Assembly (NCBI GenBank): GCA_026985095.1 | Contig: JALSQW010000008.1 | Coordinates: 50,470-114,469, forward strand | Source: Acidimicrobiia bacterium | Lineage (GTDB): Bacteria; Actinomycetota; Acidimicrobiia; Spongiisociales; UBA5794 | DNA: 64,000 nucleotides | Reading direction: 5' to 3' | In this document: positions 1-64,000 of the stretch, piece after piece | How positions within the stretch are numbered: the first letter of the stretch is position 1 | Layout: each line of letters opens with the position of its first letter | Made by a program: the position numbers and the translations under genes | The notes under the pieces: generated by a model | Seen by the model: the letters and a program-made list of their open reading frames with translations, nothing else | Databases searched by the model: none | Told to the model about the DNA's origin: nothing

Positions 1-643
1 ACCGCTGCCACGAGAACCCGAGAACGACCCGAGCGAGGGTTCCCAGGAGCGCCAGCCCGAGCACGAGATGCACGATCGCCGCAGACCAGATGAAGCGGGC
101 GGTGGAGCGGACCGATGGGAGGACCAGATCGTCGCGGGCTTCCCCGTAGTAGAGGGTCATCGCTCCGCCACCGGCGAACATCACCAGGGCGGCGATGATG
201 ATCCCCTGGCCGCCGAGGAAGTGAAGGAGATGACGCCAGAAGTTGAGCGACGGCGCCAGGTGGTCGAGGTCCTGAACGAGGGTGAGACCGGTGGTGGTGA
301 TCCCGGACATCGCGTCGAAGTAGGCGTCGAGGGGGCTCACGAAGTGACCCGAGAGCACGAACGGGATCGCTCCGATGAGCGGGACCAGCAGCCAGGTCGT
401 CGCCACCACCACCATGCCGTGGCCCCAGTCGAGCCGCTGTTCTTCCGGACAGACCCGGACCATCGCCGCCCCGAGGATCCCGTAGACCCCGATCATGAGG
501 AGGAACGACGAGAACGGGCCCCACTCCCGCCCGAGGGCCGCCCAGCCGAGGGGCAGGATCCCGGCGACGGCGACGACGAGGAAGATGCGACCGAGGTAGA
601 AGGCGATGGCCCGGAAGTCGTCGGCGTCGGGCCGCATCAACAC
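1..643 (-). CDS. trkH: TrkH-family potassium uptake membrane protein (N-terminal part; runs off window start)
   Basis: Manual minus-strand translation MRPDADDFRAIAFYLG...DAYFDAMSGITTTGLT...FWRHLLHFLGGQGII shows TrkH pore motifs; downstream of two trkA genes; not in supplied ORF track. Confidence 0.85.
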   Translation of the reverse strand, partial: MLMRPDADDFRAIAFYLGRIFLVVAVAGILPLGWAALGREWGPFSSFLLMIGVYGILGAAMVRVCPEEQRLDWGHGMVVVATTWLLVPLIGAIPFVLSGHFVSPLDAYFDAMSGITTTGLTLVQDLDHLAPSLNFWRHLLHFLGGQGIIIAALVMFAGGGAMTLYYGEARDDLVLPSVRSTARFIWSAAIVHLVLGLALLGTLARVVLGFSWQR

Positions 644-644
644 G

Positions 645-803
645 TCAGACCACCCAGATCACGACGAGCCCGACGAGGACCGCGAAACCGAACAGCACCG
701 CGACGATCAGCGCCTCGATGACGAACGAGATCAGCCCGCCACGAAGATCGATCAGCCAGCCGGATCGCACCTTCCGAACCGGTCGGCGCAGCTCGTCGCT
801 CAT
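645..803 (-). CDS. small membrane protein (52 aa)
   Basis: MSDELRRPVRKVRSGWLIDLRGGLISFVIEALIVAVLFGFAVLVGLVVIWVV; ATG overlaps trkA stop; one hydrophobic helix. Confidence 0.65.
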   Translation of the reverse strand: MSDELRRPVRKVRSGWLIDLRGGLISFVIEALIVAVLFGFAVLVGLVVIWVV

Positions 804-1459
804 CGCCCGTTGGCTTCCACGTCGAACGCCTCCTTCAACGCGGCGACCTGCTCGACGTTGCACGCGACCAGGATCCGATCGCCCGTCCGGATGACCGTGT
901 CGCCACGTGGGAACACGAGCTTGTCGCCACGGGCGACGATGACGATGACCGATTCGTCGGGGAGTTCGAGGTCGGTGACCCGGCGCGGCACGAAACCTTC
1001 GGGCAGCTCCAGCTCGATGACCTCGACCCGCCCGCCGGCGAACAGCTCGTGGCTCTCCAGACCGGGCACGGCCACCTCCCGCGAGATGACCTGCACCATC
1101 AGATCGGTCACCGCGATGACCTGGATCCCGAGGGCTTCGAAGGTCGCCTTGTTGGTCGGGTCGTTCATGCGGGCGAGGACCCTCCCGGCGCCGAGCGTCT
1201 TGGCGAGCTGAGCGGCGACGAGGTTGTTCTCGTCGCGTCCGGTCACCGCCACCACCCAGTCGGCCCGGTGGACGTTGGCGGCCCGGAGCAGCTCGATGTC
1301 GGTGCCGTCCCCTTCGAAGACGAGCACCTTCACCTCTTCGACGACCTGCCGGGCGTGGTCGGGGTTCTCTTCGATGACCGTCACGGTGTGGCCCGCCTTG
1401 GCGAGACGTCGGGCGAGATAGGACCCGACCCGGCCGCCTCCGACGACGAGGATCCTCAT
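800..1459 (-). CDS. trkA: TrkA-family K+ uptake NAD-binding subunit
   Basis: MRILVVGGGRVG Rossmann motif, VTGRDENN, C-terminal TrkA-C (PRGDTVIRTGD). Confidence 0.9.
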   Translation of the reverse strand: MRILVVGGGRVGSYLARRLAKAGHTVTVIEENPDHARQVVEEVKVLVFEGDGTDIELLRAANVHRADWVVAVTGRDENNLVAAQLAKTLGAGRVLARMNDPTNKATFEALGIQVIAVTDLMVQVISREVAVPGLESHELFAGGRVEVIELELPEGFVPRRVTDLELPDESVIVIVARGDKLVFPRGDTVIRTGDRILVACNVEQVAALKEAFDVEANGR

Positions 1460-2118
1460 GACCCCTCCTCGGCCTGGAGATAGCGGCGGATCCGGGAGCG
1501 GGTGCCGTGACGGGCGGCGGCGACCAGGAGGTCCCCGACATGGAGCTCGAAGTCGGGATCGGGGATGATCGTGCGCGATCGCCGCCGTACGGCGGCGATC
1601 CGCAGCGCGTTGGAGATCTCGAGATCCGCCACGGTGAGGCCGTCGGCCTCCGGTCCGAGGGTCATGTCGACGATCTCGACGTCGCCGGTGCCGGGGAACG
1701 TCACGTGGTAGTCGAACTCGATCTCGACGATCTGCTCGTGGATCACCCGCGAGGTGAGCTGGGCGGCGGGGACGTAGCGGATGTCGAGCGCCCGGTACGC
1801 TTCGGCCCTGGCCGGGTCGTCGAGACGAGCCAGGGTGCGGGGGACACCGAAGACCGAACGAGCCACCTGCACCGCCATGAGGTTGGCGTTGTCGGAGCTG
1901 GTGACGGCGACGAACACGTCGGCGAATTCGATCCCGGCGTCGCGCAACACCCGCACGTCGTAGGCGAGACCGGTGTGCGTGGTGCCGTTGAACGTGCCGC
2001 CGAGACGTGCGAAGGTGCGCTCGTCCTTGTCGATGATCGACGCGTCGTGACCTTCCTCCCCGAGGGTGATGGCGATATCGCTCCCGACCCTGCCGCAACC
2101 GGCGATGACGATGCGCAT
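1456..2118 (-). CDS. trkA: TrkA-family K+ uptake NAD-binding subunit
   Basis: MRIVIAGCGRVG, AVTSSDNAN; CeoB/CeoC-like tandem pair. Confidence 0.9.
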   Translation of the reverse strand: MRIVIAGCGRVGSDIAITLGEEGHDASIIDKDERTFARLGGTFNGTTHTGLAYDVRVLRDAGIEFADVFVAVTSSDNANLMAVQVARSVFGVPRTLARLDDPARAEAYRALDIRYVPAAQLTSRVIHEQIVEIEFDYHVTFPGTGDVEIVDMTLGPEADGLTVADLEISNALRIAAVRRRSRTIIPDPDFELHVGDLLVAAARHGTRSRIRRYLQAEEGS

Positions 2119-2202
2119 CCGGGCAGGCTACCGCCTTCGAGATCCGCCGAGGTGCCTCGTTCGAGACCGCATGTGCCGGACTCGCCGGTAGCATCGCCGC
2201 CG

Positions 2203-3420
2203 ATGCCCCGTCGATCTCTCCTCGTCGTCTCGGTCGTGATCGCCCTCGCCGCCACGGCATGCAGCCCGTCGGCCTCCCCGACGCCGACCACGTCGACCTC
2301 GACGGCGGCGCCGACGACCACATCGACCACGGCACCGCCGACGACCACCAGCACGTCTCCGCTCGAGACGACCGTCTCGGGGACGGACATCGATCCTGAC
2401 GCCCTGATGCTCCTCACCGCGCTGTACCGGCGACTGGCCGATCCGTCGGCGCCGATGCCGAAGGTGACCCCGGGAGCGCTCCCCGACCCGTTGCCGGTCG
2501 TGGAGCGCCCCGCGACGTTGGCGGCCACCGCCTCGACGGCCGTCCTCGCCGACGGTGTGGAGCTGTCGGTGGTGCACGTGGGCGACGACCTGATCCTTCT
2601 CGTCGGCAACGACGCCGGGTGGAGGATCGTCGGTGCCGACCTCGCCGATCAGCCTCCCTGGCTCGGACCCGAGCCGGCCATGGTCCTCGTGATCGGTTCG
2701 GACGCCAGGGTCGGTGAGGCGCAGACGACGTTCCGTGCCGATTCGCTGCATGTTCTGACGGCGGTGCCGAGCGCCGGGACCGGCGCCATCGTCGGGTTCC
2801 CCCGAGACTCGTACGTGACCACGCCGTTCGGGAAGATGAAGATCAGCTCCCTGATGGCCGGACGCGGCCCCGAGGTGATGGCCGACGAGATGCGGGCCGA
2901 GTTCGACATCCCGATCGAGGGCTACGTCGTGACGGGGTTCAAGGGGTTCGAAGAGCTCATGTGGGAGCTGGGGCCGCTCCCGATCGAGATCCCCTTCGAC
3001 ATCCCCACCCAGAAGTACTGGGCCGGATGGAACGCCGGCGAGCAGACCCTGTCTCCGCAGCGGGTCCTCGAGTTCGCGCGGACGCGCAAGAAGATCCCGG
3101 GCGGGGATTTCGGTCGCTCCGTCAACCAGGGACGGGTGATGCTGGCCGTGCTGCGCATGTTCCAACTCGGCACCGTCGACGACGCCCCTGCCCTCGTCGC
3201 CGCGCTCGAACGCCACACGTGGACGGACCTGTCGCGGGATCGTCTCTTGCAGCTCGCCGTCGCCGCCTACACCCTGGACCCCGAGACGATCGCCAACGTC
3301 GTGCTTCCCGGCAAGCTCGGGCGCGACCCCAACGGCGCCTCGGTGGTGTACCTGCAGCCCGAGGCGCGCGACATCGTGGCCGACCTCGTCGACGACGGTG
3401 TGTTGACGCCACCGTCGTGA
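2203..3420 (+). CDS. LytR-CpsA-Psr (LCP) family lipoprotein
   Basis: Lipoprotein signal (LAATAC), Thr-rich linker, LVIGSDAR, RADS, FPRD, FARTR, GDFGRSVNQ. Confidence 0.85.
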   Translation: MPRRSLLVVSVVIALAATACSPSASPTPTTSTSTAAPTTTSTTAPPTTTSTSPLETTVSGTDIDPDALMLLTALYRRLADPSAPMPKVTPGALPDPLPVVERPATLAATASTAVLADGVELSVVHVGDDLILLVGNDAGWRIVGADLADQPPWLGPEPAMVLVIGSDARVGEAQTTFRADSLHVLTAVPSAGTGAIVGFPRDSYVTTPFGKMKISSLMAGRGPEVMADEMRAEFDIPIEGYVVTGFKGFEELMWELGPLPIEIPFDIPTQKYWAGWNAGEQTLSPQRVLEFARTRKKIPGGDFGRSVNQGRVMLAVLRMFQLGTVDDAPALVAALERHTWTDLSRDRLLQLAVAAYTLDPETIANVVLPGKLGRDPNGASVVYLQPEARDIVADLVDDGVLTPPS

Positions 3421-5684
3421 CGACCTTCACGTCGGTCGTCGACGCTTGGTACGACGATCCCGAGGCGGCGGAATGCATCGTCGGCGTGCACGTCGTCGAC
3501 GCCCGCGTTGCGACCTTCGGGGACCTCCGCCGGCCGCTCCCACCGTCGATCGTCGCCGCCTCGAGGGATCACGGCATCGATCGTCTCTTCCGGCATCAAG
3601 CCGAGGCCATCGACCTGGTGCGGGAGCGGACCCACACGGTCGTCGTCGCCGGGACCGCGGCGGGGAAGTCCCTCACCTACCGGATCCCGATCGTCGAAGC
3701 GATCGAGCAGGATCCCCAGGCGACGGCGCTGCTCCTGTTCCCCACCAAGGCGCTGGGACGTGACCAGCTCGGCGGGTTCGGCCCGTTCCTGTCCTGCGGC
3801 GTGACCCCCGCGGTGTACGACGGCGACACACCCGCCGACGAACGGAGATGGGTCCGATCGAACGCCAACGTCGTGTTGACGAACCCCGACATGCTGCATG
3901 TGGGGATCCTGCCCAATCATCCGAACTGGGCCCGGTTCCTCTCCGGTCTCCGCTACGTCGTCCTCGACGAGATGCACGTGCTGCGCGGCGCCTTCGGCAC
4001 CCATGCCGCACTGATCCTTCGCAGGCTCCGTCGTCTCGCCGCCCGCTACGGAGCCGACCCGACGTTCGTGTCGACCTCGGCGACGATCGGCAACGCCGGC
4101 GAACTGGCCTCGCGGTTGATCGGGGCGCCGGTGACGACGGTCGCTCGCGACGACGCCCCCCGGGGCGAACGCACCTTCGTGGTGTGGAACCCCGAGCTCC
4201 TCGACCCCGATGCCGGCGCCCGGGCGTCGGCGCTCGCCGACGCCTCCCGCATCTTCGCGTCGCTGGTGGACGCCGACGTGGCGACGATCCTGTTCGCCCG
4301 CAGCCGGAGGGGCACGGAACTGGCCTACACGTGGGCGGCAGAGCGCCTCGGCCCAGACACGGCCGCGACGGTCGCTGCCTATCGGGGGGGCTACCGGGCC
4401 GACGACCGGCGGACCGTCGAGCGACGTCTGTTCTCCGGAGAGCTTCGGGGCATCGTGACCACCAACGCCCTCGAGCTGGGGATCGACGTCGGGGAGTTCG
4501 ATGCATCGATCCTGGCGACGTTCCCCGGCACGATCGCCTCGTTCCACCAGCAGGCCGGGAGGGCAGGTCGGGGCGACGATCCCGCGTTGACGGTGCTGGT
4601 CTGCGGCGCGGACGCCCTCGACCAGTACTACGCCACCCACCCCGACGAGCTGTTCTCGCGTCCCCCGGAGGCCGCGGTCGTCAACCCGGACAATCCGGTG
4701 ATCCTCGGCGCCCATCTGCGCTGCGCGGCCCATGAGGCCGACCTGTCACCCGACGACCGGCGCTGGTTCGGCGAGACCTTCGAGGAGCGGGTGACCGACC
4801 TCGTCGCCGAGGGATCGCTGGGGATCCGGGAAGGCAGGGTGTTCTCACCGACGGGCCGGTCTCCCGCCTCCAGCATCGACATCCGGGGTTCGGGGGGCCG
4901 CGAGTACGTGATCGTGGACGACGCCGGGACGATGCTGGGCACCGCCGACGAGGGTCGGGCGTTCTCCCAGTGCCATGTCGGCGCCGTGTACCTCCATCAG
5001 GGCGACACCTACCTCGTCGACGTCCTCGACATCGCCCACCGGGAGGTCCGCGTGCGGGCGGCGAAGGTGCCGTGGTACACACGGGCCCACGTCGACAAGG
5101 ATCTCGAGATCCTCGCCGAGGGGAGCCGGAAGCCGCTGGACCGCCTGACGGTGCATCTCGGCACGGTCGAGGTCACGACCAGGGTGACCGGTTACCAGCG
5201 GCTCGATCTCCGCACCCAGGCGGTTCTGGACACGAGCCCGCTCGACCTCCCGGAGCGGTCGTTCGTGACCGACGCCATCTGGTTCACGTTCCCTCCCGAC
5301 GTCCTCGACGACGCCGCCGTGGGGCCCGAGGCCCTTCCGGGAGCGATCCACGCCGCCGAGCACACGGCCATCGGCGTGCTTCCCCTGTTCGCGGTGTGCG
5401 ACCGCTGGGATGTCGGCGGCTTGTCCACCCCGCATCATCCGACCACGGGCACGACGACGTTCTTCATCTACGACGGGGTCGCCGGAGGGACCGGCATCGC
5501 CCAGATCGCCTATGCCCGAGCGGCCGAGCACCTGAACGCGACGACCGACATCTTGGAACGCTGCCCCTGCGCAGCCGGGTGCCCTTCGTGCGTGCAATCA
5601 CCCAAGTGCGGCAACGAGAACGATCCCCTCGACCGGTTCGGGGCTCTGGCGCTGCTGCGGACCGGCATGGGTCGTCGAGCCTGA
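3417..5684 (+). CDS. DEAD/DEAH-box helicase with DUF1998 (SftH/Hrq1/MrfA type)
   Basis: GTAAGKS, DEMH, TSAT, ALELGID, QQAGRAGR, C-terminal CPC..GCPSC..SPKC. Confidence 0.92.
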   Translation: MTTFTSVVDAWYDDPEAAECIVGVHVVDARVATFGDLRRPLPPSIVAASRDHGIDRLFRHQAEAIDLVRERTHTVVVAGTAAGKSLTYRIPIVEAIEQDPQATALLLFPTKALGRDQLGGFGPFLSCGVTPAVYDGDTPADERRWVRSNANVVLTNPDMLHVGILPNHPNWARFLSGLRYVVLDEMHVLRGAFGTHAALILRRLRRLAARYGADPTFVSTSATIGNAGELASRLIGAPVTTVARDDAPRGERTFVVWNPELLDPDAGARASALADASRIFASLVDADVATILFARSRRGTELAYTWAAERLGPDTAATVAAYRGGYRADDRRTVERRLFSGELRGIVTTNALELGIDVGEFDASILATFPGTIASFHQQAGRAGRGDDPALTVLVCGADALDQYYATHPDELFSRPPEAAVVNPDNPVILGAHLRCAAHEADLSPDDRRWFGETFEERVTDLVAEGSLGIREGRVFSPTGRSPASSIDIRGSGGREYVIVDDAGTMLGTADEGRAFSQCHVGAVYLHQGDTYLVDVLDIAHREVRVRAAKVPWYTRAHVDKDLEILAEGSRKPLDRLTVHLGTVEVTTRVTGYQRLDLRTQAVLDTSPLDLPERSFVTDAIWFTFPPDVLDDAAVGPEALPGAIHAAEHTAIGVLPLFAVCDRWDVGGLSTPHHPTTGTTTFFIYDGVAGGTGIAQIAYARAAEHLNATTDILERCPCAAGCPSCVQSPKCGNENDPLDRFGALALLRTGMGRRA

Positions 5685-5702
5685 CGCGTCCTGGCGGAGA
5701 CC

Positions 5703-6092
5703 TCAGGAGCCGACGACGAGCGCGGCGGGATCGAACCGGGCTCGCGCCTCCACGGTGACGACGAGATCGGGCAGGCCCACGAGTCGGGCCACACGGCGCA
5801 CGACCACCACGACCGTCCGGGGCTCCCACGACGGATCGACCGGGCAGACGCACCCGACGAGCTCGGCGCCGTTGGCGGCGGCGAATCGGGCCGCCTCCCG
5901 GCGGGGACCGGCCGTGGCCCCGAAGGGCAGGAACGTGACGGGAGCGGCCGCCAAGGCGGCAGCGTCGGCTGCCACCGAGGCGCGCTGGCGAGCGGCGAGG
6001 AGAATGCCGACGTCGGCGAGGCCGATGGTGAGGACCACCACCACGGCGATCTGCGCCAACAGGAGGGGCGCGGCCGACCCGCGTTCGGTCAC
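5703..6092 (-). CDS. TadE/TadG-like pseudopilin (Rv3654c-like)
   Basis: ERGSA prepilin start, AADAAALAAA motif, Tad locus. Confidence 0.8.
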   Translation of the reverse strand: MTERGSAAPLLLAQIAVVVVLTIGLADVGILLAARQRASVAADAAALAAAPVTFLPFGATAGPRREAARFAAANGAELVGCVCPVDPSWEPRTVVVVVRRVARLVGLPDLVVTVEARARFDPAALVVGS

Positions 6093-6445
6093 CGCTCGAC
6101 CCGCATCGTCGCCGTGGACGACACCTCGACGGACAGGTCGCCGAGCAGGCCACGGGCGATCCGATGCCGCAGCGACACCTCGACGGAGGCCATCTCGCCG
6201 ACCACGTGGGGTCGGCGCACGCCGATCCGGGCCTCAGGACCGGCGTCGCCGAGTGCTGCCCTGGCGACGCGGACCGCGGTGGACGGATCCGGGGACGTGG
6301 CCGCCTCCCTGGCCCCCTCCCTGGCGGCGTGGATGACCTGGAGTTGGGTGCGCGCGACGACCGCCACCTCCACGAGGCCGAGGAGGAGGGCGAGCACGAG
6401 CGGCACGACGATGGCGAACTCGATGGCGGCGCTTCCTCGCATCAC
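6089..6445 (-). CDS. tadE: TadE-like minor pilin
   Basis: RGSAAIEFA prepilin motif, AAREGAR. Confidence 0.85.
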   Translation of the reverse strand: MMRGSAAIEFAIVVPLVLALLLGLVEVAVVARTQLQVIHAAREGAREAATSPDPSTAVRVARAALGDAGPEARIGVRRPHVVGEMASVEVSLRHRIARGLLGDLSVEVSSTATMRVER

Positions 6446-6618
6446 GTGCCCGCCATCGACGAGACCTTCGCCATGACCGCGTCGAAGAACCGGGGAAGCG
6501 CGTCGGTGGACGTGGCCCAGGCGATCAGGGCGAGCGCCACCGCGGCTGCGGCGATGAGGACGAGAGCGTATTCGGCGGTAGCTTGGCCGCGCTGGTCGGT
6601 GTGGAGATGAGCGATCAT
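6442..6618 (-). CDS. flp: Flp-type pilin (DUF4244-like)
   Basis: MIAHLHTDQRGQATAEYALV; G|xxxxEY motif; AAGGAG RBS. Confidence 0.85.
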   Translation of the reverse strand: MIAHLHTDQRGQATAEYALVLIAAAAVALALIAWATSTDALPRFFDAVMAKVSSMAGT

Positions 6619-6653
6619 CTTCGGCTCCTTGGTCGGATGGGGAAGGCGGGTTC

Positions 6654-7190
6654 TCATGGCACGAGGCGACGGAGTCCGTCGACGACCGTCGGGCCCAGCG
6701 TCATCAGCAGGAAGCCCGGCAGGATGAGCAGGGCGAGCGGGAACAGCAGCTTGACGGGGAGGCGACGGGCGGCGGCGACCGCGCGGGCGCGACGGGCGTC
6801 GTGGAGTTCGTCCACCAGATGGGCGACGGCAGGGCCCATGGGTGCTCCGGTGGTGGCCGCACGACCGATGGCCACGAACAACGGCCGGCTCGGCCCGGCG
6901 GCGTCGACGAAGCCCTCGGCACCGCCGACCGTCGACCGACGGAGCACGTCGAGGGCGTCGGCGGACACCGGTCCGGGGAGTTCGGCGGCCGCGGCCCGGA
7001 TCGCCCCGGGAAGGGTCGATCCTGCGCCGAGGCCGAGCAGCACGAGGCGGCTGAGGAGGAGGAGATCGCCGTCGATGTCGGTGCGCTCGGATGGGGCAGC
7101 GAGCCGGCGGATGGTGGCGACCAGGGGCGACCGGCGGGTCGGCTCGACGGTGACGAGCGCGACAGCGACGACGGCGCCCGCGACGATCAC
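6654..7190 (-). CDS. tadC: TadC-like T2SS-F protein
   Basis: C-terminal LPVKLLFPLALLILPGF; position in Tad locus. Confidence 0.8.
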   Translation of the reverse strand: MIVAGAVVAVALVTVEPTRRSPLVATIRRLAAPSERTDIDGDLLLLSRLVLLGLGAGSTLPGAIRAAAAELPGPVSADALDVLRRSTVGGAEGFVDAAGPSRPLFVAIGRAATTGAPMGPAVAHLVDELHDARRARAVAAARRLPVKLLFPLALLILPGFLLMTLGPTVVDGLRRLVP

Positions 7191-7852
7191 GCCGTCGCCC
7201 GCCGCAGCATGAGGGCGATGATGGCCGCGCCGAGGATCTCGAGGACGGCGCCGGCCGCGACGAGCCCGAGGGCCACCGGATCCGCGAACACCTCCCGGGA
7301 GACGGCGACCACGAGAGCACCGAACACCAGCGGCGCCAATCCGACGACCGCAGCCGACAGACGGGCTTGGGCGGTGTGCGCGCGAAGCTCCCTGTGGAGC
7401 TCCCTCCGCTCGTCCGCCTGCGCGGCGAGCGCATCGAAGACGGCCGCGGCCTTGGCCCCACTGCGTCCCGACATGCGCACCGCGACCGCCAGCGACGCTC
7501 CGTCTTCGGGCAGGCACCCGGAGAGCTCCGTGGCGACCCGGCTCAGGGGCACGCCGGCGATCGCCATCCGCACCGGTCGGTCCAGCGCGAGCTCGGGGGC
7601 CCGGTCCGCGGCGTGCGCCAGCGCCACCCGGAGGGAGGCGCCTGCCCGGAGCTCGGCGGCGATCGCGGCGCAGTACCGAGCCTCGGCATCGTCGGCGCGG
7701 CCGGGGCGCCCTCGGAGACGGACGACGACCGCCCACGTCGCGACGGCGGCGAGCGCCAGCCGCGGATCGGCGACGCCGAGCGCACCCAGCGCCACGACGG
7801 GTAGCGGAACGCCGGCGACGATGGCCACCGCGAGCCCGACCGCTCTCAACAC
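7187..7852 (-). CDS. tadB: TadB-like T2SS-F protein
   Basis: AAELRAG, AQARLSAAVVGLAP motifs. Confidence 0.8.
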   Translation of the reverse strand: MLRAVGLAVAIVAGVPLPVVALGALGVADPRLALAAVATWAVVVRLRGRPGRADDAEARYCAAIAAELRAGASLRVALAHAADRAPELALDRPVRMAIAGVPLSRVATELSGCLPEDGASLAVAVRMSGRSGAKAAAVFDALAAQADERRELHRELRAHTAQARLSAAVVGLAPLVFGALVVAVSREVFADPVALGLVAAGAVLEILGAAIIALMLRRATA

Positions 7853-8907
7853 GGGTACACCTCGTCGAGCCCGTCCACGTCGACCTCCACGATCGACCGG
7901 ACCCGACGGGTCCCTTCGTCGCGGACCATGAACACGACGACATCGACGATCGTCCGGATCTGGCGGCGGAGCACGTCGGCGTCGACTGGCCGCTCGGCCG
8001 ACGATGCCAGCATCTCGAGCCGGGCCAGGGCCGTGGCGGGTCCCGAGGCGTGGATGGTCGACATCGAGCCCCGGTGCCCGGTGCCGAGGGCTTGGACCAT
8101 GTCGAGCGCTTCGGCACCGCGGACCTCACCGACGACGATCCGGTCCGGCCGAAGGCGCAGCGCATGGCGCAGCAGGGTGCGCATCGTGACCTCACCGAAG
8201 CCTTCGGCGTTCTTCGCTCGGGCTTCGAGACGGATGACGTGACCGGGGAAGGCCAGCTCGGCGGCGTCTTCGACCGTGACGACCCGCTGGTCGGCGGGCA
8301 CGGCGCGGGCCAGCACGTTGAGGAGCGTCGTCTTGCCCGATCCGGTCTGTCCGGCGACCAGGACGTTGCGCCGTTCGCCGACGACCTCGGCCAGCAGACG
8401 TGCCCCCTGCGGCTCGATCCCGCCTCGTGCGACCAGTTCGTCGAGATCGCCCACGGCGTCGGTGAAGCGGCGGATCGCGACGACGGGGCCGTCGACGGCG
8501 ACCGGCGGGATGATGGCGTGCAGACGCGATCCGTCGGGGAGGCGGGCGTCGACCGCCGGGCTGGCCCGATCGAGGCGGAGACCCAGGGGGGCGATCATCC
8601 GCTCCACCGCGGCGACGACGGCCGCCGCGTCGGGGAACGTGACCTCGGTGGGCACGAGGACACCGTCGCGTTCGACCCACACGTCGTCGAACCGGTTGAC
8701 GAGGACGTCCGAGACGGACGGGTCACGCAGCAGCGGCTCGAGGGGGCCGAGGCCGACGAGGGCATCGACCGCGGCGAGGAGCTCGTCGGGCTTCGCGAGG
8801 GGGGCCTCGACGGCTGCTACCTCGCGGACGGCGGTCTCCAGCGCACCCCGCTCGAGGGGGACGTCGGCGGCGAGGAGCGCCTCGACGAGACGGTCGATCA
8901 CCGCCAC
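7846..8907 (-). CDS. tadA: TadA/CpaF pilus assembly ATPase
   Basis: GLGPLEPLL..DVLVN, GQTGSGKTT, EDAAEL, ALRLRPDRIVVGEVRG, GHxGSMSTIHA; start approximate. Confidence 0.92.
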   Translation of the reverse strand: MAVIDRLVEALLAADVPLERGALETAVREVAAVEAPLAKPDELLAAVDALVGLGPLEPLLRDPSVSDVLVNRFDDVWVERDGVLVPTEVTFPDAAAVVAAVERMIAPLGLRLDRASPAVDARLPDGSRLHAIIPPVAVDGPVVAIRRFTDAVGDLDELVARGGIEPQGARLLAEVVGERRNVLVAGQTGSGKTTLLNVLARAVPADQRVVTVEDAAELAFPGHVIRLEARAKNAEGFGEVTMRTLLRHALRLRPDRIVVGEVRGAEALDMVQALGTGHRGSMSTIHASGPATALARLEMLASSAERPVDADVLRRQIRTIVDVVVFMVRDEGTRRVRSIVEVDVDGLDEVYPC

Positions 8908-9443
8908 GGGTACGACCAGACCCTCCGCCACGAACGAACCCATCGCCCCCAGACGGGACGCTGCATCCGGGCCAGACGACCCAGCTCGCCCGGGAGCGGC
9001 CGAGCGAGGACGACACCGTCGGGACGTTCGGGGCTCCGCCATGCGGTCGGCTGGTACACGGCGGGCCCGTCCACGGCGGTCCGGAGCCCGGGAGGGACCA
9101 AGGGCAGGACCGGGACGGTGCGGAAACCCGGCGGAACGTCGCGCCCGGGTGCGTGGACGACGAGGGCCGGCCACCCGACGGCAAGGGCGTCGAGGAGCTC
9201 GGCGGCCTCACCGGCGGTGGCGTCCCCTCCGGGGAGGTAGGCGACTCCCGAACGCGCCGGCTGGAGCTGGGCGGCGGTCGGACCGTCGGCGACGATGGTC
9301 GCCACGGTGGGACCGCGGGGCTCGGCGGCGGGGTCGGGGGCGAGGTCCACGACCAGGCAGGTTCCGGCGGCGGCGCCCAACGCCAACGCCCCCAGGGACC
9401 CGAGGGCCCGATCATCGGGCGACCACAGGTGGAGGGCGGGCAT
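8898..9443 (-). CDS. Ssd/CpaE-like MinD-related protein (degenerate, short)
   Basis: LVVDL motif; syntenic position between TadA and divergent HAD gene as for Rv3660c. Confidence 0.5.
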   Translation of the reverse strand: MPALHLWSPDDRALGSLGALALGAAAGTCLVVDLAPDPAAEPRGPTVATIVADGPTAAQLQPARSGVAYLPGGDATAGEAAELLDALAVGWPALVVHAPGRDVPPGFRTVPVLPLVPPGLRTAVDGPAVYQPTAWRSPERPDGVVLARPLPGELGRLARMQRPVWGRWVRSWRRVWSYPWR

Positions 9444-9574
9444 CGGGCTTCCTCGGTTCGGCGGACGGGGAAGCCGGACCAACGTACGTCGCGGGAAGGG
9501 CCGGTTCAAGGGGTCCGTCGACACGCCCCGAGATGCTCCAGAGGAGCTCGGTGTTCGCCGATACACTCTCCACC

Positions 9575-10354
9575 ATGCAACAGGCCGCGTTCTTCGACCT
9601 CGACAAGACCGTCATCGCCCGGTCGTCGACCCTCGCCTTCGGCAAGCCCCTCTACAAGGCGGGGCTGGTCGGCCGGGGGGCGCTGATGAAGATGGCCCTG
9701 GGGCAGATCTTCTACCTCGTGTTCGGCGCCGACGAGGACACGATGGAGCGCGCCCGCGATGCGTTGTTGACCACGATCAGCGGCTGGAAGCGATCCGACA
9801 TCGAACGGCTCGTGGAAGAGACCCTCGAAACGATCGCCGACCCGATGGTGTACGCCGAGGCGCTGTTCCTCATCGACGAGCACAAACGGCAGGGCCGGCG
9901 GGTGTTCATCATCTCGGCCAGCCCGGAGGAGATCGTCCGGCCGATCTCCCGCCACATCGGCGTCGACGAGGTGATCGCCACGAAGGTGAAGGTCGACGCC
10001 GATGGCCGCTACCTGCCCGAGCTGGAGCGCTACGCCATGGGCGAGGGCAAGGCGGAGGCGATCCGTGATGTCGCGGCCGCCGAAGGCCTCGACCTGGAAG
10101 GCTCCTACGCGTATTCCGATTCGATCACCGATCTTCCGATGCTCGAAGCCGTGGGCCATCCGGTGGCGGTCAACCCCGAACGCGACCTCCGGAAGGTCGC
10201 CGAGGAGCGGGGCTGGCCCATCCTGGAGTTCCAGCGACCCGTCACCTTGGGGCCTCGTCTCCCTCGACCGTCGGCGCTGGCGGGAGTGGTGGTCGCCGCC
10301 GCGGTGGGCGCTGCGGTCACGGCGGTGGTGCTGATGAAGCGCAGGAGCCGCTGA
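9575..10354 (+). CDS. HAD-IB family hydrolase (Rv3661-like)
   Basis: AAFFDLDKT, ISAS, YSDSITDLPML, C-terminal TM; TACACT -10 element 7 nt upstream. Confidence 0.9.
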   Translation: MQQAAFFDLDKTVIARSSTLAFGKPLYKAGLVGRGALMKMALGQIFYLVFGADEDTMERARDALLTTISGWKRSDIERLVEETLETIADPMVYAEALFLIDEHKRQGRRVFIISASPEEIVRPISRHIGVDEVIATKVKVDADGRYLPELERYAMGEGKAEAIRDVAAAEGLDLEGSYAYSDSITDLPMLEAVGHPVAVNPERDLRKVAEERGWPILEFQRPVTLGPRLPRPSALAGVVVAAAVGAAVTAVVLMKRRSR

Positions 10355-10363
10355 CCGACGACG

Positions 10364-11725
10364 TCAGCCGGTCGGAGGCTCGGCTTCGCCGTCATCGAAC
10401 GTTGCCTCCCGCGCCTGTGTGGTGGCGACGGCCTCGGCCCGGGCGGTCTCGATCTTGGCGCTCGTCAGGCGAGGAGCGGCGTAGGCGAACACGGCGACGT
10501 AGGCGGCGGCGACCACGAAGTACGGCAGCCGAAGGGCGAGCTCCCGAGAGCCGGTCGTGGCTTCGGCGATCGAGACGAGGATCCCTCCGGTCAGGAGACC
10601 GATCGGCATCATCCCCCACCCGAAGAAGCGGTAGACGCTGTTGACCCGACCGAGGAGACGGTCGGGGATGATCGTCTGGCGGAGCGAGACGGTGATGACG
10701 TTCCACAGGATCCCGACGAAGCTGGAGATGACGAACATGGCGAAGACGACCGCCCAGTGGCTGGCCAAGCCGACGACGATCGTGGTGGCCGCCGAGGCGA
10801 TGAGCGTCAGGGAGAGCGAAGGGCCACTCCCGAGCCGTGCCGATACCCGCGGCGCCAGGACGCTGCCGAGGACTCCGCCGATGGCGCCGGCCATGCCCAA
10901 GACGGCGAAAACGAGGGCGTCGACCTCGAGGATCTCCTGGACGAACAGGATGAACGTGGCTCCGGCGACCATGAACAGGCCGTTGAGCAGCCCCAGGACG
11001 ATGGCGAGGGGCCTGAGGAGGGGGTGACGCCACAGCCACCGAACCCCTTCGGCCAGCTCGGCCCGCCAGTGGGCTCGGTCCCGATCGTCGGAACGCTCCG
11101 CGGTGTAGGAGCCGGCGAGCAGGAAGATCAACGCGGCCGCGACCGCGAACGACCCGAGGTCGAACACGAACGGGACGAAGAAGGCGACACCGATCAGCAG
11201 CGAACCCAGCGGAGGCCCGAGGAAGCTGTTGGCGACCATCTCGGCGCCCCACAGGGTCCCGTTGGCGCGCTCGAGACCATCGGGTTCGACGATGGCCGGC
11301 AGGATCGTCTGGGCCGAGTTGTCGTAGAGCACCTCGGCGAACCCGAACAGCAGCGAGGCCACCAGCAGCGTCGTGTAGACCGGCCAGTTCGTGGGAACCG
11401 ACGTCGCTCCGGCGACGGCGGCCGGATCGGGGAGCACGCCGGCGTTGACGAACACGACGGCGGCGACGACCCCCGTGAGGACGGTCCGGAAGGCGTTCAT
11501 GGTCCACATGATCCGACGGCGGTCGAGCCGGTCGGTGATCACGCCGGCGGGAAGCGTGAAGACGAGCCACGGCAGTCGCTGGGAGACGGCGATGAGGGCG
11601 ATGAGGATCGGGTCGCGGGTCACCGCCGACGCCAACCACGGATAGGCGATCTGCGCGACCCCGTCTCCGAGGTTGGAGATCGCCGACGCCGACCACAACC
11701 GCCAGTAGTTGCGGCCGAGCCTCAT
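10364..11725 (-). CDS. MFS transporter (MFS_3 type)
   Basis: SNLGDG, GVITDRLDRRRIM motif A, many TM helices. Confidence 0.9.
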   Translation of the reverse strand: MRLGRNYWRLWSASAISNLGDGVAQIAYPWLASAVTRDPILIALIAVSQRLPWLVFTLPAGVITDRLDRRRIMWTMNAFRTVLTGVVAAVVFVNAGVLPDPAAVAGATSVPTNWPVYTTLLVASLLFGFAEVLYDNSAQTILPAIVEPDGLERANGTLWGAEMVANSFLGPPLGSLLIGVAFFVPFVFDLGSFAVAAALIFLLAGSYTAERSDDRDRAHWRAELAEGVRWLWRHPLLRPLAIVLGLLNGLFMVAGATFILFVQEILEVDALVFAVLGMAGAIGGVLGSVLAPRVSARLGSGPSLSLTLIASAATTIVVGLASHWAVVFAMFVISSFVGILWNVITVSLRQTIIPDRLLGRVNSVYRFFGWGMMPIGLLTGGILVSIAEATTGSRELALRLPYFVVAAAYVAVFAYAAPRLTSAKIETARAEAVATTQAREATFDDGEAEPPTG

Positions 11726-12207
11726 GGGAGCGCCGTCGGATGCCGGGCCGACCACACGGCGAGCGCCAGCAGCGCGGCGACGCCGAAGACGACGGCGAGC
11801 GCCAGCCAGCGGAGCGCGGCGACGTCGTCGGCCGGGGCGGGTTCCGGCGGCGTCGGCGATCGGGCCAGGTCGAACACGACCGGATCGACCCCGAGATCGG
11901 TCAACCGGGCGCCGTCGGAGATGATCGATCCACCTTCGGGGAGGAGGGCCTCGAAGGCGATCGTGAGGTCTTCGGGTTCGGAGAGCTCCACGATCCCCGC
12001 CCATCGACCCGGCTCGATCTCCGACAGCGCCACCGGATCGAGTTCGCCGCCGAGACCGACGCCGCGCACGACCACGGCGTTCGCCGAACGGGAGAGGCCG
12101 ACCGAGATCTCGATCGTGAGCGGATCGAGCCCGACCGCCCGCGCCTCGGCGGCACCGAAGGGTGCGGCGAGCTGCACGATCGCGAGGAGGAGGGAGAGCC
12201 ACGCCAT
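11722..12207 (-). CDS. hypothetical exported protein with C-terminal membrane anchor
   Basis: N-terminal signal-like segment, C-terminal TM; overlaps MFS start. Confidence 0.6.
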
Positions 12208-12284
12208 GGGGATCGTCCATCCTACGACCGATCTCGACAGCAGAGGCTCCGCTCTATGCTTGCCGACTCCGAGATGGACGCACG

Positions 12285-13694
12285 ATGAACCAGCCCAGGA
12301 CGCTCTTCGACAAGGTGTGGGACGACCACGTCGTCCATCGCGCCGACGACGAGCCGGACCTGCTGTTCGTCGACCTGCACCTCGTCCACGAGGTCACGTC
12401 ACCGCAGGCCTTCGAGTCGCTCGCCCTGACGGGCCGGTCGGTGCGGCGCCCGGATCTGACGCTGGCGACGATCGACCACGGGGTGCCGACCGTCGGTCGC
12501 GAGCTCGGCATCCGAGATCCGCTGTCGCGGCGCCAGATCGAGACCCTGGTCGCCAACTGCCGCCGCCACGGCATCACGCTGTTCGGTCTCGACGATCCCC
12601 GCCAGGGCATCGTCCACGTCATCGGTCCCGAGCAGGGGGTCACCCAGCCGGGGATGACGATCGTCTGCGGCGACTCCCACACCGCCACCCACGGTGCCTT
12701 CGGTGCTTTGGCTTTCGGGATCGGCACGTCGGAGGTGGAGCATGTCCTCGCCACCCAGACGTTGCCTCAGGAACGTCCACGGTCGATGGCGATCGAGGTC
12801 GACGGCGCGCTTCCGGTGGGGGTGTCGGCGAAGGACGTCATCCTGGCGATCATCGCCGAGATCGGTACCGCCGGTGCCACCGGCCACGTCATCGAGTACC
12901 GGGGCTCGGCCATCGAGGCGCTGTCGATGGAGGGGCGCATGACGATCTGCAACATGTCGATCGAGGCCGGCGCCCGGGCCGGGATGGTCGCACCCGACGA
13001 GACGACGTTCGCGTACCTGAAGGGTCGCCCGTTCGCCCCGACCGGCGCCGACTGGGACGAGGCGGTGGCGTCCTGGCGGATGCTGCACACCGATGAGGGC
13101 GCGTCGTTCGACACGCGGTTGTCGATCGACGCCTCGACACTGGAGCCGCACGTGTCGTGGGGAACGAACCCCGGCCAGACGCTGCCGGTGACGGGCACGG
13201 TACCGGACCCGGCGACGATCGACGACCCCGCCGAGCGTGCGCAGGTGGAGCGGGCGCTCGAGTACATGGCGTTGCAGCCGAACACGCCGATCACCGACAT
13301 CCGCATCGACCGGGTGTTCCTGGGGTCGTGCACCAACGCCCGGATCGAGGACCTGCGGGAAGCCGCGCATCTGTTGGAGGGTCGGAGCGTCCACCCCGAC
13401 GTCCAGGCGATGGTGGTTCCCGGCTCGGGTCTGGTGAAGCTCCAGGCCGAGGAGGAGGGCTTGCACGAGGTGTTCCTGGCCGCCGGATTCGAGTGGCGCG
13501 ACGCGGGGTGTTCGATGTGCCTGGGGATGAACCCGGACATCCTGATGCCCGGGGAGCGTTCGGCGTCGACGTCGAACCGGAACTTCGAGGGCCGGCAGGG
13601 CCGCGGTGGGCGGACCCATCTGGTGTCCCCGGCGATGGCGGTGGCCGCCGCGGTGGAGGGCCGGTTCGTGGACGTGCGGGAGTGGGGGCGATGA
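12285..13694 (+). CDS. leuC: 3-isopropylmalate dehydratase large subunit
   Basis: [41 protein letters not shown]. Confidence 0.97.
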
Positions 13695-14296
13695 AGGCGG
13701 TCTCGCGGATCGAGGGCACGATGGCGCCGCTCCCTCGCGCCAACGTCGACACCGACCAGATCATCCCCAAGCAGTTCCTCAAACGGGTGGAACGGAGCGG
13801 ATTCGGGCCGTACCTCTTCTACGACTGGGCGCGCGACGCCGAAGGAGAGCTCGATCCGGCGTTCGTGCTCAACCGCCCCGAGTACGCCGATGCGACGGTG
13901 TTGGTGACGGGACCGAACTTCGGCTCGGGCTCGTCCCGGGAGCATGCTCCCTGGGCGCTGGAGGACCGCGGGTTCGAAGCGATCATCGCCCCGTCGTTCG
14001 CCGACATCTTCTACAACAACTGCATCAACATCGGCCTGCTGCCGGTGGTCCTCCCCGCCGGCGACGTGGACGCGCTGACGGCGGCGGCGGAGCGTTCCGG
14101 CACACGGGTGGTGATCGATCTGGCGGACCAGACCGTCGTCGTCGACGGCCGGACGTTCCGGTTCGAGATCGACGCGTTCGCCAAGCACCGCCTGCTGCAC
14201 GGTCTCGACGCCATCGACCTGACCCTCCGCCACGTCGACGCCATCGACCGGTACGAGTCGTCGCGCCCTCGCTGGCGCCCGTCCCTGACCCCCTGA
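13691..14296 (+). CDS. leuD: 3-isopropylmalate dehydratase small subunit
   Basis: [28 protein letters not shown]. Confidence 0.97.
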
Positions 14297-14328
14297 CACC
14301 CTCCGCTCCGAACCGTGGGCCGGCCACC

Positions 14329-14439
14329 CCCCTCGAGGGGGTTCCCGAACCCAGGGTTGGCGACACCCCTCGAGGGGGTTCCCGAACCCAGGGTTGGCGA
14401 CACCCCTCTGGGGGTGTGGCGAACCCTGGGTTGGCGGCG
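14329..14439. repeat. 37-bp tandem repeat (2 exact + 1 degenerate unit) with internal palindromes, REP-like
   Basis: Unit CCCCTCGAGGGGGTTCCCGAACCCAGGGTTGGCGACA at 14329 and 14366, degenerate copy at 14403; no spacers. Confidence 0.85.
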
Positions 14440-14461
14440 AGGGGCTGGGTACGCTGGGAGG

Positions 14462-15217
14462 ATGGACATCGTCGACGGGTACCTGGCGCGGATCGGGGTG
14501 ACGGCATGCCCGAAGATCGACCGGAACGGGTTGGCGACGCTCCAGGCCGCACACCTCATCGCCGTGCCCTTCGAGAACCTCGACGTGCACGCCGGACGCG
14601 ACGTGTCCTGCGACGCGGAACGAGCCGTCGCCAAGGTCGTCGAACGTCGGCGCGGCGGATGGTGCTTCGAGCTCAATGGCGCCTTCGCCGTCCTCCTCGA
14701 ACACCTCGGTTTCACGGTACGGCGCCTGGCGGCGACGGTGCTGCTGGGGGAGCCGACTCCGATCCCCGACCACCTCACCCTGGTCGTCACCGTGGATCGC
14801 CCCTACCTCGTCGACGTCGGGTTCGGCAGCGGCACCCCCCGACGGCCACTCCCCCTCGACGACCCCGGTCCCCACCATGGCGGATCTGGTCTCTACCGCT
14901 TCACGACCGACGGCGGCCAGAGGGTCCTCGAGCGCCGCCGCCGCCGGGACGGGACCTGGGAACGATGCTTCCGCTTCGACGACGCGCCGGTCACGCTCGC
15001 CGACCTCGAGCCGTCGGCCCGCCACCTGGCCACCACCGACAACCGGTTCACCGCCTCCCCCTTCGCCACCCGAGCCCTCGACGACGCGGCGGGACGAGTC
15101 ACCTGGAACGACGGGCGGCTCCTCATCCGGCGGACCGGCAGCGAGCTCGTCACGCCGACGCCCGACGATCGAGCCACGCTCGAACGCTGGTTCGGGATCG
15201 TCGTGGGCGACGGCTGA
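14462..15217 (+). CDS. nat: arylamine N-acetyltransferase
   Basis: YLARIG, VPFENL, RRGGWCFELN (Cys), DHL (His), VDVGFG (Asp). Confidence 0.92.
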   Translation: MDIVDGYLARIGVTACPKIDRNGLATLQAAHLIAVPFENLDVHAGRDVSCDAERAVAKVVERRRGGWCFELNGAFAVLLEHLGFTVRRLAATVLLGEPTPIPDHLTLVVTVDRPYLVDVGFGSGTPRRPLPLDDPGPHHGGSGLYRFTTDGGQRVLERRRRRDGTWERCFRFDDAPVTLADLEPSARHLATTDNRFTASPFATRALDDAAGRVTWNDGRLLIRRTGSELVTPTPDDRATLERWFGIVVGDG

Positions 15218-15220
15218 CCG

Positions 15221-15424
15221 TCAATCACCGTCGGCTCGGGAGCCCGGACCGGGCTCGTCGGGACCCACTCAACACCCGGGCTCGCCGTGGTTGCCGCAGC
15301 AGTTCGACCGGTTCTTCAGCTTGATGGCGTTGTTCCTCGCCGCCACCAGGATCTTCTCCATCAGCGGCAGCTCGGACCGGGCCCAGTTGGAGCGGACCGC
15401 CTCGAAGCTCGGCTCACCGCACAT
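15221..15424 (-). CDS. small Cys-rich protein ending CCGNHGEPGC; possible Sec readthrough at TGA 15269-15271 (ends at 15269 if not recoded)
   Basis: ATG 15424 with TACGGT -10 element 6 nt upstream; GGTC-loop hairpin 12 nt after TGA; next in-frame stop at 15221. Confidence 0.6.
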
Positions 15425-15449
15425 GGGGCCACCGTACCATGAGGTCGCC

Positions 15450-15815
15450 ATGACGCTGCCCACCCGCCACGAGCAGGCCCAGGCCATCCTCCGCCGACGA
15501 GCCCGGAAGATGGCCAAGGAGATCCTCGGTCGTCAACCGGTCGGCGCCGCCGACTTCGCCTCCGCGTTCACCCTCGAGCGCATCGACCTGATCGCCGAGA
15601 TCCCCGACGTCGACGCCCTCCGGCGCCTCGGCCGGACCGTCGTCGGTCCGGCCAACGATCTGTACATCCTCCACGACCCCGACGGCAGCTTCCGCGTCTA
15701 CGTGCAAGAACGCGGCGAGCCCCGCAACGTCGCCGCCGGCCTCGACTTCGAAGCCGCCAGGGACGCCGTCATCGACCGGCTCATCCTCCTCAACGGCATC
15801 CCCCTGGACCTGTAG
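15450..15815 (+). CDS. hypothetical protein (121 aa)
   Basis: GC3-rich ORF MTLPTRHEQAQ...NGIPLDL, divergent from the small Cys-rich gene. Confidence 0.7.
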   Translation: MTLPTRHEQAQAILRRRARKMAKEILGRQPVGAADFASAFTLERIDLIAEIPDVDALRRLGRTVVGPANDLYILHDPDGSFRVYVQERGEPRNVAAGLDFEAARDAVIDRLILLNGIPLDL

Positions 15816-15818
15816 GGC

Positions 15819-17726
15819 TCAGACACCCTGGTAGATCGCGCGAGCGAGTTCCGCCTCGTCCTCGACCGGAACGTCGGCGAAGCGCACCGCGAACACCCCG
15901 CCCTCCGGATCGTGGCCGGGGACCGGCTCACAGCGGAACACGAGTCGCTCCCCGAGGACCTCGACCTCGAGCTTGGATCCCGCCTGCGGCACCCATCCCG
16001 ACAGGGACCGGAGCCGGGCGCCGCCCAAGGACAGGTCCACGATCTCCACCGGTTCGTCGCCCAGGCTCCCCCGCAGCCGCGTGGGCATGCGGACGCTCGC
16101 CCGCCGCTCACCGGCATATCGAGGCGCGGTGATGCGGACGATGCCGGTCGCGACGAACGCTGCGTTGACGGCAAGGAACACGGCGGCGCCGACCATCGCC
16201 CCGGGTTCGTCGTAGGTCATGGGCGTGAACCCGCCGAGGGTCGCGACGCCCCACCCGAGGGCCAGCACCGCGGCCGCGAACACCCCGGTGAGGACCAACG
16301 GCGGACGGGGGCGACCCCCGACCCTGCGTCCCTTCGGTGTCACCTCGAAGCGCGTCCGCACCGACGGATCGAACAGCATCAGGGTCGCCGACAGGACCGC
16401 CGGCATGCGCAGGAACTCGAACAGGGTCGACAGCAGCGGCGGGTAGTAGCCGCGGGCCAGCCGCCGGAGCGCCACGAACTGCAAGGCGAGCACACCGACG
16501 AACACCGGGCCGTAGACCGCCAGCGGCGCCACGATCGGGACACCGCCGGTCGCCAGGACCACGATCGGCAGGACCAGGTAGCCGAGGATCTTCCACGCAT
16601 CGAACCACGCGAACAGCGTCGACGCGTACGCCAGGCGTTGGGCCACCGTCAGGCCGCGCACCACCAGCGGGTTCTCGAGGCGCAGGAGCTGCATCGCTCC
16701 GGACGCCCAACGATGCCGCTGCAGCAGGTAGGCATCGGCGTCCGACGGGGCCAGCCCGTGGGCGAGGACCTCGTTGTGGGCGACCGTTCTCCATCCCCTG
16801 GCGTGGAGACGCACCGTGGTGTGGATGTCCTCGGTGATCGTCCCGGTGGCGACGCCGCCGACGTCACGCAGCGCCGCCACCCGCACGACCGCGCCGGTCC
16901 CGCACCAGAACGCCGCGTTCCATCGGTTCTTCGCCGGCAAGATCACCCGATAGAACACCGACTCCTCGGTGTAGTACCGACCCGTGCGCAACGGCTCGTG
17001 CTCGAAGGATGTCACGTTGTAGAAATCCTGTGGGGTCTGCACGAGCGCCAACCGGGGATCATCGAAGTAGCCGAGCGTGTGCCGCAGGAAGTCCGGACGG
17101 ACCACGTGGTCGGCGTCGAGAACCCCGATCACGTCGGCGTCGATGTGAGCCAACGCGTGGTTGAGGTTCCCCGCCTTGGCGTCGGCGTTGCTCGGGCGGG
17201 TCAGGTAGCGGGCCCCGAGGCGGCGAGCCAGCGCCGCCACCTCCGGACGGCGCCCGTCGTCGAGCACCCAGGTCTCGTGGGCCGGTTCGATCGCCACCGC
17301 CGCCGCGATCGTCGGAAGCAGCACCTCGGTCGGCTCGTCGTAGGTGGTGATCAGCATCGCCACCTGCAGGTCGGTGTCGTCGACGACCCGCGCCGGTGCC
17401 ACCGCGTCGAGGTCCCACAGTCCGAAGGTGAACAGCGCCAGCCCGATGCCGTTGTGGATCTCGAGCACGACGAGGGGGATCGACACCCACCACGCGGCCG
17501 GGTTCAACGTGAAGGCGGCCCGCCACGTCAGGTAGGCGAGGGTGAACCACACTGCACCGACCGCCAGCCCACGGATCGCCAGCTTCCGTCGCGCCGTCTC
17601 AGGCGGCGGCATCGCTCCCCCCTCGAACGTCGGAAGACCCGAGAACGGATCGATCGTGAGCGCCACCCCGGGGTCGTCGGACGCGGCGCGACCGAGGTCG
17701 GAGAGGTCTTCGGATGGAACCGGCAT
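15819..17726 (-). CDS. cellulose-synthase-like GT2 glycosyltransferase with C-terminal PilZ domain
   Basis: DDG, KAGNLN, DADH, QTPQ, FWCGT, TED, QRHRW; PilZ ERRASVR and DLSLGG. Confidence 0.88.
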   Translation of the reverse strand: MPVPSEDLSDLGRAASDDPGVALTIDPFSGLPTFEGGAMPPPETARRKLAIRGLAVGAVWFTLAYLTWRAAFTLNPAAWWVSIPLVVLEIHNGIGLALFTFGLWDLDAVAPARVVDDTDLQVAMLITTYDEPTEVLLPTIAAAVAIEPAHETWVLDDGRRPEVAALARRLGARYLTRPSNADAKAGNLNHALAHIDADVIGVLDADHVVRPDFLRHTLGYFDDPRLALVQTPQDFYNVTSFEHEPLRTGRYYTEESVFYRVILPAKNRWNAAFWCGTGAVVRVAALRDVGGVATGTITEDIHTTVRLHARGWRTVAHNEVLAHGLAPSDADAYLLQRHRWASGAMQLLRLENPLVVRGLTVAQRLAYASTLFAWFDAWKILGYLVLPIVVLATGGVPIVAPLAVYGPVFVGVLALQFVALRRLARGYYPPLLSTLFEFLRMPAVLSATLMLFDPSVRTRFEVTPKGRRVGGRPRPPLVLTGVFAAAVLALGWGVATLGGFTPMTYDEPGAMVGAAVFLAVNAAFVATGIVRITAPRYAGERRASVRMPTRLRGSLGDEPVEIVDLSLGGARLRSLSGWVPQAGSKLEVEVLGERLVFRCEPVPGHDPEGGVFAVRFADVPVEDEAELARAIYQGV

Positions 17727-17834
17727 CGGGCCCTCCAGCGGTCTACGGACGCCTCCCCTGTCGGCTGCACACCCGCAGCCTTGAGAAGTGCGGCGACGCC
17801 CCGCAGCCGGGCCGACCGATCGGCCGGGCAGAGA

Positions 17835-19085
17835 TCAGGACCGGATCACCGGATCGGGCCCGACCGCCACCACCCGCTCGATGGCCCGGTACACCCGTTC
17901 CTGCATCCCGACCTCGTCCGGTTCGAGCAGGTTCGCCATCACCTTCAACGCCCATTCCATCAGGGGGCGGGACCGCAAGCCGACACGGGTGAGCGCCCGC
18001 ATCAACGTCGGGTTGCCGATGGCGATCACGAACGCTCGCGCCACCCGGTGATAGGCCCCGTACTCGTCCTCGATCGCCCGAGCGTACGCCCGCAGCCTGC
18101 CGGAGCCCGGATCGGCGAGCTCCTCCACCACGTAGGAGGCGGCGAGCCGTCCGGTCTCGTAGGCGTAGTCGATCCCCTCGCCGTTGAACGGGTTGACGGC
18201 GCCGGCCGCGTCGCCGACCAACATCCAGTTCTCCCCCGCCTTCGGGCCCACCGAGAACGCCATCGGGAGCTTGCCGCCGGTGGGAGCGACCAGCTCCGAG
18301 TCCGGGCCGATGGCCCAATGGTCGGGAAGCTGGGCCAGATAGGCGTCCTGGACCTTGGAGGTGTTGACTTCCTTCCAGCCCTTGAACGAGGAGATGACCC
18401 CCACCCCGACGTTCACCGTCCCGTCGCCCATCGGGAACACCCATCCGTACCCGGGCATCGAACGACCTTCGCGGTCGCGGATGTCGAGTTGGCTCTCCAG
18501 GAACCCGTCACGACTGTTGGGGCTGGCGTAGTACCCCCGGACGGCGAGCCCATAGGGGAAGTCGCGGCGCCGATGCGTCCCCAGGGCGCGACCGAACCGG
18601 GACAGCGAGCCGTCGGCGACCACGACCACCCGGGGGGTGATCCGCTCGACGGCGCCGTCGACGACGAGATCGACCCCGACGAGGCGACCATCGGCGACGA
18701 CGGCCCGCGCCTCGACCCCATCATCGACGGTCGCTCCTTGCGCGGCGGCCAACGCGGCGACCTGCATGTCCAGGTCGGCCCGACGCAGCGTCGCACCCCA
18801 CGTGGGATAGATCGTGTGCCGAGGCCACGGGAGCTCGAGGGTCAAGTCACCGGCGTACGCGCGGAGGCCGGAGATCCTGTGCACGTCGTCGGCGTCGAGG
18901 TCGAAGCCCATGTCGATGAGCTGCTTGACGGCCCGCGGCGTCAACCCGTCGCCGCAGGTCTTGTCGCGGGGATACCGCTTCTTCTCGACGAGACGGACAT
19001 CGGCGCCGGCCTTGGCGAGCCAGAACGCGGACGCGGCACCGCCGGGGCCGCCGCCGACCACCAGGACGTCGGGTGAGGAGCTCAT
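17835..19085 (-). CDS. geranylgeranyl reductase family / MenJ-like menaquinone reductase
   Basis: VGGGPGG FAD motif, PRDKTCGDGLTPRAV, GYGWVFP, GDAAG, NGEGI. Confidence 0.85.
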   Translation of the reverse strand: MSSSPDVLVVGGGPGGAASAFWLAKAGADVRLVEKKRYPRDKTCGDGLTPRAVKQLIDMGFDLDADDVHRISGLRAYAGDLTLELPWPRHTIYPTWGATLRRADLDMQVAALAAAQGATVDDGVEARAVVADGRLVGVDLVVDGAVERITPRVVVVADGSLSRFGRALGTHRRRDFPYGLAVRGYYASPNSRDGFLESQLDIRDREGRSMPGYGWVFPMGDGTVNVGVGVISSFKGWKEVNTSKVQDAYLAQLPDHWAIGPDSELVAPTGGKLPMAFSVGPKAGENWMLVGDAAGAVNPFNGEGIDYAYETGRLAASYVVEELADPGSGRLRAYARAIEDEYGAYHRVARAFVIAIGNPTLMRALTRVGLRSRPLMEWALKVMANLLEPDEVGMQERVYRAIERVVAVGPDPVIRS

Positions 19086-19119
19086 GGGCGTCGAGGCTAC
19101 CGGCGGGAACGACCCGCCG

Positions 19120-20166
19120 TCAGCCTGCGGCTTCCACCAAACCGCAGTCGGTCTCCGCGGTCGCCAGGTCCTCGCCCCCGAACGCGACGCGCTCGTACAG
19201 CACCACCTGGGCGATCTGCTGGTCGGTGAGCTGACCACCGAACGGCGGCATGCCCCCCGCCACCGGCTTGCTCGTCGCACCGTAGGTCGGGTCGGGCCAC
19301 CCGGCGGAACCCAGCGTCACCCACTCGACGTGAGACGAACACGAACCCTCCGGGAAGGTCTGGAGCACCGCGCCGCCGGCCATGCCAGGGCCGACCCCGC
19401 CCTCGCCGGCATTGCCGTGGCAGATCGCGCACGACTCGGCGAACAGCATCTCCCCGGCGGTGAAGTTGTCGACCGTGCCCTGACCGTACGGGTTCCCGTC
19501 GCAACCGACGGCCTCGCCCGTCACCGGGTCGATGGCGAGCTGCCCAGCGCTGCCGCACGCCGGCCCGTTGGGGACCGCGGCGATGTAGACGACGGCGAAG
19601 ACCGGGATGATCACGAACAACGCGGCGAGGAGCGCCGGGTAGCGGCTCGCCTTCTTCGGTTCGGGCGCCGGAGCCTCGGCCTCCGCGGCGGGCGCCTCGG
19701 CCGGTTCGATGACCTCGACCGGGGCCTCCGTCGGCGCGACCGGGCCGGGGGCAGCCGCCTCGGCCGGGGCAGGAGCGGGGCCGGCCGGGGCGACCCCTGC
19801 GGCGGGCAGTTCGATGCCCGCCCATTCGGCCAGCACCGCTTCGACGGCGATGCCTTCCTTCTTGGCGCGGGCCCCGGCCGACCGCTCGACCAGCGAGGCA
19901 GGCATCCCCTTGGCCTCGGCGGCCTTGGCGATCAGCTCGTCCTTCGAGATCGCGGCGGGGGCCGGAGCGGGAGGCGCCTCCGCCGGAGCCGGAGCCGGAG
20001 CGGCGGGTGGGGCTGCCTGCGCCGTCGGAACCTCCTCGCCGGCCCACTGCGCCAGGACCTGCTCGACGGGCACCCCGAGCGCCTGGGCCCTGGCCTGGGC
20101 GGAGCGGTCGACCATGTCGGCCGGCACACCGGTCGATGCTGCGATACGTTGGATGAGCTCTTCCAT
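19120..20166 (-). CDS. membrane-anchored monohaem cytochrome c with two N-terminal helical repeats
   Basis: CAICH haem motif, GGMPPFG Met ligand, single TM, Ala/Pro linkers. Confidence 0.88.
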   Translation of the reverse strand: MEELIQRIAASTGVPADMVDRSAQARAQALGVPVEQVLAQWAGEEVPTAQAAPPAAPAPAPAEAPPAPAPAAISKDELIAKAAEAKGMPASLVERSAGARAKKEGIAVEAVLAEWAGIELPAAGVAPAGPAPAPAEAAAPGPVAPTEAPVEVIEPAEAPAAEAEAPAPEPKKASRYPALLAALFVIIPVFAVVYIAAVPNGPACGSAGQLAIDPVTGEAVGCDGNPYGQGTVDNFTAGEMLFAESCAICHGNAGEGGVGPGMAGGAVLQTFPEGSCSSHVEWVTLGSAGWPDPTYGATSKPVAGGMPPFGGQLTDQQIAQVVLYERVAFGGEDLATAETDCGLVEAAG

Positions 20167-20172
20167 GGTCCC

Positions 20173-22116
20173 CTACTTCAGGCTGGTCAGGTAGACGGCG
20201 AGGGCATCGAGATCCGCGTCGGACAGGTACGAGTAGGCCGGCATGAACGACCACGGCCGCTCCACCCGCGGATCGGCCAGATGCGCGAACAGGAACTCGT
20301 AGCTGTTGGATCCCTCCCGCGAACCGAGATGCATCAGGTCGGGTCCAAGGCGCCGGTACCCGCGCTGGATCGGATCCTCGTGCACGTAGTCACCAGCGAC
20401 GCTCACCGGTCCCAAGCCCACGTCGGGAACCACCGCCCGCACCTCCTGGGTGTGGCAGACGGCACACCCCTCCCGAAGGTAGACCGCACGACCACGCGCC
20501 TCGGCGCTCCCCGCCGGGTAGATCCGGCTCTCGTCGGCCAGGATCGTCGACGAGGCGATCGCCGGATCGAGCGACGGGAGGAACCACATCATCGTGCCGA
20601 CGATCAGGAACAGCGACACCGCACCCCACCGCAGCTGGCCCCACCGCACCGTCGCCACGCCCCCCTCGATCTCGAGATCGATCGGCTCGGCGTCGACCGC
20701 CGGCAGCTCGGGTCCGCTCCGGGCGACCGGACTGAACGCACCGACCACGAAGAGCCCCTGTGCCAGGGCGTAGACCGCCATGCCGATCGCCGCGACCCCG
20801 AGGTACGGCTTCAGCCGGGCCGCGGTGTTGAAGAACCCCGCCCCGGTGTCGACGAACAGCCCCGAGTTGGCGCCGCTCGCCCAGGTGAACCCGGCCAGCG
20901 CCGCTCCCAGCCACACCGACACCAGGACCAGTCCGAGGCCGACCATCGTGTAGCGGTAGTGCCACGTCGCGACCTGCTCACGGGCCGGAGACGCGCCCGT
21001 TCCCAGCACGTGATAGGCGAAGGCGAACAACCACATCGACACCGCCCCCAGGAACATCAGGGCGTCGTTGGCGGCCACCCATCCGGTGAACTGGACGATC
21101 GCCGACGAGGTTCGGGTCGTCGCCACGATGTCGGCCAGCGGCACGATCGCCAGCATGGCGCCGCCCGCCACCAGGAACCGCAGGGTCACCCGGTCGGGGA
21201 TCTGGAGCCAGCGACCACGCATCTCGAGCACGAAGTCGGTGACGATCACCGCCACCGGGACGACCAGCGCGATCGACGCCGCCACGCCGAGGGTCTCGAG
21301 CCAGTCGGGACCCGCGCCGTAGATCAGATCCCGCGGCCCGGTCGCCGCCCACACGAACGCCAGCGACCAGAACCCCAGCACGCTGACAGCGCTGGGCTGG
21401 ATCGGATCCGCGCCCGCCAGGCGAGGGATGAGGTAGTACACGACACCGACGCCGGCCGCCGCGAACCACAGGCCGGTGAGGCCGGCGCGGTAGAACGAAC
21501 TCTGGATCTCCCCGGCGTACCCACCGACCCCCGGCAGGGTCCCAACGACCGAGATCAGGACCAGCCACCACGTGGCCGCCACCAGGTACCACTCGGCCGG
21601 GCCCAGCCGATCCCGGCGATGAGCCACGGTGGCGGTCGCCACCCACGCCACCAACACGAAGCCGGCCAGGAGCAAGACGTCGGACCACAGCGGCATCTCC
21701 TGGTACGCCCTGCCCTCGGACGCGCCGAGGTAGATCGAGGCCATCCCCGTCGCCACTCCCACGGTGACCAGGATCAGGGCCACCAGCGCCGCTCCCTCGT
21801 GGCGCAACGGCCCGGAGGTCAGCCGAGGCAAGATGTAATAGATGGCCCCGATCAGCCCGATCGTCAACCATCCGTACAGCAACGCCGCGGTGGCGATCGG
21901 CACCAGGCGCCCGTAGGAGAACAGCACGATCCCCGAGTAGGCGCCGGGGACCGCCAGCTCGATCGAGGCGGCGGCCAGCAGCAAGGTCGCCACCACCAGG
22001 AACACCGACGCGATCACGAGATGGGCTCGCACGAGACCCGACGGACCGTGATCGGTCACCGGCGACGGCGGTACCGCCGGCTCCTGGACGTCGTTGTCGG
22101 CCAGATCGGTCGTCAC
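20173..22116 (-). CDS. cbb3 oxidase subunit I-like (no His ligands) fused to subunit II-like cytochrome c
   Basis: CcoN-like landmarks (YGRLVP, YYLIP, GFW, PDW, LRFLV, FTGW); CcoO-like EGCAVCHTQEVR, RLGPDL, SFMPAY. Confidence 0.85.
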   Translation of the reverse strand: MTTDLADNDVQEPAVPPSPVTDHGPSGLVRAHLVIASVFLVVATLLLAAASIELAVPGAYSGIVLFSYGRLVPIATAALLYGWLTIGLIGAIYYILPRLTSGPLRHEGAALVALILVTVGVATGMASIYLGASEGRAYQEMPLWSDVLLLAGFVLVAWVATATVAHRRDRLGPAEWYLVAATWWLVLISVVGTLPGVGGYAGEIQSSFYRAGLTGLWFAAAGVGVVYYLIPRLAGADPIQPSAVSVLGFWSLAFVWAATGPRDLIYGAGPDWLETLGVAASIALVVPVAVIVTDFVLEMRGRWLQIPDRVTLRFLVAGGAMLAIVPLADIVATTRTSSAIVQFTGWVAANDALMFLGAVSMWLFAFAYHVLGTGASPAREQVATWHYRYTMVGLGLVLVSVWLGAALAGFTWASGANSGLFVDTGAGFFNTAARLKPYLGVAAIGMAVYALAQGLFVVGAFSPVARSGPELPAVDAEPIDLEIEGGVATVRWGQLRWGAVSLFLIVGTMMWFLPSLDPAIASSTILADESRIYPAGSAEARGRAVYLREGCAVCHTQEVRAVVPDVGLGPVSVAGDYVHEDPIQRGYRRLGPDLMHLGSREGSNSYEFLFAHLADPRVERPWSFMPAYSYLSDADLDALAVYLTSLK

Positions 22117-22269
22117 GATCCGCGCATCCTCCTCGGGTCTGTGTTCACGGCCGGCCGGAAGCCTAGCCGCGACGCCGTCGCCGGGATTGTCCTTCGCCGG
22201 GCCGAAGGCGTCAAAGCGAGGCCGGCGGCGGTCTCACCGGAACGGATTCGTTCGCGGCCGCCGGATGCG

Positions 22270-22275
22270 TACAAT
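22270..22275 (+). promoter_or_regulatory. putative -10 element (TACAAT) of the cytochrome bc operon
   Basis: TACAAT ~30 nt upstream of AGGAGG RBS in the divergent intergenic region. Confidence 0.45.
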
Positions 22276-22306
22276 GCGCCCGCCAAGCCAGACCCGTCCC
22301 AGGAGG

Positions 22307-22897
22307 ATGACCCTGAACGACCGAGCCAAACTCGCCGGAGGCCTCACCGCGATCGCCGTCGGGATCGTCGTGGCGCTCGGTGCTGCCTTCGTCGTGCACG
22401 CTGCCGAAGCACCCCGGTTCAACGAGTTCGGACAGGAGATGTTCCCGGCCATCCCCCGAGCGTGGCAGCTCGTCACCCTCGCCCAGATCGTCTCTTTGGG
22501 AGGGGTGTTCCTGGCCATGGGAGGATTGGCCCTCGCCTACATCTACGACCGGCCGCTCACCTGGGCCCGGGCCGCGGTCGGCGCCGCCTTGTTCGTCGCC
22601 ACCACGCTGATCCTGTTCGGGATCGTCCCCAACCAGTACCTCACCCTCGCCCAGGCGACCTGGGAGTGGACCCCGACGAAGACCTTCGTGACGATCCCCC
22701 GATGGCTGGTCCTCAACAACGACCTGTCGATCAGCTACGCCGCGTTGAAGGACATGATCTCGGGTGCGTACGCCGTCGTCGCCCTCGTCGCCGTCGGCCT
22801 GGCCATGGTCAAGTGGCAGGACCGCCAGAAGAAGGCGGCGGCGCCCAAGCCGACGCCGATCTCCGAATACGGCCGACCGCTGAAGGTGGAGGGCTGA
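22307..22897 (+). CDS. hypothetical membrane protein (about 4 TM), first gene of bc operon
   Basis: Hydrophobic helices, C-terminal SEYGRPL; stop overlaps ferredoxin start. Confidence 0.75.
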   Translation: MTLNDRAKLAGGLTAIAVGIVVALGAAFVVHAAEAPRFNEFGQEMFPAIPRAWQLVTLAQIVSLGGVFLAMGGLALAYIYDRPLTWARAAVGAALFVATTLILFGIVPNQYLTLAQATWEWTPTKTFVTIPRWLVLNNDLSISYAALKDMISGAYAVVALVAVGLAMVKWQDRQKKAAAPKPTPISEYGRPLKVEG

Positions 22898-23337
22898 TGG
22901 CCAAGAACGACGTCTGGTTCGAGACCCCGCCGCTGCGGGACGACTATCAGCTCGCCGCGGTCGACGGCGACTACCTGACCAAGGCGGTCAAGCCCAAGCA
23001 GTTCCTGCACATCAACCAAGCCGAATGCATCCTCTGCGAAGGCTGCGTCGACATCTGCCCGTGGAAATGCATCCACTACCTGTCGGTCGACGTCGTCGCC
23101 GAGGCGGTCAACGTCGACGACCCGAAGGCCAACGCCGAGAACCGCGGCGTGTTCATCGTCGACGAGGACGAATGCACCCGCTGCGCCCTGTGCATCGATC
23201 GCTGCCCGACCGGCGTCATCACCCTCGGCAAGTTCGCCGGCTCCCTCGCCGAACAGGCCGAATCGATGGCGCCGTGGGAGTTCGACACGGGCGAACGCGA
23301 CTTCAAGAACGGCTACCTGTATGGCGTGCGGTGGTAG
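22897..23337 (+). CDS. 2x[4Fe-4S] ferredoxin
   Basis: CILCEGCVDICP and CTRCALCIDRCP. Confidence 0.92.
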   Translation: MAKNDVWFETPPLRDDYQLAAVDGDYLTKAVKPKQFLHINQAECILCEGCVDICPWKCIHYLSVDVVAEAVNVDDPKANAENRGVFIVDEDECTRCALCIDRCPTGVITLGKFAGSLAEQAESMAPWEFDTGERDFKNGYLYGVRW

Positions 23338-23418
23338 CCCGAGAGGCGTGACCCGGAATTGGAACCCGGCCTCCCGCGAGGCAAACTGACAAGACCCAGG
23401 ACACGGAGGAACCGACAG

Positions 23419-24183
23419 GTGGCGAACGGCAACAAGGGCGGCGGCATGAGCGGCCTGCTCGACCATGTCCGCGAGAGCCAGGTGTGGAACTCGATCTTCC
23501 GCCCCGGCTCACCGTTCCGGGCCGGCTACTCGGACTCGCCGAGGAACCGGTCGTACGTGATCATGAACAACGTGCTCTATCACCTCCACCCGGTGAAGGT
23601 GAAACGTCACGGCGTCCGGCTGTCGTACACGTTGTGCCTCGGCGGGCTCAGCTTCTTCCTGTTCATCGTGCTGACGATCACCGGCATCTTCCTGATGTTC
23701 TACTACCGGCCGACGTCGCCCCAGGCGTATCTGGACCTCCAGGCGTTGACGACCGACGTGGCCTTCGGCAACCTCGTGCGCAACATGCACCGCTGGGGCG
23801 CCCACCTGATGGTGCTATCGGTGTTCCTCCACATGGCCCGGGTCTTCTATCACGGGGCCTACAAGCCGCCGCGAGAGTTCAACTGGGTCGTCGGTGTCCT
23901 CCTGCTGCTGCTGACGCTGCTCCTGTCGTTCACCGGCTACCTGCTCCCCTGGGACCAGCTGGCCCTGTGGGCCGTGACCGTCGGCTCGACCATGGCCAGC
24001 TACACGCCCGTGTTCGGGAGCCAAGTGAGCTTCGTCCTCATCGGTGGCGTCCAGATCACCCCCGACACGTTGCTGCGCTGGTACGTGCTGCACGTGCTGT
24101 TCCTCCCGTTCATCATCACCATCTTCCTGGCGGTCCACTTCTGGCGGGTCCGCAAGGACGGCGGCATCTCCGGACCGCTCTAA
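23419..24183 (+). CDS. cytochrome b6-like subunit (N-terminal half of split cytochrome b)
   Basis: LCLGG, RNMHRWGAH, FLHMARVF, KPPREFNW, GYLLPWDQ, YVLHVLFLP, AVHF, GISGPL end; GGAGG RBS. Confidence 0.93.
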   Translation: MANGNKGGGMSGLLDHVRESQVWNSIFRPGSPFRAGYSDSPRNRSYVIMNNVLYHLHPVKVKRHGVRLSYTLCLGGLSFFLFIVLTITGIFLMFYYRPTSPQAYLDLQALTTDVAFGNLVRNMHRWGAHLMVLSVFLHMARVFYHGAYKPPREFNWVVGVLLLLLTLLLSFTGYLLPWDQLALWAVTVGSTMASYTPVFGSQVSFVLIGGVQITPDTLLRWYVLHVLFLPFIITIFLAVHFWRVRKDGGISGPL

Positions 24184-24194
24184 GGAGGCGACGA

Positions 24195-25043
24195 GTGGCA
24201 GAGATCCCAGAACACATCCTGCGGCGCTCCGCCGAGGCGCGCGCCAAGGCCGAGGGCCGGAGCGTCGAGGAGGTCCTCGCCGAGCTCAAGGGCGAGGCAC
24301 CGCCACCGCCGACCTCCGCCGCGAGCGGCGCCGCGCCCGCCGGCCGCGACCTGGCCGCCGAAGCCGAATCCTCCGGCGTGCCCCAACACCTCCTGGAACG
24401 GGCCATGCGAGCCCGGGCCAAGGCCGAAGGCAAGCCCGTTCCGGCCGCCGGTGGCGGTGCAGCCACCGCCACCGCCACCGCCACCGCTCCGAAGCCCGCC
24501 GCCGCACCGGCGCCGGCGGTTCCCCCCGGCGTCCGTACCCAGCGACTCCTCACCGTCGTCAAGGCCGGTGCCATCCAGCAGGTCAAACGGGAGCCCCACG
24601 ACAAGGTGAACGTGTGGCCGCATCTGCTGGCCATCGAGTTCGTGGCATTGCTCGCCTGCCTCGCGTTCTTGATCGTCCTGTCGATCTTCCTCGAGGCACC
24701 GCTCCTCGAGTTCGCCAACTTCAACGAACAGCCGAACCCGTCCAAGGCCCCGTGGTACTTCCTCGGCCTGCAGGAGATGCTCGCCTACTTCGACCCGCAG
24801 GTCGCCGGCGTCATCATCCCCGGCTTCGGACTCGCCGCCCTGGCGATGATCCCCTACGTCGACAAGAACCCGTCGGTGCGACCCTCGGACCGCAAGCTGG
24901 CGATCATGATCTTCACGTTCTTCATCATGGCCGCGGCGGTGCTGACGATCTTCGGGTCGTTCTTCCGCGGACCAGGGTTCAACTTCACATATCCTTGGAG
25001 GGACGGAATCTTCTTCGACGACCTGAAAGCGATCCTCGAATGA
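24195..25043 (+). CDS. cytochrome b6 subunit IV-like (PetD-like) with N-terminal repeat extension
   Basis: WPHLL, PNPSKAPWYF (PEWY equivalent), IPYVD; AAGGAGG RBS. Confidence 0.88.
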   Translation: MAEIPEHILRRSAEARAKAEGRSVEEVLAELKGEAPPPPTSAASGAAPAGRDLAAEAESSGVPQHLLERAMRARAKAEGKPVPAAGGGAATATATATAPKPAAAPAPAVPPGVRTQRLLTVVKAGAIQQVKREPHDKVNVWPHLLAIEFVALLACLAFLIVLSIFLEAPLLEFANFNEQPNPSKAPWYFLGLQEMLAYFDPQVAGVIIPGFGLAALAMIPYVDKNPSVRPSDRKLAIMIFTFFIMAAAVLTIFGSFFRGPGFNFTYPWRDGIFFDDLKAILE

Positions 25044-25918
25044 ACCCCACCACCATCTTCGCCGTCGCCCTCATCGCCACCGGCGTCCTCGCCCTCGCCG
25101 GGATCCTCGCCGTCGCCGTGCGACGCGGCAACGAGCCCGGCCCGATGACCGCCGCCGAGCTCGACCGCAAGGCCCTCGAACGCGACCGCAGCCGCCGCGT
25201 CGAGCCGACCGCAGAGGCGCCGAGCGCGGTGGCGACCCTGGAACGGACGGAAACCGAAACGGAGACCGAGGCCGGGCCGGCCGAGCCGCCGGTCGACCCG
25301 ATGCTGCAACGTGTCGAGGTCTCCGAGAACGACTACGGGGTCACCCGCCGCCAGTTCTTCAACCGAGCCCTGCTCGCGGTGTGGGGGCTCTTCCTCGCCC
25401 AGTTCGGCCTGTTCAGCCTCGCGTTCCTGTGGCCCAAGCTGAAGGGCGGCTTCGGCACCAAGGTCAACGCCGGCAAGCTCCTGGACATCAAGGAGCAGCT
25501 CTTCGACGGAGCCACGATCGTGCCGCTGCACAACAACCCGGCCCAGGCGTGGATCGTGCCCTTCGAGCTGAAGCTCCTCGAGGACGTCCCCGGCAACTCC
25601 TTCGAGAACCTTCCGTTCCTCATCGCCGGCGGCGAAGACGACGGCATCGGGATCATGGCCATGTGGCACCGCTGCGTCCACCTCGGCTGCCGGGTGCCCG
25701 AATGCGTACCGTCACAGGGCTTCGAATGCCCATGCCACGGATCGAAGTACAACATCCACGGCGAGTACGAAGCTGGACCGGCCCCCCGCAACCTCGACCG
25801 TTTCGCCGTCGAGGTCAACGACGCCGGCGAGCTGATCATCGACACCGGCAACGTCGTCCAGACGCCCCGAGCGAAGAACAAGACCGCCATGTACCCCCAG
25901 GGTCCGTTCTGCGTGTGA
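25040..25918 (+). CDS. Rieske [2Fe-2S] subunit
   Basis: CVHLGC, CPCHGSKY, GPAPRNL, internal Tat motif TRRQFF. Confidence 0.93.
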   Translation: MNPTTIFAVALIATGVLALAGILAVAVRRGNEPGPMTAAELDRKALERDRSRRVEPTAEAPSAVATLERTETETETEAGPAEPPVDPMLQRVEVSENDYGVTRRQFFNRALLAVWGLFLAQFGLFSLAFLWPKLKGGFGTKVNAGKLLDIKEQLFDGATIVPLHNNPAQAWIVPFELKLLEDVPGNSFENLPFLIAGGEDDGIGIMAMWHRCVHLGCRVPECVPSQGFECPCHGSKYNIHGEYEAGPAPRNLDRFAVEVNDAGELIIDTGNVVQTPRAKNKTAMYPQGPFCV

Positions 25919-25919
25919 G

Positions 25920-27611
25920 GTGATCGCCCTGCTGCAACCGTCCACGATCGTTCTGGCCGCCGTCGAGGAGGCCGCACCGGCTCGCCCCGAGGTCTTCGGC
26001 GTCGGTGCCCTGGCCCTGACCCTGGCCGTCGTCGCCGTTCTCGGCTGGATGACCTACCTGTACGTCAACTCCCGTCGTCGGCGCTCCGCCGAGCTCGAAG
26101 AGGCCCCCGACAACCTGTCGCCGTACCTGTCGGACGACGAACTCGAGAACGTCCGTTCCACCCGGGTGCTGCGAGGCGCGGTGTTCGCCGCCGCGTTCTT
26201 GGCCATCGTCATGACCGTCTACGCTGCCGCCGAACCGAGCCGCCAGGCCAAGGCCGCCGACACCATCTCCGAACAGGCCATCGAACGCGGCGCAGAGCTC
26301 TACCAGCGCTTCGGCTGCGTCGGCTGCCACGGGCCCGACGCCGGCGGAGGGGCGGCGCCGTTCACCGAGGCCCGCAGCAACGTCGACACGGGCTGGGTGG
26401 TGCCCTCCCTCAACGACGTCTTCCTCCGGTACAGCGACGAGGAGATCCGCTTCTGGATCACCTACGGTCGGCCGGGCACGCCGATGCCCGCCAACGGCCT
26501 CGAAGGGGGCGGCGCGATGACGTTCCAGGAGATCGACGAGGTCATGGCCTACCTGCGCTCCATCCAGATCAGCCAGGCCGACACGCTCGCCAAACGCGAC
26601 GGTACCGTCCAGTCGGCGCTGGCCCGCATGGCCAACGGCGACACCACCACCGCCCAGCTCATCGCCCTGCAGGACGCCAAGATCGCCGAGATCGCCGCCG
26701 CACCGGGGAAGGTCGACGCCGCCGGGACCCTCGACACGGAACTCGAGGCGCTCCTCGCCGGAGCCGGCACCTGCACCGTCGAATCGGCCCACGCCGTCGA
26801 GAAACCGTGCGACGACCCAGCCCCCGACACCGACCGCGATGGGTTGTCCGACGCCGCCGAACCGGCGATCACCGAGATCGCCGCCACCGCGCTCGAGCAC
26901 CTGACCGTCCTCAACGAGACCAAGACCACGGACCGACTCGAGCCGACCTTCGATCCGAATCCCGTCTACGACAAGCGGTTCGATCCGGAGAACGCGTTCA
27001 CCAACGTCACCCCCTCGGGTCGCGCCGTGCCGGACCTGGACGCCGCCATCGAGGTCCTCGAGAGCCTGCGCACCGACCTCCTCCTGCTTCGGGTCGCCGC
27101 CGAACGCCAGGACGCGTTCCTCGGTGACCTCCAGCTCGGTCTCGACTACCTCCGACAGGCCGCCGACGAGCGACCGTGGATCATCGACCCCACCGCCGCC
27201 GCCGAGGCGATGACCGACCAGCTCGCCGCCGACATCGCCGCCATGGAAGCCGTCGGCGCCGATCCCGAGGACATCCCCCCGCCACGGGTCATCTCCGTCG
27301 ACGAAGCCGAACGTGCCATCGGTCTGTTCAACGGCTACTGCGCTCGCTGTCACACCGGCGGCTGGTCGGCCGGGCCCACCTTCGAACAGGGCCCCGGCAG
27401 CGGAGCGTGGGGACCGTCGCTGAAGGAAGCCCGCTCGGTCGTTCAGTTCCCGAACTGGACCGACCAGGTCAAGTTCGTCATCAAGGGCACCGACCAGGCC
27501 GCCCACTACGGGGTCAACGGCATCGGTTCGGGTCGGATGCCCGGATTCGGGATGGTGCTGTCGGAGGAGGACATCGAGTTGATCGTCATGTTCGAGAGGT
27601 CGCTGCGATGA
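25920..27611 (+). CDS. membrane-bound dihaem cytochrome c
   Basis: CVGCH and CARCH, MP ligands (GTPMPA, GRMPGFG), two N-terminal TMs. Confidence 0.9.
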   Translation: MIALLQPSTIVLAAVEEAAPARPEVFGVGALALTLAVVAVLGWMTYLYVNSRRRRSAELEEAPDNLSPYLSDDELENVRSTRVLRGAVFAAAFLAIVMTVYAAAEPSRQAKAADTISEQAIERGAELYQRFGCVGCHGPDAGGGAAPFTEARSNVDTGWVVPSLNDVFLRYSDEEIRFWITYGRPGTPMPANGLEGGGAMTFQEIDEVMAYLRSIQISQADTLAKRDGTVQSALARMANGDTTTAQLIALQDAKIAEIAAAPGKVDAAGTLDTELEALLAGAGTCTVESAHAVEKPCDDPAPDTDRDGLSDAAEPAITEIAATALEHLTVLNETKTTDRLEPTFDPNPVYDKRFDPENAFTNVTPSGRAVPDLDAAIEVLESLRTDLLLLRVAAERQDAFLGDLQLGLDYLRQAADERPWIIDPTAAAEAMTDQLAADIAAMEAVGADPEDIPPPRVISVDEAERAIGLFNGYCARCHTGGWSAGPTFEQGPGSGAWGPSLKEARSVVQFPNWTDQVKFVIKGTDQAAHYGVNGIGSGRMPGFGMVLSEEDIELIVMFERSLR

Positions 27612-28105
27612 CGACCCGGACCCGCCGCCCTCGAGGATCGGGCCTCGGGCTCCTCGAGTGGGCCGGCATCGTGTCGGGGATCATCGTGCTGCTGGCCCTC
27701 ATCCCCGCCGTCCGCGAGGTCATGGCCGACGCCGTCGGGCTCATCTTCAATCAACGTGACCCCGACACCGGCCACGTGACCGCCTTCTCGCAGATGATGC
27801 GAGGGATCGGCATCACCATCGGAGCCGTCGTCGTGTTCATGGGTTCGGGTTGGCTGATCTTGATGACGAACCTCGGCAAGCGTCTCGCCTTCCTCGTCGC
27901 CGGCGCCGCCGTCAGCGGCTGGATGATCATGAGCGGGCTCCTCTTCGTCGTGTTCGCCCCCCGGGGCGTGCGTCCGGCGAACCTCGAAGGCCTCAACGCG
28001 CTCCAGATGCGGATCCCGGCGATCGCCATGACCCTGGGATCGGCCGTCCTGTTCGTGATGTTCGTGCTCGCCCTCGACCGGTACGAGAAGGACGAACCGG
28101 CCTGA
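27608..28105 (+). CDS. hypothetical membrane protein, last gene of bc operon
   Basis: About 4 TM helices; ATGA overlap with cytochrome c stop. Confidence 0.75.
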   Translation: MTTRTRRPRGSGLGLLEWAGIVSGIIVLLALIPAVREVMADAVGLIFNQRDPDTGHVTAFSQMMRGIGITIGAVVVFMGSGWLILMTNLGKRLAFLVAGAAVSGWMIMSGLLFVVFAPRGVRPANLEGLNALQMRIPAIAMTLGSAVLFVMFVLALDRYEKDEPA

Positions 28106-28126
28106 GGAACGCCGGCGCGGGCGTCC

Positions 28127-28486
28127 CTACCCCGACAGGGCCCGCAGCAACTCGCTCAACTGTTCGAGTTCCTGCTCGACCGCCGACAGATCGTCGATCC
28201 CCTCGGTCCCGTGGCTGATCGTGCGGGTCAACTCGAAGTCGCGTACCGGGTTCTGGAACTCCATGCCGAACCCGACGTACCCGCTGCGTTCCCCCGAACG
28301 CAACGCCTTCAGCCGAGCCGACAGGCTCGAGATCCGGCGCGACAGCTCCTCCTCGCCGATGACCGCCGCCCGCATCCGCAGGGCGGCTCGGCGAGCGACG
28401 CGTTCGAGCCGTTCGCGCCGCTCTCCGTCGGCCTGCTCGATCGCCTTGGCCAGTTCTCGGGCGGTGGACACCAGATCGTCGACCAT
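28127..28486 (-). CDS. hypothetical helical protein
   Basis: GAGG RBS, MVDDLVSTARELAKAIE..., coiled-coil-like. Confidence 0.6.
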   Translation of the reverse strand: MVDDLVSTARELAKAIEQADGERRERLERVARRAALRMRAAVIGEEELSRRISSLSARLKALRSGERSGYVGFGMEFQNPVRDFELTRTISHGTEGIDDLSAVEQELEQLSELLRALSG

Positions 28487-28549
28487 CGCTCTCACCTCTC
28501 CCCCCAATCGTTAGCAGACCGGACACCTCCGTCGGAGGGCCATTCGGCC

Positions 28550-29185
28550 CTACGACGTGGCCCGGGCCCGGTTGTGGAGATGGAAGGTGAGGATCTGCAG
28601 CTCGGTGGACAGGTCCACCCGCCGCACCTCCACGGATTCGTCGACCTGTAGAACCGTCGGCGCGAAGTTGAGGATCGACCGGATCCCGGCCGTGCAGAGC
28701 CGGTCGGCGACGTCCTGGGCGCCGGACGCCGGAACGGCGATGATCCCGATCGACACGTCCTCGTCGACGACGACCCGCTCCAGCTCGGTGAGTGGCAGCA
28801 CCGGGACGCCGTCGGGGCCTTCGCCCACCTTGGCTGGATCGACGTCGAGGAGTGCGGCGATCCGGAACCCTGCGTCGGTGAAACCGTCGTAGTGGGCGAG
28901 CGCCCGCCCGAGGTTCCCGGCCCCCACGATCACCGCCGCGTACTCCCGTTCGAGGCCGAGGACCCGCCGGATCTGAGCTTCGAGGTCGGCGATGTCGTAC
29001 CCGACGCCGCGCACACCGTAGGACCCGAGGTACGACAGATCCTTGCGCACCTGCGCCGAGTTGACACCGGCCACCTGGGCGAGCTGCTCGGACGAGCACG
29101 TCGTCCGACCCGCCTTGCCCGACGACAGGCAGCGCAGGTAGATCGGCAGTCGAGAGATGGTGGCGTGCGGGATCTGACCCTTCAT
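28550..29185 (-). CDS. rex: redox-sensing transcriptional repressor Rex
   Basis: IPHATISRLPIY, QVRKDLSYLGSYGVRGVGY, VGAGNLG, ILNFAP. Confidence 0.96.
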   Translation of the reverse strand: MKGQIPHATISRLPIYLRCLSSGKAGRTTCSSEQLAQVAGVNSAQVRKDLSYLGSYGVRGVGYDIADLEAQIRRVLGLEREYAAVIVGAGNLGRALAHYDGFTDAGFRIAALLDVDPAKVGEGPDGVPVLPLTELERVVVDEDVSIGIIAVPASGAQDVADRLCTAGIRSILNFAPTVLQVDESVEVRRVDLSTELQILTFHLHNRARATS

Positions 29186-29300
29186 CGGACCGCAGATTAG
29201 GTGTGCTCGTCGTCGAGGTCGTCTCCGGTGACGCCCATGGGGACCGCTTGCCTCGAACGATCCGCAGGACCAGCACCGGCGACCCGGCGGGGCGTCGCCA

Positions 29301-29591
29301 TCAGCGACGTTCGGGAGGTCCCGATCCTCGTCGCACCGCGGCCACGGCGTCGCGGACCTCGCGCGTGCCGATCCGTCCCTCGGCGAGCACCGCGCCCTCG
29401 CCGTCCCGCAGGACCGGGATCCGCGTCCCGAACTCGTCGAGCAGCTCCGGGGACTCCTCGACGTCGCGAACCACGACCTGCACACCCCGTCTGCGGGCCC
29501 TCGGGCCGAGCATCGCCATCACCTCCTCGCACAGGTGACAGCCGGATCGGCTCAGGACCTCGATGGTGGGACGGATACGGCTCACGGGCAT
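29301..29591 (-). CDS. glutaredoxin-like protein (DUF836 type)
   Basis: GCHLCE motif, RIPVL; upstream of rex as in other actinobacteria. Confidence 0.8.
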   Translation of the reverse strand: MPVSRIRPTIEVLSRSGCHLCEEVMAMLGPRARRRGVQVVVRDVEESPELLDEFGTRIPVLRDGEGAVLAEGRIGTREVRDAVAAVRRGSGPPERR

Positions 29592-29618
29592 CTCACCGTC
29601 GCTATCGTCAACGGTCCC

Positions 29619-29714
29619 ATGCGCCCCGTCACCTCGATCGTCCTCGTCGTCCTGCTCGCCCTGATCGTCGGGGCGTTCCTCGTCAAGCTCCTCACCTCCG
29701 GTTTCACGCCGTAG
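29619..29714 (+). CDS. small membrane peptide (31 aa)
   Basis: MRPVTSIVLVVLLALIVGAFLVKLLTSGFTP; high GC3; fills an intergenic gap; below ORF-track cutoff. Confidence 0.5.
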   Translation: MRPVTSIVLVVLLALIVGAFLVKLLTSGFTP

Positions 29715-30585
29715 AGGGCGGTTCCCCCGGTTCGGCACCGGCCGGAGCGGCCGGGCTCAGGTCGATCCGCCGGATCCTCGGGCGCCGGAACGTCACCGCG
29801 ACCCGCTCTGCCACCGGGAACCGGTCCTCCGCCCGACCTCCGTTCACGGCGATCGCCATCTGCCCGACCGAGTCCACATGGACGAGGCCCTCGCCGGAAG
29901 GCACCGCTCCGTAGGCGCTCGACCAACGCACCGAGTGGGACGTCCCCCCGATCTCGATCTCGACGTCGTCGCCGGGCCCGAGACCCAACGCCGCCAGGTC
30001 GGCCGGCGACACGTTCGTCTGGGCGTTGCCGAAGGCGTCGACCCACAGGACCTCCCCGAGGATGCCGCCCCGGCCGTCGGGTTCCGCCAGGGGGATCATC
30101 AACGGCACGACCGTCTCGGGATCGATCACCGGGCCCAGATCACCGATGTCGGCCTCGCCCGAGGCGAGCACGGCGGCCGCCGGGGCGAAGACGTCCCGGC
30201 CGGCGAACGTGGCGCCCTCGGCCGGGATCTGGAACCGGGGATCCTCGATGGACACCATCAAGTCGGCGCCTCCCACCATGGCCACCGCCGGCGCCAACAG
30301 GCCGTTGTCGGGACCGACGAAACAGCCCCACGGGGTACGGGCCGCCAGGGCCCGGCGCTCCGTGCCCACACCGGGGTCGACCACCGCCAGGGCCACGCCC
30401 TCGGGCAGGTACTGGATGGCCCGGACGAGGGCGAGGGCAGCCGCCCTCACGTTGCCACGCGGGAAGCGGTGACCCACGTCGATGACCCTGACGTCGGGGG
30501 CGACCTTGGCGATCACCCCATGCACGACACCGACGAACTCGTCGTCGAGACCGAAGTCGGACAGGAACGAGATGGGGACCGTCAC
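29704..30585 (-). CDS. SAM hydroxide adenosyltransferase (DUF62, chlorinase/fluorinase family)
   Basis: LSDFG, AVVDPGVGTERR, GPDNG, TFAGRDVFAP, VDAFGN. Confidence 0.9.
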   Translation of the reverse strand: MTVPISFLSDFGLDDEFVGVVHGVIAKVAPDVRVIDVGHRFPRGNVRAAALALVRAIQYLPEGVALAVVDPGVGTERRALAARTPWGCFVGPDNGLLAPAVAMVGGADLMVSIEDPRFQIPAEGATFAGRDVFAPAAAVLASGEADIGDLGPVIDPETVVPLMIPLAEPDGRGGILGEVLWVDAFGNAQTNVSPADLAALGLGPGDDVEIEIGGTSHSVRWSSAYGAVPSGEGLVHVDSVGQMAIAVNGGRAEDRFPVAERVAVTFRRPRIRRIDLSPAAPAGAEPGEPPSTA

Positions 30586-31526
30586 CGGGCAGCTCCACGC
30601 TCGTCACGGCCAGGGAACCAGCCGGCACGCCCCACCGCCGAAGGGAGCGGCTTGCCGAGGCGAGCACCGAGCCAGTGCCCGGTCTCGATGATCGCCGCCG
30701 GATCGAAGCCCGTCGCCACGTTGGATCGGCGCAGCAGGTACAAGAGGTCCTCCGTGGCCACGTTGCCCGTGGCGTTCGGAGCGAACGGACATCCGCCGGC
30801 GCCACCGACGGACGCGTCGAGCACCTCCACGCCGAACTCGACCGCCGCCATCGCGTTGGCGATCCCGGTGTTCCGCGTGTCGTGGAAATGGCACCGCAAC
30901 GTCGCATGCCCGATCGACCCGTCGACGGCCGCCAGGCGACGCCGAACGTCCATCGGGACGGCGACACCGATCGTGTCGGCAAGGGCGATCTCGTCGGCAC
31001 CGACGACCGCCGCCCGACGAGCCAGATCGACCACCCGGTTCGGGTCGACCTCGCCTTCGTACGGGCAACCGAACGACACCGAGATCGTCACCGTCGTCCG
31101 GCGACCCGCATCCGAAGCGAGCGGGACCATCGCTTCGATGTCGGCCATCGTGTCCTCCGGCGACACGCCGGCGTTCGCCCGGTTGAACCCGTCGGTCGCG
31201 CCGACGACGAAGTTGATCTCGTCGACGGAGGTGGCCAGTGCCCGCTCCAGGCCGCGCCGGTTGAGGACCAGCCCGATGAACGACACGCCCTCCGGGCTGG
31301 AACCGAGCGCCTCGAGCACCGCCTCGGCGTCGGCCATCTGCGGCACCCGGCGAGGATGCACGAAACTGGCGACCTCGAGACGTTTGGCCCCGGCGGCCAT
31401 CAGTCTGCGGATCAGCTCGACCTTGTCGGCGGTCGCCAGGACCGCGTCTTCGTTCTGGAGCCCGTCCCTGGCCCCGACCTCCACGATCTGGACGTGCTCG
31501 GGGAGCGCCCGACCGGCTCCGGTCAC
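30582..31526 (-). CDS. hydroxymethylglutaryl-CoA lyase
   Basis: EVGARDGLQNE, HFHDTR, GGCPFAPNATGNVATED. Confidence 0.92.
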   Translation of the reverse strand: MTGAGRALPEHVQIVEVGARDGLQNEDAVLATADKVELIRRLMAAGAKRLEVASFVHPRRVPQMADAEAVLEALGSSPEGVSFIGLVLNRRGLERALATSVDEINFVVGATDGFNRANAGVSPEDTMADIEAMVPLASDAGRRTTVTISVSFGCPYEGEVDPNRVVDLARRAAVVGADEIALADTIGVAVPMDVRRRLAAVDGSIGHATLRCHFHDTRNTGIANAMAAVEFGVEVLDASVGGAGGCPFAPNATGNVATEDLLYLLRRSNVATGFDPAAIIETGHWLGARLGKPLPSAVGRAGWFPGRDERGAAR

Positions 31527-32638
31527 AGGTTCCCTCGCTTCGCCTGCTCCCGTTCGATCGCCTCGAACAACGCCTTGAAGTTCCCGGCGCCGAACCCGAC
31601 CGCCCCGCGCCGTTCGATGAACTCGAAGAACACCGTCGGACGGTCCTGGAGCATCCGGGTGAAGACCTGGAGCAGGTGACCGCCCTCGTCCTCGTCGACG
31701 AGGAGCCGCAGGCGTCGGATCCGGTCCCAGTCGACGTCCAGATCCGGCATCCGTTCGCGGGCCTGCGGGTAGTACTCGTCGGGAACGTAGATGGTCTCGA
31801 GCCCACGACGATGGACGGTCTCCATCGTCGCCTGCAGGTCATCGGTCGCCATCGCCACGTGCTGGACGCCCGGCGACCGGTAGAACATGAGGTACTCCTC
31901 GATCTGGGAACGGCGGCGACCGTCGGCGGGCTCGTTGATGGGTAGCTTGACGATGCCGTCGCCGTCCCACATGACCTTCGACATCAGCGCCGAGTACTCC
32001 GTCGAGATGGCGTCGTCGTCGAAGTGCTTCAGCATCGTGAACCCGAAGACGCGCTCGTAGAACTCGACCCATTCGTTCATCTTCCCGAGTTCGACGTTGG
32101 CGACGACATGGTCGATCGTGTGCAGGCCGGTCGGTTCGGCGATCGTGTCCTCGCGAGGTTCGAACCCGGGCATGGCGCCGTCGAGCTGCACGAGCGAGTG
32201 GACCGTGTCGCCGTAGGCGCGGATACCGGCGGCCACCATCAGGCCCCGGTCGTCTTCGATCACCGCCGGTTTCGAGGCGGCCTCCGCCCCGCGCTCGACG
32301 GCGAGTTCGAACGCGGCTTCGGCGTCGGGCACCGCGAACGCCACGTCGTGCACCCCCGGGCCGTGCAGACGAACGTGATCGGCGACCGGGTGATCGGGTC
32401 CCAGCGCCCCGGTGATCACGAACCGGATGTCGCCCGACTCCAGCAGGTACGACGCCGTCTCGGGAACTCCCGTCTCGGGGCCGCGGTATCCGACGATCCG
32501 GAAACCCAAGGCGAGCCGATGGAACATGGCCGTCTGGTAGGCGTTGGCGACCCACCATTCGAGATGGGAGAAGCCCTCGATCGGGAACGGATCCTTGGCG
32601 GCGTGCGCCCTGGCGCGGGCGCGCAGTCCATCGTCCAT
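31523..32638 (-). CDS. hppD: 4-hydroxyphenylpyruvate dioxygenase
   Basis: IDHVVAN, PINEP, SQIEEY, GVQHVA, LLQVFT, FFEFIER, GFGAGNFKALFE. Confidence 0.95.
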   Translation of the reverse strand: MDDGLRARARAHAAKDPFPIEGFSHLEWWVANAYQTAMFHRLALGFRIVGYRGPETGVPETASYLLESGDIRFVITGALGPDHPVADHVRLHGPGVHDVAFAVPDAEAAFELAVERGAEAASKPAVIEDDRGLMVAAGIRAYGDTVHSLVQLDGAMPGFEPREDTIAEPTGLHTIDHVVANVELGKMNEWVEFYERVFGFTMLKHFDDDAISTEYSALMSKVMWDGDGIVKLPINEPADGRRRSQIEEYLMFYRSPGVQHVAMATDDLQATMETVHRRGLETIYVPDEYYPQARERMPDLDVDWDRIRRLRLLVDEDEGGHLLQVFTRMLQDRPTVFFEFIERRGAVGFGAGNFKALFEAIEREQAKRGNL

Positions 32639-32756
32639 GCGGGAACCCTCCGGCTCGTGGTTCGGTGTGGTCAGATTATCGCAGTCACCGCCGGCGAACG
32701 GGACGGCGCAGCGTCCGGTCCTGCCGTAGCATGAGCCCCGACGAACGAGGAGTCCC

Positions 32757-33923
32757 ATGCCGTACTACCGCTCGGTGGGCGACGTCCCACCCAAGCGCCA
32801 CACCCGATTCGTCCGCCCCGACGGCGGCCTGCACGCTGAGGAGCTCATGGGAGAGGAGGGGTTCTCGTTCGACTCCGCGCTCCTGTACCACCGCCGACCT
32901 CCGACCGCCCTCCGGGCCATCGAGGCGGTCGACTCCGAAGAACAGGAACGCACCCCCAACCATCCCCTCGCTCCACGCCACTTCCGGACCCACGAGCTCA
33001 AGGTCGGAGGCGACGTCGTGACGGGACGGCATCTGCTGCTCGCCAACGACGACGTCCGCATCTCGTACGTCGCCGCCGGCGACAGCTCGACCCTGTACAA
33101 GAACGCCACCGGCGACGAGCTGGTGTTCATCGAGGAGGGCGCCGGCACGCTCGAGACGGTCTTCGGAGCCCTGCCGTTCGGCCCCGGCGACTACGTGGTC
33201 ATCCCCGCCTCGACCATCCACCGCTGGGTCGTCGACGACGGCACGGTCCCGGTCCGTGCCCTGGTGGTCGAGACCTCCGGCCACGTCGGACCGCCCAGGC
33301 GCTACCTGTCCCGCAACGGCCAGTTCCTCGAGCACGCCCCCTACTGCGAGCGGGACCTGCACGGGCCCCACGAGCCGCTCCTCGTCGACGGCGAGGACGT
33401 CGACGTCCTCGTCCGCCATCGGGGAGGCTGGACCCGCTTCCGGTACGCCACGCATCCGTTCGACGTCGTGGGATGGGACGGTTGCCTGTACCCGTACACG
33501 CTGTCGATCCACGATTTCGAACCCATCACCGGCCGCATCCATCAACCCCCTCCGGTCCATCAGACCTTCGAAGCTCCCAACGTGGTCGTGTGCTCCTTCG
33601 TGCCCCGGTTGTTCGACTATCACCCCGACGCCATCCCGGCGCCGTACAACCACTCGAACGTCGACTCCGACGAGGTCCTCTTCTACGTCGAGGGCAACTT
33701 CATGTCCCGCAAGGGCTCCGGCATCGAGGCGGGGTCGGTGTCGCTCCATCCGGCGGGTCACACTCACGGGCCGCAGCCCGGTTCGGTCGAAGCCAGCATC
33801 GGGCAGGCCGGCACCGAGGAGGTCGCGGTGATGATCGACACCTTCCGGCCCCTCGACCTCGGGCCCGGAGCACGCGACAGCGAAGACGACCGGTACGCCT
33901 GGACCTGGCTCGAGGGCAGGTGA
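32757..33923 (+). CDS. hmgA: homogentisate 1,2-dioxygenase
   Basis: PPKRHT, HQPPPVH, PYNHSNVDSDE, HPAGHTHGPQPG. Confidence 0.93.
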   Translation: MPYYRSVGDVPPKRHTRFVRPDGGLHAEELMGEEGFSFDSALLYHRRPPTALRAIEAVDSEEQERTPNHPLAPRHFRTHELKVGGDVVTGRHLLLANDDVRISYVAAGDSSTLYKNATGDELVFIEEGAGTLETVFGALPFGPGDYVVIPASTIHRWVVDDGTVPVRALVVETSGHVGPPRRYLSRNGQFLEHAPYCERDLHGPHEPLLVDGEDVDVLVRHRGGWTRFRYATHPFDVVGWDGCLYPYTLSIHDFEPITGRIHQPPPVHQTFEAPNVVVCSFVPRLFDYHPDAIPAPYNHSNVDSDEVLFYVEGNFMSRKGSGIEAGSVSLHPAGHTHGPQPGSVEASIGQAGTEEVAVMIDTFRPLDLGPGARDSEDDRYAWTWLEGR

Positions 33924-34864
33924 CCGCACCGCTGATGATCGACCCCGGCGCGACCCTCTTCGGGCGCCTCGTCGATCATGCCGGGCTCCTCCCGCCGGCG
34001 CCGCTGGACATGCAGACCGCGGTCGCCGCGTACCGGCATGCCCGCACCGGGCCGGGCTCGTGGATCGTCGGACGTTTCCTCGTCCCCGCCACCAAGCTGG
34101 AGGAACTCGCGACGGTCCTGGTCACGACCATGACCGCCCGAGAACGCCCATGGGAGGTCGGTGTCGTCGTCGACACCGACCTCGGGTCGGCCGTCGCGAC
34201 TGCGGCCGCGTTCCACCGCGAGCTCCACCCCGGGGCGTCGATCGTCACCGCCGAAGCCCGCCTCGACGGCGGCGCCGACGGCGCCGCCGTCGAGCGGATC
34301 CATCGCGCCCTGGGAGCGATCGCCGACGACGTCGCCGCCTTCGTGGAGGTCGACGTCACCGGGCCGGCAGCCCGCGTCGCACACGACGTGACGACGGCCG
34401 CCGAGACGATCACGCGATCCCATCGGCCCGGTGGGGTGGCGTTGCGCGGGGAAGGCCCGACGCCCGACCAGAACCCGGCACCCGACGCCGTCGCCGCCTT
34501 CGTGACCTCGGCCACCGCCGCCGGGGTCCCGTTCAAGGCCACCGCCGGGCTAGACCATCCCATCCGATGCGACGACGCCTCCCGCGGCGCGACCCACCAC
34601 GGCTTCGTCAACCTGCTCGTCGCCGCCGCCCTCGCCATCGACGACGCCCCCTCCGACGTCGTCACGGCGGCGGTCGCCGACACCGATCGCTCCGCCTTCG
34701 GCCTCAGCCTCGGCGGGTTCCGCTGGCGCGACCGGCGGTTCACCTCGACGACGTTGCAGCGAACGCGGTCACGAGGCCTGATCGGGTACGGCTCGCGGGA
34801 CCTCGCCTCACCCGTCGCCGAGCTCGCGGCCATGGGCCTCATCGCGGCCGAGGGGATGCGATGA
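33920..34864 (+). CDS. hypothetical protein between hmgA and fahA
   Basis: LVDHAGLLPPA, PFKATAGL, HGFVNLL; translationally coupled on both sides. Confidence 0.75.
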   Translation: MTAPLMIDPGATLFGRLVDHAGLLPPAPLDMQTAVAAYRHARTGPGSWIVGRFLVPATKLEELATVLVTTMTARERPWEVGVVVDTDLGSAVATAAAFHRELHPGASIVTAEARLDGGADGAAVERIHRALGAIADDVAAFVEVDVTGPAARVAHDVTTAAETITRSHRPGGVALRGEGPTPDQNPAPDAVAAFVTSATAAGVPFKATAGLDHPIRCDDASRGATHHGFVNLLVAAALAIDDAPSDVVTAAVADTDRSAFGLSLGGFRWRDRRFTSTTLQRTRSRGLIGYGSRDLASPVAELAAMGLIAAEGMR

Positions 34865-36105
34865 CGAGCTGGCTCGAGATCCCCGAGGGAACCGACTTCC
34901 CCATCCAGAACCTCCCGTACGGGGTGGCCGAGCACCGCGGGCGGACCGGTGTCGTGGTGGCCATCGGGGACCAGGTCGTGGATCTGGCCGCGCTCGCCGC
35001 CGCCGGGACGTTCCCTGACGTCCCACCCGGCACCTTCGACCGGGATTCCCTCGATCGTTTCATGGCGCTCGGCCGTCCCGTCTGGCGGTCGGTCCGTTCC
35101 CGGCTCACCGACCTCCTCGCCACCGGCAACGACCCGCGTCGACGGCGCCAGGTGGAGGCAGCGCTCATCCCCATGGACGACGTCACCATGCGCCGGCCCA
35201 TCCAGGTCGGCGACTACGTCGACTTCTTCTCGTCCATCCATCACGCCACGAACGTGGGGCGCCTCTTCCGGCCCGACGCCGAGCCGCTCCTCCCCAACTG
35301 GCGCCACCTCCCGGTCGGGTACCACGGACGGTCCGGCACCATCGTGGTGGACGGCACGCCGATCGGCCGGCCCTCCGGGCAACGCCTCGATCCGACCACG
35401 GGACGACCCACCTTCGGCCCCACCGACGCCCTCGACTTCGAGCTCGAGGTCGGGTTCGTCACCGGAACCGGCAACGTCGCAGGTCGACCGATCCCGGTCG
35501 ACGAGGCGGAACGTCACATCTTCGGGCTCGTTCTCGTCAACGACTGGTCGGCCCGCGATCTCCAGGCGTGGGAGTCCCGCCCCCTCGGCCCCTTCCTCGG
35601 CAAGTCGTTCGCCACGACCATCTCACCGTGGATCGTTCCGCTCGACGCGCTCGCTCCGTTCCGGGTTCCGGCACCTCCCCAGGACCCCGAACCGCTCCCC
35701 CATCTCCGTCCGCGGCAGCGCCTCGCGCTCGACATCCGACTCGAAGTCGAGATCGTCCCGGCCGGAGCCGCCGCCGGGACCGTCGTCACCCGCACCGGCT
35801 TCGCCGACATGTACTGGACGATGGACCAACAACTGGCCCATGCGACATCCAATGGCGCCACGGTACGGCCCGGCGACCTGTTCGCCTCCGGAACCGTGTC
35901 CGGCCCGACACCCGACAGCCTCGGATGCCTCCTCGAGCTCACCGAGGCGGGTCGCCGGCCCCTCCGCCTCGCCGACGGGACCGAACGGCGCTATCTCCAC
36001 GACGGCGACACGGTCGTGATGCGGGGATGGTGTGGCCGAGGCTCGTCCCGCATCGGCTTCGGATCGTGTCGCGGCACCGTCGTGGCGTCCTCCAGCCGGA
36101 CGTGA
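34861..36105 (+). CDS. fahA: fumarylacetoacetase
   Basis: FPIQNLPYG, GDYVDFFSSIHHA, LDFELE, NDWSARD, PLGPFLGKSF, SGTVSG. Confidence 0.95.
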   Translation: MTSWLEIPEGTDFPIQNLPYGVAEHRGRTGVVVAIGDQVVDLAALAAAGTFPDVPPGTFDRDSLDRFMALGRPVWRSVRSRLTDLLATGNDPRRRRQVEAALIPMDDVTMRRPIQVGDYVDFFSSIHHATNVGRLFRPDAEPLLPNWRHLPVGYHGRSGTIVVDGTPIGRPSGQRLDPTTGRPTFGPTDALDFELEVGFVTGTGNVAGRPIPVDEAERHIFGLVLVNDWSARDLQAWESRPLGPFLGKSFATTISPWIVPLDALAPFRVPAPPQDPEPLPHLRPRQRLALDIRLEVEIVPAGAAAGTVVTRTGFADMYWTMDQQLAHATSNGATVRPGDLFASGTVSGPTPDSLGCLLELTEAGRRPLRLADGTERRYLHDGDTVVMRGWCGRGSSRIGFGSCRGTVVASSSRT

Positions 36106-36143
36106 CGACGAGCCTCGACGCCACTCGGCTAGCCTCGCCTCCA

Positions 36144-37130
36144 ATGGCCATCCTCAGACTGTTCGCCAACCTCCGCGAGGCAGCCGGGACCTCGAACATC
36201 GAGATCCCCGGCGAAACCGTCGGCGACGTGCTCGCCGAGGCGGAACGGCGATTCGGAGATCGCTTCGCCGCCGGCCTGACGACCGCCCGGGTCTGGGTCA
36301 ACGGCGAGCAGGCCGACCCGACGACCTCGGTGTCCGACCGGGACGAGGTCGCCCTCATCCCGCCGGTCTCGGGCGGCGCCACCGCCACCCGCCTCGGCGC
36401 CGACCCCAACGTGCTCCCCCTCGTGCTCCTCACGGCGTTGATCATCGCGGCGTGGATCCCCCCACGGTGGTTCGTCATCGTGGCCGCCGGCGCGGTGCTC
36501 GCCTGGGCGTGGGACCTCCACGACACCGCCGCCGTTCGAGGAACCGCCCTACCCCTCTACCCCCTGATGGTGGCGCCCGTCGCGGGGGCGGTCGCCGCCT
36601 ACGCCTGGGGTCTGCCCGGATACGCCGGTGGTGTCGCCTTCGCCATCCTCCTCTCCGCCGCGTGGCCGGTCTTCGACGCCGCCGCCCGCCCCGTCCCGAC
36701 GATGGCCGTCACGATGACGGTGACGACGATCGGCGCCATCGCCTCGGGTGCCCTCGTGCTGCTCAAGCTCACGTCGACCACCGCCGTCGTGGCCTTCGTG
36801 ATCGTCACCGTCGTCGGCGTCGTCGCCGCCGCCCTCGCCCAGGTGTACGGGACGACGATCCAGTCGATCGACCCGAACGTCGGCGCGCTGCTCGGCGCCC
36901 TCGTCGCGGGGGTCGTCGTCGGATCGGTCGTCTCCGGGATCGAACTGGCCGCCGCCATGCTCGCCGCGGTGTTCGGCGCCGCCGGGTTGATCGCCGGGCG
37001 TGCCTTCGGATCGATCCTCCGCCTTGGAGCGGTCGTCCACACCGTGCGGCCCCCCGGGCGACTCAGCGTCGTCGACGGGATCATGGTCGCCGCGCCGTTG
37101 TTCTGGCTGGCCTTGTGGGTCTTCGGCTGA
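36144..37130 (+). CDS. MoaD/ThiS ubiquitin-like domain fused to a multi-TM membrane domain
   Basis: LRLFANLREAAG...DEVALIPPVSGG continues in frame into ~240 aa of TM helices. Confidence 0.8.
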   Translation: MAILRLFANLREAAGTSNIEIPGETVGDVLAEAERRFGDRFAAGLTTARVWVNGEQADPTTSVSDRDEVALIPPVSGGATATRLGADPNVLPLVLLTALIIAAWIPPRWFVIVAAGAVLAWAWDLHDTAAVRGTALPLYPLMVAPVAGAVAAYAWGLPGYAGGVAFAILLSAAWPVFDAAARPVPTMAVTMTVTTIGAIASGALVLLKLTSTTAVVAFVIVTVVGVVAAALAQVYGTTIQSIDPNVGALLGALVAGVVVGSVVSGIELAAAMLAAVFGAAGLIAGRAFGSILRLGAVVHTVRPPGRLSVVDGIMVAAPLFWLALWVFG

Positions 37131-37180
37131 GGACCGCAACGACCGGCGTTCTCTCCGAACCCCGCTAGCCTCGGCGTCAC

Positions 37181-38335
37181 ATGTCGCGTTCTCGGTTCGT
37201 CCGAAGCCTCATCCCCGTGCTCTCGATCGCCTTGCTGTCGGTCGTGCCGATCGGCGCGTCCGCACAGACCAAGAGCGACGTCGACCGCGCCGAACGGGGG
37301 CTCGAACAGGCCCAGGAGCAGAAGGCAGCCGCCTACCGGCGCTACATCGCGGCACAGAACGACCTCGAGGTGGCCGTCAGCCGCTACGAGGAGATCAACG
37401 AGCAGCTCGAGGACCTGACCTACCGGATCGCCCAGCTCTACGACCGCATCACGGCCTACGAGACCGAGGCCGGTGACCTCCGCGACCAAGCCCGCGAGCT
37501 CGTCCTCGAGGCCTACACGAGCGGCGGCACCGGACTGATGACCGTGGCCTTCGAAGCCGGCTCCATCCAGGACCTGCTCACCTCCCAGGTACTCATCGAT
37601 CGGGCCACCACCCGCGACCTGGCCGACCTCGATCGCCTCGATGCCGTCCGCCGGGACATGGACCGTCAACGGGCCGAGCTCGCCGACAAGGAAGCGGAGG
37701 TGAAGGTCCTCGAGGAGGAGGCCAACGCCCTGGTCGAGCAGATGGCCGAACTGTTCGACGCCGCGGAGCACGCCTATCAGGACGCGTCGGCCGCCGAACG
37801 CAAGGCGATCGACAAGCTGCGCAAGGAGAAGGCCGAGTTCAAGGCCGCCGAGGCTCGACGCAAGGCCCAGCAGGCGGCACGGGCCCGCATGAACGCCAGC
37901 GGTGCCGCGGCCGGCCTTCCGCCCGAAGCGACGCCCGGGTTCAAATGCCCCGTCCAAGGACGGACGTCGTTCATCAACTCGTGGGGTTTCCCCCGCTCGG
38001 GAGGCCGGAAGCACAAGGGGACCGACATGTTCGCCGCCCGGGGCACGCCGGTGCAGGCGGTCGTCGACGGCACCGTCAAGTTCCGCACCGTCAACCTGGG
38101 CGGCACCGTGGCCTACGTCTACGGCGACGACGGCAACAAGTACTACTACGCCCACCTGGACGGGTACGTGTCGGGGATCGCCGACGGTCAGCGAGTCAGG
38201 GCCGGGACGGCGATCGGCTACGTCGGGAACTCCGGCAACGCCCGGTACACCTCCCCCCACCTCCATTTCGAGATCCGCGTCGACCGCACCAAGTCGGTGA
38301 ACCCCTACCCGACCGTGCGCTACTACTGTCCGTGA
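37181..38335 (+). CDS. coiled-coil M23 family peptidoglycan endopeptidase
   Basis: Signal peptide, coiled coil, HKGTD, YAHL, PHLHFE. Confidence 0.92.
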   Translation: MSRSRFVRSLIPVLSIALLSVVPIGASAQTKSDVDRAERGLEQAQEQKAAAYRRYIAAQNDLEVAVSRYEEINEQLEDLTYRIAQLYDRITAYETEAGDLRDQARELVLEAYTSGGTGLMTVAFEAGSIQDLLTSQVLIDRATTRDLADLDRLDAVRRDMDRQRAELADKEAEVKVLEEEANALVEQMAELFDAAEHAYQDASAAERKAIDKLRKEKAEFKAAEARRKAQQAARARMNASGAAAGLPPEATPGFKCPVQGRTSFINSWGFPRSGGRKHKGTDMFAARGTPVQAVVDGTVKFRTVNLGGTVAYVYGDDGNKYYYAHLDGYVSGIADGQRVRAGTAIGYVGNSGNARYTSPHLHFEIRVDRTKSVNPYPTVRYYCP

Positions 38336-38357
38336 TCAGCGCATCGAGGACGGGACC

Positions 38358-38900
38358 GTGGATCTGAACCGTAGACGCATCGACCAGGTGGCCGACCCGG
38401 ACTTCCTCGCCGAGCTCGGCTCGGTGTCTCTCGACGAGCTGCGGGAACGGCGCCGGGTCCTCGGCGACCTCGACACCGAACTGTCCTACTACCGTCGGCT
38501 CCTGCACGGCCGCATGGATCTGTTGGCGTTCGAGATGCGCCGCCGGCGGGGCGAAGAACAGCGAAGCCTGATCGAGGCACTCCCCGACATCCTCGCCGAT
38601 CACGATGGACCGGACGCCGCGAGCAGCCTCCCCAAGGAGCTCCCGATCGAAGCGCCGAGCATCCCGGAGACCGGTCGCCGGGCCGTCGATCGCGCCCTTG
38701 CCGACGACTTCCTGGCCCGCCTCCCGTCCTTGGCCGACGCCGAACTGGAGGAGATCCAGGCCGGCCTGACCGAGGTGGAACGCGACATCTCCGCGCAACG
38801 CAACGTCGTGTACACCGCTCACGAAGCGATCCTCACGGAGCTCACGCGCCGCTACCGGGAGGGTCTCGCCGACGTCGACGGCCTCCTGTCGAGCCCCTGA
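38358..38900 (+). CDS. RsiG/AmfC-like anti-sigma factor
   Basis: LSYYRRLLHGRMDLL and ERDISAQR motifs, ELTRRYREG end. Confidence 0.75.
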   Translation: MDLNRRRIDQVADPDFLAELGSVSLDELRERRRVLGDLDTELSYYRRLLHGRMDLLAFEMRRRRGEEQRSLIEALPDILADHDGPDAASSLPKELPIEAPSIPETGRRAVDRALADDFLARLPSLADAELEEIQAGLTEVERDISAQRNVVYTAHEAILTELTRRYREGLADVDGLLSSP

Positions 38901-38903
38901 GCC

Positions 38904-39839
38904 GTGCAGGTCCGTACGGTCCGTTCGGACCTGACCGAGATCGTCCATGAGGTCGACGCTGTCGTCGTGGCACGCGACGGCTCCGAACTGTTCGTCTCCG
39001 GAGATGCCGACCGCGCCCTGTTCTATCGCTCGGCCATCAAGCCGTTCCAGGCGACCGTCGCGCTCGAGGCCGGCGCCGACCTCGCCCCCGAGCACCTCGC
39101 CCTCGCCTGCGCCAGCCACGGCGGGTTCCCGGCCCACCTGGCCATCGTCGAACGGATCCTCGCCGGCGGCGGCTTCACCGAGGACGATCTCGGATGCCCT
39201 CCGGCCTGGCCCCTCGCCGCATCCGCACGCGACCTGGCGGTCGCCGGCGGCCAGCGACACCCTCGACGTCTGTTCCACAACTGCTCGGGCAAGCACGCCG
39301 CGTGGCTCCGCGCCTGCCGCGCCGCGGGCTGGCCGATCGGCGGCTACCTGGAGCCGGGCCATCCGCTGCAGAGACGGATCGTCGAGGTCGTTCGCGACGC
39401 CACGGGCGTCGATCCTGAACCCGTCGGTGTCGACGGGTGCGGCGCTCCGACCCTGCGCGGCACGGTTCGAGGTCTCGCCCGGGCGTTCTCTTCCCTGACG
39501 ACCGACGACCGGTTCACCGCCGCCGCACGAGCCGTCGACCGGTTCCCTGCCCTCGTCGCCGACGACCTGCGACCCGACGGCCGGTTCGCCATGTGGTGGG
39601 GTGGGCCGGTGAAGGTCGGGGCGGCCGGCCTCGTCGGCGCCGGCCGTAACGGCCTCGGATTGGCCGCCCGCAGTCGATCCGGCGACCCCGCCGCCGCGGT
39701 GGCGGGCCTCGTGGAGGCGGCCCGACGGGTGGGGCTCCTCACCCCGGCGATGGCGCAGGCCCTCGCCGACGTCGCCGCACCGCCCGTGGTGGGCGGGGGA
39801 CGGGTCGTCGGCGGAACGTCGATCGACGAACGGCCATGA
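38904..39839 (+). CDS. L-asparaginase II family protein
   Basis: RSAIKPFQA, CASHGG, HNCSGKH, VDGCGAP. Confidence 0.88.
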   Translation: MQVRTVRSDLTEIVHEVDAVVVARDGSELFVSGDADRALFYRSAIKPFQATVALEAGADLAPEHLALACASHGGFPAHLAIVERILAGGGFTEDDLGCPPAWPLAASARDLAVAGGQRHPRRLFHNCSGKHAAWLRACRAAGWPIGGYLEPGHPLQRRIVEVVRDATGVDPEPVGVDGCGAPTLRGTVRGLARAFSSLTTDDRFTAAARAVDRFPALVADDLRPDGRFAMWWGGPVKVGAAGLVGAGRNGLGLAARSRSGDPAAAVAGLVEAARRVGLLTPAMAQALADVAAPPVVGGGRVVGGTSIDERP

Positions 39840-40738
39840 GCCCGGAGACCGACTGGTCCTCACCGGCCCTGGATCTGCCCGCGGTGGCGGACCACACCGG
39901 ACCGTTCCCCCATCGAGCCTTCCTCCGAACCTGGTCCGAGGTGCGCGCCCCTCAGGTCCCCATTCACGTCATGGCGAAGGACGACGCCGCCATGGTCCTG
40001 ATCGAACGCGACGGGATCCTCGAGCTCGCCGGGGAGTCCGAGCTCACCGACTACCACTCACCGTTGGGGGCGGGCACATCGGCGTTGGCGGGGGAGATCG
40101 CCGAACGGTTCCGAGGCCGTCGCTTCCGGTTCGATTCCCTCCCCGAGGAGGCCGCCATCGCCCTGGCCAAGGGGTTGCGCCGGGCCGGGGCGGACGTCGA
40201 TTCCGAACAGCACCACGTCACCGCCGTCATCGACCTTCCCGGGTCGTACGATGAGTGGCTGGCCGACATCGGCAAGAAGTACCGACACGAGGTCCGACGC
40301 AAGCGCCGCCGGTTCGCCGAGGAGATCGGTGAACCACGGATCGAACGCCGCGACGAAGAGGCCGCCTTGGATGCGTTCTTCGCCATGCATCGCCGATCGG
40401 CAGGTGCCAAGGGTCACTTCATGACCCCGGCCATGGAAGGGTTCTTCCAGGCCCTCCACGCCTCGGTCGGCGCCGTCGTGGACCTGCTCGTCGTCGATGG
40501 CGAGCCCCTCGCCGGGACGTTCTCGTTCGAGGAGGGCGACGGCTTCTACGTGTACAACTCCGCCTACGAGCCCGCCGCGCGGCACGCGTCGCCGGGGATC
40601 GTCATGCTGTCGCTGCTCATCGAGGACAGGATCGGCCGCGGTACCCGGGTCTTCGACCTCCTCAAGGGCGACGAACACTACAAGTTCCAACATGGCGCCG
40701 TCCCCCGGCCGCTGTTCGCCCTGTGGGGCACGCTGTGA
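39836..40738 (+). CDS. GNAT family acetyltransferase (Acetyltransf_6 type)
   Basis: DY, RHEVRRKRRR, SPGIVML, FDLLKGDEHYK. Confidence 0.8.
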   Translation: MSPETDWSSPALDLPAVADHTGPFPHRAFLRTWSEVRAPQVPIHVMAKDDAAMVLIERDGILELAGESELTDYHSPLGAGTSALAGEIAERFRGRRFRFDSLPEEAAIALAKGLRRAGADVDSEQHHVTAVIDLPGSYDEWLADIGKKYRHEVRRKRRRFAEEIGEPRIERRDEEAALDAFFAMHRRSAGAKGHFMTPAMEGFFQALHASVGAVVDLLVVDGEPLAGTFSFEEGDGFYVYNSAYEPAARHASPGIVMLSLLIEDRIGRGTRVFDLLKGDEHYKFQHGAVPRPLFALWGTL

Positions 40739-41952
40739 TCGACCAAGTGGCCTACGTCGCGATGCACACGTCCCCGTTGGCGCTGCCTGGGACCGGCAAC
40801 GCCGGGGGGATGAACGTCTACCTCGACGAACTGGCCCGGACGATGGCCGGCCGCGGGATCGAGGTCACGATCTTCACCAGGAGCGTGGACGAGGATACGC
40901 CCGAGCTCGTCGAGGTCGTCCCCGGCTACCGGCTGGCCACCCTGAGAGCCGGTCCGCCCGCCGAGATCCCCACCGACTGCCTGGCTCCGTTCGTGGGCGA
41001 GTTCGCCGATGAGCTCGTGAAGTGGGCATCGATCCACGGGGCCGACTTCGACGTCGTCCACAGCCACTACTGGCTGTCCGGCCAGGTCGGCGTCATCGTC
41101 AAGAAGGAACTCGGCATCCCCCTGGCGAACTCGTTCCACACGCTCGGCCGCGTCAAGGACGCCGCCCGCCACCCCGACGAGGCATCGTCCAGCCCGGTGC
41201 GGTTGCTCGCCGAGGAGGATGTCATCGCGGCCTCCGACTGCGTGATCGCGTCGACCCCCTACGAGTTCGACGACCTGCTGACCCACTACCGGGCACGGCC
41301 GGAGCGGCTGTGCGTCTCGCCACCGGGGATCGACCACGACGTGTTCTTCCCCGGCGACCGCGGCGAGGCTCGCCGCCGACTCGGGATCGACGGGGCGCCG
41401 ATCGTGCTGTTCGTCGGCCGCCTACAACGCCACAAAGGCCCCGATGTGGCCGTCGATGCGCATGCCCTCCTCGTCGAACGGGTCGCCGACGCCGAACTCG
41501 TCCTCGTCGGTGGACCCAGTGGGAGGGACGGCGACGCCACGCTGGAGCTTCTGGAAGAACGGATCGCCGCGCACGGCACCGGGGAGCAGGTCCGGTTCGT
41601 CCCCGCCCAGCCGCACCCTGCCATCGCCGATTGGTTCCGAGCCGCCGACGTGCTGATCATGCCGTCGCGATCGGAGAGTTTCGGCCTCGTGGCGGCCGAG
41701 GCGCAGGCATGCGGTCTCCCGGTGGTGGCATCGCGGGTCGGCGGGATCCCCCACATCGTCAAGGACGCCGAATCCGGGATCCTCGTCGACGATCATCGAC
41801 CCGACGACCTGGCCGCGGCCCTCGAAGCGGTGATCACGAGCCCGTCGTTCCGGGCGGATCTGTCGGCCGGAGCGGTGCGATTCGCCCGGCGCTTCTCGTG
41901 GTCCGCCACCGCCGACCGCCTCCTCGAGCTGTACGCCGGCATCGTCGGCTGA
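40735..41952 (+). CDS. mshA: D-inositol-3-phosphate glycosyltransferase (mycothiol synthesis)
   Basis: MHTSPL..PGTGNAGGMNVY, HSHYWLSG, FHTLG, VGRLQRHKG, ESFGLVAAEAQACG. Confidence 0.9.
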   Translation: MIDQVAYVAMHTSPLALPGTGNAGGMNVYLDELARTMAGRGIEVTIFTRSVDEDTPELVEVVPGYRLATLRAGPPAEIPTDCLAPFVGEFADELVKWASIHGADFDVVHSHYWLSGQVGVIVKKELGIPLANSFHTLGRVKDAARHPDEASSSPVRLLAEEDVIAASDCVIASTPYEFDDLLTHYRARPERLCVSPPGIDHDVFFPGDRGEARRRLGIDGAPIVLFVGRLQRHKGPDVAVDAHALLVERVADAELVLVGGPSGRDGDATLELLEERIAAHGTGEQVRFVPAQPHPAIADWFRAADVLIMPSRSESFGLVAAEAQACGLPVVASRVGGIPHIVKDAESGILVDDHRPDDLAAALEAVITSPSFRADLSAGAVRFARRFSWSATADRLLELYAGIVG

Positions 41953-42012
41953 GGACCCATCGCGGTCCCCAGGTCGCGAAAGATTCGGATGACGAAAGTT
42001 GCCGACACCGGG

Positions 42013-42054
42013 TTGTGCACAAACCCCTGTGGATCGATGGGGATATGTGGACAT
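42013..42054. promoter_or_regulatory. cluster of DnaA-box-like 9-mers
   Basis: TTGTGCACA(A) 42013, TGTGGATCG 42028, TGTGGACAT 42046 versus TT(A/G)TCCACA. Confidence 0.35.
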
Positions 42055-42147
42055 CCTCCTCGTCCGACCGCCAGTTGAACGCGATTGGGCGCGATCTCGT
42101 TGCCGGGGAGGTGCGCGAGACCGCGAAGAACCGGGCCGACGTCGGGG

Positions 42148-42176
42148 TTGCACGGCGTCGGGCCAGGACGTAGGTT
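42148..42176 (+). promoter_or_regulatory. sigma-A-type promoter TTGCAC-N17-TAGGTT
   Basis: Exact 17-nt spacer; predicted TSS falls at the start of a long stem. Confidence 0.6.
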
Positions 42177-42181
42177 CGGAC

Positions 42182-42265
42182 GTGCAAGGCCCGAAGTGCT
42201 GACGCAGCGGAACCTCGTTCGGGGAAGTGCGGGGAGCGGCTGCCGAGGTTCTCCGGGCCTTGCAC
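42182..42265 (+). ncRNA. candidate structured sRNA or 5' leader (family unassigned)
   Basis: 12-bp closing stem GTGCAAGGCCCG/CGGGCCTTGCAC, inner 8-bp stem GAACCTCG/CGAGGTTC, two GGGGA tracts in the loop. Confidence 0.55.
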
Positions 42266-42284
42266 CGTCTCGGAGGGAACCGTC

Positions 42285-42830
42285 ATGTCACGCCTCATCG
42301 CGCTCGACCTTCCGATCCCCTGGGATGCGCTCCGTCCCGCGCTGGGGAGCGCCGATCCGTGGGACGCAGGCGGGGTGGTCCTCGCCCAGGCCGGGACCCC
42401 GGCGTGGGGGTGGGAAGAGGTGCCGCCGGCACTGGCCATCCCCTCGACGCCGCTGCGGGCGGCCACCTCCGTCCCCCGATGGTGGGTGGACCACGTCGTC
42501 GTTCTGGTCCCGGACCTGGCTCGGGCGATCGAGCGGTTCGCCGCCGTGGGCCTCGATCCACGCCTCCGGATGCAGGTCGAGGATCGTCCGGCGGCGTTCT
42601 TCCGGGCCGGCCCGGTCATCGAGGTGATCGAGTCCCCGGTCCGCGGCGACGCCATCTACGGCGTCGCCCTCGCTACCGATGAGCCGCTCGGGGTCGTCGC
42701 GCTGCGGCTCCGGGCGGCGGGGTTCGACGCGTCCGATCCGCGTCCGGCGATCCAACCGCACCGGCGGATCCTCACCATCGGTGGCCTCGGTGCGGGGTTG
42801 GCCATCATGTCCCCCGACGACGCCGCCTGA
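42285..42830 (+). CDS. VOC/glyoxalase-like protein
   Basis: VDHVVVLVPDL, IEVIE; GGAGG RBS. Confidence 0.7.
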   Translation: MSRLIALDLPIPWDALRPALGSADPWDAGGVVLAQAGTPAWGWEEVPPALAIPSTPLRAATSVPRWWVDHVVVLVPDLARAIERFAAVGLDPRLRMQVEDRPAAFFRAGPVIEVIESPVRGDAIYGVALATDEPLGVVALRLRAAGFDASDPRPAIQPHRRILTIGGLGAGLAIMSPDDAA

Positions 42831-42838
42831 CCGCCTCG

Positions 42839-43720
42839 TCAGATCCCGAAGATGAGGTCGCGCAGCCGGACCCGGGTGGTGGCGAAGGTCGACAGGTCGA
42901 TCCGGAGCGACCCCAGCCGGAGGCCCCGCATCGCGTCCCCGTGACGGGTCGCCACCCGAACCGCGCCTTCGGCCGCCTCCAGCGCCCCGAGGCCCAGGCA
43001 GTGCCCGTGGTCGTCCTGGACGCCGACGAGCATGCCGTCGAGCCGGGTGAGGTCGAACCCTTCGGGGAGGGTGGGTGCGAACACGGCCGTCTGGACCCGC
43101 CACCTCGACAGCGGCTCGGCGAAGGCCCGGGCGAAGGCCCGACGCCGGGCGGAGGATCGCTCGACGGGCGACGAAGGCACGAGATCGGCCGGCGGATGGG
43201 CGACGGCGACGCGAGCCGACAGGAACCGGCGGAGCATCCCGATCGTCGGCTCCATCTCGCCGCCGCGCTGCATGGCGATCACCAGGGACGGACGGACCAG
43301 CTCCATCAGGTGGTACTTGAGGGTCTGGCCGACGACACCGGCGACCATGCCGGTCGTGTCCACGACGACGACATCGACGTCGTCGCGGACCGACGCGACC
43401 AGCGACGACACCGCGACCACGTGCGGGAGCACCACCCCGGCGGGCTCGGTCGAACCGACGAACCGCATCTCGTCGGACGTGTGGAGGTCCTGGAGGTCCT
43501 CGTGAGTGCGCACGATGCGCACGCCGGCGCACGCCGGATGCCCGACGGTGTCGGCGGCCACGTCGCCGTCCACGTAGGCGGCCGTCATCCCGGCATCGAT
43601 CGCGTCGACGAGGATCTGGCGTCCCAGCGTCGTCTTGCCGGTGTCGGCGGCGCCGATGAGCATGATGACGCCCTCCATCCCGTGGAGTCGCTCACGCAGG
43701 CTGCGATGCTCCTCGGTCAC
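42839..43720 (-). CDS. Clp1/Grc3-like polynucleotide 5'-OH kinase
   Basis: GAADTGKTT, VDGDV..VGHP, FVGSTEP, VVVDTTG, LK..LVRP, RSSARR lid. Confidence 0.75.
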   Translation of the reverse strand: MTEEHRSLRERLHGMEGVIMLIGAADTGKTTLGRQILVDAIDAGMTAAYVDGDVAADTVGHPACAGVRIVRTHEDLQDLHTSDEMRFVGSTEPAGVVLPHVVAVSSLVASVRDDVDVVVVDTTGMVAGVVGQTLKYHLMELVRPSLVIAMQRGGEMEPTIGMLRRFLSARVAVAHPPADLVPSSPVERSSARRRAFARAFAEPLSRWRVQTAVFAPTLPEGFDLTRLDGMLVGVQDDHGHCLGLGALEAAEGAVRVATRHGDAMRGLRLGSLRIDLSTFATTRVRLRDLIFGI

Positions 43721-43741
43721 CTCGTCCCCACCTCGACTTCC

Positions 43742-44884
43742 TCAGGACTCGTCGTGGTCGGATTGTAGGGATCGCTCCGGAGGAGACCTCCGCCACCACG
43801 GCGTCCACACCCTCGCCAGCGGATGCCGCCGATGATCGGGCGCGGAGCGGTCCGAGGTCCACGGGGCGTAGGGAGCGTGGATCATCTCGGCGATGGCGAG
43901 CAGCACCGTGTCGTAGTTCACCCGCCACCCGGCGAAGTCGCCCCACGCCCGGTCCCGGTCGGCGACCAGGCGCACCCCCACCGCTTCGAGGGCCTCACAG
44001 GCGGCGTCGAACTCCTCGCGGGTGATCGAGATCGGGTCGGTGGGTGCCGGATCGGGGTCGAAGGGGATGCCGAAGAACTCGGCGATGTGTCGAAGCGACA
44101 GCGTGCCGGCCCGGATCATGATGCCGCCCGGTGCGCGGGGGACGTCGGCAACGGCAGCGACCCACAGCGCCGCCGCGTCGAGGACCGCTCCCGCCGCGGT
44201 GATCCACGACATCGCCGGGTCGTGGCTACGGAAGAAGGCCAGCACCGGGTACGTCGTGTGGCTCTCTTCGATGTCGACGAACCATTCCTCCCAGGCGAGC
44301 CACTCGCCGGGCAGCCGCTCCATCCAATCGATCCGCCGGTAGCGCTCGAGCAGTTCAGTGGCGCTGGGAGGGGTCCCGGCGCGAACCGCCAACAGCGCGA
44401 CGCGCATCTCGCGACGGGAGAACGCCCCGTAGATGGACGGCAGATAGGTGATGAGCAAGGTGAGCAGCAGCAGACCGAGGCCTGCCTCGACGAAGGCCAA
44501 CGTCCGTTCGGTGGCGCCGTCGGCGGGGGCGAACCCCAAGGTGGTGATCGACGATCCGCTCAGGTGGTAAGCGGCGCCGACGCCTGCGGTCGGGTCGACG
44601 GCCCAGAACAGCGCTCCGAACGCGGCGAGGACGGTCGTCAGCCAGACGAAGACGATCAGGATCAGCCCGATGGGACCGACGACCGCCCGGATCCGGTCCT
44701 GTTCCTCGTAGGTCCGCCGCGTCCTGGCGGCGAGCTCGGCGACGGCGAGGACGAGACGGAAGGCCGTGGCGGTCAACACCGAGCGGGATGGCCGGGGCAG
44801 CACGAGGGTCTTGAGGGCGGACATGAGGACCCCGGCGACCAGCAACAGCCCGAGGGTGAAGACGAGAACCCGGATGACGACCAT
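43742..44884 (-). CDS. membrane protein with ion-channel-like pore segment
   Basis: YHLSGSSITTLGF pore helix, LLITYLPSIY, ESHTTYPVLAFFRS. Confidence 0.7.
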   Translation of the reverse strand: MVVIRVLVFTLGLLLVAGVLMSALKTLVLPRPSRSVLTATAFRLVLAVAELAARTRRTYEEQDRIRAVVGPIGLILIVFVWLTTVLAAFGALFWAVDPTAGVGAAYHLSGSSITTLGFAPADGATERTLAFVEAGLGLLLLTLLITYLPSIYGAFSRREMRVALLAVRAGTPPSATELLERYRRIDWMERLPGEWLAWEEWFVDIEESHTTYPVLAFFRSHDPAMSWITAAGAVLDAAALWVAAVADVPRAPGGIMIRAGTLSLRHIAEFFGIPFDPDPAPTDPISITREEFDAACEALEAVGVRLVADRDRAWGDFAGWRVNYDTVLLAIAEMIHAPYAPWTSDRSAPDHRRHPLARVWTPWWRRSPPERSLQSDHDES

Positions 44885-44926
44885 CGCGACAGCCTAGGGA
44901 CGACGCGATGGGCCTATATTGCCCCC

Positions 44927-45487
44927 ATGCCCCATATCGAGCCGATCCCCCCGGACGAGGCCACCGGCGTCGCCGCCCGCCAGTACGAGGCCGCCATGCG
45001 GCGGGCCGGCCGGATCTGGAACATCGTGGCCATCCAGAGCCAGAACGGTCCGGCCATGCGCGACTCGCTGCGCCTGTACTCGACGTTGATGCTCGGCGAA
45101 TCGCCGCTGTCGAGGGCGCAACGGGAGATGATCGCCGTGGTCACCTCCCAGGTGAACGAGTGCGTGTACTGAACTCGTGCCCATCTCCACGACCTCCGGT
45201 CGGAGGTCGACGACCCCGAGCTGGTGGACCGCTTCGCCCACGACTGGCGTGAGGCGGGGCTCGATCCGGCCACCGAGGCGCTGCTGGGCTTCGCCGAGGC
45301 CCTGACGCGGGACCCGACCGGTGACGCCGCCGGACGCGTCGCCCGGCTCCGCCGAGCCGGCTTCAGCGACCGGGCCATCCACGACGCCACCCAGATCTGC
45401 GCCTACTTCAACTACATCAACCGGATCGCCGAAGGCCTGGGCGTCGAGCCGGAGGACTGGATCGACGAGGTCGGGCGCCGCCGCTGA
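44927..45487 (+). CDS. AhpD/carboxymuconolactone decarboxylase-like peroxidase-related protein; selenoprotein (CxxU, TGA 45170-45172)
   Basis: LSRAQREMIAVVTSQVNECVY-TGA-TRAH continues in frame to YFNYINRIAEGLGV; SECIS-like hairpin 45190-45209; TATATT -10 element 6 nt before ATG. Confidence 0.85.
45190..45209 (+). promoter_or_regulatory. bacterial SECIS element
   Basis: CGACCTCC-GGTC-GGAGGTCG 8-bp stem starting 17 nt after UGA; GGUC as in the E. coli fdhF SECIS loop. Confidence 0.75.
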
Positions 45488-46184
45488 CGGGTCGCGGGTC
45501 CGCAGGCAGACCGGCGAGGAAGCCCCCGAAGAACCGGTCGGCGGTCTCGGCGACATCGTCGTCGGCCACCCGCAGCGCCGCGTCGAGCTGAGCCCGGTCG
45601 GCTCCCGCCCGAGCCACGAGATCGTCGAAGGACGCCGACCGCCAGGTGGCGAAGATCGCCGGGGTGACCTCGGGATGAGGCTGGATCGCCAGGGCCGAGC
45701 CGACCCGGAACGCCTGGAGGTAGCCGCCGCCCGTGGCCAGGATCGTCGCGTGCGGTGGCGCGTCGAACGTATCGGCGTGCACGCGGAGCAGGGAACGGCC
45801 ATGGAGCGTCCCGACGGCGGGGTCCACACGTCCGTGCGGAGTGAGCTCCACGGGGGCGAAGACGGCCTCGGGACGTGGCGCCGGGTAGGCCGCACCGCCG
45901 AGGGCCGAGGCGATGATCTGGCTTCCCAGGCAGATGCCGAGGACCGGCACGCCGGCGTCGACGGCGTCGACGACGAGCCGCCCTTCGGCGACGAGGAAGG
46001 GGTACTCGTCGGTCTCGTATGCGCCCATGGTGCCGCCGAGGAGCACCAACGCCGAGACCTCGCCGATGTCGGGCATCGCCTCGCGGCCGGCGGCGACGAT
46101 CCGCGCCGGGATCCCACGCCGGTCGAGGACGTCGGCCAGTCGGCCGGCCGGCGCCACGGGGTCGTTCTGCACGATCGTGATCAT
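45417..46184 (-). CDS. type 1 glutamine amidotransferase-like protein
   Basis: LLGGTMGAY, LGICLGSQ, QPHPE. Confidence 0.88.
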   Translation of the reverse strand: MITIVQNDPVAPAGRLADVLDRRGIPARIVAAGREAMPDIGEVSALVLLGGTMGAYETDEYPFLVAEGRLVVDAVDAGVPVLGICLGSQIIASALGGAAYPAPRPEAVFAPVELTPHGRVDPAVGTLHGRSLLRVHADTFDAPPHATILATGGGYLQAFRVGSALAIQPHPEVTPAIFATWRSASFDDLVARAGADRAQLDAALRVADDDVAETADRFFGGFLAGLPADPRPVSGGARPRRSSPPARRPGLRRSG

Positions 46185-47980
46185 CGGGAAGAGAGACGAT
46201 CCCGCAGCACCCGCCGCATCACCTTGTGTGACGCCGTCCGGGGGAGCGTGTCGATCAGGTGGACGGCACCGACCTTGAACAGCGGGTTCAGGTCCCGGCG
46301 GATGGCCTGCTGCATCCGGGCCCGGAGGACGTCGGGATCGACGTCGCCGTCGGGTACGGCGAACACGACGAGTTGGTCTGGTCCTCCCCCCCGGGGGGCG
46401 ACGGCGACCGCGGCGGTCTCGGTGACGCCGTCGACGGCGGAGACGACGCGCTCGATCTCGGCCGACGAGACCTTGATCCCACCGAGGTTCATCGTGTCGT
46501 CGATGCGGCCTTCGGCCCGATAGCGCCCGTCCGGGAGGCGCCGCATCCGGTCGCCGTGGCGGCGCAGCGGGACGTCGGCGACGGGGACGCCGGCGAAGTA
46601 GACGCCATGATGGTCGCCGTTGAGGAGCTCGGTGGACATCCCGATCGACGGTGGGACCAGGAACACCTCTCCCTCGTCGGCGGGCCGGCCGGCGTCGTCG
46701 AGGATCCGGATGTCGAGACCGAGGGTGGGCGTGGTGAACGTCGACGGCACCGCCGGCTCGAGGACCGTCCCCGAGATGTAGCCGCCGCCGATCTCGGTTC
46801 CACCGCAGTACTCGATGACCGGGGCGGCGGCGCGTTCCATGAGCCACCGGTAGTCGTCGGGGTTGGAGGCTTCCCCGGTCGACGACAGCACACGGACACG
46901 CGACAGGTCGACCTCGTCGAGCGTGCCGTTCGCTCGCCACGCCGTGACGATGCTGGGCACCACGCCGAGCATCGTGACACCGGACTCGGCGACGAACTCG
47001 CAGAACCCGCGGGTGGTGGGGGCGTCGTCGTACAGGGCGAAGGCGGCGCCGTTGAGGAGCGACGCGTAGATGAGCCATGGCCCCATCATCCAGCCGAGAT
47101 TGGTCGGCCAGGCGACGACGTCGCCGGGGTGGATGTCCTGGTGGTACCGGCCGTCCATGGCGGCCTTGATCGGAGTGGTCTGCGTCCAGGGGATGGCCTT
47201 GGGAACCCCGGTGGTGCCCGACGAGAACAGCACGTTGGTGTGCGCTGCGGGCTCGCGCATCACCGGTGCGGCAGCCAGGTCGGTCCCGGCGGTGGCGGTG
47301 TCCCAGCGGACGTCGCCGGAGCGGAGTCGGGCCTCGCTGCCGACGACGATCGCCGCCGGGGCGTCGGCGGCGACGATCTTGTCGTACATGGGGAGGATCC
47401 GCCCGGCTCGATGGACGACGTCCTGGGTGACGATGGCGACCGGGTCGGTGATGTCGAGGCGGGTCCGGATCTCCTCGGGCGCGAAGGAATCGGCGATGGA
47501 CACCACGACGCCTCCGGCGGCGACGATGCCGAGGTAGGCGACGACGGATTCGAGGTTCATCTCCATGGCGATGGCGACCCGGTCCCCGGGTTGCCATCCG
47601 GCAGCGGCGAAGGCGGCGGCGAATCGGGCGACGGATACTTCCAACTGGCGGTACGTGACGGTCTCGGTCCGGCCGTGGCGGCGGAGGAGGACCGCCGGTG
47701 CGTCGGGGGGCACGGCGGCGAAGACCGACGAGACGATGTTCATCCGGGCACCCGCAAGCCAGCCCGGATGCTCGGGGTCGTCGGAGCCGAGGATCCGCTC
47801 GGGCGGGCGGTCGAAGACGATGCCGAGCTCGTCGATGACGGTCGCCCAGAAGTCGGCTCGATGCTCGGTCGACCACCGATGCAACGAGGAGAGGTCGGGA
47901 ACGTCGCGCCGCCGCATCAACGCGGTCAGGTTGGCGTGGGCGATCACGTCGTCGTCGGGGATCCAGGCGGCGTCGACCAT
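46181..47980 (-). CDS. acyl-CoA synthetase / AMP-binding enzyme
   Basis: FSSGTTGVPK, GWMMGPW, YCGGTEIGG, RHGD, GRIDDTMNLGG, PRTASHK. Confidence 0.9.
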   Translation of the reverse strand: MVDAAWIPDDDVIAHANLTALMRRRDVPDLSSLHRWSTEHRADFWATVIDELGIVFDRPPERILGSDDPEHPGWLAGARMNIVSSVFAAVPPDAPAVLLRRHGRTETVTYRQLEVSVARFAAAFAAAGWQPGDRVAIAMEMNLESVVAYLGIVAAGGVVVSIADSFAPEEIRTRLDITDPVAIVTQDVVHRAGRILPMYDKIVAADAPAAIVVGSEARLRSGDVRWDTATAGTDLAAAPVMREPAAHTNVLFSSGTTGVPKAIPWTQTTPIKAAMDGRYHQDIHPGDVVAWPTNLGWMMGPWLIYASLLNGAAFALYDDAPTTRGFCEFVAESGVTMLGVVPSIVTAWRANGTLDEVDLSRVRVLSSTGEASNPDDYRWLMERAAAPVIEYCGGTEIGGGYISGTVLEPAVPSTFTTPTLGLDIRILDDAGRPADEGEVFLVPPSIGMSTELLNGDHHGVYFAGVPVADVPLRRHGDRMRRLPDGRYRAEGRIDDTMNLGGIKVSSAEIERVVSAVDGVTETAAVAVAPRGGGPDQLVVFAVPDGDVDPDVLRARMQQAIRRDLNPLFKVGAVHLIDTLPRTASHKVMRRVLRDRLSSR

Positions 47981-48053
47981 GGACGCAGGATACCGGCACA
48001 CGTGTCGGGATTCCCGCGTAGGGTGAGTCCCATCGACGAGGGAGGGTGAACCG

Positions 48054-48617
48054 ATGACAAGCGTCCTACGGGGGCGTCCGGCGCTGCTGGCGTCGGTGGC
48101 GGCGGCCATCGTGCTGGTGTGGTCGTTCGCGGCGCCGCCGGCCCATGCGGAGGTGTTCCAGGGGGGCTGCACCGGCAGCGCCACCTTCGAGAAGGCCAAC
48201 GTCACCGTGACCGAGCAGCAGCCTGTAGCCGAGCCGGTCACGATCCTGCCGGAGGATTCGGTGAGGTACGAAGGATCGACCGGCCAGCCCGAGACGAACG
48301 CTCCGGCGCCTTTCGAAGGCGGCATCACGGTCGCCCTGCCGTTGGGGAACTGGACGTTCGTCACCTGGGGAGGCGAGTCCACCAGGACCTCTGCGGACGG
48401 GAACTACGCCTACACCCTGCCGGGCTTCGTGCCTCGCGGTACCGGGCCGGTCGAGGTGACGGCGACCCACACCCAAGGGGGTCAGACCTGTGTGGTGGCG
48501 GCGTCGTTCGCCGTCGAAGGCAGTCCGGGACCGCTCGGGGTCGGCGCAGCAGCCGGAACGGCGTTGTTCGCCGCCGGGACCCTGGCGGCGGGGATGAAGA
48601 AGCGAGGTGTCGCCTGA
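48054..48617 (+). CDS. hypothetical exported protein with C-terminal anchor
   Basis: Signal peptide (AHA), two Cys, C-terminal hydrophobic stretch plus KKR. Confidence 0.7.
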   Translation: MTSVLRGRPALLASVAAAIVLVWSFAAPPAHAEVFQGGCTGSATFEKANVTVTEQQPVAEPVTILPEDSVRYEGSTGQPETNAPAPFEGGITVALPLGNWTFVTWGGESTRTSADGNYAYTLPGFVPRGTGPVEVTATHTQGGQTCVVAASFAVEGSPGPLGVGAAAGTALFAAGTLAAGMKKRGVA

Positions 48618-48832
48618 TGCGTGGTCGTCCCATCCTCGGTGTGCTGTCGGGGTTCATGTTCGGGCTGTTCGCGGCTGCGACGTTGTTCCTGTACGGCGTG
48701 GTGCCGCTGGCGAGCTCGGCCTTGTGGATCCTGCCGATCGCCGGCATCCTGTTCGGTCTGGTGATGGCCTGGTGGGCTCCCTTCGGCGGCTCGCCGGACA
48801 CCGCCGGGGCCGCCGACGTCGACGACGACTGA
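48617..48832 (+). CDS. small membrane protein
   Basis: MRGRPILGVLSGFMFGLF...WWAPF; two TMs; TGATG coupling. Confidence 0.7.
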   Translation: MRGRPILGVLSGFMFGLFAAATLFLYGVVPLASSALWILPIAGILFGLVMAWWAPFGGSPDTAGAADVDDD

Positions 48833-48877
48833 GCCGGGCGGCCCCTCGGCGACGCGACCGCCTGCCAGGATGGGCCC

Positions 48878-50299
48878 ATGATCGGGACGCGCCCGGGGTG
48901 GTGGGGTTCGCGGGGCCACGTGATGTTCACGCTGGTCGTGTTCGTGGTGCTCGCCTCGCTCGACAACGCCGCGCTGGCTCTGCTGCCGTCGATGGTGAAG
49001 CCCCTGGAGGGTGGCCTGGGAACCTCCGAACGGCTGATCGCCTTCATCACCGGCGCGCAGGTGCTCGTCGCGGCGGTCACGGCGGTCGTATGGGGCTATG
49101 CCGGGGATCGTTGGCCCCGTAAGCGTCTGCTGTTGATCGGCACGCTGGGGTGGGCGGCGGCGGAGCTGGCGGCGACGACCGCCACGACGGCGGGGCCGTT
49201 CGCGGCATGGCAGCTCGTCGCCGGCGTCGGGTTGGGGGCCATCGCATCGGTGGGGTTCTCGGTCGTGTCGGATTTCGTGGCCCCTCGGCGTCGAGGACTG
49301 GCGATGAGCTTCTGGGGGCTGTCCCAAGGGATCGGCGGGTGGGTGGGGCTGCTGCTGGCCAGCCAGCTCGGCGCCGGTGACTTCCGTCGCCCCATGGTGG
49401 TGGTGGCCGCCGCCGGGATCGGGTTCGCCGCCCTGTACGCGGTGGCCTTCGACGCCCCGCGGGGGTTCCGTGAGCCGGAGCTCCAGCCGTTGTTCGAGGC
49501 AGGAGGGACGTACGAGGCGCGGATCGCCCGTGATCAGCTCCCGGCGTTGTTCGAGAACCGGACCAACGTGTGGCTCATCGCCCAGGGGTTCACCGCCCAG
49601 ATCGCGTACGGCTCGCTGGTGTGGGTGCCGTTGCTGTACCAGGAGAAGGTGATCGCGGCGGGCTATTCACCCGAGACCGGCACCAAGGTGGGGGGCCTGT
49701 TCGCGGCGTTGTTCCTGACGGGGGCGCTGTTCTCGATCCTGGCAGGTCATCTCGGGGACCGCCTGCAGCGTTCGACGCTGCGGGGCAGGGCGCTGATCTC
49801 GGCGGTGGGGATCTCGGGGGCCATCCCGTTCTTCCTGGCGTTCTTCTGGGTCCCGCTCCGCGGGTTGGAGGTGACCGAGGGCGGATCGACGGTGACGTTG
49901 ACGGGTGAGGTGCTGAGGGAGCTGGTGACGAACCCGTGGGTGGCGCTGGCGTTCGTGACGTCGATCACCGCCTTGGCGTTCACGTCGGCGGATTCGCCGA
50001 ACTGGTTCGCGCTCATCTCCGACGTCAACCTGCCGGAGCACCGTGGGACGGTCTTCGGGTTGGGCAACCTCGTCAACGGGGTCGGTCGGGCCGGGGGGAC
50101 CGCGCTGACGGGGGCGGCGGCGGGGGCGCTGCAGCGGTCGTTCCCGCCGCCGCTGAACTGGGCGATCGGACTGTCGGCGTTCCAGGCGTTCTTCGTGCCC
50201 ACCGGCTGGTGCTATTGGAAGGCGTCGCGGACGTGTCCGGCCGATATCGAGGCCGTGCGCGAGACGATGGCTCGGCGGGCTCGGGAGGGGCGCCGGTAG
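48878..50299 (+). CDS. MFS transporter
   Basis: WGYAGDRWPRKRLL motif A, many TMs. Confidence 0.88.
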   Translation: MIGTRPGWWGSRGHVMFTLVVFVVLASLDNAALALLPSMVKPLEGGLGTSERLIAFITGAQVLVAAVTAVVWGYAGDRWPRKRLLLIGTLGWAAAELAATTATTAGPFAAWQLVAGVGLGAIASVGFSVVSDFVAPRRRGLAMSFWGLSQGIGGWVGLLLASQLGAGDFRRPMVVVAAAGIGFAALYAVAFDAPRGFREPELQPLFEAGGTYEARIARDQLPALFENRTNVWLIAQGFTAQIAYGSLVWVPLLYQEKVIAAGYSPETGTKVGGLFAALFLTGALFSILAGHLGDRLQRSTLRGRALISAVGISGAIPFFLAFFWVPLRGLEVTEGGSTVTLTGEVLRELVTNPWVALAFVTSITALAFTSADSPNWFALISDVNLPEHRGTVFGLGNLVNGVGRAGGTALTGAAAGALQRSFPPPLNWAIGLSAFQAFFVPTGWCYWKASRTCPADIEAVRETMARRAREGRR

Positions 50300-50487
50300 G
50301 CGTCCCGGTCGGTCGCGAAAACCAGATCGCCGGTCGCGAAAAGCCGCCACGGTTCCGCCTTGCCTCGGTCAGGCCCCGGCGGTAGACAGTGCCGACGGTG
50401 CGCCGTCCCGGTCGTTCCGGGGCGCTCCCGCTTCCCCTCTCGAGCGCGTTTGACGGATGACACCGATGTAATTACACTCGTGCAGCC

Positions 50488-50535
50488 ACGCAAGATATTG
50501 GGTTCGATCCGCTTCCCTGCCCCAACATCTTGTAG
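50488..50535. promoter_or_regulatory. tandem NrdR boxes
   Basis: ACGCAAGATATTGGGT (50488) and CCCCAACATCTTGTAG (50520), 32 bp apart, upstream of nrdJ. Confidence 0.8.
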
Positions 50536-50536
50536 C

Positions 50537-50557
50537 TGTGGACAACATTGTGGACAA
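50537..50557 (-). promoter_or_regulatory. two actinobacterial DnaA boxes (TTGTCCACA)
   Basis: TGTGGACAA at 50537 and 50549. Confidence 0.6.
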
Positions 50558-50604
50558 CCTCGGCCGCCGGTAGGGCGGCGCGGGGACGAGGAAGGGCAGA
50601 CGGT

Positions 50605-53600
50605 ATGCAGCAAGGCCTCCGCATCGAACGACGCTTCACCGCCGACGGGACGTCCCCCTACGACACCGTCGAGTGGGTGCGACGGGACTCCCGGATCTCC
50701 AACCCCGACGGTTCGGTCGTCTTCGAGATGACCGACGCCGAGGTGCCCGCCGGCTGGTCCCAGGTGGCCGCCGACATCATGGTGTCGAAGTACTTCCGCA
50801 AGGCCGGGGTCCCCCAGTTCGACACCGATGGCGAACCGATCCTCGACGACGACGGGAACCCGGTGTTGGGCCCGGAACGCTCGGCCCGTCAGGTCATCGA
50901 CCGATTGACGTCGACGTGGCGGTGGTGGGGCGAGACCAACGGCTACTTCGCGTCGGCCGACGACGCGCAGGCCTTCGAGGACGAGCTGGCCTTCATGCTG
51001 CTGCACCAGATGGCCGCCCCCAACTCGCCGCAGTGGTTCAACACCGGCCTCCACCACCGCTATGGGATCGAGGGCCCCGCCCAGGGCTTCTGGTACGTCG
51101 ACCCCGAGACCGACGAGCTCGTCGAGTCCCCCGACTCGTACTCACGCCCCGCCCCTCACGCATGTTTCATCCAGAGCGTCGAGGACGACCTGGTCAACCC
51201 CGGCGGCATCATGGACCTGTGGGTCCGTGAGGCCCGGTTGTTCAAGTTCGGGTCGGGGACCGGCACGAACTTCTCGAGCCTGCGAGCCGAGGGGGAGCCG
51301 CTGTCGGGCGGGGGCAAGTCGTCGGGCCTGATGAGCTTCCTCAAGGTGGGCGACCGAGCCGCGGGTGCGATCAAGTCGGGGGGCACGACACGCCGGGCCG
51401 CCAAGATGGTGATCCTCGACGTGGACCATCCCGATATCGAGAAGTTCGTCGATTGGAAGGTCGAGGAGGAGAACAAGGTCCGGGCGCTCATCGCGGCGGG
51501 GTACCCGTCGGACTTCAACGGTGAGGCCTACGCCACCGTCAGCGGCCAGAACTCGAACAACTCGGTGCGGCTCACCAACGACTTCGTCCGTGCGGTGCTC
51601 ACCGACGACGACTGGGACCTCACCGCCCGCACGGACGGCTCGGTGATGAAGACGATCAAGGCCAAGGACCTGTGGCGCAAGATCGCCGAGGCGGCGTGGG
51701 CATGCGCCGACCCGGGCGTGCAGTTCCACACCACCATCAACCAGTGGCACACGTCGCCGGCCGGAGGCGAGATCCGGGCCTCCAACCCGTGCAGCGAGTA
51801 CATGTTCCTGGACAACACGGCCTGCAACCTGGCGTCGCTCAACCTGGGGCGCTTCTACGACGACCGCACCGGGGTCTTCGATCTCGACGCCTACCGCCAC
51901 GCCATCCGCCTGTGGACGATCGTCCTCGAGATCTCGGTGACGATGGCCCATTTCCCCTCCAAGGAGATCGCCCGCGGCTCGTTCGACTACCGGACCTTGG
52001 GGCTCGGCTACGCCAACCTGGGTTCGCTGCTGATGCGCATGGGCGTCCCCTACGACTCGGATCGGGGGCGAGCCATCGCCGGGGCGTTGACGGCGATCCT
52101 GACCGGCTACGCCTACGCCACGTCGGCCGAGATGGCCGAGGTGCTCGGCCCGTTCCCCAAGTACCCGGAGAACACCGAGGCGATGCTGCGGGTCATCCGT
52201 AACCATCGGCGGGCCGCCTTCGACGCCAAGGCCGACGACTACGAGGGCATCGACCACACGGTGATGGGCATCGATCCTCACGAGTGCCCCGCCGACATGC
52301 TCCTGGAGGCGCAGAACGCCTGGAACACCGCGGTGAAGCTGGGCGAGATGCACGGCTACCGCAACGCACAGGTGTCGGTGCTGGCGCCGACGGGGACGAT
52401 CGGCCTGCTGATGGACTGCGACACGACCGGGGTGGAACCCGACTTCGCGCTGGTGAAGTTCAAGAAGCTCGCCGGCGGCGGGTACTTCAAGATCGCCAAC
52501 CAGTCGATCGAACCGGCGCTGCGGAACCTCGGCTACAGCGAGGAGCAGATCCACCGGATCATCGAGTACGTGGTGGGCACCATGAGCCTGCATCGGGCTC
52601 CGCACGTGAACTCGGCAGCGTTGATCGCCAAGGGCTTCACGTTCGAGGACATCGACAAGTTGGAGGCGACCCTGCCGGGGGTCTTCGAGCTGGGTTTCGC
52701 CTTCAACCGTTGGGTGCTGGGCGACGAGACGATGCAGCGCCTCGGGTTCACGCCCGAACAGTACGAGGACCCATCCTTCGACATGCTGTCCGCCCTCGGC
52801 TTCACTCCCGAGGAGATCGGGGCCGCCAACGACTACGTCTGTGGTCGCCAGACGATCGAGGGCGCCCCTCAGCTCGACGACGAGCACCTGGCGGTGTTCG
52901 ACACGGCGAACCGCAACGGCAAGTACGGGACGCGGTTCATCCACCACACCGGGCACATCCGGATGATGGCGGCGGCCCAGCCGTTCATCTCGGGGGCGAT
53001 CTCGAAGACGATCAACATGCCCAACGAGGCGACGGTGGAGGAGATCGAGGAGTCGTACCACCTGTCGTGGGAGCTCGGGTTGAAGGCGATGGCCTTGTAC
53101 CGGGACGGTTCGAAGGCCTCCCAGCCGCTGTCGGCGACCACCGACGACGGGGTGTCCGAGGAGGAAGAGGAGGGCCTCGAGGAGGCGCTCGCCGAGGAAC
53201 GGGCGCTGGTGTCGCAGGGCAAGTCGCTGGTCCACGCGGGGATGTTCCGGCCGGGGATCTCCCCGACGGAGGCCTACAACGACCTGCCGCGGCCGCGGTT
53301 CTTGCTGCCCGGGCGGCGTCGTGGCTTCACCCAGGAGGCCCGCATCGGGGGCCACAAGGTGTTCCTCCGCACGGGCGAGTACGACGACGGCACCTTGGGT
53401 GAGGTGTTCATCGACCTGGCCAAGGAGGGGGCGACACTGCGCGGGGTGCTGTCGTGCTTCGCCATCGCGGTGTCCAAGGGCCTCCAGTACGGCGTGCCGC
53501 TCGACGAGTTCGTCGACACGTTCACGTTCCAGACGTTCGAGCCGAGGGGCATGGTGGAGGGCCATCCGAACATCAAGATGGCGAACTCGATCATCGACTA

Positions 53601-54039
53601 CGTGTTCCGGGCCCTCGGGGTCGAGTACCTGCGGAGGGACGAGCTGGCCCAGGTGCCCCCGGATCGTTCATCCGATCTTCCCGAGCCTCCGAAGGGCGCG
53701 GCGGTGGACGCGGGGCTCCAGTTGGACCTGACCGAAGCCGCGATGGAAGCCGACATCGACGCCCAGGTGGAGGCAGCCCGCTTCGCCGATGCTCCTGCCG
53801 GAGCGGCTCCGGCGTCGCCGGGTCCCGGCACGATGGCGGCTCCGGTGGCGTCGTCGAATGGGAACGGTACGAAGACGGCGGTGGCGACCGTGGCCGACGT
53901 CAAGACGGCGGCGGCGGATGCCCTGTTGGGCGAGAAGATGGGTGACGCCCCGGTGTGTTCCAACTGTGGACACATGACCGTCCGCAACGGGAGCTGCTAC
54001 GTGTGCCTGACCTGCGGGGACACGACCGGCTGTAGCTGA
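50605..54039 (+). CDS. nrdJ: vitamin B12-dependent (class II) ribonucleotide reductase
   Basis: PNSPQWFN, ACFI, SNPCSEY, ACNLASLN, APTGTI, GAISKT, C-terminal CSNCG..GSCYVC..CGDTTGCS. Confidence 0.97.
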   Translation: MQQGLRIERRFTADGTSPYDTVEWVRRDSRISNPDGSVVFEMTDAEVPAGWSQVAADIMVSKYFRKAGVPQFDTDGEPILDDDGNPVLGPERSARQVIDRLTSTWRWWGETNGYFASADDAQAFEDELAFMLLHQMAAPNSPQWFNTGLHHRYGIEGPAQGFWYVDPETDELVESPDSYSRPAPHACFIQSVEDDLVNPGGIMDLWVREARLFKFGSGTGTNFSSLRAEGEPLSGGGKSSGLMSFLKVGDRAAGAIKSGGTTRRAAKMVILDVDHPDIEKFVDWKVEEENKVRALIAAGYPSDFNGEAYATVSGQNSNNSVRLTNDFVRAVLTDDDWDLTARTDGSVMKTIKAKDLWRKIAEAAWACADPGVQFHTTINQWHTSPAGGEIRASNPCSEYMFLDNTACNLASLNLGRFYDDRTGVFDLDAYRHAIRLWTIVLEISVTMAHFPSKEIARGSFDYRTLGLGYANLGSLLMRMGVPYDSDRGRAIAGALTAILTGYAYATSAEMAEVLGPFPKYPENTEAMLRVIRNHRRAAFDAKADDYEGIDHTVMGIDPHECPADMLLEAQNAWNTAVKLGEMHGYRNAQVSVLAPTGTIGLLMDCDTTGVEPDFALVKFKKLAGGGYFKIANQSIEPALRNLGYSEEQIHRIIEYVVGTMSLHRAPHVNSAALIAKGFTFEDIDKLEATLPGVFELGFAFNRWVLGDETMQRLGFTPEQYEDPSFDMLSALGFTPEEIGAANDYVCGRQTIEGAPQLDDEHLAVFDTANRNGKYGTRFIHHTGHIRMMAAAQPFISGAISKTINMPNEATVEEIEESYHLSWELGLKAMALYRDGSKASQPLSATTDDGVSEEEEEGLEEALAEERALVSQGKSLVHAGMFRPGISPTEAYNDLPRPRFLLPGRRRGFTQEARIGGHKVFLRTGEYDDGTLGEVFIDLAKEGATLRGVLSCFAIAVSKGLQYGVPLDEFVDTFTFQTFEPRGMVEGHPNIKMANSIIDYVFRALGVEYLRRDELAQVPPDRSSDLPEPPKGAAVDAGLQLDLTEAAMEADIDAQVEAARFADAPAGAAPASPGPGTMAAPVASSNGNGTKTAVATVADVKTAAADALLGEKMGDAPVCSNCGHMTVRNGSCYVCLTCGDTTGCS

Positions 54040-54053
54040 ACGAGTGCGCTCAC

Positions 54054-54085
54054 CTGGAGGGCGGACCGTCGGGTCCGCCCTCCGG
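54054..54085 (+). terminator. GC-rich hairpin after nrdJ
   Basis: GGAGGGCGGACC-GTCG-GGTCCGCCCTCC 12-bp stem; no U-tail. Confidence 0.7.
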
Positions 54086-54119
54086 CGCGCCGGCGGACCA
54101 TCTCGGAACTCGACCAACT

Positions 54120-54157
54120 TGCCTCGACTTTAGCGACTGTCGGCTAAAGTCGAGGCA
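54120..54157. promoter_or_regulatory. perfect 15-bp inverted repeat with 8-bp spacer overlapping -10 element and start codon
   Basis: TGCCTCGACTTTAGC-GACTGTCG-GCTAAAGTCGAGGCA. Confidence 0.7.
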
Positions 54158-55311
54158 TGTCCGGTGAACGCTACGACCCGGTCGCCAACCCCTACGCCCC
54201 CGGCGCGGGCACGCCACCGCCTGCCCTCGTCGGACGGGACGAGACGATCGAGGGGACCGAGATCGCCCTCCGGCGTCTCCGTTCGGCCCGCACCAGCCAG
54301 CATCTCCTCATCACCGGGCTGCGCGGCGTCGGCAAGACGGTGCTGCTCGCCAAGCTCGCCTCCCTCGGTGAGCACGTCGGCTACCGGGTGATCCGTGTGG
54401 AGGCCGTCGGCGGGGACGACACCCTCCGGAGTCTCCTTCGCCAGGCCCGCCGGATCGTCGAGGCGGCAGGCGGCGGCAGCGCCGTCCGACGGGCTCTCCG
54501 GTCGATCGAGTCGGTCTCGCTGACCGTGGCGGGAACGGGCGCGGCGTTGGAGCGCCAGGTGGCCCGACCCGACCGGGACGCCCTCGCCGACGTGCTCGTC
54601 GACGTGGGGAAGGCCGCCGTCGACGCCGACGTCGGCGTCATGCTCGCGATCGACGAGGCCCAACGCCTCGATCGCCACGACCTGCGGCGGATCCTGGCCG
54701 GGATCCACCGCGCCGGCCAGGACGGCGTCCCGCTGTACGCGGTGGTCGCCGGGCTCCCCAACCTCGTCGGGGAGGTCGCCAAGGCGGCCACCTACGCCGA
54801 GCGGCTCTTCACCGTCGCCGACCTGGGGCCGCTCTCCCCCCGCCAGGTCGCCGACGCGGTGACCATCCCCGCCCGGGAGATCGGGGTGGCGTGGTCCCCC
54901 GCCGCGGTGGAGCGCATCGTCGACCGCTCAGACGGCTACCCGTTCTTCGTCCAGACCTGGGCGTTCCACACGTGGAACGCAGCGGTCGACGACCCGATCT
55001 CGGCCGGCGACGTCGACCGGGCCGCTCCCCACGCCGAATCGACCCTCGACGCCTCGTTCTTCGCCGCCCGGATCGCCCGGATCCCCGCCTCGGAGGTGGC
55101 CTACGTCCGGGCGTTGGCGTCCCTCGGCCCGGGACCGCATCGCTCCGGCGACGTCGCCGCGGCGATGGGCAAGACCACCCCGCAGGTGGCAGCGTTCCGG
55201 GATCGTCTCATCTCGGAGGGCGTCATCTACTCGCCTCGCTACGGTTGGGTGGAGTTCGCCATCCCCCACTTCGACCGCCACGTCGCCCGGGAACTCCCCG
55301 ACCGGCCTTGA
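54157..55311 (+). CDS. AAA ATPase (AAA_16/STAND-like) with C-terminal winged helix
   Basis: NPYAPGAG.PP.LVGR, GLRGVGKT, IDEAQ, GYPFFVQ, RDRLISEGVIY. Confidence 0.88.
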   Translation: MSGERYDPVANPYAPGAGTPPPALVGRDETIEGTEIALRRLRSARTSQHLLITGLRGVGKTVLLAKLASLGEHVGYRVIRVEAVGGDDTLRSLLRQARRIVEAAGGGSAVRRALRSIESVSLTVAGTGAALERQVARPDRDALADVLVDVGKAAVDADVGVMLAIDEAQRLDRHDLRRILAGIHRAGQDGVPLYAVVAGLPNLVGEVAKAATYAERLFTVADLGPLSPRQVADAVTIPAREIGVAWSPAAVERIVDRSDGYPFFVQTWAFHTWNAAVDDPISAGDVDRAAPHAESTLDASFFAARIARIPASEVAYVRALASLGPGPHRSGDVAAAMGKTTPQVAAFRDRLISEGVIYSPRYGWVEFAIPHFDRHVARELPDRP

Positions 55312-55408
55312 TGGCCCGGTGGGTCAGCGACCTTTGCGTCGTTGGGCACGAGCTACCCTTCGCGGGCGGGTCGCGCCCGCGTGAAGTCCTGTCATCGAAG
55401 ACCGTCCA

Positions 55409-55981
55409 GTGACACATCGACCGCCCTCGAAGAGAGTCCCGGCGATCCGCCCGTGGCGATGGACCGCAGGGCTGCTCCTCGTGACCGTGGCCGTCACCTC
55501 CTGCGCGCGGGGCGGTACTCTCGAAGCGCGCATCCAACCCGGCTCGGTCGTCACCATCGGCTTCAGGGACTTCTCGGGCACAACGGATGCCGCTGCCGGC
55601 CTATTCGTGTGCGCCACTGGTCCCGGCGTTCTCCTGGAGTCCGTCGAACCCATGATCGTGGAAGGATCCGCGGAGCTCCTCGGAGCCGTCGAGCGGTCGG
55701 GTACCAACCAAGAGGAGCGGTTCATCGGAGCGGCCTACCGATACCCGCCCGGGCGAGGAGAGGACAACGATCCCCTTGGCACGACCGCGGTCTCGGCATG
55801 TGACGAGCCCTCCTCGGCGGTGACCCAGATCGTGGTGGGAGCGCGTCGAACGACCCCGGCCGGAGGCGCCATCCGAGGCATCTCCATCACCTACCGATCG
55901 GGCGAACGCAGGGAAACGCTCGACATCCCGAACTTCCACATCCGCCTCTGCGGCGACCACGACCACGATTGCGAGCCTTGA
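55409..55981 (+). CDS. hypothetical lipoprotein
   Basis: Signal peptide with VTSC lipobox; several Cys. Confidence 0.6.
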   Translation: MTHRPPSKRVPAIRPWRWTAGLLLVTVAVTSCARGGTLEARIQPGSVVTIGFRDFSGTTDAAAGLFVCATGPGVLLESVEPMIVEGSAELLGAVERSGTNQEERFIGAAYRYPPGRGEDNDPLGTTAVSACDEPSSAVTQIVVGARRTTPAGGAIRGISITYRSGERRETLDIPNFHIRLCGDHDHDCEP

Positions 55982-56472
55982 GCGCCGCCGCAGACGAGCG
56001 GTCGTCGATGTCGCGCTGGTCCTCGCGTGTGGTCACCGGTCGGCCGCCACGAAGCCTCCGCCATCGCTCGATCACCGACTCCAGCCGCCGGCTCCGGCGT
56101 CTGGGACGGCCGCCGCCGTGGTCTTCGGCGGCGGCGGTGACACCCACTCGCTGCACCGTTGCGTGCCCAAGGCCTCCATCACCGACCGAGTGGACAGTTG
56201 TTCTTGCCGCGGCACACCGCGTCGAGCATCGTCCTCCCGAGCGCCAGCCCGCGGCCCTCGACCGGGCAGGCTCGTCCCCCGACACGCCGTGAACGGCGGG
56301 CATACGCCACCCTGGTCGATCCGGTCGGTGTCGCGTGGGGAGCAGAGCCGGTTCCGCACGGAACGATGGAGCGCCTCCCCGGGCGTCGGGATGAGATCGA
56401 TGGCCGGCACCGATGATCCGAGGAGCGTCGAAGGTCGGAGGCTGGGCTGGTGGAGACCCTGGGCATCTCGTC

Positions 56473-56659
56473 GAGACCCGACGGATCTCCACTGCTGGAC
56501 CGAAGCCAGCGGCTGACCGTCGACCCCGGCAGACATCGGCCCGACCCCGACCGCGAACACGACCCCCTTGACACACACACCATCCGCATACTGTTCGTAG
56601 TGACGGGGACACCCACCGTGTCAGGGGGGATGAGGAAGGAGACGGATCGCCATGATCCG
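56473..56659 (+). repeat. 187-bp direct repeat copy 1 (promoter-like element, RBS and first codons)
   Basis: Identical to 60970-61156 except one mismatch; contains TTGACA, TACTGT, AGGAAGGAG, ATGATCCG. Confidence 0.92.
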
Positions 56660-57209
56660 GACGCGACCGACAGCGGCGCGCGCTGCAGCGATCGTTCTCG
56701 TAGTCGCCGCCATGACGACGGCCGGGGTAGCACTCGCGGAAGAGCCAGCCGGGCCCACCGCGCGGATCGGGACAAGAGTCTTCGGAGCCGACGACGGTCT
56801 TACCTCGGAACGCGGAGAAGTCGTCCTAGGTCCTGTTCGCAACTCTCTGACTCCCAACAAGCGAGGTGCAACCCCACAAGGGTGGACGTTCAGCAAGACC
56901 GCGACATTTCGGCGCGGAACAAGCTACGCCAAGACGACGGAGACGGTGCAGCTCAAGTACACAGGCAGGTCGCGCGCAATGGCCAACGTGTACACCAGCA
57001 CCAAGCGAGTGATCCGGGCCTCGTTCAAGTACTCTCGCGGCGGAAGGAACCTCATTTCCTGGCGGCACTCGAATGCGAACCTGTCTGGAGCATGCTCCTG
57101 GACCGCGGGATCAGAAGTATCGAAATCCGTTTGGGACTCCCTGAATCCTTTCGCCGACCCGACGAAGTTCCACTTCGACTTCCTCTACCTCCATCCGGAC
57201 GCTTGCTAG
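56652..57209 (+). CDS. secreted basic protein, candidate bacteriocin-like precursor
   Basis: Sec signal ending ALA; R/K/T/S-rich mature part with two Cys; upstream of ABC cassette. Confidence 0.7.
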   Translation: MIRTRPTAARAAAIVLVVAAMTTAGVALAEEPAGPTARIGTRVFGADDGLTSERGEVVLGPVRNSLTPNKRGATPQGWTFSKTATFRRGTSYAKTTETVQLKYTGRSRAMANVYTSTKRVIRASFKYSRGGRNLISWRHSNANLSGACSWTAGSEVSKSVWDSLNPFADPTKFHFDFLYLHPDAC

Positions 57210-57455
57210 CCGTGACCTCGGCCAAAGGGGCCAGCAGAGGTATCCTGCCCCTTGCGCTGAGTTGGAGAGTGGACTCATTCGGCCGCTCGATGCTGAACAA
57301 GCGAGGGGCAGACAGAGCCGCGGCCCGCGTTCCTCGGACAGGACATGCATGAGGTCCTCGGAGAAGCGCCTGTCGTTGGTGGCGTGCATCCGCCGCGCGA
57401 CGACCGACTTGTCACCACGACGGTCGTCCAACGCCGTCACTTCAATGGAGCCCGC

Positions 57456-58502
57456 ATGATGTCGATCTCCGAGTCGATCAGAATCTGGAAGATCACCCTC
57501 GCGATCAGCAGTGCGCTTGTCGTCATCGTGTGGAGCTTGTTCTGCTCCATCGTGCTAGAAACCGTGGAACGGCAGGCAGCCTCTCACCTCGGGTACCGAG
57601 GAGCAGCGATCCGTCTTGTCGCCATTCCTACCGAGATCTCTGCGCCGGCCACGCTGTCGGCCGCCCTCAGCGCCTTCGCCAGGGACCACGGCGCATCCAT
57701 CGCACACTCCCGGTCCTCCGAGTCGGCTCTCGTCACGATCCTGGACGACGGACACACATTCTTCGACGGAGAGAGGGACATGTCCAGCATGATCGGCGAC
57801 GCGACATCGGGGAAGACCGCGGCGGTATCGATCGATGCGGTGAACCCTACGACTGGACAGCTGGCGATCCAACTGCCAGACGACACGACAGTCACGGGAT
57901 TCTTCGACGCCCACGTCACCTTCGAGGACCGCTACCCGGCCGCCATCTTCTCACCGGAAGCTCTCCCGTTCACTGAAGGCATCTACCTGATCACAGCCGA
58001 TGGAGGATCACCGAGTCCTGGGCTGCAGAACGCTACGGTGGAGGTCTTCCAGTCCAACGGCATGGACATCGTCGAACTCTCCGCGATCGATTCTGCGACG
58101 GTACCACGGCTCTTCATCGACCTGTTCGGGACACCCTTCGGCGTCGTCTTCCTCTTGTTCGCCGGATTCGTTGTAGTCAGTCAGATCCTGGTGACGGCAA
58201 TCCACGCCCGCCTGCTTCGGGGCCGACTCGTGGTAGCTGCGACCCTCGGCGCACCACGGAGAGCGCTCCGGTGGTTCAGCCGGAGGAGCCTGTTGACGCT
58301 CGTCCTCCCCGGTCTCGCCACCGGAACGGCGATCGGTTTCGCGATGGCTCTCGGAGGCGGTCGCCTCTCGTTGGTGGACATCGACACGAGACTCCTCGGC
58401 GCTACCGTCGCGTCGCTTGCCGCCGCCGGAGTCTCGATGCTCACCTGCTGGTTGGTTGCGTGGCTGGAGACGAGGAGGGTCGCAAGCATTGTCGTCTGTT
58501 AG
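57456..58502 (+). CDS. FtsX/MacB-like permease subunit
   Basis: 1 N-terminal TM, extracellular domain, 3 C-terminal TMs with LGA motif. Confidence 0.7.
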   Translation: MMSISESIRIWKITLAISSALVVIVWSLFCSIVLETVERQAASHLGYRGAAIRLVAIPTEISAPATLSAALSAFARDHGASIAHSRSSESALVTILDDGHTFFDGERDMSSMIGDATSGKTAAVSIDAVNPTTGQLAIQLPDDTTVTGFFDAHVTFEDRYPAAIFSPEALPFTEGIYLITADGGSPSPGLQNATVEVFQSNGMDIVELSAIDSATVPRLFIDLFGTPFGVVFLLFAGFVVVSQILVTAIHARLLRGRLVVAATLGAPRRALRWFSRRSLLTLVLPGLATGTAIGFAMALGGGRLSLVDIDTRLLGATVASLAAAGVSMLTCWLVAWLETRRVASIVVC

Positions 58503-59679
58503 GCGGTTCGCCAAGGATCTACGCCACACCAGAGGATGGGTGTTCTGGATCGGTGCAGCGTCGCTTCTGATCACGATCCTCACCACGTACATGGCGGTCT
58601 TCGGTGCGGCGCAAGGATGGAGCGGCACCTTGTCGGCCGAGCCGCCGCAAGAGCCACTCAGCTTCCTTCGGGTCGTCGATCCACGCGAGTCGATTGTGAC
58701 GGTGGCCGAGTCCGTCGGCAACATCGACCGCTCGGTGTTGGACGAGCCGGGGTTGGTCGTGCTCTTCCAACACCTGCGGGACGATGCTCGAATGTTCCTC
58801 ACCATGCCACTGGTAGCGTTCACTGATCGATGGGGTATGGAAGTAGCCGAATCGTCCGATGCCCTGGCGGTTGTCGGCACAGCGCCGCCTTTCGTTCCGC
58901 GAGTGAACACGAGCCGCGATGTGCTGCTCTGGGGTTCGATTGCGTCCGACTATGCAGATGTGCCACAGGTGGACGATGAGGAGATCTTCGGTCACATCGT
59001 CCAGAAGGTCGAATCGACACCGCTGGATGCTGAGTACATCACGGGGAGCGGCTTTCGTGCCACAACACGGAACGCCGCACTGGTCGTGATGTCGACGGCG
59101 GCCGCGCGAGACATCGGGATCCGTAGTCCTTACAGCGTCATCGACGTGGTCGATGGCATCGTATGCTATTGCGAGCGCGAGGAGTTGGTGAGACTCGCTG
59201 AGCGTATGTCCGAAGCCGAAGCTTTGGCCGGCACTGGCAGGAGCTATTTCGCCGTCGGCTACGACCGCGTCGTCGGTCCGGTTCACCGATCATCGGCGTT
59301 GGTGGAATCGCTCAGCGCTGGACTCGCGATCGGTGTCTTCCTGAGCGTATGGTGCCTTGCCGTGATGGCTGCCCAGGTCTTCTGGCAACGGCGATCACAT
59401 GTCTATCGGGTGGAGTCGATGTGCGGGGCTACCGAGACGACCGTTCACCTCCGAGCGCAGATGCTCATTGCGCTGAGTCTCTCCTTACCGGCGTTGGCTG
59501 GTTTCGCACTGGTGAGTGCCGCCTTGCGCGAGTCCCTGTGGCCGCCACCTCTGCCTCCCGCGTCGCGGCTGATTGCGGTCGCGGTCGTCGCTGCGCTCCA
59601 CATGATGGCTGGAGGAATCAACGCGTGGCGTGTGCACCGTCTGTACCGGTTCACCGATCATGCGGTGGTGTATGACTGA
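58489..59679 (+). CDS. FtsX/MacB-like permease subunit
   Basis: TTG start after GAGGAGG; 1+3 TM topology, MCGAT motif. Confidence 0.7.
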   Translation: MSSVRRFAKDLRHTRGWVFWIGAASLLITILTTYMAVFGAAQGWSGTLSAEPPQEPLSFLRVVDPRESIVTVAESVGNIDRSVLDEPGLVVLFQHLRDDARMFLTMPLVAFTDRWGMEVAESSDALAVVGTAPPFVPRVNTSRDVLLWGSIASDYADVPQVDDEEIFGHIVQKVESTPLDAEYITGSGFRATTRNAALVVMSTAAARDIGIRSPYSVIDVVDGIVCYCEREELVRLAERMSEAEALAGTGRSYFAVGYDRVVGPVHRSSALVESLSAGLAIGVFLSVWCLAVMAAQVFWQRRSHVYRVESMCGATETTVHLRAQMLIALSLSLPALAGFALVSAALRESLWPPPLPPASRLIAVAVVAALHMMAGGINAWRVHRLYRFTDHAVVYD

Positions 59680-60367
59680 GCTCGTCGCCATCGTCGATCG
59701 CGTAGCCAAGACGTACCGAGACGGAGACACCGATCGGCAAGTCCTCGCTGGCGTGTCATTGGAGGTCGAGCCCAGGAGAATCGTCGGGATAGAAGGACCG
59801 TCCGGATCAGGAAAAACGACCTTGCTGAGTATCGTGGCCGGTCTCCTACCACACGATGCCGGTCGCGTCGTTGTGGACGGTAAGGAGATCGACTACAGAA
59901 AACCACGGGAAGTGTCCCGAACCCGGTGGCAACGAATCGGATTCATCTCCCAGACCTACGGGCTCATCGAGGAAGAGAGCGTCTTCGAGAACGTCTCGTT
60001 GCCGCTGATCTTCAACCGACCGCGGCCTTCCCGCCAAGCACGTAGGACGAAGGTCGAACGAGCGTTGAGGTGGGCGGCGTTGGACGTGAACCCGCGGATG
60101 AAAGTCTCGAAGCTCTCCCGGGGAGAACGGCAGCGGGTCGCTCTCGCCAGAGCCCTCATCCAAGAGCCTCGTCTTCTTGTAGCCGATGAACCTACGGCGG
60201 CGCTTGACTCGGTAACTGGTGCCAAGATCGTCGCACATCTCCGCTTGGTAGCCGATCAGGGTATCGGTGTGTTGGTCGCGACCCACGACTCATCCGTGAC
60301 CAACATCTGTGATGTCGTGTACACGCTCAGGGACGCTCGCCTATCGTTGCGCTCCCACGACCCATGA
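59672..60367 (+). CDS. ABC transporter ATP-binding protein (LolD/MacB type)
   Basis: GPSGSGKT, LSRGERQRVALARAL, LVADEPT, VATHD. Confidence 0.92.
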   Translation: MTELVAIVDRVAKTYRDGDTDRQVLAGVSLEVEPRRIVGIEGPSGSGKTTLLSIVAGLLPHDAGRVVVDGKEIDYRKPREVSRTRWQRIGFISQTYGLIEEESVFENVSLPLIFNRPRPSRQARRTKVERALRWAALDVNPRMKVSKLSRGERQRVALARALIQEPRLLVADEPTAALDSVTGAKIVAHLRLVADQGIGVLVATHDSSVTNICDVVYTLRDARLSLRSHDP

Positions 60368-60405
60368 TGAGTCTCGCCCGCAGATGGACCGCGAGGGCAG
60401 CGCGG

Positions 60406-60990
60406 TGAACCGCCCGGGGGTTCATAGAGGCTGGTTGGTTTGAGTCGCGGCCTGGGGCGTTGACTCGTGTTGACGGTCGTAGGCGGCTTCGTGGGCTGCC
60501 GGGGTGGTGGAGCCGGGTCCGGGGGTGATCTCGCCGTGGACCCTGCCAGGGTCCCCTGCGGTAGATCAGTTCCCACGTGTACAGCCCGTTGAACGATTCG
60601 GCCATGGCCTTGTCGAACGAGTCGCCCCTGGAGCCGACCGAAGCGACGATGTCGTGGTGGGCGAGGCGCTGCAAGTCGCGGATCGACAGGTGCTGCTTAG
60701 GTTCAAGGGGTCGTCGCAACGCCGTCTTGTCGAGCCGACTGTAGAAGTTCGTTGGGGGCTTCGGCCGAAAGTCCCGTTCGACCAGATCCGCAGGCCGGTC
60801 CGCTCGGTCGTCCCCGACGGTGGTCCGTACCCAGCGACGGCCCCGCCGACAGCCCTGCAGACCCATGCGGCGCATCAGCCGCTCCACGGTGCAGCGGGCC
60901 ACCTCGATGCCCTCGGCGTTGAGCTGATCCCACACCTTGTCGGCGCCGTACACCGACAGGTTCTCCTCGGAGACCCGACGGATCTCCACT
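60406..60990 (-). mobile_element. degenerate IS3-family (IS6110-like) remnant
   Basis: Terminal TGAACCGCCCGG resembles IS6110 IR; OrfB fragments VYGADKVW..VARCTVERLMR and SVGSRGDSFDKAMAESFNGLY with internal deletions; no OrfA. Confidence 0.85.
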
Positions 60991-61156
60991 GCTGGACCGA
61001 AGCCAGCGGCTGACCGTCGACCCCGGCAGACATCGGCCCGACCCCGACCGCGAACACGGCCCCCTTGACACACACACCATCCGCATACTGTTCGTAGTGA
61101 CGGGGACACCCACCGTGTCAGGGGGGATGAGGAAGGAGACGGATCGCCATGATCCG
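60970..61156 (+). repeat. 187-bp direct repeat copy 2
   Basis: See copy 1; offset 4497 bp. Confidence 0.92.
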
Positions 61157-61510
61157 ACGCACCCTGGCCCTGTTGGTGATGGCCCCTTGTCGGTCGTGAT
61201 CCCCGCCGCGCCGGTGGTCGCGGGCTGGATGACCCAGAGGCACGCGACCTATGATGGCTGCGAGTATCGGTTCCTGTACGGCACCTGGTTCGCGGACTAC
61301 CCGGCAGCGAAGACCGAAGACGAGAACGGCGGTTGCCGGTACCAATACGTCAGAGGCTGGGACAGCGATGAACTCCACATCCACGGCTACACGTCCAGGA
61401 ATCCCGCCATCATCTGCTTCAACGACCACGACACACCCAAGACCGTCCCGTGGAAGGTCAAGACATGGGAGCATGGCTGGTACGCCCGACTCCAGAAGAC
61501 GTTCTCCTGA
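61149..61510 (+). pseudogene. small secreted protein with 1-nt frameshift in the signal peptide
   Basis: MIRRTLALLVMA / LSVVIPAAPVVAG-WMTQRH...; frame change at C-run 61183-61186. Confidence 0.65.
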
Positions 61511-61513
61511 CTG

Positions 61514-62062
61514 ATGACCCGCCGTGGCCCGTGCGAATGGATCATCGCCGGTGCCGTCGCGTGGTTGATCGCGGGATGCAGCCCGAGAACGGGGGCTCCT
61601 CCCGATGCGCCTCCGGGATCGACGCCCGGCCGGTCGCAGATCGAACGCGAGGTCCTCGCCGACGGTCAGGTCACGTTCGCCGAACTGGAACGAGCCGCGT
61701 TCTCCTTCGTCGAATGCATGGAACGCGAGCTCGGGATCGAAGGGAACGCCACCTACCGGGACGATGCCGCCTCGTTCGTGTTCGACTTCCACGACCCCAC
61801 GAACCAGATGGAAGAACGCCTGGCCGGGACCGCCGACGAGGCATGCGAGGCCGAGATCGACGACATCACCTCGACGTGGACCGACCAGCAGGAGCGAGCC
61901 ACCCCGGAGCGAGACCGGTACCAATTGGTGGTCGAGTGCCTCCGCGCCAGAGGGCACCAGGTGGCGTCGGCCGACCCGGCGGAACTGAGTCGAGCCAACG
62001 CGGCGTACCCGGAGGACTACCGGGAATGCTTCGATGTGGCGTTCCCGACGCCCCGCCCATGA
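61514..62062 (+). CDS. Cys-patterned lipoprotein
   Basis: Lipobox LIAGC; two VEC(M/L)xxxxG...C repeats; acidic. Confidence 0.75.
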   Translation: MTRRGPCEWIIAGAVAWLIAGCSPRTGAPPDAPPGSTPGRSQIEREVLADGQVTFAELERAAFSFVECMERELGIEGNATYRDDAASFVFDFHDPTNQMEERLAGTADEACEAEIDDITSTWTDQQERATPERDRYQLVVECLRARGHQVASADPAELSRANAAYPEDYRECFDVAFPTPRP

Positions 62063-62084
62063 CCGGCCACCGAACGGCGCCACG

Positions 62085-62267
62085 ATGAGGACCGCGGTAG
62101 CCGCAACGGTGGCCGGGATCGTCACCATCGCGCTCTGGGGCGTCGTCGTCCTCGGAGCGTTCCTCCGGCCCGATCCTCTCGCCATGGCGTTGGGGATCTC
62201 GATCGCGCTCAACGTGGCGCTGGTCGTCGGTATCGTCGTCGACCGCAAGACGCGGTCCGTCGAGTAG
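62085..62267 (+). CDS. small 2-TM membrane protein
   Basis: MRTAVAATVAGIVTIALWG...VGIVVDRKTRSVE. Confidence 0.55.
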   Translation: MRTAVAATVAGIVTIALWGVVVLGAFLRPDPLAMALGISIALNVALVVGIVVDRKTRSVE

Positions 62268-62314
62268 GTCGCCACTCGGCCCGCCGGATACCGCAGTCGG
62301 CGGGCGGGACACCG

Positions 62315-63874
62315 TCAGGCCACGTCGGAGATGGCGGTCGGGCGGGCCGGGGCCAGCGTCACCTCGAAGCGTGTCCATCCGGCGTGACGCCGGTAGGTGA
62401 CGTCGCCACCCATCCGGCGGGCCAGCTCCCTCGCCACCGACAGGCCGATGCCGACTCCCGTGGGGCCCTCGCGGTGGCGCGCCAGGCCCCCGAACGGCGC
62501 GAACACGGCGTCGACGAGACCGTCGGGGATGCCGTCTCCATCGTCGGCCACCACCACCCCCGGCCGGGCGCCGCCCCGCACCTCGACCCGCAGACTCGGC
62601 CCCCCGTGGACACGAGCGTTGTCGATCAGGTTGTGCAGGATCTGACGGAGCCGGTGGGCATCGGCCGACGCCACCGCCGACGGATCGGCGACCACCAGCG
62701 CCGCAGGTCCCTGCCGCATCGCGGCCAGAACCCCCTCGACGAGGGTCACGAGACGAACCGGCTCCAGCACGATCGGGATCTGGGCGGAGTCGCTGCGGCC
62801 CGCCACGAGGAGATCGTCGAGCATGTGGGTCATCTCCGCGCTCTGCTCGGTGATGATCTTCGCCATCTCGGCCAGGTCCTCCCCGGCGGCCTCCAGGACC
62901 GCGGAGAGCTCGGCCGCGAAGCCGTGGACCGCCGTCAACGGCGTGCGGAGCTCGTGGCTCACCGACGCCACCAGCCGGTTGTTGGACGCGATGTGCTCCT
63001 CGGCCAGGCGCACCCGCTCCCGCTCGTGGGCACGACGCTTGCGGTCGACGACACCCATCGCCGCCAGCAGACCCGCCACGATCGATCCGAACACGACCAC
63101 CATCGCCACCGCCGGCCCCACCCCGGACCGTGGATAGGCGGCCCCGGGCCGCAGGACCACCACCCAGGTCCGGCCCAGGACGTCGAGTTCGTAGCGCTCC
63201 GATGGCGAAACAACCGCCGGCGGGGTGTCGACCAGGACCAGGTTCCCCTCGGCGGTCGTATCGACGACGGTCGCCGCCAGGTAGCCGTCACCGACCGAGC
63301 CCAGCGCCATCTCGATGAGCTCGACCGGATCGAACATGACCACCACCGTTCCCACGGGGGCGTCGACACCACGGATGGGGAACATCGCCTGGTACACCAG
63401 CGACGTCGTCCCCGCCTCCTCGAACATGGCCGGGACCATCGCCGCTCGACGCGCCGGTCGGATCTCGGGCACCGGCAGCCCTTCGGGGATCGTCACCGAC
63501 GGCTCGTTCGTTCCCGCCGGAACGAAGGCGATGCCCCGGAACACGCGGCCGCCGATCAGTCCACTGCCCGGCCCGCTCGTGCTCGACAGGGACACGAGGA
63601 ACCGGATCGCCTCGTCCGAGTGCGACCCCAGCGACGAGACGACCGCCCCGAAGGCGGTCATCTGGAACCCGAGCTCCTCGACGGTGCCCTCCAGGTTGTC
63701 GGCGAACGAATCGGCGGTCAACCCCAAGTTGTCTCGCTCGGCGCCGCCGATCGTCGACGCCGTCACCCAGGCCACCAGCGCCGACACCACCAGGGCCCCG
63801 GCGGCGGCCAGGATCCAGCCCTTCGAGGGCCAACGCGGCTCGTTGAACGGCATGACGCCCACCCCTGTCGGCAC
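62315..63874 (-). CDS. sensor histidine kinase
   Basis: Two TMs, SHELRTPL H-box, NLIDNA, DDGDG, GVGIGL; start uncertain. Confidence 0.9.
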   Translation of the reverse strand: MPTGVGVMPFNEPRWPSKGWILAAAGALVVSALVAWVTASTIGGAERDNLGLTADSFADNLEGTVEELGFQMTAFGAVVSSLGSHSDEAIRFLVSLSSTSGPGSGLIGGRVFRGIAFVPAGTNEPSVTIPEGLPVPEIRPARRAAMVPAMFEEAGTTSLVYQAMFPIRGVDAPVGTVVVMFDPVELIEMALGSVGDGYLAATVVDTTAEGNLVLVDTPPAVVSPSERYELDVLGRTWVVVLRPGAAYPRSGVGPAVAMVVVFGSIVAGLLAAMGVVDRKRRAHERERVRLAEEHIASNNRLVASVSHELRTPLTAVHGFAAELSAVLEAAGEDLAEMAKIITEQSAEMTHMLDDLLVAGRSDSAQIPIVLEPVRLVTLVEGVLAAMRQGPAALVVADPSAVASADAHRLRQILHNLIDNARVHGGPSLRVEVRGGARPGVVVADDGDGIPDGLVDAVFAPFGGLARHREGPTGVGIGLSVARELARRMGGDVTYRRHAGWTRFEVTLAPARPTAISDVA

Positions 63875-63913
63875 ATCCGCCGCGGGTCATAGGATCCGAC
63901 CACCCCGACCGTG

Positions 63914-64000
63914 TCAGGGCCGACCCGATCCCTCGGGCCGCGGTCCGAGGATCCGGGTCAGTTCCTCGCGATGCACCGTCTCGTGGTCGAGGAGCGCCTC
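63914..64000 (-). CDS. C-terminus of a gene entering from the right, FtsH-like
   Basis: EALLDHETVHREELTRILGPRPEGSGRP* resembles the FtsH/M41 terminal helix; only 28 aa visible. Confidence 0.45.
   Translation of the reverse strand, partial: EALLDHETVHREELTRILGPRPEGSGRP

Follow-up and report, generated by a model that had tools for sequence, protein, structure and literature searches.

The minus strand of the window (the whole 64,000-nucleotide stretch of Acidimicrobiia DNA analyzed here) carries a short gene whose in-frame UGA, codon 52, is very probably decoded as selenocysteine; from comparison of homologues, we place the probability at about 0.93. The predicted 67-residue product belongs to a widespread family of small Cys/Sec proteins, mostly with His-rich tails, for which no catalogued selenoprotein family gave a match. 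A small CU-motif selenoprotein outside known families had been proposed from the sequence alone, and the homologues lend this support, as the TGA site, the hairpin, and the Sec-competent hosts all hold. In the mechanism we propose, a single gene (15221..15424) would be expressed from a probably leaderless mRNA, and the ribosome would pass UGA-52 as selenocysteine, with the hairpin 12 nt downstream serving as the bacterial SECIS for SelB carrying Sec-tRNA(Sec). A further 15 codons would then be translated, yielding a cytoplasmic protein. Coordinates are collected in Table 1.

Table 1. Features of the candidate selenoprotein gene and its convergent neighbor, in window coordinates
Feature	Position	Strand	Remark
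-10-like promoter hexamer TACGGT	15431..15436	-	ends 6 nt before ATG
N-terminal ORF, 51 codons, MCGEPSF...NCCGNHGEPGC	15272..15424	-	ATG at 15424-15422
UGA, putative Sec, residue 52, directly after Cys51 (vicinal Cys-Sec pair)	15269..15271	-	comparative
Candidate SECIS hairpin GAGCCC-GGUCC-GGGCUC, in coding frame (codons for EPGPGS)	15240..15256	-	GAGCCC 15256-15251, GGTCC 15250-15246, GGGCTC 15245-15240
Post-Sec segment, 15 codons, VGPDEPGPGSRADGD	15224..15268	-	translation
True stop TGA	15221..15223	-	sequence
Convergent N-acetyltransferase ORF	14315-15217		PF00797, E 4.3e-46

The sequence-only reading had described a 51-codon ORF ending in CCGNHGEPGC-TGA, with readthrough that adds a short segment and halts 3 nt from the convergent N-acetyltransferase gene. 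Both are present as described, the gap running from the true stop at 15221 to the end of the N-acetyltransferase ORF at 15217. The same reading had called the ORF leaderless, which is plausible for the window gene given its -10-like hexamer and the absence of a Shine-Dalgarno sequence. Among the 103 homologous loci with an assignable start, 57 have a TANNNT box 5 to 8 nt upstream of that start, compared with 13 of 2180 positions picked at random in those loci, and 30 have a Shine-Dalgarno-like word in place of, or alongside, the box. The one sequencing run listed is of DNA and may come from the source sample. A longer N-terminus beginning at an upstream ATG or TTG was considered and dropped, as starts 46 to 51 codons ahead of the Sec codon are conserved; the upstream "WYG" conservation is the -10 box. 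The ORF has a GC content of 0.88 at third codon positions, its codons 1 to 51 differ from those of a same-genus genome by 9 synonymous changes and 1 nonsynonymous change, and on this pattern it is under purifying selection. The gene is present in one copy in its own genome. A divergent 121-aa ORF (15450-15815) is kept in close relatives only.

Across homologues, 108 of 109 distinct published loci have TGA directly behind the terminal GC of the ORF, the remaining one has TGC, and none has TAA or TAG; a metagenome scan of the same site gave 77 TGA, 2 TGC, and 1 TGT (n = 80 loci), and all 72 matches in a phylum sample have the in-frame TGA, counts that overstate significance because related genomes are non-independent samples. 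The site is thus almost always TGA (108/109; 77/80), rarely Cys, and never TAA or TAG, the outcome of a codon check that had been suggested with the original proposal. Cys codons were seen at the DNA level in 4 of 189 loci when the published and metagenome sets were pooled with their overlap kept; the metagenome loci with TGC or TGT are L215, L219, and L221. Eight cluster representatives among full-length database proteins are likewise Cys forms (P0025, P0026, P0036, P0038, P0042, P0052, P0088, and P0091), and Cys forms are continuous ORFs through the region after the Sec site. Such an almost exclusive use of Sec instead of Cys suggests a task in this protein for which sulfur would not serve. 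In some database entries the site holds W or G (P0041, P0044, P0048, P0077, P0127, and P0105); these were taken as TGA read under another genetic code, that is, as gene-caller artefacts and not as true variants. L131, a Cys form at the DNA level, lacks both helix 1 and a start codon and therefore looks degenerate.

These counts bear on the reading in which the gene is no selenoprotein gene at all and consists of a 51-codon ORF with an ordinary TGA stop, the hairpin being a terminator or a GC-rich stem formed by chance. In the host genomes, the most frequent stop codon is TGA (at the downstream true stop of the 109 loci, 78 TGA, 26 TAG, and 5 TAA), and for 23 of 24 database matches the gene caller let the protein finish at residue 51, as such a reading would have it. 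Against it, 108 TGA codons out of 108 at a second-stop frequency of 0.72 give p of about 4e-16 with relatedness ignored, and the supposed stop is a Cys codon in four loci.

The segment beyond the UGA argues in the same direction. The frame stays open past the UGA in homologues, with a median tail of 18 aa in the 109 loci and a range across the family of 1 to 83 residues after U. At least three His residues occur in the tail in 84 of the 109 loci, and of the residues encoded in the tail frame, 425 of 3266 are His, versus 64 of 3265 and 51 of 3265 when the alternative frames are read. Protein similarity thus runs on past the UGA and Cys homologues exist, as expected of a bacterial selenoprotein gene. 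The tail in the genus of the window lacks His, unlike that of most relatives, and its last four residues differ between the window and a same-genus relative.

A hairpin 12 nt past the TGA had been noted at the outset, and it is present at that position. Its stem reaches 7 bp, around a GUC loop, provided that the closing G and C pair, the spacing from UGA to loop is 19 nt, the folding energy is -11.5 kcal/mol, and G occupies the first loop positions. These values agree with bSECIS criteria (apical loop of 3 to 9 nt with G within the first two positions, stem of 4 to 16 bp, 16 to 37 nt from the UGA, and minimum free energy of at most -7.5 kcal/mol), which follow the consensus model of Zhang and Gladyshev in the form summarized in PMC13188914. 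By itself, the window gives no better-than-chance hairpin: the 42-nt window stretch folds at -18.2 kcal/mol with z = -0.79, 39 of 200 shuffles are equally stable, and GGTCC occurs at 292 sites in the window. The comparative data do go beyond chance. Across the family, the hairpin begins 12 to 21 nt past the UGA and carries a G(G)U loop, and bSECIS criteria fit 85 of 109 loci versus 89 of 1085 control TGAs, the other 24 of the 109 failing the strict bulge-free filter. The hairpin is kept in homologues with compensatory changes, as had been suggested for checking: in 93 sequences, 81.7% of stem cells are paired, and double-change cells number 96 against 34.4 +/- 5.6 after shuffling, with none of 500 shuffles as high and every slid register scoring below the true one.

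A second hairpin in the window, GACCTCC-GGTC-GGAGGTC, spans 45191-45208; an AhpD-like CxxU gene has its TGA (45170-45172) 18 nt before it. A shared GGTC had been taken to link the hairpin studied here with a SECIS candidate at 45190, and this is borne out by the GGUC loop common to both. The fallback that the hairpin is a terminator between convergent genes fared less well. It is followed directly by CCGAGCCGACGG, with no T-run, and a terminator scan of 15100-15600 returned 0 terminator-like sites; moreover, a terminator has no need to sit at a set distance from a TGA or to keep a G(G)U loop. The terminator reading is unsupported. An Rfam search gave no match. An ordinary stop codon would leave the in-frame His-rich tail, as well as the covarying stem at its fixed distance, without a place, and although the lone window hairpin does not exceed shuffles, the comparative data already contradict that reading, which we consider extremely improbable.

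Hosts of the family are equipped to insert selenocysteine, in line with the co-occurrence suggested earlier. The genome that contains the window has selB (294 bits), selA (402 bits), selD (396 bits), and tRNA-Sec (selC, 73.6 bits), all over cut-off, and selA was found in 27 of 27 family-positive Acidimicrobiia sampled, compared with 273 of 401 genomes overall. Of 401 sampled Actinomycetota genomes, 72 contain the family, which extends to Chloroflexota and other groups, and 1.84 billion proteins yielded 437 family clusters at 50% identity. Weak class-level matches at E >= 2.4e-4 were treated as noise, and P0031, an 890-aa repeat protein, is unrelated to the family.

In databases, nearly all records of the family are cut at the UGA and survive as stumps of about 50 residues; a protein-atlas search with the 51-aa ORF returned unnamed clusters of 49 to 53 aa only. 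Pfam and NCBIfam gave no match for the 51-aa ORF, a version with a longer start, the recoded 67-aa protein, or 12 family members (for NCBIfam, 12 of 12 without a match at E <= 1), and no family of a 2026 catalogue of 119 prokaryotic selenoprotein families that has an NCBIfam or Pfam model matched. A literature search found no paper on the Cys-Sec family. Neither CCGNHG nor GEPGCU occurs in three supplementary files of deep-Sep or in one BSepDB file, which has about 4 million characters and may be incomplete, and the full 10-residue motif is absent from the deep-Sep supplements, where alone it was searched. The scarcity of Cys forms may explain why searches based on Cys/Sec pairs missed the family. 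That so common a selenoprotein family is missing among the modelled families of the 119-family catalogue suggests a blind spot of current selenoprotein searches for very short ORFs that have few Cys homologues. Recognizing the family would put right the annotation of numerous genomes and metagenome-assembled genomes, and selenoproteome counts would go up in Acidimicrobiia and their relatives.

The gene has much in common with bacterial bSECIS selenoprotein genes such as those of AhpD-like CxxU proteins: a UGA followed 16 to 37 nt on by a G(G/U) apical loop on a GC-rich stem, homology past the UGA, Cys homologues, and selA/selB/selC/selD. It differs in that its family is undescribed, very short (51 codons before the UGA), and probably leaderless, with rare Cys forms. 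The vicinal Cys-Sec pair is shared with the CU-motif selenoproteins SaoC (NF040734), SaoL (NF040728), SaoB, HgcA (NF040863), MerT-type proteins, and MbdU (NF045648), as are the truncation of database entries at CU and a proposed role as metal ligand in heavy-metal selenoproteins; however, the 12 members tested have no sequence similarity to the NCBIfam models. Haft and Gwadz (bioRxiv 10.1101/2022.07.06.499078) describe SaoC as a secreted protein or lipoprotein of about 158 residues with a CU-COOH end, encoded in the SAO gene cluster. In contrast, the window protein lacks a signal peptide, carries an additional CC pair, continues as a tail beyond U so that U is not C-terminal, and is encoded outside any SAO neighbourhood, and 0 of 12 members match the SaoC HMM. 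For MbdU, the table of PMC13188914 lists a metal-binding double selenoprotein with two Sec; the window gene has one UGA before the true stop and gave no match to that HMM.

A likeness in size is offered by KCU-star/DUF466 (NF033934), also small cytoplasmic proteins of about 65 residues with C-terminal CC or CU (Escherichia coli YbdD and YjiX end in RCC, and Campylobacter forms end in KCU). The present family has no Pfam or NCBIfam match, continues for 1 to 83 residues after U, and shows no linkage to a CstA-type transporter. Animal thioredoxin reductase carries a Gly-Cys-Sec-Gly redox center on a flexible C-terminal tail, and selenoprotein P (SELENOP) combines His-rich stretches with clusters of Cys and Sec. 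The likeness to both is one of motif alone, with no flavoprotein domain and no homology.

Residues N31, C42, C43, G44, G50, and C51 are invariant in 124 sequences, and all four chalcogen ligands count among the invariant positions. Two helices are predicted (residues 7-16 and 21-38), followed by the CCGNHGEPGC loop, and AlphaFold2 run on the 124-sequence alignment gave a helical hairpin plus coil with pLDDT 74. Foldseek with this pLDDT-74 model against the PDB returned no match at E <= 0.001, and a PDB sequence search with the family profile returned 0 matches. On these features, the helical hairpin would bear a flexible loop, C42-C43-G-N-H-G-E-P-G-C51-U52, followed in most relatives by the His-rich tail. 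Together, the Cys-Cys and Cys-Sec pairs would offer thiolate and selenolate ligands to a soft metal ion, which may be Cu(I), Hg(II), Zn, Ni, or Cd, and the His tail would capture the metal or pass it on.

As the likeliest function we tentatively propose, at somewhat less than even odds, soft-metal binding by the CC-x6-CU motif and His tail, which would make the protein a metallochaperone or small metal buffer. Chaperones for Ni, Zn, and Cu typically have His-rich tails. Metal-transport neighbors occur sporadically, in 4 of 40 loci tested by Pfam: a CopA-type P-ATPase gene lies directly upstream in L216, a CDF efflux protein gene is near the family gene in L241, and an ArsP_1 permease gene is among the neighbors in L112 and L123. 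Haft and Gwadz (bioRxiv 10.1101/2022.07.06.499078) note that few selenoproteins have the CU motif and call it "highly suggestive" of an interaction with heavy metals. The CC-x6-CU and His-tail design is small and can be synthesized, and would therefore be a good system for selenolate-metal chemistry.

A redox role is the main alternative, though an unlikely one. In it, Cys51-Sec52 would switch from selenol/thiol to an eight-membered selenenylsulfide ring and back, with C42-C43 resolving, in the manner of the thioredoxin reductase tail, and the protein would act as a small peroxide or disulfide reductant or as an electron shuttle. The invariance of G50-C51-U52 and the flexibility of the loop in the predicted model are consistent with this, and most selenoproteins are redox proteins by the account in PMC13188914. 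Redox neighbors, about as frequent as metal-transport neighbors, are sporadic: L101 and L102 have an AhpC/TSA ORF upstream, L216 carries a thioredoxin-reductase-like gene, and L219 has MsrA. However, the thioredoxin fold is absent, as are CxxU and UxxC motifs, the neighbors examined include no conserved reductase partner, and a redox shuttle does not obviously need the His-rich tails of 84 of 109 loci.

Returning to metal binding, a broader form of that proposal would see a near-obligate Sec protein that buffers or chaperones metal in aerobic members of the Actinomycetota and Chloroflexota, a functional counterpart of SELENOP whose CC/CU pairs trap Cu(I) or other soft metals and so shield exposed Fe-S dehydratases such as LeuCD. 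We regard this full version as rather improbable; if it were true, the family would be one of the main reasons that host lineages retain Sec machinery. The narrower notion that the selenoprotein partners isopropylmalate isomerase (LeuCD), guarding or repairing its exposed [4Fe-4S] cluster through Cu(I) trapping or cluster reduction, is a special case that overlaps the metal and redox readings, and we judge it quite improbable. Fe-S dehydratases are copper targets, and the gene lies directly 3' of leuD on the same strand in eight loci from mutually divergent subfamilies (L127, L171, L180, L181, L188, L199, L201, and L233), and flanks that are long enough show leuC-leuD-X-leuB. The window itself and another five Acidimicrobiia loci also have leuCD close at hand, and altogether a leu match was obtained in 23 of 222 loci, duplicates included. 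Yet most loci have no leu gene in reach, part of the pattern could be inherited synteny, and the window gene is convergent, with the N-acetyltransferase gene between it and leuD.

Very improbable, in our view, is a role as selenium carrier or store, in which Sec or a perselenide on the Cys/Sec cluster would be passed to SelD, or as a sensor of Sec supply. The Sec:Cys ratio is very high (108:1 and 77:3), the gene is divergent from selA in L117, and the in-vivo selenium donor for SelD is still unsettled by the account in PMC13188914. Linkage to sel genes is nevertheless confined to that 1 of 40 loci, Cys forms exist, and one Sec in 67 residues makes a poor store. The modified-peptide option raised earlier, a RiPP-type precursor with a Cys/Sec-rich core after a helical leader, has in its favor small size, a helical N-terminus ahead of a Cys-rich stretch, and no known family, but we give it hardly any credence, as no conserved adjoining modifying enzyme, protease, or exporter was found in the lineages examined and the gene is single-copy. 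No neighbor was found to be conserved across lineages among the clustered loci and Pfam-tested ORFs; ORF clustering over 81 loci, together with Pfam on 11, 42, and 42 neighboring ORFs, showed synteny that is lineage-local only, with UppS, AP endonuclease, GNAT, HlyIII, and similar genes as the local neighbors.

The ORF, in-frame TGA, hairpin, 15-codon extension and final stop that the sequence-only reading had placed on the minus strand at 15221-15424 are all present, and the second TGA stands 3 nt away from where a convergent ORF for an arylamine N-acetyltransferase (PF00797) ends. The 51-codon ORF looks like a real gene, as its GC content is 0.88 at third codon positions (0.61 at first, 0.54 at second) and a same-genus genome differs from codons 1-51 by nine synonymous changes and one non-synonymous change. 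Folded as a single sequence, the hairpin reached -18.2 kcal/mol with z = -0.79; of 200 shuffles, 39 folded equally well. Alone it is unremarkable, so that the argument has to come from comparing sequences. On the plus strand, a divergent ORF of 121 aa that matches no family (15450-15815) has its ATG only 25 nt from the selenoprotein ATG, so that the two promoters must overlap; it is kept beside the small gene in close relatives only.

Coordinates of the candidate selenoprotein gene and of a second selenoprotein gene in the window
Feature	Position	Strand	Remark
Focal ORF, 51 codons, ends ...NCCGNHGEPGC	ATG 15424-15422	minus	read from the sequence
First TGA (Sec codon candidate)	15271-15269	minus	directly after ...GEPGC
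Hairpin, inverted repeat GAGCCC/GGGCTC around GGTCC	15256-15240	minus	begins 12 nt past TGA
Readthrough tail, 15 further codons, VGPDEPGPGSRADGD	up to second TGA 15223-15221	minus	open frame
-10-like TANNNT box, TACGGT	15436-15431	minus	upstream of focal ATG
AhpD/CMD-like CxxU gene, ...NECVY-TGA-TRAH	ORF roughly 44,950-45,520; TGA 45170-45172	plus	second selenoprotein gene in window

A six-frame search with the 51-aa query recovered the ORF in 14 of 61 related genomes including its own (two of the 14, G039 and G050, are unpublished), and TGA followed ...GC in all 14. A profile built from 12 published members (A1) was run at class level, where 401 sampled genomes yielded 27 strong matches (E <= 2.6e-18), each with an in-frame TGA; five weaker matches (four in four other genomes; E >= 2.4e-4) were discarded as noise. 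At phylum level, 72 of 401 sampled genomes matched, five of them unpublished, again with an in-frame TGA in every one. When 185,579 species genomes were scanned by pattern, 141 relatives came back and 80 of them were kept; most were Acidimicrobiia or Actinomycetota MAGs, with others labeled Dehalococcoidia, Anaerolineae, Nitriliruptorales, Nitrospirota, Syntrophaceae and Acidobacteria. When the 109 distinct published loci were pooled, the codon after ...GC was TGA in 108 and TGC in one, while the next in-frame stop was TGA in 78, TAG in 26 and TAA in 5. A metagenome scan (more than 599 pattern matches, 505 relatives, 80 kept) gave 77 TGA, two TGC and one TGT, in a set that partly duplicates genome contigs and is not fully independent of the first. 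The position is thus held by TGA or, rarely, a Cys codon, the pattern proposed beforehand. Of the Cys-codon loci, the three from metagenomes (L215, L219, L221) keep a complete N-terminus and close with ...GEPGC-C-E-stop; L131, the single TGC locus among the genomes, lacks helix 1 as well as a start codon and looks degenerate.

Protein databases were searched with the profile as well. Among 1.84 billion cluster representatives, 437 clusters matched at E <= 1e-3, and most of the 150 listed stop at profile position 50, from which we conclude that they are cut at the UGA. Seventeen of these 150 proteins were fetched, namely the 16 with a listed match past position 50 and P0031, a protein matched over ten stretches. 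Eight run uninterrupted through the Sec position, where they have Cys, and carry tails such as ...GCC-IATEDCSIDFENGEHSH, which no longer resemble the hairpin-encoded EPGPGS. Five have W and one has G at that position; these forms are taken as TGA read under another genetic code, as presumed from the protein records.

The tail behind the UGA is, on comparative grounds, translated. Across the 109 loci, the median open stretch is 18 codons (range, 1 to 83), and His makes up 425 of 3,266 residues in the tail frame versus 64 and 51 of 3,265 in the other two. At least three His occur in 84 of the 109 tails and none in 19, the focal tail included. Cys forms in databases and metagenomes display the same architecture as uninterrupted ORFs. 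At the other end, start codons lie 46 to 51 codons before the Sec codon in all of the first 14 loci. In 57 of 103 loci (versus 13 of 2,180 random positions), a TANNNT box stands 5 to 8 nt before the assigned start, and a Shine-Dalgarno-like word replaces or joins it in 30; this upstream sequence fits a predicted leaderless mRNA.

Nearly every locus has a GC-rich stem of 6 to 8 bp that starts 12 to 21 nt past the UGA and carries a GGUC(C), GGUU(C) or CGUGA loop. In an alignment of 93 published sequences (A2), the cells of a 7-pair helix were paired in 81.7% of cases versus 67.1% in shuffles, and 96 cells had changes on both sides versus 34.4 ± 5.6, a count that none of 500 shuffles reached; slid registers all scored lower. 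Pair 26-40 alternates among A-U (28), C-G (25), G-C (19), G-U (7) and U-A (2), and pair 28-38 among C-G (49), U-A (26) and U-G (9). The stem is itself coding sequence, and the residues that it specifies vary along with it (among them EPGPGS, SSGPDD and ESGPDS), so the constraint acts on the RNA. The bSECIS model, as given in a 2026 review (PMC13188914), calls for a stem of 4 to 16 bp, a loop of 3 to 9 nt with G in its two opening positions, 16 to 37 nt from the UGA and a minimum free energy of -7.5 kcal/mol or lower. Applied with bulges disallowed, these constraints were passed by 85 of 109 loci versus 89 of 1,085 other TGA trinucleotides of the same loci, and by the focal hairpin (stem of 7 bp, loop GUC, spacing 19 nt, -11.5 kcal/mol). 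Among the 24 loci that failed, most have a visible stem that either contains a mismatch or, owing to A-U pairs, narrowly misses the energy limit. The fallback reading of the hairpin as a terminator between convergent genes found no backing, as no T-run follows it and a terminator scan around it returned no site. Very short tails of 1 to 9 residues occur at L111, L119, L120, L122 and L129 (Chloroflexota-labeled) and at L128, L133 and L135; there the second stop falls within the SECIS loop or immediately ahead of it, which leaves most of the hairpin 3' untranslated.

By gene content, the host (2.93 Mb, 70 contigs) is able to make selenoproteins: SelB (294 bits), SelA (402 bits), SelD (396 bits) and tRNA-Sec (73.6 bits) all exceed curated cut-offs. 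The selD match (G000:C32:14580-15503, locus L010) holds one in-frame TGA, so that SelD is probably a selenoprotein itself. The AhpD-like gene, a known selenoprotein type, served as an in-genome SECIS comparison; its hairpin GACCTCC-GGTC-GGAGGTC follows the TGA by 18 nt, extends to 45208 and shares the GGUC loop with the focal hairpin. Of the 401 class genomes sampled, 273 have a SelA match above the cut-off, and comparison of the two lists places all 27 family-positive ones among them; as related genomes, these are non-independent samples and are given no P value.

Together, the codon, hairpin, tail and SelA data support the sequence-only reading of a small CU-motif selenoprotein outside known families, and from this comparative evidence we put the probability that UGA-52 is decoded as Sec at about 0.93. 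No Pfam-A (2025) or NCBIfam (June 2026) model matched the 12 members tested, and all 24 matches in a 5.8-billion-protein collection are unnamed or "hypothetical protein," 23 of them 49 to 53 aa long. Table 1 of the review (PMC13188914) lists 119 selenoprotein families, with Csac_0668, SaoL, HgcA, SaoC, MbdU and KCU-star as CU-motif entries. NCBIfam models of the last five matched no member; Csac_0668 is listed in CDD (cd10141), whereas our comparison covers Pfam and NCBIfam. The "hypothetical proteins DG, DW and DF" of deep-Sep originate in Desulfobacterota. An abundant 78-aa family, reported for Actinomarina in a preprint, was set aside as a different family, as A1 matched none of 65 f16 genomes (~1 Mb), f16 being Actinomarina only by guess. 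The strings CCGNHG and GEPGCU were absent from the full-text library searched and from the deep-Sep and BSepDB supplements, a prior listing elsewhere being possible; for the full 10-residue motif, the supplement search covered deep-Sep, where it was absent too. By these comparisons, the small Cys-Sec family is new and belongs to a well-known gene type, notable for being widespread, tiny and near-exclusive in its use of Sec, with nearly every database record examined cut at the UGA.

Across 124 sequences (A4), N31, C42, C43, G44, G50, C51 and U52 are invariant and M1, N13, G47, E48 and P49 nearly so. AlphaFold2 modeled helices at residues 7 to 16 and 21 to 38 and left the Cys/Sec loop and tail without regular structure (mean pLDDT, 69 on a 12-sequence alignment and 74 on a 124-sequence one); neither sequence nor fold search found relatives in the PDB. 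ORF clustering and Pfam searches of flanking ORFs found no neighbor conserved across lineages, and therefore the protein would work alone or with a partner encoded elsewhere. We tentatively rank soft-metal coordination first, because two vicinal chalcogen pairs lie eight residues apart and the tail is His-rich in most loci. The CU motif is rare among selenoproteins and clusters with heavy-metal systems, according to Haft and Gwadz (bioRxiv 10.1101/2022.07.06.499078), and metal-type neighbors turn up sporadically, among them a CopA-type ATPase at L216, a CDF exporter at L241 and ArsP_1 permeases at L112 and L123. The main rival, a redox role through a Cys-Sec selenenylsulfide, has equally sporadic AhpC, TrxR-like and MsrA neighbors in its favor and appears unlikely. 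A selenium carrier is less likely, and no support was found for a modified-peptide precursor, an option raised at the outset.

Several neighboring sequences deserve mention. In a Nitriliruptorales MAG (L117:3-716, minus strand), the small gene and selA (PF03841, E 6.7e-65) are divergently oriented. At eight loci from mutually divergent subfamilies (L127, L171, L180, L181, L188, L199, L201 and L233), it comes directly after leuD and shares its strand, the order being leuC-leuD-X-leuB wherever the flank is long enough; leuC and leuD are also close by in the window (12162-14296) and in the focal gene's nearer relatives, and a leu match was present in 23 of 222 loci, duplicates included. Neighbor ORFs at L101:3254-3964 and L102:2006-2665 match only positions 47 to 123 of the 124-position AhpC/TSA profile, and those at L112:782-1264 and L123:2127-2918 match only positions 15 to 135 of 294 of ArsP_1; they may be selenoprotein genes of the Prx and Cu/Zn-efflux-permease types, respectively, cut at TGA. 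Finally, at ~14300-14460, between leuD and the N-acetyltransferase gene, near-identical peptides such as ...GVANPGFGNPLEG... and ...PNPGLATPLEGVPEPRVGDTP... recur in six-frame translations of both strands, which points to a short intergenic element, either repeated or palindromic; the true start of the N-acetyltransferase probably lies downstream of it.

Follow-up and report, generated by a model that had tools for sequence, protein, structure and literature searches.

The repeated motif at the N-termini of two respiratory proteins in the window, the 64,000-nucleotide stretch of an Acidimicrobiia contig analyzed here, is a real domain restricted to the class Acidimicrobiia, and every protein that carries it is respiratory: subunit IV of the bc complex, anchored cytochromes c encoded beside the bc operon or after ccoNO, separately encoded CcoO, and a 7-TM protein. 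The most likely role of the domain, which we advance tentatively, is that of a shared, cytoplasmic protein–protein docking module. These results point to a means, not described before, by which respiratory complexes may be held together or assembled.

The two host genes of the window lie on opposite strands. On the minus strand, positions 19120..20166 encode a membrane-anchored monohaem cytochrome c of 348 aa (Pfam and sequence), comprising two N-terminal modules, Ala/Pro linkers, one TM and a class I haem domain. Pfam assigns Cytochrome_CBB3/Cytochrom_C to residues 234–324 only, and the same scan yields no match on residues 1–200. The gene follows, at a distance of 7 nt and within one operon, a cbb3-type oxidase gene encoding a CcoN-CcoO fusion (20173..22116, minus strand; Pfam COX1 and FixO, NCBIfam PRK14485, bifunctional subunit I/II). 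As CcoO is fused in the window, it has no free N-terminus for a module. The cytochrome c was not classed as CcoP/FixP (cbb3 subunit III), because it contains a single CxxCH domain where CcoP is a dihaem cytochrome with a FixP_N anchor, scores 21.9 bits against TIGR00782 ccoP (cut-off 179.95) and has a positional orthologue in genome G067 that adjoins the bc operon with no ccoNO between. FixP_N is seen only weakly in relatives. The protein is best described as a membrane-anchored cytochrome c with possible CcoP-like action rather than a member of CcoP.

The plus strand holds the bc operon, whose second gene encodes a 2x[4Fe-4S] ferredoxin (22897..23337; Pfam). Cytochrome b6 (23446..24183; Pfam Cytochrome_B, PF00033; NCBIfam ExtP, 301.5 bits with a cut-off of 290) is encoded directly upstream of the second host protein, subunit IV (PetD-like) of a b6-type bc complex (24195..25043, 282 aa). 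The latter starts with GTG, preceded by AGGAGG 8 nt upstream, and carries two N-terminal copies ahead of helix E. Pfam Cytochrom_B_C lies at residues 177–258 of the 285-aa translation (24186–25043). The PF00032 score of 36.6 bits (cut-off 20.7) and the position of the gene directly after b6 identify a cytochrome b6f-type subunit IV (PetD), with an NCBIfam ExtQ match staying under its cut-off. Rieske protein (25043..25918, plus strand) and dihaem cytochrome c (25920..27611, plus strand), both assigned by Pfam and NCBIfam, complete this part of the operon, and a genome-wide profile search found no module on either of them.

An earlier note on this DNA had described four copies of the motif, two in each protein, N-terminal, ahead of the first TM and separated by Ala/Pro linkers, and the sequence bears out each of these points. 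Its motif is real but too short: in the cytochrome c copies a conserved helix, DELLxKVAEAKG, precedes it, so that the full unit spans ~45 residues. Complete three-helix units are module 1 (residues 1–45; 20032..20166, minus strand) and module 2 (residues 73–119; 19810..19950, minus strand) of the cytochrome c. Linker 1 between them (19951..20031, minus strand) has an A+P fraction of 0.82 and is predicted to be disordered. Linker 2 (19651..19809, minus strand) has an A+P fraction of 0.61, is acidic and ends in KK before the single TM anchor (residues ~173–205; 19552..19650, minus strand; sequence). Each copy of subunit IV lacks one helix. Copy 1 (residues 1–35; 24195..24299, plus strand) starts at the initiator Met and consists of helices 2–3 only, without helix 1; it is highly conserved between families, with a mean column identity of 86% among 10 subunit IV proteins. 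Copy 2 (residues 49–92; 24339..24470, plus strand) consists of helices 1–2 only, a Pro/Ala/Gly linker taking the place of helix 3. Over the 31-residue core, the four copies share 12–19 of 31 residues pairwise. A four-copy profile searched against the 2.93 Mb genome in all six reading frames returned only these copies (E 5e-18 to 3.5e-15), values to be read with the profile having been trained on the copies themselves; conservation among homologues is the independent support. The next match, at E 0.025, lies in an unrelated frame and is thus attributed to chance.

All 120 homologues listed carry two to six copies each, 347 copies together. Positions P3, S10, A11 and A13 are conserved at 99–100% in these copies (S10 at 100%), V25, L26, W29 and G31 at 92–95%, and R9/R14 at 78–87%. 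Helix 2, xxIPEHLLxRSAxARAKAxG, is the ancestral core of the domain; its invariant Ser and small residues could serve regulation or intramolecular packing just as well as docking. AlphaFold2 folds a single unit (cytochrome c module 2, 53-sequence alignment) into a three-helix bundle with pLDDT 95.8 and pTM 0.76, predicting helices at 3–14, 18–32 and 36–43. Together with the conservation, this agrees with the discrete helical module proposed earlier. In a two-unit model, tandem units appear as independent confident bundles (module 1 helices H2–12, H16–30 and H34–42, pLDDT ~90) on a disordered Ala/Pro linker (pTM 0.36), with linker residues 45–70 of the cytochrome c at pLDDT <50. The unpacked arrangement of the two units in this model argues weakly against their associating strongly in cis. 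We give almost no credence to the reading that the repeats are chance similarity or Ala-rich low complexity and form no functional unit, a reading suggested by the ~70% GC of the genome and the Ala/Pro-rich linkers. The homologues keep far more than an Ala-rich composition: positions other than Ala (P, S, R, V, L, W, G) stay invariant throughout the 347 copies. In addition, the fold is confident, AT-rich ~1 Mb genomes with linkers of different composition have the domain too, and matches at E <= 0.001 number only 455 among 1.84 billion representatives. Homologue copies, invariant positions, fold and AT-rich genomes refute this reading.

In line with the earlier remark that no named domain was known for the motif, none was found in Pfam, NCBIfam, PDB sequences, Foldseek, VIA-align or the ESM Atlas. 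On the repeats of both window proteins, Pfam and NCBIfam gave nothing except DUF3562 (E 0.033, 14.3 bits, cut-off 26.3), and no single-stretch domain match passed on the repeats of 18 + 57 + 7 further carriers. Searching profile A2 against 177,635 distinct PDB chains gave a best E of 1.5 (threshold E <= 0.001). E3_binding (PF02817, the PSBD) was considered and is absent at E <= 0.1 from the window proteins and at E <= 0.01/0.001 from the other carriers. The PDB neighbors returned by VIA-align are three-helix bundles of a generic kind, with a best Z of 6.1 that falls within the noise for helical bundles, so no hint of function comes from the fold. In the literature searched, neither the module nor the organization of the aerobic chain in Acidimicrobiia is described.

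The helix 1-Gly-helix 2 geometry could be read as a helix-turn-helix, making the module a regulatory or ligand-binding element. The Arg-Ser pair in helix 2 would then hold a ligand bearing phosphate (nucleic acid, lipid head group, nucleotide) or, alternatively, be a phosphorylation site through which respiration is tuned. Such a role seems rather improbable. The invariance of S10 and the conservation of R9/R14 would suit it, as would sub-threshold Xre-like-HTH matches on some repeat arrays, weak HTH_23, Sigma70_r4_2 and HTH_31 matches, and the presence of ribbon-helix-helix and ANTAR folds among weak structural neighbors (Z 3.1–5.2). These HTH families were nevertheless rejected as assignments, since they reach significance only in scores summed over repeat arrays: Xre-like-HTH (PF20432) attains E <= 0.001 in 3 of 57 proteins, and its best case, P0126, has a whole-protein E of 7e-10 with 0 stretches passing. 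ANTAR domains (NasR, EutV, Rv1626, AmiR) align over 46–47 residues with Z 4.6–5.2, rmsd 2.2–2.4 and 0–13% identity, and Pfam ANTAR has no match on window proteins or scanned carriers. Every structural match lies under the noise level stated by the tool for helical bundles, and copy 1 of subunit IV, devoid of helix 1, has no HTH. Moreover, the modules are acidic to neutral (pI 4.5–6.4 in the cytochrome c), unlike DNA- or lipid-binding domains, and protein binding therefore fits better than binding of nucleic acid or lipid.

The strong form of the domain occurs in the order to which the window belongs, as well as in a single family whose genomes measure ~1 Mb. It is present in 104 of 109 genomes of the own-order families f1–f8 and is kept by all 65 genomes of family f12, which are streamlined to ~1 Mb, a retention that points to selection. 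The core helix IPEHLLxRSxxARAKAxG is present across the class (28 of 30 in-class genomes) and not beyond it, the only out-of-class matches being in 8 of 370 genomes, all with E >= 8.6e-4. A few genomes in these and later tallies are flagged unpublished (G250, G389 and G212 for the family, thirteen for the ferredoxin, G772 and G776 for the 7-TM loci), and individual claims are independent of them.

Scans of 18 carriers taken from loci, together with 57 representatives of >= 200 aa, gave no domain above noise other than Cytochrom_C/CBB3, FixO and Cytochrom_B_C. Re-examination of 27 carriers identified four with a subunit IV-like TM part, two in which helix E of subunit IV is fused to the last membrane protein of the operon, and one 7-TM protein, while most others have no TM and are fragment-like. 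The 7-TM carrier is encoded within 10 kb of COX1-COX3-COX4_pro in seven of eight loci examined; its link to aa3 is one of gene neighborhood only. One ~1 Mb genome has four matches: subunit IV, CcoO (Pfam), a putative cytochrome c encoded by the adjacent downstream gene, and a 7-TM protein whose gene adjoins Caa3_CtaG. Carriers contain one to seven copies on flexible Ala/Pro or acidic linkers, always ahead of the first TM. In the minimal class-wide form, the motif begins at residue 2–3 of cytochrome c and subunit IV, and in G067 one set of N-terminal words (MTEIPEHLLKRS/A) opens both proteins.

The haem domain of a type II anchored cytochrome c must be outside, and in b6f the N-terminus of subunit IV is on the n-side. 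Since the CxxCH domain of the window cytochrome c has to lie outside, past a single TM anchor, its modules should be cytoplasmic, and by the same topology rules we infer this location for all copies. The carrier set extends past the two proteins of the earlier note (separate CcoO, cytochrome c after ccoN(O), 7-TM protein), which favors a role shared by the aerobic chain as a whole over a bc-specific one. Within the tentatively preferred docking model, modules would bind a common site on the cytoplasmic face. This site could be a further copy of the module, the bc complex on its n-side, or a partner common to the carriers, either soluble or involved in assembly. This binding would keep anchored cytochrome c and oxidases near the bc complex, and copy number would set avidity and reach.

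The same topology admits a tag for biogenesis or assembly. As the module leaves the ribosome first, it might be read by a cytoplasmic factor for targeting, insertion or assembly that serves N-in respiratory subunits in common, with no role of the module in finished complexes. All carriers are indeed N-in membrane proteins, one carrier gene adjoins that of the assembly factor Caa3_CtaG, and the minimal form sits at the very N-terminus of cytochrome c and subunit IV. Internal copies, numbers of up to seven per protein and long linkers are, however, hard to fit with a targeting signal, and we regard this explanation as unlikely, albeit worth keeping in view.

The modules might instead, along the lines of the second option in the earlier note, clamp the 2x[4Fe-4S] ferredoxin of the bc operon at the n-side of cytochrome b6/subunit IV, with copies on cytochrome c or CcoO docking on the same ferredoxin. 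Ferredoxin and motif occur in the same 28 of 30 in-class genomes and are both absent from the same two. A C-terminal GYxYGxR[LWFM] tail is found in 12 of 12 in-class and 0 of 2 out-of-class ferredoxins (alignment A4), such that two class-specific features, tail and motif, coincide. The N-terminus of subunit IV is moreover at the n-side, the expected seat of such a subunit. Yet ferredoxin orthologues are present in 157 of 401 phylum genomes, including 128 of the 370 out-of-class genomes, against a motif match in only 8 of these 370, and the out-of-class operons are otherwise alike (3 of 3 examined). Recruitment of the ferredoxin therefore needs no module. The 7-TM carrier at aa3 loci, in addition, has no obvious link to ferredoxin. 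We consider a ferredoxin clamp improbable.

Returning to the docking module, a more specific version pictures a multivalent cytoplasmic 'Velcro', in which weak module–module or module–bc contacts are multiplied by one to seven copies on long flexible linkers. It would gather bc complex, anchored cytochrome c, cbb3 oxidase and aa3 assembly line in one respiratory patch or supercomplex. This version is speculative and we would not expect it to hold in full. If it did, a dedicated domain would drive the assembly of respirasomes from the cytoplasmic side. No respiratory chain is known to be built on this principle, which would here be at work in a class with some of the smallest free-living marine Actinobacteria among its members; as supercomplex glue, the module would add a cytoplasmic mode of coupling respiratory complexes. 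In the Acidimicrobiia chain the b6/subunit IV complex is split and has a ferredoxin gene of its own, the cytochrome c is anchored and the oxidases are of the cbb3/aa3 types. One dedicated domain occurs on subunits from three distinct complexes and persists even at a genome size of ~1 Mb. The module thus offers a handle for studying this chain, as pull-down bait, deletion target and marker for subunit annotation, and it merits its own family in domain databases, since hundreds of proteins at present have 100–450 residues without annotation.

In architecture, the module recalls the PSBD (Pfam E3_binding) of 2-oxoacid dehydrogenase E2, a helical docking domain of ~35–45 residues with a conserved Arg and a Gly turn, which is strung between Ala/Pro-rich linkers and recruits partners to a scaffold. 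The likeness is architectural only, as the PSBD has two helices and serves a soluble complex. N-terminal tails of subunit IV from other classes of the phylum (A7) likewise lie between b6 and helix E, in the same fdx-b6-subunit IV-Rieske-dihaem c operon. They have a helix-Gly-helix form with an Arg/Ala/Lys-rich second helix (DQEVYDRLIAxGxSERIARAKAKAA), some with a downstream LTPEERxARVAA. In contrast to the module, they have no multi-copy form and were not found on cytochromes c, and profile–profile comparison aligned only 12 columns at a probability of 19%.

Cytochrome cy of Rhodobacter capsulatus, which belongs to the bc1-cbb3 supercomplex, is reported to be N-terminally membrane-anchored and to carry electrons between bc complex and cbb3 oxidase (PMC7876108). 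The window cytochrome c resembles it in being anchored and in the idea of tethering. The flexible linker of cytochrome cy is periplasmic and the protein is not known to have a cytoplasmic domain, whereas the window cytochrome c has modules and linkers N-terminal to its anchor, on the cytoplasmic side, and the module is also found on subunit IV, CcoO and the 7-TM protein. Within the same phylum, Mycobacterium and Corynebacterium form an obligate bcc-aa3 supercomplex (PMC8361435, PMC5040959, PMC4505504). The points of likeness are the absence of a soluble cytochrome c and the need to couple complexes III and IV physically. In those genera a fused dihaem QcrC, together with membrane and periplasmic contacts, provides the coupling. 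In the window, by contrast, b6 and subunit IV are split and accompanied by a ferredoxin gene, the anchored cytochrome c is a separate protein, the oxidase is of cbb3 type, and the element that the subunits share is cytoplasmic.

The earlier note had described four copies of one helical motif in two respiratory proteins, and these lie at residues 1–45 and 73–119 of the cytochrome c and at residues 1–35 and 49–92 of subunit IV. As it had stated, the repeats precede the first transmembrane (TM) segment in both proteins and are separated by Ala/Pro linkers (61–82% Ala plus Pro in cytochrome c). Pairwise, the copies are identical at 12–19 of 31 core residues. A four-copy profile run against all frames of the 2.93 Mb genome retrieved these four and no further copy (E 5e-18 to 3.5e-15); the next-best match, C12:1232–2185 (E 0.025), was rejected as a chance hit in a frame unrelated in sequence. 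A homologue search seeded by words from cytochrome c residues 1–120 yielded 141 proteins at E ≤ 0.01. The repeat is present in all 120 homologues that were listed, with two copies in 30, three in 76, four in 12, and five and six in one each. Stacking of 347 copies upheld the core of the motif and extended its limits, a first helix having been overlooked: the full unit spans ~45 residues with the consensus [TS]MDELLxKVAEAKG-MPASLVERSAEARAKKTG-xTVEAVLAEWAG. Across this stack P3, S10, A11, and A13 are conserved to 99–100%, V25, L26, W29, and G31 to 92–95%, and R14 to 87%, the remainder being Lys; with these conserved non-Ala positions the module is more than Ala-rich low complexity, and chance similarity as an explanation of the repeat is excluded. 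AlphaFold2, applied to the module alignment (53 sequences), returned a three-helix bundle (helices 3–14, 18–32, and 36–43; pLDDT 95.8, pTM 0.76). For cytochrome c residues 1–125, two bundles (pLDDT ~90) were modeled around a disordered linker (pLDDT <50), with an overall pTM of 0.36 and no confidence in unit–unit packing, and the units are therefore best pictured as beads on a string. By eye, the spacing of helix 1, Gly, and helix 2 resembles that of a helix-turn-helix (HTH).

The window carries two divergently oriented respiratory operons in a region of ~70% GC. The minus strand encodes a cbb3-type CcoN-CcoO fusion of 647 aa (20173–22116; Pfam COX1 plus FixO, NCBIfam “bifunctional subunit I/II”), followed after 7 nt by the anchored cytochrome c of 348 aa (19120–20166), and then by an FAD-dependent gene, geranylgeranyl-reductase-like by eye (17835–19280). 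The bc operon on the plus strand comprises a membrane protein without Pfam family (22307–22897), a 2x[4Fe-4S] ferredoxin (22897–23337), cytochrome b6 (23446–24183; NCBIfam ExtP, 301.5 bits against a cut-off of 290), PetD-like subunit IV (24195–25043; GTG start with AGGAGG 8 nt upstream), a Rieske protein (25043–25918), a dihaem cytochrome c (25920–27611), and, on its other flank, a second membrane protein without Pfam family (27611–28105). The 70% GC leaves spurious long frames open on the wrong strand or out of frame, among them 18814–23337 (+) of 1507 aa; the final 146 codons of this frame are the real ferredoxin gene. Cytochrome b6 carries YTLCLGG close to its first helix, the Cys of which we take to match the b6f cysteine that binds haem cn/ci, suggesting a true three-haem b6-type cytochrome. 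In a second genome, G067, position and sequence by eye point to homologues of both flanking membrane proteins at both operon positions, and another genome, G008, has a weak tblastn match to the 22307–22897 protein adjoining the operon. The G067 cytochrome c lies next to the bc operon, whereas ccoNO intervenes in the window; a gene with a similar beginning occupies the position of the window's FAD-dependent gene, and because this flanking gene is shared, the two cytochromes c are positional orthologues. In G067, cytochrome c and subunit IV share their first 11–12 residues.

Among 1.84 billion representative proteins, the module profile had only 455 matches at E ≤ 0.001, 234 of them with E ≤ 1e-10; at the former threshold, it matched in 251 of 401 class genomes. 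Strong matches (E < 1e-9) fall mostly within the window's own order, in 22/24, 48/48, 10/13, 9/9, 3/3, 5/5, 2/2, and 5/5 genomes of families f1 to f8, and in f12, another family of the class with ~1 Mb genomes (65/65). The remaining families match only at E around 1e-4 to 1e-7, in the same carriers, which start M-[AT]-E-I-P-E-H-L-L-K-R-S...ARAKA, i.e., with helix 2 alone, and frequently have a second subunit IV copy ~40 residues further on. These weak matches are a real, minimal form of the module. A 26-column core profile run on a phylum-wide genome sample matched in 28 of 30 other in-class genomes against 8 of 370 out-of-class genomes, every one of the latter at E ≥ 8.6e-4, which marks helix 2 as the ancestral, class-wide element; the three-helix, multi-copy form is an elaboration in two lineages. 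Some genomes in this class-wide tally, and in the phylum-wide ferredoxin and order-wide 7-TM tallies below, are flagged as unpublished, and the specific statements made here are independent of them. A link of the three-helix form to cbb3 oxidase was considered and dropped: CcoN was found at E ≤ 1e-40 in 50 of 401 class genomes and in none of f12, a threshold that is too strict, and an f12 genome has a divergent COX1-like gene before its module-bearing CcoO.

Among the carriers examined, none was seen outside the aerobic respiratory chain. Subunit IV bears 1–5 copies, the first always beginning at Met without helix 1 (mean column identity 86% in ten proteins), and the anchored monohaem cytochrome c bears 1–6 among confirmed proteins. 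Variant carriers include divergent subunit IV proteins missed by Pfam and proteins that join subunit IV helix E to the membrane protein whose gene follows that of the dihaem cytochrome c; in the metagenomic proteins P0121 and P0131 this fusion is preceded by 3–7 modules, and P0121 has the highest copy number, seven. Where CcoO (FixO) is free-standing and not joined to CcoN, it has one copy; it is fused in the window and unfused in other families of the order, where the module sits at its N-terminus. A further carrier is a 7-TM protein of ~400 aa without family (P0228) with one N-terminal unit; family members without Pfam match are encoded at 6233–7459 (−) of locus L093, 6019–7182 (+) of L094, and 514–1638 (−) of L131. 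Of the 151 genomes of the order, 91 have a match to it at E ≤ 1e-8, which in some cases spans the N-terminal unit alone; it was found weakly in 1 of 19 genomes of the window's family and not in the window's own genome. At 7 of the 8 loci inspected, its gene sits no more than 10 kb from COX1-COX3-COX4_pro, and in an f12 genome its neighbour is Caa3_CtaG. The protein may be an overlooked subunit or assembly factor of the aa3 oxidase. The loci near COX1-COX3-COX4_pro also share conserved unknown neighbours of 300, 446, and 266 aa. One f12 genome, G089, has four matches, in subunit IV, CcoO, the next gene, taken to be an anchored cytochrome c, and the 7-TM protein.

The cytochrome c comprises ~170 hydrophilic residues without signal peptide, a KK-flanked TM segment, and a CxxCH domain. 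As the haem domain is necessarily outside, its modules should be inside; in solved cbb3 and b6f structures the CcoO anchor is N-in and the subunit IV N-terminus lies on the n-side. Several features together point to a role under selection that is common to the whole respiratory chain: the carriers are exclusively respiratory, the modules would face the cytoplasm on flexible linkers, their number varies, they persist in streamlined genomes, and they are acidic to neutral (pI 4.5–6.4 in cytochrome c). We tentatively favor putative protein–protein docking as the most economical reading. By docking, the anchored cytochrome c and the oxidases would stay beside the bc complex, or alternatively all carriers would be brought to one partner. 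The earlier note's proposal of a cytoplasmic docking module is thus plausible, if putative. The likeliest of the rivals is a biogenesis tag.

Second among them, the modules could clamp the ferredoxin of the bc operon, as the earlier note had also envisaged. Motif and ferredoxin co-occur in 28 of 30 in-class genomes, and a C-terminal GYxYGxR[LWFM] tail is present in 12/12 in-class ferredoxins of our alignment versus 0/2 out-of-class ones. However, the ferredoxin occurs without the motif in 128 of 370 out-of-class genomes, in an otherwise identical operon (3/3 examined), and the aa3-linked carrier has no obvious tie to ferredoxin. The ferredoxin-specific version of docking is weakened. A complex of ferredoxin, subunit IV copy 1, and a cytochrome c unit, predicted without controls, gave ipSAE values of 0.01 and 0.00, which weigh neither way on binding. 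The ferredoxin itself has orthologues in 157 of 401 phylum genomes, some of them in other classes, where the genes come in the same order (membrane protein, fdx, b6, subunit IV, Rieske, dihaem c; observed in the window and in loci L070 and L073–L086). A ferredoxin as a subunit of a Rieske/cytochrome b complex seems little described in Actinomycetota. In the literature searched, PMC5600118 included, no description was found of the module or of an Acidimicrobiia bc/ferredoxin complex.

Pfam-A and NCBIfam are blank over the repeat regions of the window proteins and of further carriers scanned, bearing out the claim that no named domain covers them. A regulatory, HTH-like ligand binder ranks third among the rivals: Xre-like-HTH was reported in 3 of 57 proteins, from sub-threshold scores summed over long arrays in which no single stretch passes. 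In out-of-class subunit IV, the tail has a helix-Gly-helix of another kind, DQEVYDRLIAxGxSERIARAKAKAA (20 sequences), which hhalign aligns to the module with 19% probability over 12 columns; these tails could possibly be distant cousins. Such tails have their own conserved motifs in loci L084–L086 and L101–L120, several families adding LTPEERxARVAA. A search with the membrane part of subunit IV returned only relatives 82–99% identical and did not reach other lineages. The domain represents a family without a name, confined to the class, that merits a database entry. A profile search of PDB sequences gave a best E of 1.5, Foldseek against PDB found none at E ≤ 0.001, its top matches being designed helical toroids, and ESM Atlas gave no usable match by features, with structural neighbours that are unnamed clusters or the module's own relatives. 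Among 48,161 chains compared by VIA-align, five reached Z ≥ 5: a designed toroid (6.1), RPA AROD (5.6 and 5.4), NasR (5.2), and EutV (5.1). All five fall under the noise level that VIA-align itself gives for helical bundles, the likeness of the module to RPA AROD and ANTAR domains (Z 5.0–5.6) included.

Follow-up and report, generated by a model that had tools for sequence, protein, structure and literature searches.

A conserved CcoN-CcoO fusion protein of Acidimicrobiia without the histidine ligands of haem-copper oxidases

The His ligands of haem and copper are treated as a signature of the haem-copper oxidoreductase superfamily. In the analysed window, a stretch of 64,000 nucleotides from the genome of an Acidimicrobiia bacterium (contig JALSQW010000008.1), a gene is present whose product resembles subunits I and II of cbb3 oxidases and has none of these ligands. 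This raises the question of whether the protein is still an enzyme, a decaying relic or a former oxidase subunit that was retained in some other capacity.

Domains and ligand positions of the fusion protein

The gene is located on the reverse strand (20173..22116), begins with a GTG codon and encodes a protein of 647 aa (P0001); its ORF is open throughout, as had been asserted in the preliminary description of the sequence. According to the Pfam, phmmer, AF2 and Foldseek analyses, the protein is a His-less fusion of CcoN-like and CcoO-like parts. The CcoN-like domain of 12 helices comprises residues 27–460 (20737..22038, reverse strand; alignments and AF2 model) and is followed by a CcoO-like transmembrane helix at residues 492–515 and a haem c domain at residues 516–647 (together 20176..20643, reverse strand; Pfam, motifs and AF2). 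The superfamily-level Pfam model COX1 recognised residues 29–446 with a score of 103 bits, which passes its cut-off of 34.8, and residues 506–639 matched positions 21–148 of 219 of the FixO profile (PF02433; 85.6 bits, cut-off 29.6). The scores obtained with TIGR00780 (123.8 bits, curated cut-off 583.15) and PRK14485 (199.9 bits, curated cut-off 1080) were far below the thresholds, and that with TIGR00781 (76.8 bits) was below its cut-off of 200.65. It is very unlikely that the fusion protein is the oxidase named in the databases, where its homologues appear as "cbb3-type cytochrome c oxidase subunit I" or "subunit I/II" (NCBI, JGI).

The C-terminal part has the features of cbb3 subunit II (CcoO/FixO), namely, an N-terminal transmembrane helix, a single CxxCH haem c site and a distal Met. 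The CAVCH motif occupies residues 551–555 (window positions 20452–20466), and the distal Met is M625 in the MP pair (625–626) of the sequence SFMPAY. Residues C551, C554 and H555 are kept in all 76 fused members of the family and M625 in 75 of them, in agreement with the earlier claim that the CcoO-like CAVCH/MP haem site is preserved.

The AF2 model of the fusion protein (pLDDT 89.7, pTM 0.93; blocks with pLDDT 88–98 at the ligand positions) has the 12-helix fold of subunit I. The best Foldseek matches were CcoN chains of cbb3 oxidases (9g83_t, 9g6b_A, 6xkw_n, 3mk7_A and 8smr_E; TM 0.84–0.86 when normalised to the target, rmsd 2.5–3.8 Å), followed by NorB of cNOR (3o0r_B and 4xyd_A; TM 0.80–0.81). 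Many structural motifs are retained, in agreement with what was noted previously for the flanking ones, and so is PDW. Entropy-based conservation is 0.62 in the outer loops versus 0.37 in the inner loops and reaches 0.65 in the CcoO-like domain. The nearly invariant polar residues R70, E140, D146, D271, E274, T275 and R335 lie at or near the outer face; the column of E140, in periplasmic loop 3–4, contains Glu in each of the 14 sequences of the alignment, among them the canonical ones. Within the membrane, a ladder of conserved charged or polar residues was not found.

In the phmmer comparison with solved structures, residues 19–466 were aligned to the CcoN chains 6xkw_n, 9g83_t and 3mk7_A (E from 1e-21 to 2e-17). 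Residues A75, A211, R262, D263, N350 and A352 sit opposite the His residues of the RPLHT, YGHN, GPHH and GHVH motifs, and W256 is opposite the Tyr of VYIWAGPHH, that is, in the column of the cross-link Tyr. The columns of the low-spin haem b ligands are held by A75 and A352, with His in 0/107 homologues; those of the haem b3 ligand and the three CuB ligands are held by N350, A211, R262 and D263, and here His is found in the family only at column 262, where one subclade retains it. Over all six columns, 99 of the 107 homologues have no His and the remaining eight have one, at column 262. The cross-link column contains no Tyr (0/107) and most often Trp (64/107).

In a MAFFT alignment that included CcoN/NorB sequences of Rhizobium, Paraburkholderia and Roseibium as well as actinobacterial homologues, all with the His ligands, the His residues of both sets fell exactly in the replaced columns. 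Since the canonical His fall in the same columns in three independent alignments, the replacement is not an alignment artefact. The four pairs of motifs that had been compared by eye in the preliminary description were found at residues 69, 207, 255 and 345, and its statement that the six haem b, b3 and CuB His and the cross-link Tyr appear to be replaced was upheld by both the phmmer and MAFFT alignments. Among the 76 fused members, the N-domain contains no invariant His, Met, Cys or Lys, and its commonest His residues are H386 (57/76), H32 (54/76) and H369 (41/76). A His two residues after column 75 occurs in 20 of the 107 homologues, and the window protein has none of these shifted His. The replacing residues vary across the family (A/F/V; A/G/S; A/R/S; D/Q/E; V/T/F; Y/V/L), unlike what would be expected for a new metal site. 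Several of them are Ala, a small residue. The space once taken up by the haems may be unfilled and could accommodate a different hydrophobic cofactor.

Distribution, selection and gene neighbourhood

In species-representative genomes, 160 related stretches were detected. The putatively inactive protein, hereafter the pseudo-oxidase, was detected in 65 of the 76 genomes sampled from its order and in 68 of 301 genomes of the class. A full-length homologue with 94% identity exists, and the dN/dS value against the closest relative is 0.12 (0.029/0.243 for residues 1–425 and 0.039/0.327 for residues 386–647). In the matches listed for 68 genomes, no internal stops were reported except for a single TGA in two weak matches. 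Ligand-poor forms also occur in two other actinobacterial families, and 39 ligand-poor actinobacterial sequences formed one group in the phylogenetic tree (SH-aLRT 85). In a library of 1.84 billion proteins, the top-ranked relatives include sequences with partial sets of 1 to 5 His, and 69 of the 112 top-ranked cluster representatives (≥420 aa, query included) lack the ligands. The relatives numbered 2195.

Clade-wide loss of catalytic residues together with purifying selection is characteristic of a pseudo-enzyme, with inactivity being putative. The earlier proposal of a retained pseudo-enzyme, whose ligand loss should be common to orthologues with dN/dS below 1, agrees with these values, with the intact ORFs across an Acidimicrobiia order, with the invariant haem c site and with the presence of intact oxidases elsewhere. 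A search for a separate oxidase in the genome found four other COX1 genes with canonical His motifs, which represent ordinary haem-copper oxidases, and therefore oxygen reduction is independent of the pseudo-oxidase. The COX2 genes of the genome carry CuA or CxxCH motifs, and one oxidase looks like the caa3 type.

Six nucleotides past the stop codon of the fusion gene starts a gene encoding a membrane-anchored monohaem cytochrome c of 348 aa (19120..20166, reverse strand; motifs, Pfam and synteny). The protein consists of two copies of a cytoplasmic module of ~44 aa, Pro/Ala-rich linkers, a transmembrane helix (residues 173–191) and a monohaem domain with CAICH at residue 246, and matches the CcoP-type Pfam model PF13442 (36 bits, cut-off 27). 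It is encoded directly downstream of the fusion gene in 63/63 loci with at least 1.2 kb of flank. The third gene of the run encodes a MenJ-like FAD-dependent protein of the geranylgeranyl reductase family (17835..19085, reverse strand; TIGR02032, 218 bits, cut-off 158.8) that scores 294 bits with the MenJ model, under the cut-off of 700. In 38 of 46 loci, such a gene lies downstream at a distance of no more than 4.5 kb; its belonging to the system is uncertain. A search for RNA sequencing runs over positions 19120–24183 listed none.

FixS and FixH are factors associated with cbb3 assembly. The 100%-complete genome yielded no copy of their genes (ccoS and ccoH), and the gene next to the fusion is monohaem rather than a dihaem CcoP; the locus thus differs from a cbb3 operon. 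The earlier statement that ccoP, ccoH and ccoS are missing nearby holds for ccoS and ccoH, even genome-wide, and fails for ccoP in view of the adjoining CcoP-type gene.

Divergently from the fusion gene, a cluster is located on the forward strand; all synteny counts were drawn from 80 related loci. The first gene encodes a protein of 196 aa with four predicted transmembrane helices and no known family (22307..22897; divergent upstream in 65/69 loci), whose matches in the ESM Atlas were unnamed actinobacterial clusters only. Its stop codon is overlapped by the ATG of a gene encoding a 2x[4Fe-4S] ferredoxin-like protein of 146 aa (22897..23337; 58/66 loci), which lies within a long spurious ORF and has a median identity of 76% in 61 loci. 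These genes are followed by those of a cytochrome b6-type subunit with an uncertain start codon (23359..24183; NF040969 ExtP, 301.5 bits, cut-off 290; PF00033; 56/58 loci), a subunit IV/PetD-like protein (24192..25043; PF00032; 53/55 loci), a Rieske iron-sulfur protein (25016..25918; 50/52 loci) and a membrane-anchored dihaem cytochrome c with CVGCH at residue 133 and CARCH at residue 474 (25920..27611; 44/47 loci). The ExtM protein of Geobacter is, according to a published paper, a 12-haem cytochrome and not a ferredoxin. At the N-terminus of the PetD-like protein, two copies of the ~44-aa cytoplasmic module of the partner cytochrome c are present.

The association with the bc cluster was also observed for split-gene forms, and the same neighbourhood occurs in the two other actinobacterial families, where genes for Cytochrom_C_asm, CcmF_C and a ResA-like thioredoxin lie between the ligand-poor CcoN/CcoO pair and the bc cluster. 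By synteny, the pseudo-oxidase may be tied to the divergent bc-type complex. Of 301 genomes of the class, 256 have the ferredoxin subunit and 68 the pseudo-oxidase, indicating that in most relatives the complex works without the latter; the pseudo-oxidase as an obligatory subunit of this complex was therefore rejected. The joint work with a divergent bc complex, proposed in the preliminary description, is favoured by gene order.

The ~44-aa module was also considered as a tether strictly co-occurring with the pseudo-oxidase and was rejected on its distribution. Every one of the 65 genomes sampled from a small-genome family has it, as do 3/3 genomes of another family giving no pseudo-oxidase match, and the two outside families with the pseudo-oxidase yielded no copy of it. 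When complex prediction was run on the fusion protein and the divergent 196-aa membrane protein, the score was 0.27 against a mark of 0.32.

Possible role of the pseudo-oxidase

The observed fold, ligand loss, haem c motif, purifying selection and conserved gene neighbourhood are best accommodated if the fusion protein is a non-catalytic CcoN-CcoO descendant kept as the membrane platform of a c-haem module, likely relaying electrons; the probability of this reading is estimated at about 0.55. The CcoN domain would have lost haem b, haem b3, CuB and the His-Tyr cofactor and would consequently reduce neither O2 nor NO. Its 12 helices would serve as a platform whose outer face holds the CcoO-like haem c domain, presumably still functional. 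Together with the adjoining monohaem cytochrome c, the fusion protein may form a membrane-anchored two-haem c-type cytochrome module, which would most likely shuttle electrons at the outer membrane face between the complex of ferredoxin, b6, Rieske and dihaem c subunits and the aa3/caa3-type oxidases or other acceptors. Against a relay, it can be noted that a dihaem cytochrome c is already part of the neighbouring complex and one oxidase is caa3-like, so that an extra relay is not obviously needed. In addition, holding a single haem c domain with 12 helices is expensive, which the relay idea alone does not explain. The wider distribution of the ferredoxin subunit, the small residues at several ligand positions, the His at column 262 in one subclade and the shifted His of 20 homologues also count against this reading.

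A bolder and rather doubtful extension is that an inactivated cbb3 oxidase became the long-kept core of a new actinobacterial supercomplex. In that case, the dead CcoN would connect the b6/Rieske complex that bears the ferredoxin with the aa3-type oxidases, the c haems would wire both, and the ~44-aa cytoplasmic module common to subunits would aid assembly. Complete loss of the metal ligands would have happened at least twice in C-family oxidases, and the ligand-less relatives would represent a large hidden group.

Other explanations of the locus were given less credence. Small residues at the ligand positions could leave pockets open, and the retained fold and many structural motifs, the His two residues past column 75 and His262 of some homologues, and relatives with 1 to 5 His, which suggest stepwise change over collapse, would all suit a scaffold that still binds haem or another metal through non-His or shifted His ligands and performs a redox reaction for which the haem c domain supplies the electrons. 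However, the N-domain has no invariant His, Met, Cys or Lys, the replacements are variable, the window protein lacks the shifted His and the cross-link Tyr is absent in 107/107 homologues, which makes continued catalysis very improbable. Re-use of the CcoN-like domain as a proton or ion channel, a transporter or a lipid/quinone site, with haem c as a redox sensor or gate, is improbable as well. The conservation of twelve helices under purifying selection and the homologue of the menaquinone side-chain reductase MenJ in the same gene run speak in its favour, whereas the membrane part contains no conserved polar ladder and the near-invariant polar residues are at or near the outer face; to our knowledge, a CcoN-like domain acting as a channel or transporter with a haem c gate has no precedent.

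A role outside the electron path, in which the protein would help c-type cytochromes or the bc-type complex to assemble or mature, e.g., as a haem-handling platform, is suggested by the cytochrome c biogenesis genes beside the ligand-poor pair in the two other families. Little likelihood is left for it by the haem c site, whose strict conservation and His/Met ligation are what an electron carrier typically shows, and by the neighbours identified in Acidimicrobiia loci, which are structural respiratory genes. Finally, nothing but the missing ligands points to a decaying pseudogene or to an assembly or alignment artefact; the full-length homologue with 94% identity, the 160 related stretches, the low dN/dS, the concordance of the three alignments and the high pLDDT at the ligand positions lead to its rejection as far as sequence data allow.

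No account of a CcoN lacking its His, or of a haem-copper oxidase homologue devoid of ligands, turned up in the literature searches; sequences of this kind may be present in the datasets of PMC11214002. A clade that lacks all six ligands yet is under constraint would mean that the scaffold is useful apart from catalysis. In Actinomycetota, the conserved cluster suggests that a b6-type Rieske/cytochrome b complex with a ferredoxin subunit has an accessory module not described so far. A passage of PMC8357290 credits Acidimicrobiales genomes with cbb3 oxidases through automatic annotation. Should the genes in question belong to the pseudo-oxidase family, the high-affinity, low-oxygen respiration deduced from such cbb3 calls would be wrong.

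Comparison with known systems

The best sequence and structure matches of the fusion protein are cbb3 CcoN and CcoO, including fused CcoNO (PRK14485, TIGR00780, TIGR00781). As in cbb3 oxidases, a 12-helix subunit I precedes a monohaem CcoO domain that has one helix, CxxCH and Met, the next gene encodes a further membrane-anchored cytochrome c, and the Glu of outer loop 3–4 and the PDW motif are retained. In contrast to them, the six His and the cross-link Tyr are replaced, the model scores fall well short of the curated cut-offs, the third subunit carries one haem instead of two, and the genome yielded neither FixS nor FixH.

The nitric oxide reductases cNOR (NorB/NorC) and qNOR belong to the same superfamily branch and provide the second-best structural matches. 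According to a passage of PMC11214002, qNOR is a fusion of subunits I and II, as is the protein analysed here. NORs keep their haems as well as three His plus Glu for FeB, and NorB of Roseibium has His in all six columns, which are empty in the fusion protein. Moreover, in qNOR the catalytic site is retained and the haem c motif is gone, whereas the opposite is seen in the fusion protein. The gNOR and other recent HCO families with altered active sites were also found by genome mining (Murali et al., PNAS 2024, PMC11214002). The loss of one His ligand in gNOR is called a first in a statement of that paper, while all six are replaced here.

As indicated by the titles of PDB entries 6xkw, 8smr and 9g83, cbb3 and bc1 form supercomplexes. 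The principle proposed for the pseudo-oxidase resembles that of cytochrome cy and CcoP in the bc1-cbb3 supercomplexes (6xkw, 8smr), with haem c domains at the outer face beside a bc-type complex. However, the anchors of cytochrome cy and CcoP each consist of one helix or form part of an active oxidase, whereas the putative anchor described here is a whole inactivated subunit I.

Ligand columns, fold and selection in the fused CcoN-CcoO protein

The gene at 20173-22116 (minus strand), in a window with a G+C content of approximately 70%, is an uninterrupted ORF encoding a fusion protein of 647 residues. According to the Pfam analysis, residues 29-446 match COX1 (103 bits, cut-off 34.8) and residues 506-639 match FixO (85.6 bits, cut-off 29.6). 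The NCBIfam cbb3 models, namely PRK14485 (fused I/II; 200 bits), TIGR00780 (ccoN; 124 bits), and TIGR00781 (ccoO; 77 bits), were also matched, at scores far under their curated cut-offs (1080, 583, and 201 bits, respectively), indicating that the protein is a clear fused CcoN-CcoO relative and not an ordinary member.

In a phmmer comparison with all solved chains, residues 19-466 aligned (E values from 1e-21 to 2e-17) with three CcoN chains: 6xkw_n from the supercomplex of Rhodobacter capsulatus, 9g83_t from a supercomplex of alphaproteobacterial origin, and 3mk7_A from the cbb3 oxidase of Pseudomonas stutzeri. Opposite the histidines of RPLHT, YGHN, GPHH, and GHVH stand A75, A211, R262, D263, N350, and A352, and W256 stands opposite the tyrosine of VYIWAGPHH. 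The assignment of each histidine to its metal, and of this tyrosine as the cross-linked one, we take to be established family knowledge. The same six columns were recovered by independent MAFFT alignments, in which annotated ccoN of Rhizobium and Paraburkholderia, annotated Roseibium norB, and the His-bearing Actinomycetota homologues have histidine in all six. The haem c site comprises CAVCH at 551-555 and Met625 within SFMPAY.

The AlphaFold2 model, built with 76 homologues, is confident, with a pLDDT of 89.7 and a pTM of 0.93, with pLDDT values of 88-98 in the blocks that hold the ligand positions; it contains 12 helices, followed by a thirteenth ahead of the cytochrome domain. The top Foldseek matches were cbb3 CcoN chains (TM of 0.84-0.86 when normalised to the target, identity 20-22%), followed by cNOR NorB (TM 0.80-0.81) and then by B- and A-family subunits I. 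The preliminary description had suggested from a by-eye alignment that an intact ORF had lost all six histidines and the cross-linked tyrosine while keeping its haem c site; the alignments and the predicted CcoN-type fold bear this out.

From 5.8 billion proteins, a word-indexed search retrieved 106 homologues, which were aligned with the query. Histidine is absent from all six columns in 99 of these 107 sequences, and the remaining eight, which form one subclade, have a single histidine at column 262. The cross-link column contains tyrosine in none of the 107 sequences and tryptophan in 64. Among the 76 fused members, C551, C554, and H555 are invariant and M625 is present in 75. With respect to the closest relative, a 94% identical protein spread over two short contigs from the same assembly, dN/dS was 0.12 both for residues 1-425 (0.029/0.243) and for residues 386-647 (0.039/0.327). 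As far as sequence data can tell, decay of the gene is refuted by the family-wide ligand loss, the nearly invariant haem c site, and these ratios; the retained pseudo-enzyme that had been proposed, with ligand loss common to the orthologues and dN/dS below 1, is supported.

Distribution and phylogeny

Scanning a single genome for each species yielded 160 related stretches, of which the best 80 were retained. Their record titles name nearly exclusively Acidimicrobiia, Acidimicrobiaceae, or Actinomycetota metagenome-assembled genomes, the few differing titles presumably reflecting binning. In an even sample of the class, the pseudo-oxidase was matched at E <= 1e-20 in 68 of 301 genomes, including 65 of the 76 own-order genomes besides that of the window and 2 of the 224 outside the order; in each of the class and phylum tallies, between one and three genomes carry an unpublished flag (G250, G275, G212, G377), and these affect single counts only.

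Some families of the order possess separate adjacent CcoN-like and CcoO-like genes, and all the ligand histidines are missing in the four CcoN-like proteins extracted from such loci. As for the split CcoO-like ORFs of loci L086, L087, and L089, from the largest family of the order, CxxCH is kept and no MPxY or distal Met is recognisable by eye near the C-terminus, which suggests a different sixth haem ligand.

None of the 301 genomes of the phylum sample reached the ccoN cut-off. Three other small-genome Actinomycetota families (L090-L094, L106) encode six-His C-family homologues scoring 246-306 bits versus the 583-bit cut-off; these are divergent and probably active oxidases. Another family of the phylum, represented by six loci, has homologues with none of the six histidines in the blocks shown, and the one sequence shown of a further family keeps a single one of them, at column 352.

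In a quick maximum-likelihood tree, 39 ligand-poor actinobacterial sequences formed one group apart from the canonical ones (SH-aLRT 85, not starred). A second His-less lineage (P0085, P0106, P0107) was placed beside a canonical Paraburkholderia CcoN-like protein with a support of 100, implying at least two changes to the His-less state; because the tree search was short and some branches are long, this number is a lower-bound estimate and not a firm count. Among 1.84 billion cluster representatives, phmmer found 2195 relatives at E <= 1e-3, including 108 at E <= 1e-30. The best 150 of the 2195 contain 111 proteins of at least 420 aa, which together with the query gave 112 rows. By automatic alignment, in which distant rows may be misaligned, none of the six columns holds histidine in 69 rows, all six do in 20, and one to five do in 23, with partial sets such as HHQNHH and HHHHHM.

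Gene neighbourhood and a shared module

The partner cytochrome c gene (19120-20166, minus strand) begins 6 bases past the fusion stop and encodes 348 aa with two copies of a ~44-aa module joined by Pro/Ala-rich linkers, a single transmembrane helix, and a cytochrome c domain that binds one haem and belongs to the CcoP-type Pfam family. It is followed by a gene for a geranylgeranyl-reductase-family flavoprotein that resembles menaquinone reductase MenJ, under the cut-off of that model. Next comes a glycosyltransferase of family 2 (15819-17726, minus strand), which is similar to cellulose synthase and carries a PilZ domain at its C-terminus; among the related loci, such a gene was seen beside the cluster in L008 only.

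Six genes run divergently. The first (22307-22897, plus strand) encodes a 196-aa protein without a known family, with four predicted helices and with H31, W53, W86, and W121 invariant among 53 homologues. Its stop is overlapped by the ATG of a 2x[4Fe-4S] ferredoxin-like gene (146 aa; 22897-23337, plus strand), which is masked by a spurious 1507-codon ORF (18814-23337). Then follow a b6-type cytochrome b, above the ExtP model cut-off, a PetD-like subunit IV, a Rieske protein, and a dihaem cytochrome c. Across the 80 related loci, counting those with enough flank, a cytochrome c gene lies directly downstream in 63 of 63, and the counts for the other genes are: MenJ-like 38/46, 196-aa 65/69, ferredoxin 58/66, cytochrome b 56/58, subunit IV 53/55, Rieske 50/52, and dihaem c 44/47. 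In two other actinobacterial families, a distance of 5-6 kb separates a ligand-poor pair from the same type of ferredoxin/b6 cluster; the spacer in L102 (pair at 9346-11381) and L104 (9634-11483) holds cytochrome c biogenesis genes (CcmF/Cytochrom_C_asm) and a ResA-like thioredoxin. A cupredoxin-like gene is present in L104 at 16663-17448.

Since the ferredoxin-like protein is highly conserved (median identity 76% over 61 loci) and occurs in 256 of 301 class genomes, the Acidimicrobiia Rieske/b6 complex appears to include an iron-sulfur subunit on the cytoplasmic side. The pseudo-oxidase was rejected as an obligatory subunit of this complex, being found in 68 of 301 genomes versus 256 for the ferredoxin.

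Copies of the ~44-aa module (conserved RSAxARA, then VEEVLAxW) are located at the N-termini, on the cytoplasmic side, of both the partner cytochrome c (19807-20166, minus strand) and subunit IV (24192-24500, plus strand), the latter copies being joined by similar linkers. According to a profile of 219 copies, these two ORFs are the only carriers in the genome (next match E 0.0075); in split-gene loci, the CcoO-like protein also bears the module at its cytoplasmic N-terminus. It has no Pfam match. Between one and five copies occur at 78 of the 80 loci, and in the class sample the module was found in 138 of 301 genomes, in the own order and one small-genome family only. Since this distribution does not coincide strictly with that of the pseudo-oxidase, the module is characteristic of this part of the class but does not prove a tether.

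Possible role and comparison with known systems

Because the ligands for haem b, haem b3, and CuB are all missing, as is the active-site tyrosine, O2 or NO reduction by the established chemistry would, as follows from family knowledge, be unavailable to the fusion protein. A separate intact oxidase, whose presence the preliminary description left to be checked, exists: in the genome (2.93 Mb, 100% complete), four additional COX1 genes have the canonical His motifs and are accompanied by matching COX2 genes, of which one contains CxxCH, whereas no second FixO and neither FixS nor FixH is present. Selection has preserved the haem c site and the helices and, most of all, the outer face: the conservation score is 0.62 for outer versus 0.37 for inner loops, in a topology borrowed from cbb3 with which the Lys/Arg count agrees (7 in inner versus 2 in outer loops). 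The Glu of outer loop 3-4 is aligned in canonical and in ligand-less sequences alike; in cbb3, this residue binds the Ca2+ between subunits N and O. These features point to the CcoN domain being a platform by which the CcoO-like domain still sits on the membrane. The two c haems, of the fusion protein and its partner, would then form an anchored electron carrier module within the chain that leads from the adjacent Rieske/b6 complex to the oxidases of the aa3/caa3 type; we consider this reading slightly favoured, with a probability of about 0.55.

Less probably, the CcoN-like domain could host new cofactor chemistry. A histidine two residues past column 75 occurs in 20 of the 107 sequences, that of the window excepted; the ligand columns are filled by varying residues, an argument against a new metal site, and the N-domain of the 76 fused members has no invariant His, Met, Cys, or Lys. 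Other rivals held to be less likely are that the domain might be a channel or a quinone/lipid site, or that the fusion protein could act in assembly.

The practical consequence concerns annotation. Source databases name these proteins cbb3 oxidase subunits, and the cbb3-type oxidases listed via automatic pipelines in an Acidimicrobiales genome study (PMC8357290) might belong to the His-less family. No description of a His-less CcoN-type protein was found in a full-text literature search. According to passages of a 2024 superfamily survey that make no mention of ligand-less members, the active-site histidines are completely conserved in all families but gNOR, where one is replaced (PMC11214002). 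We rate the fusion protein family as a pseudo-enzyme branch of the C-family. Its closest known counterpart is cbb3 CcoN/CcoO; in fusion logic it resembles qNOR, of which it is the mirror image, since in qNOR the catalytic site is retained and the haem c is gone.
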